From IMG/VR virus record IMGVR_UViG_3300020336_000219, positions 1-35,338 of that record: a DNA stretch of 35,338 nt. The stretch is one strand, 5' to 3'. A model generated the notes under the pieces. The model did no database searches. It was not told the origin of the DNA and saw only the letters and a list, made by a program, of their open reading frames with translations. The position numbers and the translations under genes were made by a program. Every line of letters begins with the position of its first letter. Position 1 is the first letter of the stretch. This document shows positions 1-35,338 of the stretch, piece by piece. Source of the DNA: a virus (taxonomy: Duplodnaviria; Caudoviricetes).

Positions 1-50
1 GAAAATCAAAGACTCACACATCATTATTCAAATCACTTGGGAGGTTGACG

Positions 51-248
51 ATGATTAGATGCCCTCATTGTGGGCATGAAGAATCAAAAGTTGATAGCCA
101 ACCTAAAAGCTCTAATGGGGAGATTAGGCGTTATCGCATTTGTAAAAAGTGCCACAGAACATTTACCACTCTTGAATATTTAGCCATTAACGCTGGCAAA
201 ACAAGAGGTTTAGTTCCTGATATTCCAGTTAAGGGGGGTGATGGGTGA
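51..248 (+). CDS. NrdR-like zinc-ribbon protein (N-terminal DNA-binding domain only, no ATP cone)
   Basis: RCPHCG...SKVDS...IRRYRICKKC..TFTTLE matches the NrdR N-terminal Zn-ribbon pattern; GGAGG at 40-44 favours ATG 51 over TTG 45. Confidence 0.8.
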   Translation: MIRCPHCGHEESKVDSQPKSSNGEIRRYRICKKCHRTFTTLEYLAINAGKTRGLVPDIPVKGGDG

Positions 249-1827
249 ATCCCGCTTTCTTCGTCACGCTCCTTGTGATTCCTGTGACAGCAGCGACGCT
301 CTTGCGATCTACACGGATCACACCTTTTGCTTTAACTGCCAAAAATTCACCAAAACAGAAGAAGGAGAAGAAGTTAAAAAAACTTCCAAACCGCAACCTG
401 TTCGGCCAATGATCGACGTTGATCTAACAGTTCCTTGGGATGCAGATCACTACAGAGGAGTTCCTAAAAAAGTTCTCGATCAATACGGCGTTTACAAATA
501 TGCCGATGGAGTGGCCTTCCATTACAGGGACAAAAAAGGTGTCAACATCGCTCAGAAAATCAGAGAAAATGGAAAAACTAGCTGGAGAGGAGAAGCAAAG
601 AAAGTCTCAGGGTTTGGTTCACATCTCGCAAATCCTAGCCACCACGACGCAATCGCTATTTGCGAAGGAGAAATGGATGCGCCAAGCATCTACTCCTCCA
701 CCAGAGGGACAGTCGTAGGAATTTCCGTTCCGAATGGGGCTCAAAATGCAGGGAATTTCGTCAAGAAACACATTGATTTCTTTAGTGCTTTTAAAACTAT
801 CTATATCGCCACAGATATGGATGAGCCTGGAGAAAATGCAGCCAATGATCTCGTAAGTCTTTTTGAAGCCGGAAGAGTTAGGCGTGTTGTCTTTCCTAAG
901 AAAGATGCCAACGACACTCTGCAAGAACTAGGAAGTCATGCAGTTAATGAAGCCATTAAAGCAGCCAAGGAGCTGCGACCTGATGGGATTAAATCTGCTT
1001 CTACCTATGCAGGTTTAGTTAATAAACCACCAGAAAGAAAAGCTACTAATTGCGCTTTCCCTTACTGGAATGACAAGACTCCTTTTTACGACAATCAACT
1101 CATCGTCTTAATAGCGGGTTCAGGCGTGGGTAAGACAACCTTTGCCAGAAGTTTAGCTATCGGAGATATGGAGCAATCCATAAAAGTGGGGTGGATAGGA
1201 CTAGAAGAAACAGCCGAAGAAGCAGTCTTTCGTTTTGTTGGTCAAGCAGCACAAGTTCAAATCCATGCCAGAGAAAACTATGCGGGTCTTACTGATGAGC
1301 AAATTCAAAACATTGCTCAAGCTGACAAGTTTATTACTGGCTCTGGAAGGCTTGAGCTATTTGATCACTTCGGATCTCTCGATGAAAAAGTCATCCTCCA
1401 GCGGATGAATTACATGGTTAGAAGTCTTGGTTGCCAACACATTTACTTAGATCATTTAACGATTTTAGGAAGTGGGTTAGCTCAAGACACAAGGCAGTTA
1501 GACGCTCTCGTTACAAAGATTAGAAGCTTTATTGCCGCTACTAAATGCACAGTATTCGCTATTAGTCATCTCAATCGCTCTTCTTCTGGAGAGAACTTTG
1601 AGAACGGAGCTGCACCAGAGCTGCACAACATTAGGAACTCACATTCAATTGTCCAACTTGCCGACACGATATGGGCTTTAAACAGATCGAGGGGTTCAAA
1701 CCTCACTCACTCAAAATGCCTGAAAAACCGCATGTTGGGGCGTTGTGGCTATGCAGGCTCTTTCGAGTTCGACGAAAAAACCCAAAAACTAAGACACGTA
1801 TGGCACGACCAGGATTCGCAGTTCTGA
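241..1827 (+). CDS. T7 gp4-like primase/helicase
   Basis: N-terminal CxxC..CxxC Zn finger, TOPRIM motifs (CEGEMDA, DMD), Walker A GSGVGKT, DnaB/gp4 motifs YLDHL, SHLNR, KNR..G. Confidence 0.97.
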   Translation: MGESRFLRHAPCDSCDSSDALAIYTDHTFCFNCQKFTKTEEGEEVKKTSKPQPVRPMIDVDLTVPWDADHYRGVPKKVLDQYGVYKYADGVAFHYRDKKGVNIAQKIRENGKTSWRGEAKKVSGFGSHLANPSHHDAIAICEGEMDAPSIYSSTRGTVVGISVPNGAQNAGNFVKKHIDFFSAFKTIYIATDMDEPGENAANDLVSLFEAGRVRRVVFPKKDANDTLQELGSHAVNEAIKAAKELRPDGIKSASTYAGLVNKPPERKATNCAFPYWNDKTPFYDNQLIVLIAGSGVGKTTFARSLAIGDMEQSIKVGWIGLEETAEEAVFRFVGQAAQVQIHARENYAGLTDEQIQNIAQADKFITGSGRLELFDHFGSLDEKVILQRMNYMVRSLGCQHIYLDHLTILGSGLAQDTRQLDALVTKIRSFIAATKCTVFAISHLNRSSSGENFENGAAPELHNIRNSHSIVQLADTIWALNRSRGSNLTHSKCLKNRMLGRCGYAGSFEFDEKTQKLRHVWHDQDSQF

Positions 1828-2054
1828 CTTGGAAGCAGCTCAACAGAGCCCAAGCAGTATTCATCTTTTTCCGAGCATCACATTGGAAACAAGCAATGGT
1901 TACTGAAATGTACCCAACCTCATGCACCGTTATCTACAAAGAAAATGACAGAGATCACTCAACAAGAATCGTTGACCTCGAAAACATTAGAAGCGTCAGG
2001 GAAGTTGACCCAGAATCAAGAGATTCTAGTCAGAGCCCTGAAGCAGAAAGCTGA
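1800..2054 (+). CDS. hypothetical protein (~84 aa)
   Basis: ORF track 1671..2054; ATG at 1800 overlapping the helicase end is the more plausible start. Confidence 0.55.
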   Translation: MARPGFAVLTWKQLNRAQAVFIFFRASHWKQAMVTEMYPTSCTVIYKENDRDHSTRIVDLENIRSVREVDPESRDSSQSPEAES

Positions 2055-2157
2055 AGAGGCGTACAAAGAGGCACACAAAGAAGGAAACAAAGTTCAAGAG
2101 ATTTGGAACGACGGCTATGTAACAGCTCTCCTTCACGTCTTGGACAATTACGGATGA
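1945..2157 (+). CDS. hypothetical protein
   Basis: ORF whose stop overlaps the next ATG (ATGA 2154-2157); true start may be further downstream (TTG ~2005). Confidence 0.6.
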   Translation: MTEITQQESLTSKTLEASGKLTQNQEILVRALKQKAEEAYKEAHKEGNKVQEIWNDGYVTALLHVLDNYG

Positions 2158-2255
2158 CTTCTGCTGAAAAAATTAAATACGCAGAGGAGCGTATTCGTCA
2201 GTTGCAACTTTTAATTAAACATTGGAAAGAAAATGAAAAAAAAGCTCTTCTATGA
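2154..2255 (+). CDS. small coiled-coil hypothetical protein, 33 aa (MTSAEKIKYAEERIRQLQLLIKHWKENEKKALL)
   Basis: Read manually; ATGA overlap with upstream gene; fills the gap before the exonuclease. Confidence 0.65.
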   Translation: MTSAEKIKYAEERIRQLQLLIKHWKENEKKALL

Positions 2256-3015
2256 CATCGAACCCGACGCTTATCGGGCTATGTCTAGCGCACAATATGA
2301 ATGTGAGTGGAGTCCAGAGATATGGACTTATCAAACAAACCTAGACGAGGCTAAACATGCTGTTACCGCAGAGATCGACCGCATCCAAAAACAATGCCCA
2401 GAGCATGAAATATTCTTGGCCTTGGGTGACTCCAGTAATTTCAGGTATGGTGTCTATTCCAATTACAAATCAAACAGACGTAAATATAGAAAGCCAGCGG
2501 GGTATTCAGTATTACGGCAATGGCTACGTGACACATTTAAAGTCATCACGCTAAAGCTAACTGAAGCCGATGATGTTGTCGGAATTTTGGCTGATGAAGA
2601 GAGTGGAGATGTTATCTACTCAAGGGATAAAGATTTAAAAACTATTCCAGGGAATCACTTAAACGCTGAAGGTAAGGTTGAAAAAATTCAACTGTTTGAT
2701 GCTGATCAAGCTTTTTATCGAACGATTTTAACGGGCGATGCTACTGATGGATTCCCTGGATTAAAGGGCTACGGCCCCGTTGCAGCAAAGAAGTTACTTG
2801 CTGAATGTACTAGCGAATTAGATATGTGGGAGAAGGTAAGAGCTGCTTATTTAAAGGCAGCAGCTAAAGATCCTGATGTACCAGACATACTTTCTCAAGC
2901 TAGGTGTGCAAGGATTTTGAGACAGACTGAATATGACTTTACGGCTGAGAAACCAATCGAATGGCAACCACCAACGTCTATCGAAGGCGTTTTTATTCCT
3001 ACATACCACGACTAA
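2233..3015 (+). CDS. T7 gp6-like 5'-3' exonuclease
   Basis: NFR...YKSNR, EADDVVG, SRDKDLKTIPG, GDATDGFPGLKGYG motifs of the FEN/gp6 family. Confidence 0.95.
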   Translation: MKKKLFYDIEPDAYRAMSSAQYECEWSPEIWTYQTNLDEAKHAVTAEIDRIQKQCPEHEIFLALGDSSNFRYGVYSNYKSNRRKYRKPAGYSVLRQWLRDTFKVITLKLTEADDVVGILADEESGDVIYSRDKDLKTIPGNHLNAEGKVEKIQLFDADQAFYRTILTGDATDGFPGLKGYGPVAAKKLLAECTSELDMWEKVRAAYLKAAAKDPDVPDILSQARCARILRQTEYDFTAEKPIEWQPPTSIEGVFIPTYHD

Positions 3016-3017
3016 CC

Positions 3018-3230
3018 ATGCCAGCAACTAAACGATTCAAAATCAATGATTCTGTAAACAAGAAAAGAACTTCAGGAATGTATACAGAAGTTGGCCCTGC
3101 CGTTGGGAAAATTATAGATATGAGGGTTAAATTCGACAAACGAGATCGTCCAGGCTATTACTTAACAGTTAAATGGACTGACGGGAGAACTTCAGAACAT
3201 GCCCAACACATGCTTGTACCAGCTCCATAA
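3018..3230 (+). CDS. hypothetical protein, possibly SH3/KOW-like
   Basis: ATG 3018 just after the exonuclease stop; F.I.D.V...G.I...Y..V.W.DG pattern. Confidence 0.7.
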   Translation: MPATKRFKINDSVNKKRTSGMYTEVGPAVGKIIDMRVKFDKRDRPGYYLTVKWTDGRTSEHAQHMLVPAP

Positions 3231-3257
3231 AGGGTGCTTATTTCGATATATCATGTT

Positions 3258-3283
3258 TAAAATAATATCAACGACCCTGCAGA
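3258..3283 (+). promoter_or_regulatory. -10 element TAAAAT plus 16-bp box TCAACGACCCTGCAGA
   Basis: -10-like hexamer 3258-3263, 4 nt, then box 3268-3283; same layout at 11239 and 25351. Confidence 0.65.
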
Positions 3284-3291
3284 CTTAGCTT

Positions 3292-3774
3292 ATGGCTGAT
3301 CAGACACCAACAAAACCAGAGGAGAAAAAAGACGAAAAGAAAAATTTAATGCAAAAAATTCAGGAGAAGATACCTGATAGAGACGAACAGTTTGAATATG
3401 TCAGTATTGCCGTGAGGCTTTTGGTAGTTTTTTGGTCGGGTGCGCTCGTAACTTTAAATTATTTACCAAAAATTCCTGGCCTTACGAGTGGAGAGAAACA
3501 GGATATAACTTTCCCTGCGAGTTTGCTAGCGAGTTCGCTCGCAAGTTTCGGACTTGAGAAGAGTGCAAAGAAAAAAGGTGATGGAACATATTCTGTTAAC
3601 TCAGAAGATAAGCCTATGAACAGAAAAGAAATAGAAGCATATTTAAAATCACAAGATGTAATCAGGGTTGACAATAGATTTACTTTGGTTCCACAAGGAA
3701 CAGAAGTTAAACCTATCAAAATTGACCCAATTACAAATAAAGAAATTGGCCCTGACGGGAAACTAAAACTATGA
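3292..3774 (+). CDS. membrane protein (1-2 TM), envelope module gene 1
   Basis: Hydrophobic stretches VSIAVRLLVVFWSGALVTLNYL and ITFPASLLASSLASFGL; charged termini. Confidence 0.85.
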   Translation: MADQTPTKPEEKKDEKKNLMQKIQEKIPDRDEQFEYVSIAVRLLVVFWSGALVTLNYLPKIPGLTSGEKQDITFPASLLASSLASFGLEKSAKKKGDGTYSVNSEDKPMNRKEIEAYLKSQDVIRVDNRFTLVPQGTEVKPIKIDPITNKEIGPDGKLKL

Positions 3775-4247
3775 AACGACTACTAATTCTTTTCCTACTA
3801 GCATCACCAGCTAACGCTGATATTCAGCATACGATTTCTAAATCATCTTCTCTTACTGTGGGAGCCGCAGCGACCCATGCAAAACGTGTTGGCACATCGT
3901 ATTCTATTTCGGGCAGCGGAATTGACACAACGGATGGCACGACTGCTAACACAATTTCAGCAGGGACAGTAACTTCAGGCCTTTATGTTCCAGGTGCAAT
4001 TGCCGTAACTCAAGACGTTCCAGGGGCAGCATTTAGTTTTAGTGCCTCGCTGACTACTGGCGATACTTTGCCTACTAGCGCAGTTACTACAGGAGCCACT
4101 CCTAATTTCTCAGACATTATCACCACGGCCTCAGGCACAGCGGGATCGCTTGGCTCAACTATTACTGATCAAGCTCTCACAATAACTGCGGGAGGGGCAA
4201 ATACTGTTGCACTGGGACAAATAATTAATGAAATCAAAGTGGACTAA
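3771..4247 (+). CDS. secreted beta-rich Thr/Ser/Gly protein, envelope module gene 2
   Basis: Sec signal MKRLLILFLLASPANA|D; ATGA overlap. Confidence 0.85.
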   Translation: MKRLLILFLLASPANADIQHTISKSSSLTVGAAATHAKRVGTSYSISGSGIDTTDGTTANTISAGTVTSGLYVPGAIAVTQDVPGAAFSFSASLTTGDTLPTSAVTTGATPNFSDIITTASGTAGSLGSTITDQALTITAGGANTVALGQIINEIKVD

Positions 4248-4665
4248 GATTGCGCTTCTATTTATTATTTTTGCCCCACAAGTTAGGGCAGAAAAGATAG
4301 TGCCAAATTTTCAGCAGGGAGTTTTAAATAATCACACTGAAACTAAAAGTGTTATAAATCGGGACTTGACTATTTACGAATTCAGGACAGGGTATAGCCT
4401 GACAGTTGGTGGGGTCAACGTCAAACCATCAACAACAAATATTGCACCTTCAGGGTTCGTTAAAACACCAGGAACAGTATCAGGAGTCGCTACTACTTAC
4501 GTTATGCCAGATCTATCAACTAAGCCTCAGTACTCAATAGTTAGTGAAGGTGCATCCTTTAGTTACTATGAAACATTAGAAACACCAGGAATAAAAAGTA
4601 TGACAAAAATAATTGAAGAACAAACCATAGAAAGTATTAGCGACTCGACGAGTACTTTTCAATGA
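4228..4665 (+). CDS. secreted beta-rich protein, envelope module gene 3
   Basis: Signal peptide ending VRA|E; mature part begins IVPNFQQG; Thr/Ser-rich. Confidence 0.85.
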   Translation: MKSKWTKIALLFIIFAPQVRAEKIVPNFQQGVLNNHTETKSVINRDLTIYEFRTGYSLTVGGVNVKPSTTNIAPSGFVKTPGTVSGVATTYVMPDLSTKPQYSIVSEGASFSYYETLETPGIKSMTKIIEEQTIESISDSTSTFQ

Positions 4666-5342
4666 AAAATATATATTTAGCTCTTTTATTTATTACTTTA
4701 CCCGTTAAATCCTTCGCACAAAGTATTAATACTTCGAGTCAATCGACGGGCAGTGTGGTCAACCAAGCCGTGCAAATCGTGCCTTCTCGCCAGTTCCAAT
4801 ATCAACTGGGAGCAAATCAAGTTTGTCAGGGAGCAACATTAAATATATCGCCTTTCCTTAGTCATACCAATAGCTTTGGGTCACCCTATCAACCGTATTA
4901 TTCTAGGCCAATCTATTCTACGAAAGATATAGAGGGTGCTTTTGATGCAGATAACAATCCAATTGGAGATGGCGAACCAGATGAACCCACAAAAATAATT
5001 AGAACAGAGTCAGTAAGAACAGGGATGCAAGAATCGAACACAAGTTTAAACGGCGGCATAACCGCTACATTCAGTATTCCATTATCTTTCAGATACCAGA
5101 AGCTTTGCAAGCTTGGGATGCAAAGACAAGTTGAATTATACGAGGCTTCTTTAGCATCAAAGCGGTTAAATTACGAAATGTCCAGATTAGCGAGTTGTGG
5201 AAAATACATTAAAGAGGGTATTATTTTTACTGGAGAAATGGCAAAGATATGTTCAGATGTGAAAGTAGTTTCGCCTCCTAATGTGAAACATACCCATGCT
5301 ATTTCTTCCGATCTCTCTGTAACTTCCGACGCTCAAAAGTAG
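4662..5342 (+). CDS. secreted protein with four Cys, envelope module gene 4
   Basis: Signal peptide ending SFA|Q; beta segments ending GITATFSIPL, then a helical Cys-containing tail. Confidence 0.85.
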   Translation: MKNIYLALLFITLPVKSFAQSINTSSQSTGSVVNQAVQIVPSRQFQYQLGANQVCQGATLNISPFLSHTNSFGSPYQPYYSRPIYSTKDIEGAFDADNNPIGDGEPDEPTKIIRTESVRTGMQESNTSLNGGITATFSIPLSFRYQKLCKLGMQRQVELYEASLASKRLNYEMSRLASCGKYIKEGIIFTGEMAKICSDVKVVSPPNVKHTHAISSDLSVTSDAQK

Positions 5343-5919
5343 ATAATACTTTTTGTTTTTTACCAATCATTTTTTTAACTTTAGCTATTAATTTTTTAAA
5401 TATTGGCTTAAGAACTTTAGTTAATATGGGCGTGATTGTAGCGGCAGTTGTGGCTACGACTGTGATTCCAAATGTTGTTAATGCAACTGAGGCACTAGGA
5501 AGATACTTATCTGCAATATTAGTTGGCCCCCATATCTCAAGGCACTTATCCCCGACCAGCTCGAACCCGATTACCTTTTCTTTTGCCTTTGCATTTCTTA
5601 TATCCCCCAACCGATACTGTTGATCTTTAGCTGGACATTCAATTTCTATGTCTCCTGTATCAGCTAAACCTGCATCTAAATCTGAATTATTATTCTTGTT
5701 TTTTTGTGGTTTTGTTTCGTCGTCAGGGGGTGTTGGGGTAGGAGGTTTTTTTAAAGTTTGCATTTTTACAGGGTTATATCTCATCGGTTCAAAGAACGGA
5801 AAGATAAAATCAAACCCTGGCTTTTCTACATTTAATTCTCTTGTTATCTGAGGAGTAGTAGGAAGACTATTTATTTTTGGTATCCCAACTTTCTCTACTT
5901 CTATCTTTTCAATCTTCAC
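5299..5919 (-). CDS. C-terminally membrane-anchored protein, envelope module
   Basis: Pro-rich linker, two-Cys domain, TM segment (VALTTFGITVVATTAATI), basic amphipathic tail. Confidence 0.85.
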   Translation of the reverse strand: MKIEKIEVEKVGIPKINSLPTTPQITRELNVEKPGFDFIFPFFEPMRYNPVKMQTLKKPPTPTPPDDETKPQKNKNNNSDLDAGLADTGDIEIECPAKDQQYRLGDIRNAKAKEKVIGFELVGDKCLEIWGPTNIADKYLPSASVALTTFGITVVATTAATITPILTKVLKPIFKKLIAKVKKMIGKKQKVLSTFERRKLQRDRKK

Positions 5920-6435
5920 TTAGCAATCTACGAAGTCGCCACCTATCTCTTTCCCTAATTGGGCCGCCTTTTTGGTGGCTAATGCGCTGGCAATCCAGCC
6001 CACCAGAGGTATTCCAGACAAAGTACTTGCTGCTGGAGTGGCAGTAATTAACGAAGTTCCAACTATCTCTCCCTGAGACTCCGCGCTGCCTTTATTTTTT
6101 ATGCACTGGAGATAGCTGGCTGCTAACTCTGCATCTCCTCCAGGTCGATGGGCAACATATTCTTTTCTTACATAGTCAGTCTTACCATTCCATTTCGTCT
6201 TCTCAGAAGAGAATAAAGTTGTCTTAGGTTGGTGCATATTATGTGTAACTACTACCTCTAAATCACCAGACTCAGAACGGTTGTATCGCAGTTGACTTGC
6301 CGAGTTCTCAGTCGTTTGGAGTCGAGCTAAATCGGGTATGCCGTCTTTATTTGCAGAGGACAACAAAGTTAAAGACATCAAGTTACTAGAAATCAGTCCT
6401 ATTCCTAGTAGTCCAGGTAAAAAATATTCTTTCAT
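5920..6435 (-). CDS. membrane protein with N-terminal anchor and C-terminal Gly-zipper-like hydrophobic hairpin
   Basis: N-terminal hydrophobic segment; CIK..G.....G...G ... SGIPLVGWIA ... G.EIGG...C. Confidence 0.85.
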   Translation of the reverse strand: MKEYFLPGLLGIGLISSNLMSLTLLSSANKDGIPDLARLQTTENSASQLRYNRSESGDLEVVVTHNMHQPKTTLFSSEKTKWNGKTDYVRKEYVAHRPGGDAELAASYLQCIKNKGSAESQGEIVGTSLITATPAASTLSGIPLVGWIASALATKKAAQLGKEIGGDFVDC

Positions 6436-6632
6436 TTAAGTAGTGCTGGCCCCGTGACGTTAGGCATTTTTATTTGATTTTGAATTACATCGACCATTTG
6501 ATCCTGAAGAGTCAAAATCATATTATTCATAAATTCAACTCGTTTCATATACATTATTCCTCCTCCAGTTACAACCATTAAGGACATAACAAATGATGCT
6601 ACTGACATAGCATTACAGATTTTTTGCAGCAT
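6432..6632 (-). CDS. small single-TM protein, envelope module
   Basis: Hydrophobic residues ~5-28 then amphipathic helix and MP..TGP tail; ATGA overlap. Confidence 0.85.
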   Translation of the reverse strand: MLQKICNAMSVASFVMSLMVVTGGGIMYMKRVEFMNNMILTLQDQMVDVIQNQIKMPNVTGPALLK

Positions 6633-6636
6633 TAAT

Positions 6637-6683
6637 TCTACGGCCGTGTAGATATAGCCTAGCTCTTCTTATTAACTATGCAA
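6637..6683 (-). promoter_or_regulatory. promoter TTGCAT-N16-TAGGCT plus 16-bp box TCTACACGGCCGTAGA
   Basis: Box 6637-6652; -10-like 6656-6661 in the 6633-6688 intergenic gap. Confidence 0.65.
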
Positions 6684-6688
6684 ATCAA

Positions 6689-7228
6689 TTACTCAGTAAC
6701 TTCCACCCACTCTTCTTTTGTATTATCCCAGTTATAGTTTTTGCCATCTGTAGGATACTGAACCCATTCACCATTTGAGTTTTTGTATTCATATATCGTT
6801 TGGTCGTCTTCTCCTTTCCCTGGGTAGCTATCAGGTACAACAAATTCACATATACTTTCATCAAAGGCCCAAGGATGATAATTATTCCATTCTGCGTATT
6901 TTGCGTCAATTTTTGCTTGTTTTTCTTCAGCCGTCATGTCTCTGACATGCCATACATCTTTTACTCTGTCTTCATCAGCAAAATATTTATACTCTAATCC
7001 GTTATGAGTAAACGCCATTGAGATGTCTTCTCCTATTAAGGGATCAAAGACTTCATAAGTTTTTAATACTGGTGGTGAAACTCTCTGAAATTTTTTATAG
7101 CCAAGTGGAGGTGAATCACTTGTCCAGTCATGGTCTGGAAAATTTGCTTTTAAATTAGATTCAAAACTTGGATGAATACCGTTGATAGGTGTATTAGAGC
7201 TATCAACTTTGATAAATAAACGATCCAT
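6689..7228 (-). CDS. tail-fibre-associated / assembly-chaperone-like protein
   Basis: Follows fibre genes; TAATG overlap suggests start MDRLFIK at 7228; W.FDE..C...P..YP and Y.WD....W motifs. Confidence 0.65.
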   Translation of the reverse strand: MDRLFIKVDSSNTPINGIHPSFESNLKANFPDHDWTSDSPPLGYKKFQRVSPPVLKTYEVFDPLIGEDISMAFTHNGLEYKYFADEDRVKDVWHVRDMTAEEKQAKIDAKYAEWNNYHPWAFDESICEFVVPDSYPGKGEDDQTIYEYKNSNGEWVQYPTDGKNYNWDNTKEEWVEVTE

Positions 7229-8226
7229 TATTCGATACCTGTTCGAGTGGTAGGCCATTGCCTAACATTGCCTGGATAAAGAATTCGGACAAACCCTTTA
7301 CCGCCCGTTCCACCGCCTGCACTACCGCCACCTGATCCAGCACCGCCACCACCAAAGTCGCCACCATTACCTACCACATTCATTCCACCAGAACCACCTG
7401 ACGCTCCACCTGATCCACCACCACCACCACCACGAACAACATTAGCAGCAGCACCAGCACCACCTCTTCCATATCTACCTATTCCACCACCAGCACCCCC
7501 ACCGTTTTGATAGTTTCCTGATTGCCCATGAGCACCCCCACCCCCACCGCCATAGCCTGACGCTGCGGCAGTCGGATAACTCCAAGTCTGATATGTTGAA
7601 CAGGTTTCACAATCTCTATCGTTATATATTCCACCTTGTCCATTACCTCCTGAACCATGACCACCTCTTCCACCATAGCCAGCAGAACCGCCACCACCGC
7701 CTGAGTGCCAGTTACCACCTTCGCCTCCCGTCCCTTTACTACCAGCATCGCCGTTGACGTGATGAGGTGTTGTAGGTGTTTGACCAGACGTATGGAAATT
7801 CTGTGTATATGTGGTACTACCGTAACCGCCTCCAGTTGTCGTGTCACCCAGCATGCCACCAGAGGCATAACATCGGGCATGAGATCCGTCACTAGCGTCG
7901 TTGTGATTAGCAGCGTTAAACCATGAATGGCCTCCTTGACTATGACTAGATCCCCCTGCTCCACAAACAAGGCTGTAACTTTGACCAGGAACTACAGTGA
8001 AATCATTACGCCAAGCACTTCCACCGCCTGCACCACCTTTGCCATATCTACCCACCTGAGCATAGCCACCACCGCCACCACCGCCACTTAAAACCATTAC
8101 AGAAATAGTTTCAGTGTTAGCAGGAGCCGTCCATGTGTAACTTCCTGGTGTTGTGTATTCGTCTTGTCCAACATCGGCTGGTGGCTTTCCACCAGAACCC
8201 ATTAATATTTGTTGAATACCAGACAT
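7228..8226 (-). CDS. glycine-rich tail fibre / receptor-binding protein
   Basis: YTTPGSYTWTAP...V.V..GGGGGG start, extensive Gly runs, G.VRI.Y end. Confidence 0.8.
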   Translation of the reverse strand: MSGIQQILMGSGGKPPADVGQDEYTTPGSYTWTAPANTETISVMVLSGGGGGGGYAQVGRYGKGGAGGGSAWRNDFTVVPGQSYSLVCGAGGSSHSQGGHSWFNAANHNDASDGSHARCYASGGMLGDTTTGGGYGSTTYTQNFHTSGQTPTTPHHVNGDAGSKGTGGEGGNWHSGGGGGSAGYGGRGGHGSGGNGQGGIYNDRDCETCSTYQTWSYPTAAASGYGGGGGGAHGQSGNYQNGGGAGGGIGRYGRGGAGAAANVVRGGGGGGSGGASGGSGGMNVVGNGGDFGGGGAGSGGGSAGGGTGGKGFVRILYPGNVRQWPTTRTGIE

Positions 8227-9167
8227 CAGCTTAGACCTCCACCACTTATGTAGGCGACTGTTGAGCTAACCCAATACAGCGTACACATTCCCCTTGTGGC
8301 AAGCGTTCTAGTCCCAGTGGAACCACTACCATCGCATAGGTAAAGAGTGCAACCTGATTGAGTAATAGAAGCGTCACTACCACTCGTATTAATTAATGAA
8401 AGAGTATTTCCTGCTGTCCAACCACCACCGACAATAGGTGTAGTACCACTAATACCCATACATCTACCTTTTAAACTAGAGCCATGATTCATACTAGTAT
8501 TACTACCGCCCCAATAAACATCTTTGACATCCCACTGAACACCGCCGATTTTCTGAGTTAATATATCTGCGTTTAAAGTTCCTGTCGCTGAATCAAAAGT
8601 TAATTTAGCATTAGTTTTTGGAGGTAAAGCACCAGTAGCAGCAGTTGTAAATACAACATTGCAAGTAGTATCTGTAGTTTCGTCTGTAACTGGAATAGTT
8701 AAAGGAGACGCATCTTGCCATGAACAAGTGCCATCACCATCTTCTCTTAGGAATTTAGTACCACCTGATTCACCAGTTGATTTAACTGTTGTACCTTCTT
8801 TTGCATCAACATAAGCCTTGACAGATTGTTGACTTGGAACAGCAGTGGCACTATCAGTTGCCATGTTGTCTTCATCAATCAATGTCAAAGAGACATCAGA
8901 AGCCCATCCAAGATTTCCCGATCCGTCTGATTTTAAAAACTGTGTACCTGTTGAATCGGTTGCTGGTAGCGTCCAAACAACATTTGTCGTAACAGTGGTA
9001 GGTGATTTAAAAGCGCAATAATGACTTGCATCACTATCGGCAAAACGTACTTCACCATTAAATAATGGATTCGTTGACGGCGGTATCAACGAAATATTGA
9101 CATCAGTATCCCCTGAACCTATGTCGTAAGTCAGGGTATTACTTTTTAATTTCCCATAAGGAGCCAT
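8226..9167 (-). CDS. tail fibre protein
   Basis: WTLP..D....Q.L.SDGSG.L.W, DEDNMA.DSATAVPSQQSVKAYVD and FLR.DG..W fibre motifs. Confidence 0.85.
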   Translation of the reverse strand: MAPYGKLKSNTLTYDIGSGDTDVNISLIPPSTNPLFNGEVRFADSDASHYCAFKSPTTVTTNVVWTLPATDSTGTQFLKSDGSGNLGWASDVSLTLIDEDNMATDSATAVPSQQSVKAYVDAKEGTTVKSTGESGGTKFLREDGDGTCSWQDASPLTIPVTDETTDTTCNVVFTTAATGALPPKTNAKLTFDSATGTLNADILTQKIGGVQWDVKDVYWGGSNTSMNHGSSLKGRCMGISGTTPIVGGGWTAGNTLSLINTSGSDASITQSGCTLYLCDGSGSTGTRTLATRGMCTLYWVSSTVAYISGGGLS

Positions 9168-9169
9168 GA

Positions 9170-11227
9170 TTAGAAAATAATAAGGACTTGGTTGTTTGGA
9201 ACGGCGATAGACACCGAACTATTCAGTGCTATCGGCCCAACAGCCATAGCATTTTTATTTGCACTTAACTCGTATGAACTTGTAGCCGTAGTTTCATTTT
9301 CAATTACCCAAGCATCTATACCTCCACCTGTTGCACCACTACCACCAGAACTATTATTTGACTGAATAGACCCACCCATGTACGCATGGTTTTGGCATTG
9401 ATAATGCAAATAACTTTCAGTGTTATCACTAATGGAAATTGTTGTTAAAGCACCAGTGCTTCCTGGGGTTCCGACCGAGGAGATACCAACAGAATAAGCA
9501 CCTCCTGATTTGTCTCGATATTTATAAAACGCTATTGGATGCCCTGCATTACTAGCGTCTTGTTGATCAAAAACATACGCATTGCCAGGAATTAATTCTA
9601 GATGTGGGCTTTCTATTCCTCCAATTGTGTATCCAAGAGTAGAGCCATTTCCTTGCTCTTTATGTGCAGAAGTCTTTGTAACTACTTTGACTATAAAAGT
9701 TTTATGAGTTGGAATATGTTTTCCATAAACACCTAAATATCTATCTTCAGAATCATTAGAAAAATAAGATAAATAATTCCAAGTAGTCCCTGCTGAAGTG
9801 TATTTAAGTCTTACTGTTAAGCCTACGTCACCAGTAAAACCATTAGGCAACGACGCTAACGGGGTGAACGACTCAATTCCTGTACTATTCCCAATTTCTA
9901 TATAATCACCATCACTAGGACTAGCTGGTATAGCTGCAACATTAGTAACAGGAGAAAAGATAACAGCATTTGCTACTGCTGCTTGGGCCGTACCTGCGGC
10001 GGCTGAAGCTGCATTTGCTGTGTTGTTGGCGAGTTCTGCTGTTGTGACGGCATAACCAACACCTTTAGGATCAGTTGATGGGTTTGTATTGTTACCCGTT
10101 AACGTCCAAGTATTTCCATTATTTGAAGTCGTAGCAACAAGTCTGTCGCTGGCTAATTTTGCTGCATCAGCAGAAGTTTTAGCATTATCGGCTGTTGTAA
10201 TTCCATAAGCTAAACCTTGTGGATTACTGCCAATACCATCACCTGTTGGGTTTGTACCGTCATGCAAATATGTATTAACTCGACTAAGTGATGTAGTGGC
10301 TTTTCCATCTGCGGTATTGGCTAAAGTATCTGCTGCTGTTGCGGTGTCAACTGCATATTTAACACCTTGAGGATTTCCCCCAATCCCATCTCCCTGTAAA
10401 TTTGTTCCATCGTGAACGTAAGTATCAACGGCTGTCTTCGCTGTATTTGCTGTTGCTATTCCAAAAGCCAATCCTTGAGGATTTCCCCCAATACCATCTC
10501 CTTTTACGCTAGTTCCATCGTGGACATAATTATCTGTTGCAGTTTTGGCAGCAGCAGCTTGATCAACTGCATATTTAACACCTTGAGGATTTGAACCAAC
10601 ACCATCTCCTTGTAGGCTTGTTCCGTCATGGACGTAAGTATCTGTCGCAGTCTTAGCAGCATCAGCAGCCACCTTTGCGTCACCTGATTGAGTGATAGTA
10701 AAAGCAAGACCTACTGGATTACCACCAATACCATCACCTTTTACAGTTGTTCCATCGTGGACGTAAGTATCAGTAGCTAGTTTGGCTGCATCGGCTGTGT
10801 TTGTAGCAGTAGTCGCGGTTTGAGTCGCCGTATTACTCGCAGTCGTAGCAGCAATAGCTTTAGCCGCTCCTAAAGCATTTAGATCTGCTTGCTCTTGAAC
10901 AATGTATAAGTTCTGTAAATCTGAATTATTTAACGCCTCCGCAGTTAAATTTGATCCATCATTCCAAGGAGACAACTGTGCATCTTTTGGTGTCTGCCTT
11001 TGAATCGTTAACTCTTCTCCAGCAGCAAGACCAGTAGTAAGAGTTATCTGCGTTGCACTTGTAAATGTATAATCTGTTCCGTCGCTTAAAGTTGAAGTCT
11101 GGGTTTCTGCTAATAGATCTCTTCCCTTATAAACCTTGACATGAGACTTCAATAAATAATTAGAACTAAAGGGCAGAGTGAAAACAGTCTGCCCAGTATT
11201 CGTAACTTGCGTATAGGTATCAGCCAT
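9170..11227 (-). CDS. T7 gp17-like tail fibre with internal repeats and cupredoxin-like domain
   Basis: gp17 N-terminal motif (F.LPF..L....V.V...I.R.TP...GS.LTA..LN...Q.LY..QE); position after ejection proteins. Confidence 0.92.
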   Translation of the reverse strand: MADTYTQVTNTGQTVFTLPFSSNYLLKSHVKVYKGRDLLAETQTSTLSDGTDYTFTSATQITLTTGLAAGEELTIQRQTPKDAQLSPWNDGSNLTAEALNNSDLQNLYIVQEQADLNALGAAKAIAATTASNTATQTATTATNTADAAKLATDTYVHDGTTVKGDGIGGNPVGLAFTITQSGDAKVAADAAKTATDTYVHDGTSLQGDGVGSNPQGVKYAVDQAAAAKTATDNYVHDGTSVKGDGIGGNPQGLAFGIATANTAKTAVDTYVHDGTNLQGDGIGGNPQGVKYAVDTATAADTLANTADGKATTSLSRVNTYLHDGTNPTGDGIGSNPQGLAYGITTADNAKTSADAAKLASDRLVATTSNNGNTWTLTGNNTNPSTDPKGVGYAVTTAELANNTANAASAAAGTAQAAVANAVIFSPVTNVAAIPASPSDGDYIEIGNSTGIESFTPLASLPNGFTGDVGLTVRLKYTSAGTTWNYLSYFSNDSEDRYLGVYGKHIPTHKTFIVKVVTKTSAHKEQGNGSTLGYTIGGIESPHLELIPGNAYVFDQQDASNAGHPIAFYKYRDKSGGAYSVGISSVGTPGSTGALTTISISDNTESYLHYQCQNHAYMGGSIQSNNSSGGSGATGGGIDAWVIENETTATSSYELSANKNAMAVGPIALNSSVSIAVPNNQVLIIF
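10190..10792 (-). repeat. five tandem 36-50 aa repeats (DTYVHDGT..xGDGIGxNPxG) in the tail fibre
   Basis: Visible in the protein and the DNA (e.g. repeated ccatcgtggac / ccttgaggattt). Confidence 0.9.
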
Positions 11228-11238
11228 CTTGCGGGACT

Positions 11239-11264
11239 CTTACGAGGACGTAGCCTTTATTGTA
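11239..11264 (-). promoter_or_regulatory. -10 TACAAT plus 16-bp box GCTACGTCCTCGTAAG upstream of the tail fibre
   Basis: Box 11239-11254, 4 nt, -10 at 11259-11264. Confidence 0.65.
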
Positions 11265-11289
11265 AGGCTTAATCGGAATTTGCAAAGAA

Positions 11290-14200
11290 TCACTTTATTC
11301 CTGAAAGAATCTTTGCTGCTGCACTTGAATCGTCAGTCCTCTTCTGCTGGCGTGTTGCACTATATAAATCACGGCGTTCTCTCCATTTCACAGCAGAACC
11401 CTCTTCGCTTAGATTTAATTGATTAACAGTTAATTGACCATAATAATTTTTAAGTTCTTGCATTAAGACGTAGGGCAGCTCCTTCTGTACTTCCTTTATT
11501 TCTTTATTAACAATTTCCTGAACCGTAGTTGTTGATTTGTTTTTCTTAAGTGCAATGTATTTAGGATCATTCATCAATGATCTAAACGCTTCAATAGGAG
11601 TTTTACCCTCTACATGTTTAGCTAAAATGGTAGACATATCAATTGTCGATTTCTTCTCTTTAACTGATACTGCCTGTCCAGCTAACGGCCCTGACTTAAT
11701 AATCTTAGTTTGAGTAGTATCAGGACTAATAACTATTTTCTTTTTAATATTTAAAAAAGCAGTTTCTTTGTTACCTACAGTTGAACCATAAGTCTGGTTA
11801 TATAACTGCTGTAAATCATCACTCATTGGCACTCCTTCTAACGTCTTAGTCATTAACGGCCCTGGAGGATTTAACAAATTTAAATGATTTAATTCTGCAT
11901 AAACTTTGTCATTAGGATGTTCTCTTGGGAAGAACCTATGTTGCATATAACGACCTAAATTTTCACCCCAAGATAATCTTATCTTTGTGCCTAACCAATC
12001 CTTCTCTTTAAACTTACCACCGAAGAAAGGACTGCCTGGAAGAAGGTTATAAGCTATTTCATTTCTTACATATCTCTCTGTCTTTTCTAAGAAGCCAGGT
12101 TCAAATAAATCTGTTTCTTCTGCGGTCATAGGTCTTTCTGTGTAGACCTGACTTTGTTTTGCATTGAATAATCTTGCTGTTTCTCTAATAGGGCCAGATC
12201 CACCCATTTGGCCTCCTATTATCCACCCTGTATATCGTGACATTTTCTCACCAAAGCCAGCAGCAGTCTCAGGGAAAATAACTTCAAACAATTGTTTTAC
12301 ATTTCCAAGTGATGTCTTCCTTGAAATACTTCCAAATGTAGTCATAGCAATTGCATCTAATAAATTATATTTATCACGATCAGTTATCAAAGCGTGTTGT
12401 GCAGCAAAGCGAAAATCTTCTAATAAAAAGAGTGAACTAATAACTGGAATACCACCTATTAAAGGTACGCCACCAATTGAATTTGGCTTTAATCCTTTTG
12501 CTTCTAATTCCCTTAACCACTCAGCTCTTTCTTTAAACATATATTCAGGAGGGCCATTGCCAACAATTAATTCATTGGCACTTAACATCCCATATATTGC
12601 CATTACATGACCAGTCATAATTGCATTTGATTTAGCTCTTCTTTGTTCGGCTGGATTTAATTTTTCATAATTAATAGCATCTCTTATCGCTCCAAATGGA
12701 GTCCAAGACCAGTCCATGCTTTCACCCATAAATGGTGCTTGCATGTAAGGAAAACCTAAATCAGCAACCCAGCTTTCTCTCTTTAAATTCATCATCGTGT
12801 TATACGCTTTCTTCCCAGGATTTTGATCACTAGGTTTATTTTGGAAGCGTAATTCTTCACTAAAACGAGCAGCGTCTTGAGCCTCCGCAGCTCCCATGAA
12901 TGGAGCCCCGTAAGTGTTAGCTACAAACTCTTCTCTAATTGCATCTTCTATCTCTACATCACCCATCATCTCTGGTGGTAAACCATTATCTTTTCGGTAC
13001 TGTTTAACCATATCTTCTGTTACTTGATTGCTATAAAAATTATTTTTCATCTCAGTATTTATCCAATCATCTATTTTCTGCTGACTTAAATTTCCATCGG
13101 CATCGGTTAAACCAAGTTGAACACCTGATTTCCTTGCTTTCATTTCAAGGTCAAATCTGACCGAGTAATTATGAAAGAAGAATCCAGCAACATTATCTAC
13201 AGCAGATAAAGCATTAAGAGCTGGACGAAGAGCAGCGGGATTTCCAGACTTTTCATACATCCATATTTTTAAAGCTGCTGAACTACTGCCTGTGTAATGC
13301 AAAGGATTTAATAACTGTTTTATTCTTCCTTTCTTAGTTCTTGGTTTGTAGTCTCTTTGCTCTTTTAGTTTTATTAGCTGTAAATCTGTTGGCTCATGAT
13401 ATTTACCATAGTGATCCGCAGCTCCAGAAAAGTGCATTGATTTATTACTCCAAGCATCCATGAAAACTTCTTTCCATGAATCTCTTAATTGTCTTATAGC
13501 CTTACCATATCCAGCAAAATGGGCTTCAAACACATCTCGATAAGGTTTCATATCCTTAGTTCCCCAAGGAATATATGCAGCCTCTTCGTACATCTTTCGA
13601 GCTGGGCCGAAGATTGCTAAAACAGCATTAGAATTAACATTTAATAATTGAGTTCTTAAATTAAATAATTGCCAATCTTTCGCCACTAAATTCCTAGTTC
13701 TCATCCTCTTGTCTTGCCAAGTTTTTGGATCGTAATGTTTGAAATAATCAACACCTTTAATCCTTATATCTCCCAGAGCCATCTCCATTTGAATAAGAGC
13801 TTCTTTTCTATTTGACTTAAATAAATCAGCCGCAGCTAGAACTCTTGCTATTGGAGATTCTTCACTAAAGTCTTCAGGATTCATATCCCATGCAGACTGA
13901 ACATTTGGAGCATCAATTGAATCGTCTATATTTTCCACAGCTCCTTTAGAAATAAGATCAAGATCTAAATCTTCGGCTCCTCTGCCTTGCATGGCTTTAC
14001 CCATGTTTGACCATGTATTTCTAATCTGGTCATATTGTCTTTCCGAAGCTAAAGAAACCTTATAAAGATAAAAAGAATCTTCCTTTAACTTATTTGGAAC
14101 TTCTTGAGGTATTTCATTCCTCTGCATAAAATCAAATGTCTCGCTGATTTTATTAATCAACTCTCTATGACTTACTTGATAAACAGCTCTTACTCTTAAA

Positions 14201-14691
14201 AGCTTTTCAACAGCTCCATTAAACGAAGCCGAATCTCTTTCTAAAATAGATAAGACATTTTCTTTAGAGATGTCATTCCCTAATGTCTCTGAAACTTCCT
14301 GAGCTGTTTCTTTAAGATCTGTATTTAAAAATTTCCATTCATTTGGCTGCAATCGTTGTCCACTCTTTAATAGAGTTTTACTCAACAGACCACGATCTTC
14401 AGCAACAGATCTTGGATTAGTTCTTAATAACTGAACATAATTAGTTGGTTGACCTTGAGGAATACTGACACCAACATCTTTTGCATTATCTATATTTCTT
14501 CCTATCTCTCCACTCTTTTCAATCTCTTGCATATCATCAGCAAATTTTCCAGAAAAATCTTCTCTAAGAACATCATCTGGAGGTAAGTTTGATTGCTGAA
14601 TACCTCTAATCCTTGCTAGGTCAGCGTCATTTTGTGCCTTCTCACGAATAAGGCGTTGACGTTCTTGGAATAATTCGTCGCAACTAGACAT
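11290..14691 (-). CDS. large internal virion (ejection) protein, gp16-position
   Basis: 1133 aa, helical, between gp15-like gene and tail fibre; assigned by synteny. Confidence 0.7.
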   Translation of the reverse strand: MSSCDELFQERQRLIREKAQNDADLARIRGIQQSNLPPDDVLREDFSGKFADDMQEIEKSGEIGRNIDNAKDVGVSIPQGQPTNYVQLLRTNPRSVAEDRGLLSKTLLKSGQRLQPNEWKFLNTDLKETAQEVSETLGNDISKENVLSILERDSASFNGAVEKLLRVRAVYQVSHRELINKISETFDFMQRNEIPQEVPNKLKEDSFYLYKVSLASERQYDQIRNTWSNMGKAMQGRGAEDLDLDLISKGAVENIDDSIDAPNVQSAWDMNPEDFSEESPIARVLAAADLFKSNRKEALIQMEMALGDIRIKGVDYFKHYDPKTWQDKRMRTRNLVAKDWQLFNLRTQLLNVNSNAVLAIFGPARKMYEEAAYIPWGTKDMKPYRDVFEAHFAGYGKAIRQLRDSWKEVFMDAWSNKSMHFSGAADHYGKYHEPTDLQLIKLKEQRDYKPRTKKGRIKQLLNPLHYTGSSSAALKIWMYEKSGNPAALRPALNALSAVDNVAGFFFHNYSVRFDLEMKARKSGVQLGLTDADGNLSQQKIDDWINTEMKNNFYSNQVTEDMVKQYRKDNGLPPEMMGDVEIEDAIREEFVANTYGAPFMGAAEAQDAARFSEELRFQNKPSDQNPGKKAYNTMMNLKRESWVADLGFPYMQAPFMGESMDWSWTPFGAIRDAINYEKLNPAEQRRAKSNAIMTGHVMAIYGMLSANELIVGNGPPEYMFKERAEWLRELEAKGLKPNSIGGVPLIGGIPVISSLFLLEDFRFAAQHALITDRDKYNLLDAIAMTTFGSISRKTSLGNVKQLFEVIFPETAAGFGEKMSRYTGWIIGGQMGGSGPIRETARLFNAKQSQVYTERPMTAEETDLFEPGFLEKTERYVRNEIAYNLLPGSPFFGGKFKEKDWLGTKIRLSWGENLGRYMQHRFFPREHPNDKVYAELNHLNLLNPPGPLMTKTLEGVPMSDDLQQLYNQTYGSTVGNKETAFLNIKKKIVISPDTTQTKIIKSGPLAGQAVSVKEKKSTIDMSTILAKHVEGKTPIEAFRSLMNDPKYIALKKNKSTTTVQEIVNKEIKEVQKELPYVLMQELKNYYGQLTVNQLNLSEEGSAVKWRERRDLYSATRQQKRTDDSSAAAKILSGIK

Positions 14692-17600
14692 TAGGTACAG
14701 CCTCCTTTGTAGAACTTGGAATTGTTACTGCCCAGCAAGTCGTCATAGGCAAGCTTCTTAGCTTCTAGAAACTTGAAAACTTGCATAGTTAACTCAGGCA
14801 TTTCTGCATTAATAGCTGCATCAATTCGAGGGACTAATCCCTGCAATTGTTTAGGTGTTAGCTTTTTCATTAATCCTTTTCTTGCAATCGTTCCATTCGC
14901 TGCTAACTCAAAGACATCAACAAAAGAAGGATCTTTCTTTCTAATGATGTTTATTTTTCTTCTTAATGCAGATAAGAACATTTTTATTCTTTCAAATGAA
15001 GATTTGATAGGCCCAGCCTTTAATTTGATCTTGCGATTAGCAAACCAAACACCAAATGCTTCGGCTTGTATTTCAAATGGAGACATACCCTCTTTATAAT
15101 TTCCACCGCCTTTCTTGATAATCTCTACCATATCTGCTAAACCTTTCTCAGAGAGAAGTGCTTCCTGATACTTAGTAGCACCTAAGAAATCCAACCATTT
15201 TTGAACAGTGTGAAATGATTCGTGTGCAGCATCAATTCCAAGCCATCTTGGCGAAACTCCGTCGAGTGCTGACAATCCTCCAAGGCGATGGCCTAGATTT
15301 GGATGAAGCGCAAGAAGGATCATCGACTTGTGAACGTTTCCAGTCTGATCTCCGTAAAACAAACCTGAGGTTTGACCAGCAGCAGTTTTCGTTAAAGGAT
15401 CATCAGGATTCCTAGCCATGAAGGTTGCATGATGTGGCCTCCACTCAGCAACGGAGCCAATTGTGGCATCAAGACCAAATAATTTTATTGACTCTATTTC
15501 GTTTAAATAACCAAGTTGCTCTGGTAAAAGACCAGATATTTTGTAAGCATCCTTAAGTGCTTCCTTCGCTTCGTCTGCAAGAACTTGTGATTGTTGAATC
15601 CTTCCTATTAAAGAGTTTTCAATCTCTGCCCCATAATTCATTAAATGTTGATTCTTAGTTATTTTTTCCCCTGCCTGAATCTCCATTAATTGTTGTCTTA
15701 CTAAACGCTCGTTATATTCTCCACCTGTGAAATCTGTATCACGGCCAAAGCTGCTTTGCTGTATGCCACCACCACCTTCAGCAGCTTTTCTTGCAGCAGT
15801 TTGTTGATTGAAGTATTGCCTAGTTACCCATCTTCCGTCATATCCTCTTATCTTTCTTGGATCATCTGGATGAGGTGTCCCTGGCTCTATCTTTTTCCGT
15901 CCACGTTTAGCCGCAGGGGAAGCATCCATTCTGTTTTGCTGGTCTATTATTTCTTCTTGTGTTCTTGTTTTCTTAGGTAAGATCTCACCTTCAGCTTTCT
16001 TCTGTTCATAAGTTTTACTTTCGTAATCGCTAACTCTTCTTTCTGCAATCTTTTGATCTGCTTCTCTTGCAGCGTCTAGCTTTCCATTCTCTTCAATTAA
16101 TCGAACTTCATTGTCTAATGCTTCAATAACATCATCAGTAACTTTTCCATTTAATAAATCATCTACTACTTTTTCAGAATTAAAATTACCTGGCTCTGGT
16201 GTCTTGGGAAGTGTTGTTGATGGTGGTCTTGCTTCTCCATTATCTAGAGCTTTCTTTGTGATTCCATTTAATAGCTCTTGTCTATCTCTTCTTGCTTGAT
16301 TTAATACAAATCTCGACCCTGGAACTTGTTCAGTTACATTTAAACGTCTACCACTTAGGCTCGTTGTTACTCTTGCAAAATCTCTTAAAGCTCTTTGAAC
16401 TCCTTCTTCTACCGTAACTCTTGCAACATTTAAAACATTTAAAACATCTCCCGCTGTATCAAGACCGCCTTTCCACTCGGAACCAATAGCCTTATCAATT
16501 GAATTTACTAATCTTTGATAAGCCAACATGTCATCTTTCTCAAACCCTCTTGTATCAACTCTTTCTATAGGTGCTTCACCTTCAACTTTTTCAGCCTTTA
16601 AACTTTCATTAATTCTCCTAACATTCGACATTGCCTCTTCATAAACATCAGGAGTTCTCTGAATAACTAATCCATCATTTGCCTGTAAATCTTTTAAAGC
16701 TTTAGCAATATCTATACGATCAATTGTTACCCAAGGATCACCTTTAGCTTTACCAGTTAACTTTTTAATTCTCGCTAAAATCTTCTTATCTTCTAATAAT
16801 TTACCTAATTGTTCTTTATTTAAATCATCTACCATTTCTAATTCAAATTCTAAACCTTCTTCACTTTCTTCTACTAAATTATATCTTTCAGTTGATGGAA
16901 ACTCTTTTTCAGGAATAGGACGACTTAAGACCTCATCGGTAACTGTGACAACAGGCTCACCTGCCTCAACCCTTGTTTCAATTTCAATTAATTCTGCGGT
17001 ACTACCTGTATCTAAAGCTTCCTCTAAAGCATCTGACTCAACAGCATTTTCAGGCTTTATATACTTATCTTTTAAAGATTGTTCTGCTCCTTCTGCTGTT
17101 GGTTTTGTTTCTTCAAAAGATAAAGTTCCTTGCTTATATCCTCCATCAGTAGTTTCTTCAATTAGACCACTCTTAACTTGATTGTTTCTTATCTCAGTTC
17201 TACGGTTAAATATATCTTTAGAACGAATAGCACGATAAGTATTTTGGAAATTACCCTCTATCCAATCGTATGCTTTATTCGTAATAATATCTGCTTTTTC
17301 ATAAATATTTTTCCCCGCTGCTAATGGGCCTTCAATATCAGGTTCCCACTTTTCAAATCCTGTCTTTGCATCTTTAACACCTTGCTTTAAAGGAAGATAA
17401 TTTAATAGCCCTGCAAAAGCTGTACTTGCTGCAAGGTTGGGAAGAAAAGCTCTTTCGGCAGACTCCCACTTTGTTAACCCTGGAGTAATTGCTGGATCTT
17501 TAATCCCTGCCCAAGACAAAAATGAAGCAGCACTTCCACCTTCATTTCGATCTAACCAAGTTGAAGGAACTTCGTCTAAAGCATTAACAATAGAAAGACG

Positions 17601-18458
17601 ACTAAATGCACCCATTAAAGTTTTAGCTTTTGCAGGGTTTAAATTTGCAGCAGCTCTAGTCAGCCAAGGAGCAGAAGCAGCAAGCGTTTGGTTTGCCGCA
17701 ACAGCATTACCAATTCCTAATGTTCCAACTGCCAACCAGACATTAAGCATGAGACTTGATCTTGCCTCCATACCTTGAACTTCTTCTGTTGTCCATTCCG
17801 CTGGATCTTTAAATCCATGCGTTTTATATAAATTTCTTTGTGCTTCGTCTGTCCAACTACTAAACCATTTGTCTGTATAGCTACCTTCTCCCCAGTCACC
17901 AATATTTTGCAATGCCCCTGTTATTGCATCACCTGTTCCTAAATAAGCAGTATTAGCCCAATCCTTTGGAAGTACAGCTCTTGTTGCCCAATAGGGAACT
18001 CTTGCTGCAAACTTCCCTGGACTATCAATTCTTGTTAGCTCATGCTTGAAACCTCTAGTAATTCCTTCGGTGTAATAGTTAGTTAAACCTTCTACAACAT
18101 TTAATTTTTCTTTTTCTACCTTCTCAAATGTATTGAGGAGATGACCCATTTGACGCTGGTCATAATCTGGGGCAAGAATCCACCAAGCTAACTTGTCATA
18201 CCAAGGAGATTTCTTTAGATAAGTATCTTCCTTTTCATTCCAAGGTTGTTTTAAATCAACGCCTGCCTCTGGGTGTAAACCAGCATTAGTAAGTTGCTCT
18301 CTTTTTTTATCGTACTTATTTGATATTTCATCTAATCTTGTCTGCTCATCATCTTTTTTCTCAATTACTTGAGGCTGAACAGCATTAGTCTCAGCTCCTA
18401 TGTTCTCATCTTCATCATCATCTTCAAGTAGATCGACGTTTAATGGTGTAGTTGTCAT
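14691..18458 (-). CDS. large internal virion protein with C-terminal zincin-like HExxH domain
   Basis: 1255 aa; synteny; AAHESFH followed ~45 aa later by EIQAEAF. Confidence 0.7.
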   Translation of the reverse strand: MTTTPLNVDLLEDDDEDENIGAETNAVQPQVIEKKDDEQTRLDEISNKYDKKREQLTNAGLHPEAGVDLKQPWNEKEDTYLKKSPWYDKLAWWILAPDYDQRQMGHLLNTFEKVEKEKLNVVEGLTNYYTEGITRGFKHELTRIDSPGKFAARVPYWATRAVLPKDWANTAYLGTGDAITGALQNIGDWGEGSYTDKWFSSWTDEAQRNLYKTHGFKDPAEWTTEEVQGMEARSSLMLNVWLAVGTLGIGNAVAANQTLAASAPWLTRAAANLNPAKAKTLMGAFSRLSIVNALDEVPSTWLDRNEGGSAASFLSWAGIKDPAITPGLTKWESAERAFLPNLAASTAFAGLLNYLPLKQGVKDAKTGFEKWEPDIEGPLAAGKNIYEKADIITNKAYDWIEGNFQNTYRAIRSKDIFNRRTEIRNNQVKSGLIEETTDGGYKQGTLSFEETKPTAEGAEQSLKDKYIKPENAVESDALEEALDTGSTAELIEIETRVEAGEPVVTVTDEVLSRPIPEKEFPSTERYNLVEESEEGLEFELEMVDDLNKEQLGKLLEDKKILARIKKLTGKAKGDPWVTIDRIDIAKALKDLQANDGLVIQRTPDVYEEAMSNVRRINESLKAEKVEGEAPIERVDTRGFEKDDMLAYQRLVNSIDKAIGSEWKGGLDTAGDVLNVLNVARVTVEEGVQRALRDFARVTTSLSGRRLNVTEQVPGSRFVLNQARRDRQELLNGITKKALDNGEARPPSTTLPKTPEPGNFNSEKVVDDLLNGKVTDDVIEALDNEVRLIEENGKLDAAREADQKIAERRVSDYESKTYEQKKAEGEILPKKTRTQEEIIDQQNRMDASPAAKRGRKKIEPGTPHPDDPRKIRGYDGRWVTRQYFNQQTAARKAAEGGGGIQQSSFGRDTDFTGGEYNERLVRQQLMEIQAGEKITKNQHLMNYGAEIENSLIGRIQQSQVLADEAKEALKDAYKISGLLPEQLGYLNEIESIKLFGLDATIGSVAEWRPHHATFMARNPDDPLTKTAAGQTSGLFYGDQTGNVHKSMILLALHPNLGHRLGGLSALDGVSPRWLGIDAAHESFHTVQKWLDFLGATKYQEALLSEKGLADMVEIIKKGGGNYKEGMSPFEIQAEAFGVWFANRKIKLKAGPIKSSFERIKMFLSALRRKINIIRKKDPSFVDVFELAANGTIARKGLMKKLTPKQLQGLVPRIDAAINAEMPELTMQVFKFLEAKKLAYDDLLGSNNSKFYKGGCT

Positions 18459-18492
18459 GGGTTAGACCTCCAAAGAAAAATAAACATAAGAA

Positions 18493-20916
18493 TTAACCAA
18501 TAGATCGGGTGTTCCCAACTTCAGGATTGAACCGTTGCCATTTATCCATTGGGGTTTCCTTCTTGTTAGGTGGCTCTCCAAAACGAATTAAGTCGAACTG
18601 AGTCCATCTAGCTCCTGGTATTGGGTTTCTGTTGTCAAAAATCCCAGGAGCAGAAGCAATTGAATTACCCGTGAAAATATTGTTCAGAACATTGCTCGCT
18701 GAAGCCAATGCCCCAGGAAGAGCAACAGCAGTTAAAGAACCATCAATCAAACCTTTAGCTTGATTACCTTCATTCAAAAGTTGTAGACGTTCTTCGGCAG
18801 ATGGAGTCCAATCAAATGGCTTTCCATTTAACTTTTCCCAAAGATCTATATTTTGTAGAAGTAATTTCGCTGGATTAATACCATTTTGATTTGCTCCTCT
18901 TAATAAATTCAAAGGTAATTCAGATCCTTTCTTCACTCTTTCCCAAATCTTTTTGGTTTCATCTGCTGAATAAATTGGTACTGTCTCCCATTGCTGCAAT
19001 CTTTCTTTTGAAACTGGCATTGAAGCCTTGAAATAAATTCGATCTACTGGAACATTGACTTGTTTCTTTTCCTTATTATCTCCTCCTTCGTTTACATTTA
19101 TTTTCTCCTGTGGTTTTTCTTTCACAACAGGATTACCAAGATGAGCCTTAAATAAATCTGATCCTATATATGTGTCAATAGCATCATTAATTGCTTCATT
19201 TTGTTGATCAATACTTAATTCATCTAACCCTAAATCAACTGCCTTCTTCCTTATAGCAATCATTGATTTTTCATATAAAGCTTGAGCTATTTTTGCTTCT
19301 GCTGTTGTTTTATCTAACTCTCCAAAAGCCATGAAATCAATAATATCAAATTCTTCATTTTTCATTTCAGCTCTAAATATCCCTGTACTCATATCACCAG
19401 GGAAGTTAGCTTCTAATATTGCTTCCAATCTAAGTTTTAAAGTGTTATTTAGATTTGGTTTGTCGATACTTCTTTCTGCTGAAGATAATTTCTTAGTCCT
19501 TATTTTTTGATAACGATCTATTAATTGTTGTCTTTTTTCTGTAGCTCTACTTGGAACACTTTCCATCTTCTCCCAAAACAATTTTCTTTCTTCTAATGAG
19601 TCATAGTCATTCCCAATCAACATTTCTTGTCTTGTAAAAAACTTATCCCAACTAACAGTGTCAACCGATCCTTCTATCTTTTTATCAATAGCATCATTCC
19701 AGTTATTGATATATTCTAACTTCTTAGTAAAAGCAAGCCCTTTGAAATTTTCATCATCAAGTGCTTTTTTTTCTAACTCCTTTAAAGCTTTTGGATTATC
19801 TCTATTCTGATAAAATAACTTAGCATAAGTCTCTTCAAATGAAGCACTAAAATTCTTTTGACCTTTGTTATATTCTTTATAAGCAACAGAAGCAACTGAA
19901 TCAGTATCTACATATAATCTAGGGCCATAAACATCTCCAATTGATAATACTTTTCCATCATCTCCAAGTATTCCTGAAGGCATCCTATTTAATTGTTCTA
20001 ATAAAGTTTGTGCCTTTGTATTTGCACCAGTAACAGATTCCCATTGTAATTTCTTTCCTAATCTAATAATTGCATCCTCAGTCATTGCAGATGCTTCACC
20101 ATTCAGCCCTGAAGTCGAAGCAGCTTCAGCTAAATATCCTGCAACTTGTTTATATTTATCCTCTTCACTAGCATCACTTTCCATGATTGCTTCTAATCCA
20201 TCTGCTGTTTGTATTTCTTTTACATGCTTCTTATATTTAACATTTGCACTAAATTGTTTATTTTGTAATTGCTCCCACTCTTTATTAATTTTAGGTAAAA
20301 CTTTATCAATAAAACCTGGAGAATATTCATCTAATCCATAAACATTTGCAAGGTCATTTGTTACCTTTGCTTTTAATTGGTTTATAGCTGGATCACCTGG
20401 ATCTAATTTAGATAATTCTGTTCCATTCTCTAACCATGCTTTGTTAAATGCTTGCGGTACTAATGTTGCTGTAATTGCACTTGCTTGATTTAACATCCCT
20501 GCCTTTCGGTAAGGATTTAATTCATCCATTAATACTCCAGCCGCTTCATTATTTCGATGAACAACTCTATTGTCTGCTGCATAGTTCTTTTCACCTTGAA
20601 CCATTGCATTGTTATTTCCTCTATTAGCCTTTAATAATTCTTGCTGTCCTTTTTGATATTGATTTGAAGCATAAAGTTCTAACCCTGCATCAACAACAGG
20701 AACTAATAATTTAACTGCCTCTGATAATTCCTGAAGACTGTTATAGCCTTTTACATTAGAGACATTCCCTCTCTGAACAATTTGTACTCCAGATGCACTT
20801 GGAAGCATTGAAGGCTTCGCCGGAGCTGCGGGATTAACAGCCTGTTTTCTGAAAAAACTTGAGACAGGTTTGGCAGATGGTTGAATCTGACTTAGCGATA
20901 AACGATCATTAGCCAT
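18493..20916 (-). CDS. internal virion protein, gp15-like
   Basis: 807 aa helical protein directly after the gp14-like gene; synteny. Confidence 0.7.
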   Translation of the reverse strand: MANDRLSLSQIQPSAKPVSSFFRKQAVNPAAPAKPSMLPSASGVQIVQRGNVSNVKGYNSLQELSEAVKLLVPVVDAGLELYASNQYQKGQQELLKANRGNNNAMVQGEKNYAADNRVVHRNNEAAGVLMDELNPYRKAGMLNQASAITATLVPQAFNKAWLENGTELSKLDPGDPAINQLKAKVTNDLANVYGLDEYSPGFIDKVLPKINKEWEQLQNKQFSANVKYKKHVKEIQTADGLEAIMESDASEEDKYKQVAGYLAEAASTSGLNGEASAMTEDAIIRLGKKLQWESVTGANTKAQTLLEQLNRMPSGILGDDGKVLSIGDVYGPRLYVDTDSVASVAYKEYNKGQKNFSASFEETYAKLFYQNRDNPKALKELEKKALDDENFKGLAFTKKLEYINNWNDAIDKKIEGSVDTVSWDKFFTRQEMLIGNDYDSLEERKLFWEKMESVPSRATEKRQQLIDRYQKIRTKKLSSAERSIDKPNLNNTLKLRLEAILEANFPGDMSTGIFRAEMKNEEFDIIDFMAFGELDKTTAEAKIAQALYEKSMIAIRKKAVDLGLDELSIDQQNEAINDAIDTYIGSDLFKAHLGNPVVKEKPQEKINVNEGGDNKEKKQVNVPVDRIYFKASMPVSKERLQQWETVPIYSADETKKIWERVKKGSELPLNLLRGANQNGINPAKLLLQNIDLWEKLNGKPFDWTPSAEERLQLLNEGNQAKGLIDGSLTAVALPGALASASNVLNNIFTGNSIASAPGIFDNRNPIPGARWTQFDLIRFGEPPNKKETPMDKWQRFNPEVGNTRSIG

Positions 20917-21746
20917 TAGCCATTACCTCCACCAGTACCAGAAGACGTGTACTTACTCATGGTTCCGTAGGTGTTGATGCCGGTTCCTACAGCTCCAATA
21001 GCTGAACTTAAGAATGCCGCAGTAGCACTCGGAGCCCCGCCCACCATTGATGGAGGTACAGCACCAACCATTGTTGGTAATGGTGCAAACGGACGTAATG
21101 GATCTTGGTACTCTTGCATTTGATAAAACTGCTGAGAATTGAACTTTTCTAAATATCCAGCTATCGCCCCTGCTTGTTCTCTCGAAAGTTGTCGATCTCT
21201 AAATCCCTTATTAATTGCCATAATCGTTGATTGATTTCCTAACTGCATTTGATAGTCGTTCTGTATTCGATCAACCATTCCTGTATCTCCAGCCATCGCA
21301 CTAGCAGCCATCCTTAATGCTTGTGTCTTGTAATGAAACATCGACATCGCATCAGACATCGCTTGCTCTGCATTAGCAGCATTTAACGAATCGCTTTGTC
21401 GAACATAATCAACACCAGCAGAAGTCCTCGTATCTGCAACAACATCTGCTTGAGCTATTGCTTTTGATAACTCGAAATTTCTTAAACTTGCAACGTAGTT
21501 ATTTTGCTGACCCCAATTAACTTGATCTTGGAAATACTTATATTTTTTATTTAAGTTAGAAGTCTTTGCTTGTAGCGAAGCATTCCAAGCAGAATATTCA
21601 TCTGAAGCAGCTTTATAAGCAACCTGATTTGCATGTTCTTGTCTCTTAGCTCCATAGCCCAACATTCCTTGGAAGAACTGAAGCCCTCCTGTCAATAAAG
21701 CTCCACCCGCAGGGGTTAAAGCACCACCAGCTAAAAGAGCAACCAT
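20916..21746 (-). CDS. internal virion protein, gp14-like
   Basis: Ala/Gly/Gln-rich with hydrophobic N- and C-terminal segments; synteny. Confidence 0.7.
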   Translation of the reverse strand: MVALLAGGALTPAGGALLTGGLQFFQGMLGYGAKRQEHANQVAYKAASDEYSAWNASLQAKTSNLNKKYKYFQDQVNWGQQNNYVASLRNFELSKAIAQADVVADTRTSAGVDYVRQSDSLNAANAEQAMSDAMSMFHYKTQALRMAASAMAGDTGMVDRIQNDYQMQLGNQSTIMAINKGFRDRQLSREQAGAIAGYLEKFNSQQFYQMQEYQDPLRPFAPLPTMVGAVPPSMVGGAPSATAAFLSSAIGAVGTGINTYGTMSKYTSSGTGGGNG

Positions 21747-22193
21747 TTAAGCTTTCCTCCAAAAATGACAGAACATTTTTTCCGCGACCCCGTAAGGTTC
21801 TGGCTCCCCAATATTAAAGCCCAAATGTTTTAACCAACGAATTGATTCTTTATTTTCTGAATAAACATAATTTTCAATCATTCCACCAGCTCTATCAATG
21901 CAATACTCTACCCATTCTCGCCCATGAATACATAATTGCCATCTATGATTTTTTGTTGCCGTTAATTTATCAGTTCCTAGTAACCAAATGTAGTTTTGCG
22001 TCAGCCCCGTAATACCAACCGGATCTCCATCATCTCCTTCAATTGCTTGAATTACTTGACTATCTCTATAACTTCTCAGACAAGCTTCAACTGGAGACAA
22101 ACCATGACTAAATAAGACTTCATTCTTATCCTGTTCTCTTAAGTTTTCTCCGATGACGTACATATCACCAGGCTCCGCTTTTATCCATCTCAT
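21747..22193 (-). CDS. gp13-like / GNAT-fold virion protein
   Basis: NLR..D..E, IWLLGT, NYV...N...IRWLK.LGF motifs; ATGA overlap supports start 22193. Confidence 0.85.
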   Translation of the reverse strand: MRWIKAEPGDMYVIGENLREQDKNEVLFSHGLSPVEACLRSYRDSQVIQAIEGDDGDPVGITGLTQNYIWLLGTDKLTATKNHRWQLCIHGREWVEYCIDRAGGMIENYVYSENKESIRWLKHLGFNIGEPEPYGVAEKMFCHFWRKA

Positions 22194-24685
22194 CTGATTG
22201 CCGCCGCTTTTCCAGTTACCAATGCAACCCACTCACAAGTAGAAAACTTACAAGGATGAGGAGTATCGTTTTGAATCTCCACCATGCACCTTTCACCTCT
22301 ACTCATAATTGGAATGTTGAATACTCCTTCAAAAAATCGTTCGTCATCTTGCGTCCATCCACTAGGTAAAGCACTTCCTAATGCTGAATTTCTAGAACCT
22401 AAAACTGTTCCATCAAACTTATAAATTCCTGTATCTCTTCCCTCTGGAAGAACATGAACTTCAAAATAATGTGATTCGTGATAACGAAGTTTTGCGTGTC
22501 TTACTTGAGTTCTTTCAACATTTGCTGCTGCTTTTCCTCCTCCTATTTCCTTATAAAGTTTAAAACGAGTAAAACGGTATCTAAAGGTATAAGACTCTCC
22601 AAAATAAATCGGAGAACTACTCCAATTACCATCAGCAACAATTGTCGTCCCAGACGTTGCTGAACCGAGCAATACACCACCGTTTGTGCTTGTGCCGAAT
22701 CCACTCCACGCTTCTGTTTTTGCCGCGATTGTATAAGGCAATGTCCAAGTCGTCTTCTTTGTATTTGCGTCATAACTACCCGCTGAAACTCTCATTGAGG
22801 TTGGGGTTTCAGTGGTAGTTGAGATACGCCGATCCAATAGAAGAGGATATGGAGAGCCAGCTTGAGGCTCTTGCATCCGATCCATGACCGAAATCTTTTC
22901 TAAATAAACCTTTGTTCCATATCTCACTAAGCAATAAAGCGTTTCCCTTACTGCAAGTACCTGAAGCACTTCATCGGCTCCTGAAAGCTCCCAATGACTC
23001 CAACTAGATTGAGCCCTTTGCGTTCCTTCTCCTGAATTACGGAAAAAGAACTTATAAACATAAATACGATTTTGATGACCAGTCTTCCCACTTATTCCAA
23101 ACATCACATTGCTTGTATCATTCACAGTCAGTTTGAACATCTGACTTGGGATATAAGCCGACACATAACCAGTTAAATCTGCTGCATCTGCTGTCAAAGC
23201 AGTACCAGCTCCACGAACACTAAATTCTCTAAACTGTGACCAATCCCCATTAGATTGGGTAAAGATAATACCTCCACCAGCTAATTGTGGTCTGACTTCT
23301 ACATCAACTTCAAATTGAGTTAAAACTGTTATTTGTGCAGTTTTAGGAGTTAATATTGTTTCAGCAGCGTTAAATCTAAATTGATATTGTGAGCTAAATA
23401 ATATTAATTCATCTTGATAAGGTACGGCATATTTAAGAATAGAAACTTTGTTATTACTTGCTACAACATCAATCGGATCAGTATCTAAAATTGTCGTGAC
23501 TGTCTCAGGGAAAAACTCAAAAAACGCACGAACACGACTCAAAATGACGTTTTCATCGGACAAGAATCCAAGTCTATTTTTATAGATAAAGATGTCATTA
23601 ATAGGAAAACCAATAAAGCTCGGATCTGGAGCTGTGTTGTAATCACCAGCTATTCGATTGCCCCACTTGGGCATCTCTGTACCTGATTGAGTGCTTGCAT
23701 CAGCAGGCCCAAAATAAAATTGACTATTAGATAATCTCACCAAAATATGAGGCATTTTATCTTCATCGACCTCGTACTCAACACCTGGACTAACTGTTTC
23801 TACCCACGCACCTTCTCCGAAATTTCCACTCTTAGGTTGGAACTCAACGTAATAACCATCAAAATCGTTCCCTGGATCTCCAATAATCGAAATTTGATAC
23901 CCAATCGGTGCAATTGTTGGAAGCTCGGTAAATGCTTGAACATCATTCAAGAAAATTGCAATATCTTGGTTTGCTTTTGCGTCAGTAGCAGACAAAGTAA
24001 TTGCACTTGAAGATGTCAAATGCAAAACAGAACCACTTCGAGTAATTGTTACTCCACTTGCAGAAATATTTGTTCTTAAATTTTCAGCAATATCTTCTGA
24101 ACTAATTCTATTTTCTGTAACTGATCCACCACTAGAAATAACAGCAGCAACAGGAGTGTCAACTTGAGCTGAACTTCCATTAACTGTTAATTTGTAACGG
24201 TTTCCATAAGAAGCTCCTTTGATCCATACCAATGCTTCATGTGCCGTAGGTCTTGCAGTAGCCGGAGCTGTCGCAGTTTTCATTGCTGGAATCTGCTTCG
24301 TATTCGTTATGAAGGTGTAATCAGCAATCGTTACAGCTCTTATATGCTGCCTCGCATCAGTAACACTTGATAGATAACTAACGCCACTAGGCTTATTAAC
24401 AGTTATGGCGTTCCCTTCAAGGTCGTAAACCTTTACGTCATTGTTGCTTATTACTGCAAGATATTCTTCAGTATTATCCCTAAGAATACTATGGATGAAA
24501 CAGTCTCCAAAACTGGTGCTAGAGACTTCTGCCAAGACTTCGCTGGAATCTCTTTTTCGTAAACCTTCGACAATTGACGACATTCCATTGATTTGTATTT
24601 CTCCTTGTGATGGATCTCTTTGAGCGTCAGGTTGCTGCGAAACACCTTGAGATAGGTTTGGTATTGAATAAGAACGTAAAGCCAT
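22190..24685 (-). CDS. tail tubular protein B (gp12-like nozzle)
   Basis: SIPNL.QGVSQQPD..R, GLRKR, W..R.AGD....P.PSF, QSSWSHW motifs. Confidence 0.96.
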   Translation of the reverse strand: MALRSYSIPNLSQGVSQQPDAQRDPSQGEIQINGMSSIVEGLRKRDSSEVLAEVSSTSFGDCFIHSILRDNTEEYLAVISNNDVKVYDLEGNAITVNKPSGVSYLSSVTDARQHIRAVTIADYTFITNTKQIPAMKTATAPATARPTAHEALVWIKGASYGNRYKLTVNGSSAQVDTPVAAVISSGGSVTENRISSEDIAENLRTNISASGVTITRSGSVLHLTSSSAITLSATDAKANQDIAIFLNDVQAFTELPTIAPIGYQISIIGDPGNDFDGYYVEFQPKSGNFGEGAWVETVSPGVEYEVDEDKMPHILVRLSNSQFYFGPADASTQSGTEMPKWGNRIAGDYNTAPDPSFIGFPINDIFIYKNRLGFLSDENVILSRVRAFFEFFPETVTTILDTDPIDVVASNNKVSILKYAVPYQDELILFSSQYQFRFNAAETILTPKTAQITVLTQFEVDVEVRPQLAGGGIIFTQSNGDWSQFREFSVRGAGTALTADAADLTGYVSAYIPSQMFKLTVNDTSNVMFGISGKTGHQNRIYVYKFFFRNSGEGTQRAQSSWSHWELSGADEVLQVLAVRETLYCLVRYGTKVYLEKISVMDRMQEPQAGSPYPLLLDRRISTTTETPTSMRVSAGSYDANTKKTTWTLPYTIAAKTEAWSGFGTSTNGGVLLGSATSGTTIVADGNWSSSPIYFGESYTFRYRFTRFKLYKEIGGGKAAANVERTQVRHAKLRYHESHYFEVHVLPEGRDTGIYKFDGTVLGSRNSALGSALPSGWTQDDERFFEGVFNIPIMSRGERCMVEIQNDTPHPCKFSTCEWVALVTGKAAAIR

Positions 24686-25344
24686 TAGAGTCTGATTCCA
24701 GTAGTAATACGGCGAGTGCTAAGTCCCGAAGCAGGGGCATAAGTTGGGAACGGCAAGTGATTCCTTCCTCCTGTTAATAAATTCGCTTGCTCCTGTTCTT
24801 GTTCCATTCGCTCTAATACAACTTGAGCTGCTTTCTCGTCTTCTTGCGTATATCTAAATGATGCACTATCTCCTAAAACTCTTTGTGCAAAAACTCTTGC
24901 TGATCTAATTGTTATCCAACGATTAAATGCTTCTGGACATTCATCCCATGACATGCCAAAAATGACATCACATAAAATGTCATCAATCGTTGTCTCTAAA
25001 ATATAAGTTCGATATTCCGTGTCATATAACCTTGTTCCTCGATGCTGGTAACGACCTGCATAAAGATATGGATCTAACGAAAGTTTTAAAACATTAGTTG
25101 GTATTTTCACTTCACCACTTGAATCTTTAGAGAATGGATAATCTCTTTCTGTGTTCCAGCTCCAACCTTTAATTTGCCCCTCTTTATGAAATTCAAGTAA
25201 TGTTCTTTCAGCAATTCTCGCATCACTAATCTGCTGATTTTCTAAGGTGTTAACAGGTTGCTCGCCTATATTCTCAAGCAAAATATTTACTGCATCTAGC
25301 AGTCCACTTCTACCTGGGGTAACTGACTGATTTGCTAATCCCAT
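24685..25344 (-). CDS. tail tubular protein A (gp11-like)
   Basis: L.AVN.LL..IGE.PV..L, GWSWNTE, PE.F..WIT.R.AR.F motifs. Confidence 0.96.
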   Translation of the reverse strand: MGLANQSVTPGRSGLLDAVNILLENIGEQPVNTLENQQISDARIAERTLLEFHKEGQIKGWSWNTERDYPFSKDSSGEVKIPTNVLKLSLDPYLYAGRYQHRGTRLYDTEYRTYILETTIDDILCDVIFGMSWDECPEAFNRWITIRSARVFAQRVLGDSASFRYTQEDEKAAQVVLERMEQEQEQANLLTGGRNHLPFPTYAPASGLSTRRITTGIRL

Positions 25345-25350
25345 TACTCA

Positions 25351-25376
25351 TCTACAAGGGCGTTGCATACATTGTA
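25351..25376 (-). promoter_or_regulatory. -10 TACAAT plus 16-bp box GCAACGCCCTTGTAGA upstream of tail tube A
   Basis: Box 25351-25366, 4 nt, -10 at 25371-25376, just past the capsid terminator. Confidence 0.65.
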
Positions 25377-25385
25377 TTAGTAAGC

Positions 25386-25413
25386 AAAAAAAAGAGCCAG
25401 CTTTCGCTGGCCC
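25386..25413 (-). terminator. intrinsic terminator after the major capsid gene
   Basis: GGGCCAGC-GAAA-GCTGGCTC stem-loop followed by T8 on the minus strand. Confidence 0.9.
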
Positions 25414-25442
25414 CTGCTTTGCAATCTCTCGTATTTAGCTTA

Positions 25443-26468
25443 CTAAGGAATAACAATTTTACAAGCTGACTCAGCTCGTAGAACTCCCATACCTAGTGCT
25501 TGTCTTGCGACCATAAGATCTGCTTGGTGAACAACTCTCCACTCTTCACCTGTTAACTGAAGTGCTGGAGATAGTAGTGAAACAACACCAACAGCTTCCT
25601 TGTTAAAGATTAGACCCTTACACTTACTCAAGTTCTGAGCGTAATCTCCATTGTGATCACCCGCTACAAGCGTGTAAGCACTTTGAGTTACGTGATTAGA
25701 GCTAAGAATAGGAATCCCAGCAACACGCAATGTGCGGCCATCTGCAATGGTTCCAGCTCCACCGAAGTCAGCGTTGATAGCACGACTTGATTGTGAGATG
25801 AGGTAGTAATCCTCTGGAGTAAATACCGCGTACATGTCGTCGATACTTACATCCTTAGTCTCAAAGCCAACACGAGCGTCAAAGATCGCGTTAACTAGAG
25901 CATCACCTTTTGCCTGACGAGTAGCACCTGAAGCTGTGTAATCAGTTCCAAGTGTTAGTCCTTGTCCTATTCTTCCTGCGTTAGAAGTTTTATTTAAAGG
26001 CTCAGTAGTGTTGCTTGCCGCTGCAAAGATCATCCTTGCAACACGCTTGTCATACTCAACGGCTAAAGCACGTCCTAATTCCTTCGTATAAATTTGCCTA
26101 ACATCGAAGAATGACATTAATTCATCGACGTTATAAATCGCCGCGTCTGCAACCATCAACGCATCCAAGCTAATTACCCTCTCGTTGAGGTCAGAAGGAT
26201 CGTTGATTGTACCTGTCAGCTCAGTACCTGGCTGATGGTACGCAGCGGTCATTTTACCCGTGATTGGGAAGGCTACGCTTTTGCCGCCTCTTATGTTTCT
26301 TTCACGAGTTTTTCCTTTGAAAACCGTGGCAGTCATGAAGGCTTCCATAACTTCCGCCGATCCGAGCTTCAACATTAAAGCTCTGTCCGTATCTAGACCA
26401 GAAGCACCAGCACCCCAAGTGGCACCTGCACCTTTAACCTGACCAATACGGCTGAGTGTTACAGCCAT
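25443..26468 (-). CDS. major capsid protein (gp10-like)
   Basis: RAL.LK....EV..AF, R.I.GGKS..FP.TG, DVR..Y..ELG.ALA..YD, G.GVLR.E.A motifs. Confidence 0.97.
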   Translation of the reverse strand: MAVTLSRIGQVKGAGATWGAGASGLDTDRALMLKLGSAEVMEAFMTATVFKGKTRERNIRGGKSVAFPITGKMTAAYHQPGTELTGTINDPSDLNERVISLDALMVADAAIYNVDELMSFFDVRQIYTKELGRALAVEYDKRVARMIFAAASNTTEPLNKTSNAGRIGQGLTLGTDYTASGATRQAKGDALVNAIFDARVGFETKDVSIDDMYAVFTPEDYYLISQSSRAINADFGGAGTIADGRTLRVAGIPILSSNHVTQSAYTLVAGDHNGDYAQNLSKCKGLIFNKEAVGVVSLLSPALQLTGEEWRVVHQADLMVARQALGMGVLRAESACKIVIP

Positions 26469-26567
26469 GATGACTTAATTTTTTAGAAAAATACTTTTGT
26501 TAGATAGCCCTTCCTTCGCTACTTAGGTTATCCACCTTAATGGGCCTAAAGCTTTTGGTTTGCTTTC

Positions 26568-27488
26568 TTACTTAAGGCTATCCCACGCGCCGCTTCTTGC
26601 CAACATTTGTTTAACTGATTCTTGGTAACTTGGATCTACTTCATATATTTTTTGTCCTCTATCATTCGTCTTACTCATTGCATCTAATACTTGTTGCTTA
26701 CTTTGGAATGTTGTCTCACTTGGGACATCTCCACCCCCTATTAGTTTTGGTTCTACAACAGCGTTAGGGTTTGCCATTTCTATTTGTAATGATCGAACTG
26801 CCCAACGTATTGCGTCAGGATTTCCACCATCAATCGTGTCGTTATAAGACTTTAAAGTTTCTGCATTTAAGTTTTTACCAGCCCAATCAGCAATTTGATT
26901 GAAAGCAGCATCGCCTCCTAATTCATCTTTTATCTGCTGCTCCTCTGTATCTGTCATTACCTTTTGAGCAGAATCCCTATTAAGACCAGCACGAACACGA
27001 CTTCCTTCTAAATACCTTTCAACTAGATCTCTAGGTAAACCACCTTTATCAACTATGTCATTCACATAATTACTTACATCTTCCCCTGCATAAAACTTTT
27101 CACACATCTCAACTGGATTAACTTCAGCATTTTGCAAAGCAGTTGCTACTTCTGTTCCATAAAATTTCTCTCCAACTTCAAACGTATAATTTTCAATTGA
27201 TTCAGGCCAATTGATTTCGTCCGTAGTTGATTCTTCAGTTGATTCTTCAGCCTTTTCCTGAGTCTCAGGTTTTTGCTGTTGATTTTGAGTGAACTTCCTT
27301 TGCAGCTCTGCGTAAGATTTTGCTAAATCTTCTGTACTTTTAAATTTTTCTAAGACTTGTTGAGCATCTTCAGAGATTTGCCCTTCTTGTTGAATCTGTT
27401 CAACTAATTCCTGTTGATCAGGACTAGCTATTCCCTCTTGTCCTTCAGGAATAGTTAGCTGTGGAGTGCCTTGTGGGGTCGCGGTCAT
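26568..27488 (-). CDS. capsid scaffolding protein (gp9-like)
   Basis: Acidic; KFKS.EDL.KSY.EL, GG...F.....WA..NL, Y..DP.Y...V motifs; between portal and capsid. Confidence 0.92.
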   Translation of the reverse strand: MTATPQGTPQLTIPEGQEGIASPDQQELVEQIQQEGQISEDAQQVLEKFKSTEDLAKSYAELQRKFTQNQQQKPETQEKAEESTEESTTDEINWPESIENYTFEVGEKFYGTEVATALQNAEVNPVEMCEKFYAGEDVSNYVNDIVDKGGLPRDLVERYLEGSRVRAGLNRDSAQKVMTDTEEQQIKDELGGDAAFNQIADWAGKNLNAETLKSYNDTIDGGNPDAIRWAVRSLQIEMANPNAVVEPKLIGGGDVPSETTFQSKQQVLDAMSKTNDRGQKIYEVDPSYQESVKQMLARSGAWDSLK

Positions 27489-29089
27489 TGTGCTTCTTGG
27501 GGTGGATTTGCAATTTCATTAGCGGTTTGAGCAGCATTAGCTAACTTCTGCGGATCACCCATAGCTGATTGCAGTAAAGCTTGCTGTCGTGCTTGCTCTT
27601 GGGCCTGCTGTGCTTCAGCTTGTAGCTCTTGCTCAGTCTTGATTAGGCCCAAAGTGTCTATGCCCATTGAATAGGCAAGACGAGTTATTAACTCAGTAGG
27701 TTTTAAATACTGGGCTAATCCCTCTGGCCCAACTGTTTGAGCCAAAGTCTGTGTAAATCTGACTAACTGTTCTAATTCATGTCCTCTTCCTACTGCTGCT
27801 AGACCAACCGTCATTATTGGTTTTACTAAATCATCAGGTAATTTTGGAACCTTATTCTCCCTAGTTAAAATGTCTAACTTCCTTGCGACGTATGGGACTT
27901 GAAACTCTGTTTGTAATATCGAATATATCGAGCCGATGCTTTGTTCCGTAATGAGCTGGGTCATTCTCACTTCTTCCGCGGTGACGCGCTCCGCATTTCT
28001 CTGATCGTTAAGCATGAAAGCTTGGGCAAGTCTTCTTTCAATTTGTTCTTTGCCTTGCATCGCTACGGATAGATCCTGTGATTTCTGAACTTGCAGGGCA
28101 AGCACATCGGAAGGATCTCCTGTGACGAAAGAACCATTAGGGGCTTTTGCAAGATCAGCAGCCTTCGTAACTCCGCTTGGTTTTACTAGGAAACGTACCG
28201 CTGCACTAGCTAATGCTCCTTCTGCTATCGCTTGACATAACGCCTCAACTGTTTGTAAGTCAGCTATTGCCGCAGATTCTACATATCCCACTCCGTAGGC
28301 TTGACTGTCAATTCTAGTCATACGCAATGGGAGCCAAGGACTAAGATTTTTCGGTGCTTTTCCTTCGCTGCCTGGGACAACCTTATTTTTCACTTCTTGG
28401 TGCCACTTAACTTGATCACCTTCCCACTTGATATGGGTGTAAACCTTGCAATTCTTCTCTTCTTCCTTCGCTTCTAATGGTTCAGGTTGCTTATAAAGTC
28501 CTTTTAAATCTTCTTCTTCCTCTTCTTCTAGCATTTGCCTAACCTTTTCTGGCAATGCGTAGTAAGGAAGCTGTTCACATGTCACCGCTTCCAAAGGATT
28601 TCCCATTGGATCGCGGAAACAAACGTAGCGATTGAGATGAAATACCCTTAATCCATCAGTCGAAACATATAAAAGTGCATTTCCGGCGACGATTAAATGT
28701 AATAACGCCTCATGTAAGACAACACGATCATTACTTGCTTCTATTTCCCTAAGCACCATCCTTTCAATCTTGCTTAATGCCTCTTCGTACTGAGATTTCT
28801 GCTCTGGCCCGACTCCTTGCTGTGCTAATGCAGCTTCGTCTAGTGAAAATCTAAAAAATTGTTGCGTTGGAGGTAGCAAAGCCAAAAGCATTCGACTTGC
28901 TAAGTTCAAAACTCCACGAGCCCCAATTCCGTTCCACGGAACAGCGTATGTATCTTTATTGTTCGTGACAGGATCGTTTGATTCTGGAATTAAATAAGGA
29001 ACCGTAAGACGAGCAGAATTACGGCCTTTATCTAAAACCCAATTCCGATCATTTTCACCAGAGCGATAACGCTGTTCAGCAGTAGCCAT
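27485..29089 (-). CDS. portal / head-tail connector (gp8-like)
   Basis: LT.P.L.P, GARGV.NLAS...LALLPP, RD..GN, R.AERVTAEEVR motifs. Confidence 0.97.
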   Translation of the reverse strand: MATAEQRYRSGENDRNWVLDKGRNSARLTVPYLIPESNDPVTNNKDTYAVPWNGIGARGVLNLASRMLLALLPPTQQFFRFSLDEAALAQQGVGPEQKSQYEEALSKIERMVLREIEASNDRVVLHEALLHLIVAGNALLYVSTDGLRVFHLNRYVCFRDPMGNPLEAVTCEQLPYYALPEKVRQMLEEEEEEDLKGLYKQPEPLEAKEEEKNCKVYTHIKWEGDQVKWHQEVKNKVVPGSEGKAPKNLSPWLPLRMTRIDSQAYGVGYVESAAIADLQTVEALCQAIAEGALASAAVRFLVKPSGVTKAADLAKAPNGSFVTGDPSDVLALQVQKSQDLSVAMQGKEQIERRLAQAFMLNDQRNAERVTAEEVRMTQLITEQSIGSIYSILQTEFQVPYVARKLDILTRENKVPKLPDDLVKPIMTVGLAAVGRGHELEQLVRFTQTLAQTVGPEGLAQYLKPTELITRLAYSMGIDTLGLIKTEQELQAEAQQAQEQARQQALLQSAMGDPQKLANAAQTANEIANPPQEAQ

Positions 29090-29091
29090 AA

Positions 29092-29604
29092 TTAGACAGG
29101 GAGATTAGTACCAGTACCAGCAGCAACACCTTGACTGCCGATTTTTAATGAAGCAGAAGTGGTTCCAGCAGAACCTTCACCTTTTGCATAAGCATCTTTA
29201 GGAGATATTCTTAGACCTTTTTTCTTCTTCTTCTGCTTGGAAAGAATGCCTTGAGACGTAGTTGCTGCACTATTCGCAGCACTTATAGCAGCATTACGCT
29301 CTGAAATTTCAGCAGCATTAGCTGAACCACCAACAACAAAAGCAGTTTCGGCCTGCTGTTGTACCTCTTGTATTGCAGCCGAGCCAGCAGCAGCAGCTTC
29401 TTGTTGAGCAGCGGTAGCTGCATTGGCTATCCGTATCTGTTCTAATCTGTTTGCCTCAATTTCTGCATTTCGCTGTTCCGCGATTTGATTAAGTCTTTCT
29501 TGTTCTTTTGCAGCTTCTTTCGCCTCATTCTTTGCCGCAGTTACACCAACAGCATCATTCCAAAGGTTGTCGAATGGGCCTGGGATGTCGGGGGCTTCGC
29601 ACAT
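29092..29604 (-). CDS. gp6.7/7.3-like small virion protein, paralogue 3
   Basis: MC start, Ala-rich helix, KKKKKGLRI and SLKI...GTGTN tail. Confidence 0.65.
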   Translation of the reverse strand: MCEAPDIPGPFDNLWNDAVGVTAAKNEAKEAAKEQERLNQIAEQRNAEIEANRLEQIRIANAATAAQQEAAAAGSAAIQEVQQQAETAFVVGGSANAAEISERNAAISAANSAATTSQGILSKQKKKKKGLRISPKDAYAKGEGSAGTTSASLKIGSQGVAAGTGTNLPV

Positions 29605-29606
29605 AA

Positions 29607-29996
29607 TTAAACTCCGTAGTTAACACCTGTTCCAGAAGAAGCCGTAAGGCCACCCGCTGAAATTTTTAAGGTGCTTGGTTTTTTCTTTTTCTTTGAAATC
29701 TTTGTAGTTGTTTGAGCGTCTTCATCAGTCACGTTGTCCTCAGTTGTAATTGCATAAGGAGCATCGTTGACTACGTTTTCTACAGTTCCCCCACCTTGAG
29801 CATTAACTTGTTCCATAAGAGCGTTAGTCGAAGCTTGAGCCGATGCAATTTGTTGATTAATACTTTCTTGAAAAGTCTTAGTGTTTGCCTCTGAAGTAGT
29901 TCTAAATGTCTCTAAAACTTCTCGATCTCGTTGCAAATCCTCTTCACTTGGGCCTTGATAGACAATAGTGGGAGCTTCTGGTTTTCCGAAACACAT
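29607..29996 (-). CDS. gp6.7-like small virion protein, paralogue 2
   Basis: MCFGKP start; KKKKPSTLKI...GTGVN tail. Confidence 0.7.
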   Translation of the reverse strand: MCFGKPEAPTIVYQGPSEEDLQRDREVLETFRTTSEANTKTFQESINQQIASAQASTNALMEQVNAQGGGTVENVVNDAPYAITTEDNVTDEDAQTTTKISKKKKKPSTLKISAGGLTASSGTGVNYGV

Positions 29997-30005
29997 AATG
30001 AGTAC

Positions 30006-30395
30006 CTAAGTAATGTTGAGGCCAGCACCTTTGCCGGACGTTCTGGCAACTTTGCCAATCCTTAAAGAGGATTTACCTTTCTTTCCTTTGATGCCACGTT
30101 CATCAACTCCAATTTCAGGAGGTTTAGCATGTTCTTCTCTTGGCGGCGGCCCAACAACTTGAGCTAATCTCATCGCTGCTGCATTTGTATCATCTGCTTG
30201 TTGTTGCTTCGCTAGTAATAATTGTGTTGACGCATCTTGCTTCGCTCTTAATGCAGAATTAAGATCAGCCTGAGCCGTCAAAGTTGACGTATTAGCAGCC
30301 TGTTCTATCGAAGCTTTTTGTAAATCAAATTGCTGATCATATTTTTTATAATCAGGAACCGTAATTGTCGCAGCAGAGCCACCACCCATACACAT
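30006..30395 (-). CDS. gp6.7-like small virion protein, paralogue 1
   Basis: MCMGGG start; KKGKSSLRI...GAGLNI tail. Confidence 0.7.
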   Translation of the reverse strand: MCMGGGSAATITVPDYKKYDQQFDLQKASIEQAANTSTLTAQADLNSALRAKQDASTQLLLAKQQQADDTNAAAMRLAQVVGPPPREEHAKPPEIGVDERGIKGKKGKSSLRIGKVARTSGKGAGLNIT

Positions 30396-30586
30396 CAGAC
30401 TGCCTCCAATTGAAAAACGTCATTTTCCTGTTCTTCCAAACGGCGTTTTAACCACTTGATGACAGACGCTTGGCCTGACTTAAACCAAACTTCTTTTTCA
30501 GAAAGACTCAAATCAGGACATTGATCTGGAAACTGCTCATCTAGAGCAGCTATTAATCTTTCATCTATGTTCGGGAAATAAGTCAC
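30395..30586 (-). CDS. gp6.5-like protein
   Basis: P.I...LI..L...FPD..PD......V.F..GQ.SVI.WL; position upstream of gp6.7-like genes and portal; GTG start. Confidence 0.8.
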   Translation of the reverse strand: MTYFPNIDERLIAALDEQFPDQCPDLSLSEKEVWFKSGQASVIKWLKRRLEEQENDVFQLEAV

Positions 30587-30669
30587 TCTCCAAGGACGTA
30601 GACCTTTACAGCCTACCGATAATCAGGAATATATACCATAGTAGAGAAGTTATTCCACTTCCCCGTAGA
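30587..30669. promoter_or_regulatory. divergent control region with two 16-bp boxes
   Basis: TCTACGTCCTTGGAGA (minus, 30587-30602) abutting the gp6.5-like start, TAGGCT at 30610-30615; TCCACTTCCCCGTAGA (plus, 30654-30669) 5 nt before terS. Confidence 0.6.
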
Positions 30670-30674
30670 AGTTT

Positions 30675-30938
30675 ATGGATTTACAAGAAAAATTAGCAAC
30701 AATCCACGAATTAGTTGCAGATCAAGTTTTAGACGACTTGAAAGAAGGAGATCGCAAGGCAATATCAGCAGCAATGATGCTGTTAAAGCAAAACAATGTG
30801 ACTGCTGTTGCAGCAGAAGGCAGCACATTGAAAAAACTTGCTAATAAATTGGATTTCTCAAGCATGGATGACAAAGTTATTCCGCTTAAGACCCCACCTT
30901 CAAACGTTGAACCCCTCCGAAAGCTCGGCCCGAAGTAG
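30675..30938 (+). CDS. terminase small subunit (gp18-like)
   Basis: L..IH.LVA...L..L..G....AI.AA...LK.NN.TA......L..LA pattern; 87 aa; adjacent to terL. Confidence 0.78.
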   Translation: MDLQEKLATIHELVADQVLDDLKEGDRKAISAAMMLLKQNNVTAVAAEGSTLKKLANKLDFSSMDDKVIPLKTPPSNVEPLRKLGPK

Positions 30939-32652
30939 TTTTTTTCTTAAAACCAAAAGCTATTGAGTCAATAGAACCTGTTGTCTCATCCATCCAAGCG
31001 TCTAATTCATCTTGGAAGAGTTGATCTTTTCGATGTTGTTGTTGAACTTTCTGATCTTGGGCGGCTGACTCAACAAAAAAACCGACTGCAATAGCAAGAG
31101 CGTCAAGGCGGTCATCATGGCTTAAACAATTCCTTTCATGTGTCAATCTTGAGGCTTGCCAAAAAAGGCTCCGTGAATATCCATGTTCAGGATCTTCATC
31201 AGTCAGACGATAATCATTTTTAATGACTCGACTATTAACAATAAGACGATGTTGCTGAATTAAGGGGCCAAGTGTGTCACATAATCTTTCTTCTTTTCGG
31301 ATGTTATGTCTAACTTCTTCGATAGTGCATGGATGAGTTCTTGTTAAATGTGGTTTTAACAGAGCTGTAAACATTCCATCACCCATGTTTGATTCAGCGA
31401 CGACGTAATTAACATCCCATTTCTTTGCTATTTCGGAGAGATATTGCAGAACTTCATCGGCATAACCAAGAGTTGATCCACCAGATTCAAGTAGGAATAA
31501 ATTTCCGTTTAGCTCTGCTAAAACTGCCCAAGCTAATTCGTCCTTACCTCGTCCAGCAGGGTCTATAGCTAAGACACACCGCCACGATTCGGTTTTCGAC
31601 ACCCATCCATTTTGAAATATTGGGCGATGGTAGAACCTATCAGCTCCAAGTCCGACGCAAACTAGATCTTGCAATCTCATGTCAGGTTGATTAGACCATA
31701 TACAAGTCTCTGGTAGAGCTTTCCCATCGAGATCCATGACCATAAGATCCCCAAGCCTGATTGGATACTTGTCTAAAGTTGCTAATCGGGTATTGAGCAT
31801 GAACTGAAGTTCAAAGCTCGCCTTAGTCATGGATGCTTTTCTTTGAAGAATGTCCTCATGCCCAAATCTTTCTGGATCAGTAGGCTCTTCCACGAGGCTG
31901 GTATTCGAGATGACCTCATGTTCAATCGTCGGATCGAGGCTGCCCTCGTAGCAATCGAACTCCTTCGGATAGAGCGCAGGCCAGTAACGAGCAGAATAGT
32001 TCCGTTCTCTCACAAGCCTTAAGTATATACTCGTTTCGGTATGTGGCGTTCCTAAATATAAAATTTTACGGGGTAAAAGCTGGCCCTCCTCTGGCTTTAT
32101 GATACTTTGTATTTCTTCAACAGCGTGTGCAACTCTGTCTTGTTTTAGCTGTGTAATTACGTTAGCTAAAGTCTCAACATCATCGAGTATGGCACAGGTA
32201 CATCTCTGGCCCGTCGTTTGTCCCATGACACCCATTGATCGAACAGACGGAGACTGTTCAACTTGAGCTGGCCCTACATCAAAGGCAACATTTGAAAATC
32301 TATTTTCTGGCCCAGGCATAAGACATTGAAGAATATCTATTTCTCCAATGCAGCGGAGCATAAAAGACGAAAAGTCAGTTGATTTAACTGCTGTAGCAGA
32401 GACAATCAGAATTTTTTCATTTGGATCTACTCTTAATCTCCATAAAGCATAAAAAGACGCAAGAATTGACTTACCTAGTCCACGAAACGCAACCGTAAGA
32501 CTTCGATCTGGTCCATTTTGCATCCAATCACAAACAGAGATCTGCTGCTTAGTTGGGGCATCTGCTAACCCCAACTCTCTAAGCAGATAACAAGTGAAAT
32601 TAGGGAAGCTATCTCTTAATTGAGGAGGTAACGGTTCCCATAAACTTTTCAA
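30886..32652 (-). CDS. terminase large subunit (gp19-like)
   Basis: AFRG.GKS Walker A, GQ.TG.R, DDVE, YLGTP.T, IDPAGRG.DE, ESN.GDGMF, HDDRLDALA. Confidence 0.97.
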   Translation of the reverse strand: MKSLWEPLPPQLRDSFPNFTCYLLRELGLADAPTKQQISVCDWMQNGPDRSLTVAFRGLGKSILASFYALWRLRVDPNEKILIVSATAVKSTDFSSFMLRCIGEIDILQCLMPGPENRFSNVAFDVGPAQVEQSPSVRSMGVMGQTTGQRCTCAILDDVETLANVITQLKQDRVAHAVEEIQSIIKPEEGQLLPRKILYLGTPHTETSIYLRLVRERNYSARYWPALYPKEFDCYEGSLDPTIEHEVISNTSLVEEPTDPERFGHEDILQRKASMTKASFELQFMLNTRLATLDKYPIRLGDLMVMDLDGKALPETCIWSNQPDMRLQDLVCVGLGADRFYHRPIFQNGWVSKTESWRCVLAIDPAGRGKDELAWAVLAELNGNLFLLESGGSTLGYADEVLQYLSEIAKKWDVNYVVAESNMGDGMFTALLKPHLTRTHPCTIEEVRHNIRKEERLCDTLGPLIQQHRLIVNSRVIKNDYRLTDEDPEHGYSRSLFWQASRLTHERNCLSHDDRLDALAIAVGFFVESAAQDQKVQQQHRKDQLFQDELDAWMDETTGSIDSIAFGFKKKTTSGRAFGGVQRLKVGS

Positions 32653-32846
32653 TTTTCTGTCTCTAGATCAGCTTTTTCAACTTCAACTGTAGCTGTTGGT
32701 CTTACTGGTGGAGCCAATAGCTGTTCCTGAACCTCTTCGTCCACGTAAACATTAGACGTATCAGCCTTTTTTAAAGTCTCAGGCTTGACACAGCAAGCAC
32801 CTTCAAGACCTAACTCCATTCTTTGATTGTTGGTGAGGTAAGGCAT
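32649..32846 (-). CDS. hypothetical protein
   Basis: ORF with AAGGA SD; stop overlaps the terL start. Confidence 0.7.
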   Translation of the reverse strand: MPYLTNNQRMELGLEGACCVKPETLKKADTSNVYVDEEVQEQLLAPPVRPTATVEVEKADLETEN

Positions 32847-32892
32847 AGTCCTTTTTTAACTTCTTTTATTCTGACGTAACTATGGCTATATA

Positions 32893-32923
32893 CAACAAAA
32901 CCCCCGACTGGTGGCGAGGGTTC
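32893..32923 (-). terminator. intrinsic terminator-like hairpin
   Basis: AACCCTCG-ccaccagt-CGGGGGTT then TTGTTG. Confidence 0.7.
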
Positions 32924-32973
32924 TGAAGCTATCCAATAACCAAAATGCTAATACTTGCTAAGGGGTAAGGGAC
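32893..32973 (-). ncRNA. candidate small RNA 2
   Basis: TTGTAT-N16-TAGAAT promoter (-10 at 32980-32985), ~45-nt body, terminator hairpin ending GGGGGTTTTGTTG; ends approximate. Confidence 0.45.
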
Positions 32974-33004
32974 ATTTTAATTCTACAAATTATTTAAGTA
33001 GATA

Positions 33005-33043
33005 CAACAAAACCCCCTAACGCGCGATATGTTAGGAGGCTTT
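33005..33043 (-). terminator. intrinsic terminator-like hairpin
   Basis: AAAGCCTCCTAAC-loop-GTTAGGGGGTTTT then GTTG. Confidence 0.75.
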
Positions 33044-33089
33044 ATCTAGCCCTAGCTGACCACGACCAAGCAGCAAGCATCTTAGGGAT
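33005..33089 (-). ncRNA. candidate antisense small RNA 1 (seed UUGGUCGUGGU in apical loop)
   Basis: -10 TAAAAT 33096-33101; CCCUA/UAGGG and GCUG/CAGC stems enclosing loop CUUGGUCGUGGU; terminator; complementary motif in five gene leaders. Confidence 0.65.
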
Positions 33090-33106
33090 ACTCTTATTTT
33101 AACTCA

Positions 33107-33265
33107 CTATTTTAAACGAGCCTCTAATTCTTCTGCCTTTTCTGCTAATCCCGTATAAAAACCATGGAGCTTATGTGTCTTCAAGTGCCTTCCATCTAAG
33201 ACATACCATCTCTCCATATCCATCATCCTCTGCCGATCTTCTTCTAACCATTCTCTTTGATACAT
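33107..33265 (-). CDS. hypothetical protein, 52 aa (MYQREWLEED...LDGRH...HGFYTGL...)
   Basis: Read manually; AGGAGG upstream and TAATG overlap. Confidence 0.75.
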   Translation of the reverse strand: MYQREWLEEDRQRMMDMERWYVLDGRHLKTHKLHGFYTGLAEKAEELEARLK

Positions 33266-33333
33266 TATTTCTTACCTCCTTTCTTTGGTGGTCTTCCTAC
33301 CTTCGATCCATAAGTCCCTTTCCCTTTTGGCAT
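33265..33333 (-). CDS. 22-aa basic peptide MPKGKGTYGSKVGRPPKKGGKK
   Basis: Read manually; translationally coupled (TAATG); AT-hook-like GRP core. Confidence 0.75.
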   Translation of the reverse strand: MPKGKGTYGSKVGRPPKKGGKK

Positions 33334-33365
33334 AACTATTAACCTAAAAGACGACTACACAATAA

Positions 33366-33611
33366 CTAATATCCCCTAGCTTTTCTATCTTTTTCTCTAC
33401 GCTCCCGCAGATATTCACTAAACCCCTCTTGATCTGTCCTTAATCCATCCACTAATCCATGCTTTGCTCTATATCCCCTCATATATTTCCCATACTCTCT
33501 CCTCTCACTACTCGTAAAATCTCTCGCTAATTCCCCTCCACTTGGATCTCTCTCAACCCCCACTCTCTCCTTCATTTCTTTCATCAGATAAGTCTCTTTT
33601 TTCTTACTCAT
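33366..33611 (-). CDS. hypothetical highly charged protein
   Basis: 81-aa ORF with purine-rich coding strand; first gene of the leftward unit. Confidence 0.7.
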   Translation of the reverse strand: MSKKKETYLMKEMKERVGVERDPSGGELARDFTSSERREYGKYMRGYRAKHGLVDGLRTDQEGFSEYLRERREKDRKARGY

Positions 33612-33640
33612 AACATTGATTTGCTTGGTCGTCTAATTAA

Positions 33641-33656
33641 CTTACACCCGTGCAGA
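33641..33656 (-). promoter_or_regulatory. 16-bp box TCTGCACGGGTGTAAG
   Basis: Degenerate match to the box family, 30 nt upstream of ATG 33611. Confidence 0.45.
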
Positions 33657-33797
33657 ACTAACACAACCCCTCAGAATGTTTCAACATGTAAACATGGAAC
33701 ATTGACGCTCATGCCGATTGCCTATATAAACAGACGGCAGGGTTTTTAACGAAACGCAACGATACTCACCTCCTCTTACCTCGATAAATAAATACAT

Positions 33798-33838
33798 AGC
33801 CTCGCTTTTCCTAGCATCAGCGGGGCTTTTCCATTTTA
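33798..33838 (+). terminator. terminator-like hairpin
   Basis: AGCCTCGCT...AGCGGGGCT then TTTCCATTTT. Confidence 0.55.
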
Positions 33839-34132
33839 CTGCTCGCGATTAAGTAGGCTTCGTCGTCTCGCCTTATCCCCATTTCCCCCATTACCCCTAT
33901 CGGATCGCCTTTAAAAATTCGATCAACTGCAAAAAATTCCTTTTATTTATACTTCGATGGGGTAGGGGGTAGTGAGGGACTGGCTCGGCTGCGAATAATA
34001 AATTCGCATCAGCTCTTCACCCTGGTCTTATTGCTGGACCAGCTCCAAAGGAGACTGACAGGCATACGAACAAGGAAGAGCCCGCCGCATGGAGCTGAGT
34101 GAGTGAGAGTACAACAGATTGTTAAGCTATAA

Positions 34133-34156
34133 AAGCTAAGTCTACAGGGCCGTAGA
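34133..34156. promoter_or_regulatory. 16-bp box TCTACAGGGCCGTAGA upstream of the first early gene
   Basis: Box 34141-34156; reverse complement of 34133-34156 matches 3268-3291 at 21 of 24 nt. Confidence 0.65.
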
Positions 34157-34213
34157 GTGTTAGCTATTGTCTGGGAGTGCTACGGCACAACCACGACCCT
34201 AGACAATTTAAAA

Positions 34214-34534
34214 GTGAAGCAGTTTTCATTCCACCATGACGGCGGTCATGGTTGGTTACAAGTCCCTGAACAGTCTTTGAAAGACTTAGGCATTGAGCAT
34301 TATGTCTCTGACTGTAGTTATTTGAAAGACAAGCAGGTCTATCTAGAAGAAGACATGGATGCAAGCCTATTCATTGCGGCATGGAAAGCAGAGAAGGGGA
34401 AAGAGCCTGATTGGTTCGACTTCTTTGAAGATGGAGAGTCAAAGATAAGAAACTTTGACCGATACCCAGCCAAAGCTGATAGGTCTTTTAAACAAGTCAT
34501 GCACAAGATAGGCGAGCTAAATAAGGGACTATGA
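34214..34534 (+). CDS. phage early protein of the D.GHGWL...YLEED.D type
   Basis: Motifs HDGGHGWLQV and SY......YLEEDMDA; in-frame GTG 34214 after the leader motif preferred to 34157. Confidence 0.8.
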   Translation: MKQFSFHHDGGHGWLQVPEQSLKDLGIEHYVSDCSYLKDKQVYLEEDMDASLFIAAWKAEKGKEPDWFDFFEDGESKIRNFDRYPAKADRSFKQVMHKIGELNKGL

Positions 34535-34695
34535 AACTAACTAAGAAAGAGATTGAAAGAGTAGGGGATGACCTTGCTCTTTACATGGTGGCCTTGCAAG
34601 AGTTTGAAAAGATAATTGGTTTTCCTGTTGGTCTTAATTTCAAGCAGCAAATGGACTACTTCGATTCTTTTTATCACACTTGCAAGCCTATCTGA
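34531..34695 (+). CDS. hypothetical protein, 54 aa
   Basis: Read manually; ATGA overlap, AAGGGA SD. Confidence 0.65.
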   Translation: MKLTKKEIERVGDDLALYMVALQEFEKIIGFPVGLNFKQQMDYFDSFYHTCKPI

Positions 34696-34753
34696 TCTCA
34701 GCCTGGAGCCCTAAGGGGTTCCATGCTGGGTTCTCCAGCATTACCACGACCAA
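34696..34753 (+). repeat. structured intergenic leader, copy 1
   Basis: GGAGCCC-taag-GGGTTCC hairpin, ATGCTGG..CCAGCAT hairpin, then ACCACGACCAA. Confidence 0.8.
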
Positions 34754-34762
34754 AGGTATTTT

Positions 34763-35104
34763 ATGACTAATTCAGCTCTTGATTTAATGCCTCAAAAGGT
34801 TATTGATTCAATGCCAAGACTATATAAAACAGATAGTCAAGGGAAACAAGCAATGATCTTATGTCATTTATTTGGGCCAATTGGAGACTTTTATTTGACT
34901 GAAGTTAATGAAGAAGGAACCGAGGCTTTTGGGTTTACAAAGCTTGCAGCTCACCCTGATGGTGCGGAGTTGGGATACATCCCACTAACGTCACTTAAGC
35001 AGTGTGTTGGCAAGTTTAAAAGTAATCCAATAGTTAATCTCAAATACATGATTGAAAGAGATTTGCATTGGTCGCCTAAGCCTCTAAAAGAGGTTATGAA
35101 ATGA
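34763..35104 (+). CDS. DUF2958-like protein
   Basis: P.LY.T...LF.P...FY.TE...AFG...ELGY..L..L...IERDLHW.P..L pattern. Confidence 0.8.
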   Translation: MTNSALDLMPQKVIDSMPRLYKTDSQGKQAMILCHLFGPIGDFYLTEVNEEGTEAFGFTKLAAHPDGAELGYIPLTSLKQCVGKFKSNPIVNLKYMIERDLHWSPKPLKEVMK

Positions 35105-35277
35105 GACTTAATTTAATTTTAGATACAGACAATGCTGCGTTTGAAGGCGACCAGCTCGGCCCAGAAGTCTCGAGGATTTTTGAGGATTTAACTAAAGAAT
35201 TTAGTTATTACCCTATTCGAGATAGAAAGCTAAGAGACATTAACGGCAATGTAGTTGGCTCTATTAAATGGACTTGA
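35101..35277 (+). CDS. hypothetical protein, 58 aa (DNAAF...RDINGNVVG)
   Basis: Read manually; ATGA overlap. Confidence 0.75.
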   Translation: MRLNLILDTDNAAFEGDQLGPEVSRIFEDLTKEFSYYPIRDRKLRDINGNVVGSIKWT

Positions 35278-35283
35278 CAGTAT

Positions 35284-35333
35284 CCCAGAGCCCTGCGGGG
35301 CTCTCTGATGCTCTCAGCATCTACCACGACCAA
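35284..35333 (+). repeat. structured intergenic leader, copy 2
   Basis: AGAGCCC-tgcg-GGGCTCT hairpin, GATGCT-ctc-AGCATC hairpin, then ACCACGACCAA. Confidence 0.8.
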
Positions 35334-35338
35334 CCCTT

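Follow-up and report, generated by a model that had tools for sequence, protein, structure and literature searches.

The window, by which we mean the whole stretch of 35,338 nucleotides analysed here, covers part of the genome of a T7-like cyanophage of clade S (S-SRP02-like) and harbors on its minus strand a predicted trans-acting antisense RNA, which would shut off early genes and the integrase during lytic infection, a reading to which we assign a probability of about 0.6 from sequence comparison. The G/U-rich seed of the RNA is predicted to pair with C/A-rich boxes that lie 0-20 nt before the start codons of early genes and of the integrase.

On the basis of PHROG matches, the window encodes portal, capsid, tail tubes and terminase alongside an exonuclease and a primase/helicase of the T7 type; its structural block is on the minus strand. 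The nearest annotated terminases are those of MedDCM-OCT-S37-C6 (80%), S31-C1 (77%), Synechococcus phage S-SRP02 (58%) and S38-C3 (56%), and a quick terminase tree places the window with S-SRP02 (support 100). This grouping matches clade S of PMC12695635, and the marks of the clade given there, grouping with S-SRP02 and lack of a DNA polymerase, are both found in the window. No DNA polymerase is encoded among the 40 window ORFs scanned or in the four annotated relatives, whose 'DNA polymerase I' entries are exonuclease-sized. By way of S-SRP02, we infer a cyanobacterial host for the window phage. The relatives measure 42-44 kb, and the ~7 kb of theirs that are absent from the window hold early genes, MarR, integrase, RNA polymerase and SSB; the window ends do not join, as a circular join revealed neither an end repeat nor an ORF spanning the junction. 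On the minus strand near 30601 and 11253, a common repeat, AAAGG(T)CTACGTCCT, stands ahead of the structural operon and the tail-fibre gene, and represents a candidate late promoter or regulatory site, for which three relatives gave no clear counterpart. Within the gap that separates the divergent operons (~33880-33980), a C-rich and a G-rich arm enclose an A/T-rich spacer, and this element, a candidate genome end or origin, keeps its position in five relatives.

The RNA locus and the boxes of the window

The RNA locus and its surroundings are composed as follows:

33366..33611, minus strand: gene of an 81-aa protein, upstream of the RNA; predicted target; 64 homologues
33096..33101, minus strand: predicted -10 box TAAAAT, the RNA's own host-type promoter, with a predicted start near 33089
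33005..33089, minus strand: predicted small RNA of ~85 nt, with seed hairpin and intrinsic terminator (from folds and alignment A1; no Rfam match)
33050..33087, minus strand: seed hairpin with stem covariation, conserved in an open register (12-nt loop) and a closed one (6-nt loop)
33059..33070, minus strand: seed CUUGGUCGUGGU in the hairpin loop, invariant in A1; other lineages have different seeds, with boxes changed too
33005..33040, minus strand: intrinsic terminator closing the RNA (stem-loop and U-tail, from the fold)
32896..32925, minus strand: another terminator-like hairpin, with the tail in common, ahead of a 65-aa ORF and the terminase (repeat family D10)
30886..32652, minus strand: terminase large subunit (PHROG 38, E 7.8e-82), a landmark downstream of the RNA and not a target

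The original prediction had placed a -10 box, a bulged stem, the loop and a terminator on the minus strand, and all of these coordinates proved correct when re-checked. The hairpin is built from CCCUA (33087-33083), the bulge (33082-33075), GCUG (33074-33071), CAGC (33058-33055) and UAGGG (33054-33050). A consensus scanner listed neither this -10, which is without a -35, nor this terminator, which has a 9-nt loop. In the window, the minimum free energy (MFE) fold is the closed register, which pairs about half of the seed and exposes only UUGGUC in the 6-nt loop (-12.8 kcal/mol vs -6.7 kcal/mol for the open form), and this hiding of half of the seed is a point against our preferred explanation. 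A covariance-model scan of the window against Rfam returned nothing relevant, with three unrelated chance matches only at E<=5, in agreement with the view that the RNA belongs to no named family. In L034 and L038, the predicted RNA bears a box copy of its own near the 5' end, which could pair with its own seed.

ACCACGACC occurs exactly four times in the window (33059, 34190, 34743 and 35323), where 0.05 occurrences are expected and none of 100 shuffles reached this number; with one mismatch there are 19 matches vs 2.3 expected, several of them in low-complexity coding repeats. The complement of the loop is found 2-15 nt ahead of four start codons in the window, and a fifth box faces a gene off the window, so that the five leader sites first proposed, including the variants at 3005-3015 and 33622-33632, are present as described:

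34177..34198, plus strand: leader hairpin with box 34190-34198; the first early gene starts 15 nt further on (GTG 34214)
34214..34534, plus strand: first early gene, 106 aa, with the box in its leader; predicted target
34706..34753, plus strand: leader cassette of tandem hairpins (34706-34741) and box (34743-34753), 9 nt before ATG 34763; the cassette occurs in relatives
34763..35104, plus strand: early gene, 113 aa, with a weak DUF2958 match below the cut-off; predicted target
35288..35333, plus strand: leader cassette of tandem hairpins (35288-35321) and box (35323-35333); gene off the window
33622..33632, minus strand: box variant in the leader of the leftward 81-aa gene, whose ATG (33611) is 10 nt downstream
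3005..3015, plus strand: box variant with one G-U, 2 nt before ATG 3018, overlapping the end of the exonuclease gene; the weakest target

A homologue of the first early gene in G001 (87%) has its ATG at the same residue and the same box ahead, and in G001 and G002 the leader matching window 35323 has an ATG 13-14 nt downstream. The leader of the 81-aa gene holds a 9-13-nt match in the window, G001, G002, G003 and G021, which is absent in G004; for its product no family was found, none of the 64 homologues has a Pfam match, and the structure model is of low confidence (pLDDT 56) and too poor for a fold search. The site at 3005-3015 is also found in G021, and this box may be held in part by coding constraint. 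A partial box (ACGACC at 3271) follows a TAAAAT in window 3255-3292, before the phrog_2714/564/650/848 cluster, and a similar site exists in G001, G003 and G026.

Boxed early leaders are organized as a cassette of one or two hairpins, the box, a spacer and the AUG. In 35 of 55 boxed leaders, a count that leaves out three rows representing the RNA locus itself, the upstream 40-mer is in the most stable tenth of its own genome. A two-hairpin cassette without a U-tract stands directly 5' of the box in all lineages (window, L154, L159, L165, L065 and L205) and is possibly a processing or stabilising element as well as a recombination module. Contigs of run X1 lack a 54-aa ORF, their sequence resuming at the next leader cassette (window 34521-34720 and 34524-34697), which is consistent with gene loss or gain between cassettes.

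The original prediction also let the bulge of the RNA pair with AGCAU(CU), which lies 5' of two window boxes. AGCAU(CU) is in fact the paired 3' arm of the second leader hairpin, so that the site is already paired in cis, and the order of the two pairings would cross. Moreover, AGCAT is kept in G003, G004, G021 and L059 although the bulge there is no longer complementary, and since AGCAU both resides in a hairpin arm and persists where the bulge has changed, bulge pairing was rejected; as a second pairing site, the bulge does not covary with AGCAU. Of the proposal that a single RNA silences a regulon of early genes, the pairing with a shared box is upheld by sequence covariation, while the pairing through the bulge falls away.

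Covariation of the stem and of seed and box

Sixty-three terminase loci were gathered, 44 of which have usable upstream DNA, and the RNA is present in 38 of these 44, 30 with the window-type seed core in a hairpin and 8 with a variant seed; no RNA was found in the other six, whose upstream DNA spans just 0.4-1.2 kb. All 30 window-type loci have a hairpin of variable sequence after the seed, followed in most by a U-rich tail. Pattern scans, which detect the window-type seed only, yielded 46 distinct terminase-adjacent sequences and 35 true loci among 74 metagenome matches; 39 of the 74 metagenome matches and 32 of 78 distinct matches were discarded as chance matches or as having no adjoining marker gene.

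In alignment A1, which comprises 31 loci collected in part with the seed pattern itself, pairing in the open register reaches 98.6%; there are double changes in 27 cells and G-U in 16, and A-C is absent. None of 500 shuffles reached the score of the open stem, and slid controls came nowhere near it either. The closed register is 99.1% paired with 17 double-change cells, and the open register covaries more strongly than the closed one. Because the stem contains G-U pairs, the strand of the RNA is fixed as minus, and stem covariation is seen on the minus strand only. Upstream of the RNA, TAnnnT is present in 23 of 23 representative loci of every seed type, which points to a promoter for the host polymerase, TAnnnT alone being a common pattern and its distance of ~5-11 nt to the first stem or seed having been read by eye. 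The strand-specific covariation, together with the conserved -10, thus speaks for an RNA at this locus. The scaffold varies: in S31-C1 and S-SRP02, the seed adjoins the terminator hairpin instead of lying in a loop. The covariance model R1 recovers the window-type scaffold only (five strong matches) and misses divergent clade members, so that little can be concluded from its lack of matches in outgroups.

When leaders were searched de novo, other boxes emerged in S31-C1, L052, S-SRP02 and S38-C3, and the four seeds predicted from these boxes beforehand were all found beside a terminator. Eight seed types with matching boxes are distinguished: GGUCGUGGU, GGUCGUGGG, GGUCGUGGA, AGUCGUGGG, UGUCGUGGA, GGUGGUUGUUG, GGUGGUGGUGUG and GUUGGUUGG. 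When leaders with a 9-nt match are counted, the matrix of seed and box specificity is block-diagonal, as the genome's own seed matches five leaders and the window seed none in G007, five and one in S31-C1, four and none in both S-SRP02 and S38-C3, and two and none in G006; in L034, whose seed differs at the edge only, the numbers are six and five. The sister loci L050 and L052 differ by one core seed base, and their early boxes follow (3/3 vs 6/6). Two further genomes fit this joint change, and the seed types track the terminase tree. A G-U wobble bias at the box flanks was not seen, and the G006 integrase box does use wobbles. In 14 genomes, 58 of 90 cognate 9-mer sites are located <=25 nt before an ATG ORF against a background of 5.8%, a statistic inflated by the kinship of the genomes and by motif discovery, the 9-mers for divergent lineages having initially been taken from leaders themselves. 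Seed/target covariation in related phages and enrichment of the motif near start codons, both raised with the original prediction, were therefore found.

An alternative reading holds that the box is a DNA or protein site, such as a promoter of the phage RNA polymerase, an operator or the site of an RNA-binding protein, and that the copy in the hairpin is just one more site. The box is indeed strand-oriented and lineage-specific, like T7-type promoters, has ACGAC in common with the T7 promoter given in PMC10134795, and has its hairpin copy oriented in the DNA like the early boxes. However, there are no boxes before late genes, which have a different repeat, and the boxes are not palindromic, are too near the AUG to serve as promoters and come in tandem repeats of 3-6 nt, while the hairpin copy sits between a -10 and a terminator in a structure that is workable on the opposite strand only, so that we hold this reading to be improbable. 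A promoter of the T7-type RNA polymerase in particular was rejected, being absent before terminase, capsid and primase and 0-4 nt from the AUG at 15 of 58 sites.

T7 primase reads (G/T)(G/T)GTC. TGGTC occurs on the seed strand of the window and the phage encodes a primase/helicase of the T7 type, which would suit a motif that serves as primase recognition or priming site. The seeds of S-SRP02 and S38C3 are without GTC, however, and the motif sites cluster at start codons; this explanation is largely refuted by the seed variants, and its likelihood is negligible.

Targets and the outcome of pairing

The integrase, which is absent from the window and was seen in relatives, is the most constant target, boxed in 13 of 14 intact leaders with S37C6 as the exception. 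Boxes are also found ahead of the first early genes, of antirestriction-like and clamp-like early genes, of the leftward 81-aa gene (five of six close genomes), of SSB (four genomes) and of MarR (2-3 of 12, including G005 and G006). No box was found in 13 RNA polymerase leaders (three rows being incomplete at contig or sequence ends), in 14 terminase leaders, in 13 capsid leaders or ahead of the primase. Each RNA has 2 to ~8 dispersed predicted targets, and several leaders carry tandem repeats of the box before the ATG, an arrangement that suits base pairing. S37C6 (L064) has kept the RNA, but of its leaders just those of the first early gene and of SSB are boxed and that of the integrase is not, which counts against our preferred explanation. 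L029 has the same two sites as S37C6, and the subgroup of L064, L029 and L030 keeps the RNA. In three lineages, a boxed early gene encodes a homologue of the DNA polymerase III beta-clamp (L066 10903-11607, L154 near 5583, L165 near 7726), and these lineages belong to a clade without a DNA polymerase of its own.

The region 0-20 nt before the AUG is inside the 30S footprint, and a duplex formed there makes repression of translation the most likely effect, which, for lytic shut-off and immunity taken together, we regard as highly probable from the position of the boxes. The duplex of seed and leader alone comprises 9-14 bp with ~-14 to -26 kcal/mol, and the box abuts the AUG or is within 4 nt of it at 15 of 58 sites, abutting it at several integrase leaders. 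In the mechanism that we propose, host RNA polymerase would transcribe the RNA, the closed 6-nt loop would make the first contact, and the stem would then slip to the open register, which frees the full seed. The resulting 9-14-bp duplex would block ribosome loading, and early genes and integrase would be shut off once infection is under way. More speculatively, if the virion end lies upstream of the early genes as in T7, whose DNA enters early end first and is pulled in by transcription (PMC6042481), the RNA gene would enter last and could act as an entry-coupled timer that ends the opportunity for host takeover and integration. By analogy with the targets of GcvB (PMC3879156), the C/A-rich boxes may double as translation enhancers.

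Pairing could also have another outcome, namely activation through the opening of a hairpin between box and Shine-Dalgarno sequence, or the guiding of processing, decay or termination at the cassette. P4 CI RNA acts by termination (PMC4825925), which would be a precedent for such an effect, and an unusually stable hairpin is found directly 5' of the box in the 35 of 55 leaders mentioned above. In the leader at 34763, the ACC of the box can pair with a downstream GGU, but this box/GGU hairpin is not general, and the cassette hairpins are without U-tracts. To our knowledge, Rho is absent from cyanobacteria. A duplex cannot permit initiation where the box is <=4 nt from the AUG, and an outcome other than repression appears quite unlikely.

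Repression by the same pairing could mainly serve the maintenance of lysogeny and superinfection immunity, with the seed types as immunity groups, in that a prophage would make the RNA constantly and silence the early genes and the integrase, mostly sparing MarR. The host-type -10 ahead of the RNA and the distribution of boxes between integrase and MarR agree with this, as does the presence of MarR, integrase and an adjoining tRNA-Met gene in relatives. Moreover, a few seed changes suffice for heteroimmunity between P1 and P7 c4 (PMC5320573, PMC12197685), and in the LUZ100 model MarR is the proposed repressor of the RNA polymerase gene (PMC10134795). On the other hand, no host-flanked prophage was found: 185,579 species genomes gave two terminase matches and 401 family genomes four close ones, on contigs of 4-41 kb on which only phage genes were recognised, in a search that covered phage genes. 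All six metagenome contigs that run past the integrase continue into the RNA polymerase gene and are hence unintegrated, boxes precede MarR in G005 and G006, and integration in other T7-like cyanophages is transient and does not lead to stable lysogeny (PMC8776855). Immunity as the main role is therefore a serious though rather unlikely explanation, and shut-off during lytic infection, in favour of which we also count that S-SRP02 lyses its host with a latent period of 24 h (PMC8790148), is preferred; one role does not preclude the other.

A complete tRNA-Met(CAT) gene follows directly behind the integrase in six records (L148 9596-9668, L151 18835-18907, L154 1942-2014, L159 926-1000, L167 8924-8996 and L065 39797-39869) and likely marks the attachment region. 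Clade S contigs also occur inside bacterial MAGs (L145, L146, G298:C4, G396:C25 and G118:C118), with no host genes recognised on them; one MAG with such a contig is titled Gammaproteobacteria and is probably mis-binned.

Known systems and biological meaning

In form, the predicted RNA resembles P1/P7 c4 (RF01695), likewise a phage RNA of ~80 nt whose exposed bases pair at ribosome-binding regions and in which few seed changes alter the specificity between related phages (PMC5320573, PMC12197685), a likeness seen here at the sequence level. In contrast to c4, which has three stem-loops with two seeds (a' and b'), is processed by RNase P and targets one antirepressor operon, the clade S RNA consists of one seed hairpin and a terminator, is predicted to be transcribed and terminated by signals of its own, and would act on 2 to ~8 dispersed targets, among them the integrase. 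The conserved -10 directly upstream suggests a primary transcript, and the c4 covariance model gave no match in the window. P4 CI RNA is also an RNA repressor of early and replication functions that acts at repeated phage sites; it is processed from the transcript that it controls through premature termination at seqA/seqC (PMC4825925), whereas the clade S RNA lies opposite the early operon strand, >1 kb from the nearest early box, and its boxes are at start codons. The 81-aa gene is the sole predicted target on the strand of the RNA.

As in GcvB, a single G/U-rich seed would silence numerous mRNAs by way of C/A-rich elements ahead of the start (PMC3879156). Both a stand-alone gene with promoter, exposed seed and intrinsic terminator, as predicted from sequence and conservation, and several unlinked targets whose initiation regions carry the seed complement are found in clade S. 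GcvB, however, is an enteric host sRNA acting on amino-acid transport genes (PMC3879156), while here seed and boxes are phage-borne, near-perfect complements that change together, and the GcvB Rfam model had no match in the window. P22 Sar and lambda OOP, likewise small phage RNAs, each act post-transcriptionally on a single lysis-lysogeny gene and shut it off; OOP is cis-encoded (PMC12197685). Clade S relatives resemble LUZ100 in having MarR and integrase upstream of the RNA polymerase, but the control proposed for LUZ100 is by a protein on DNA (PMC10134795), and its early leaders have no common box.

Nine outgroup T7-like phages, most with an integrase and three covered in part, were compared. 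S-CBP3, LUZ100, RHEph01, ProddE, CRP-227, Lo5R7ANS, S45-C18 and YIMV22061 have no 8- or 9-mer common to three early leaders, and P-SCSP-R27W, read by eye, has no common leader box with an antisense copy. As none of the nine has a shared box with an antisense copy, the system seems to be confined to clade S among the phages examined. In the Limnohabitans phage YIMV22061 (L185, 10479-14716, minus strand), a 7-mer fused to the Shine-Dalgarno sequence occurs in three early leaders, with no antisense copy.

No report of the clade S RNA was found in a literature search that left subscription journals largely outside. In the available text of the S-SRP02 paper (PMC8790148) the words 'promoter' and 'terminator' do not occur, and that of a 2025 review names no T7-like phage sRNA under that term. 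Judging from their excerpts, PMC2864571 names other cyanophage motifs and bioRxiv 10.1101/325100 deals with another lineage. The readable supplements of PMC10690425 contain neither the motif nor the contig names of six relatives; its alignment archives may hold the RNA as an unnamed candidate. On the evidence of its sequence conservation, the element is real, conserved and uncatalogued, a predicted phage RNA that shows unusually strong covariation with a multi-gene set of putative targets.

In other T7-like cyanophages no repressor was recognisable, and the control of integrase and early genes was left open (PMC8776855); the clade S RNA offers a concrete, RNA-based answer to this question. A wider proposal, which is tentative, is that the clade S early programme and the integrase are under one RNA repressor, with a cassette ready for shuffling, an RNA gene that enters last and exclusion between phages of the same seed. 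The RNA is carried by the cultured phage S-SRP02 and can be tested with Synechococcus SR-C1. The eight seed types, with a one-base switch between sisters, constitute a rare natural experiment in which a regulon co-evolves with one RNA, and pairs of seed and box could become orthogonal translation switches in cyanobacteria. If true, same-seed immunity would mean RNA-defined exclusion groups in a family without a recognised lysogeny repressor.
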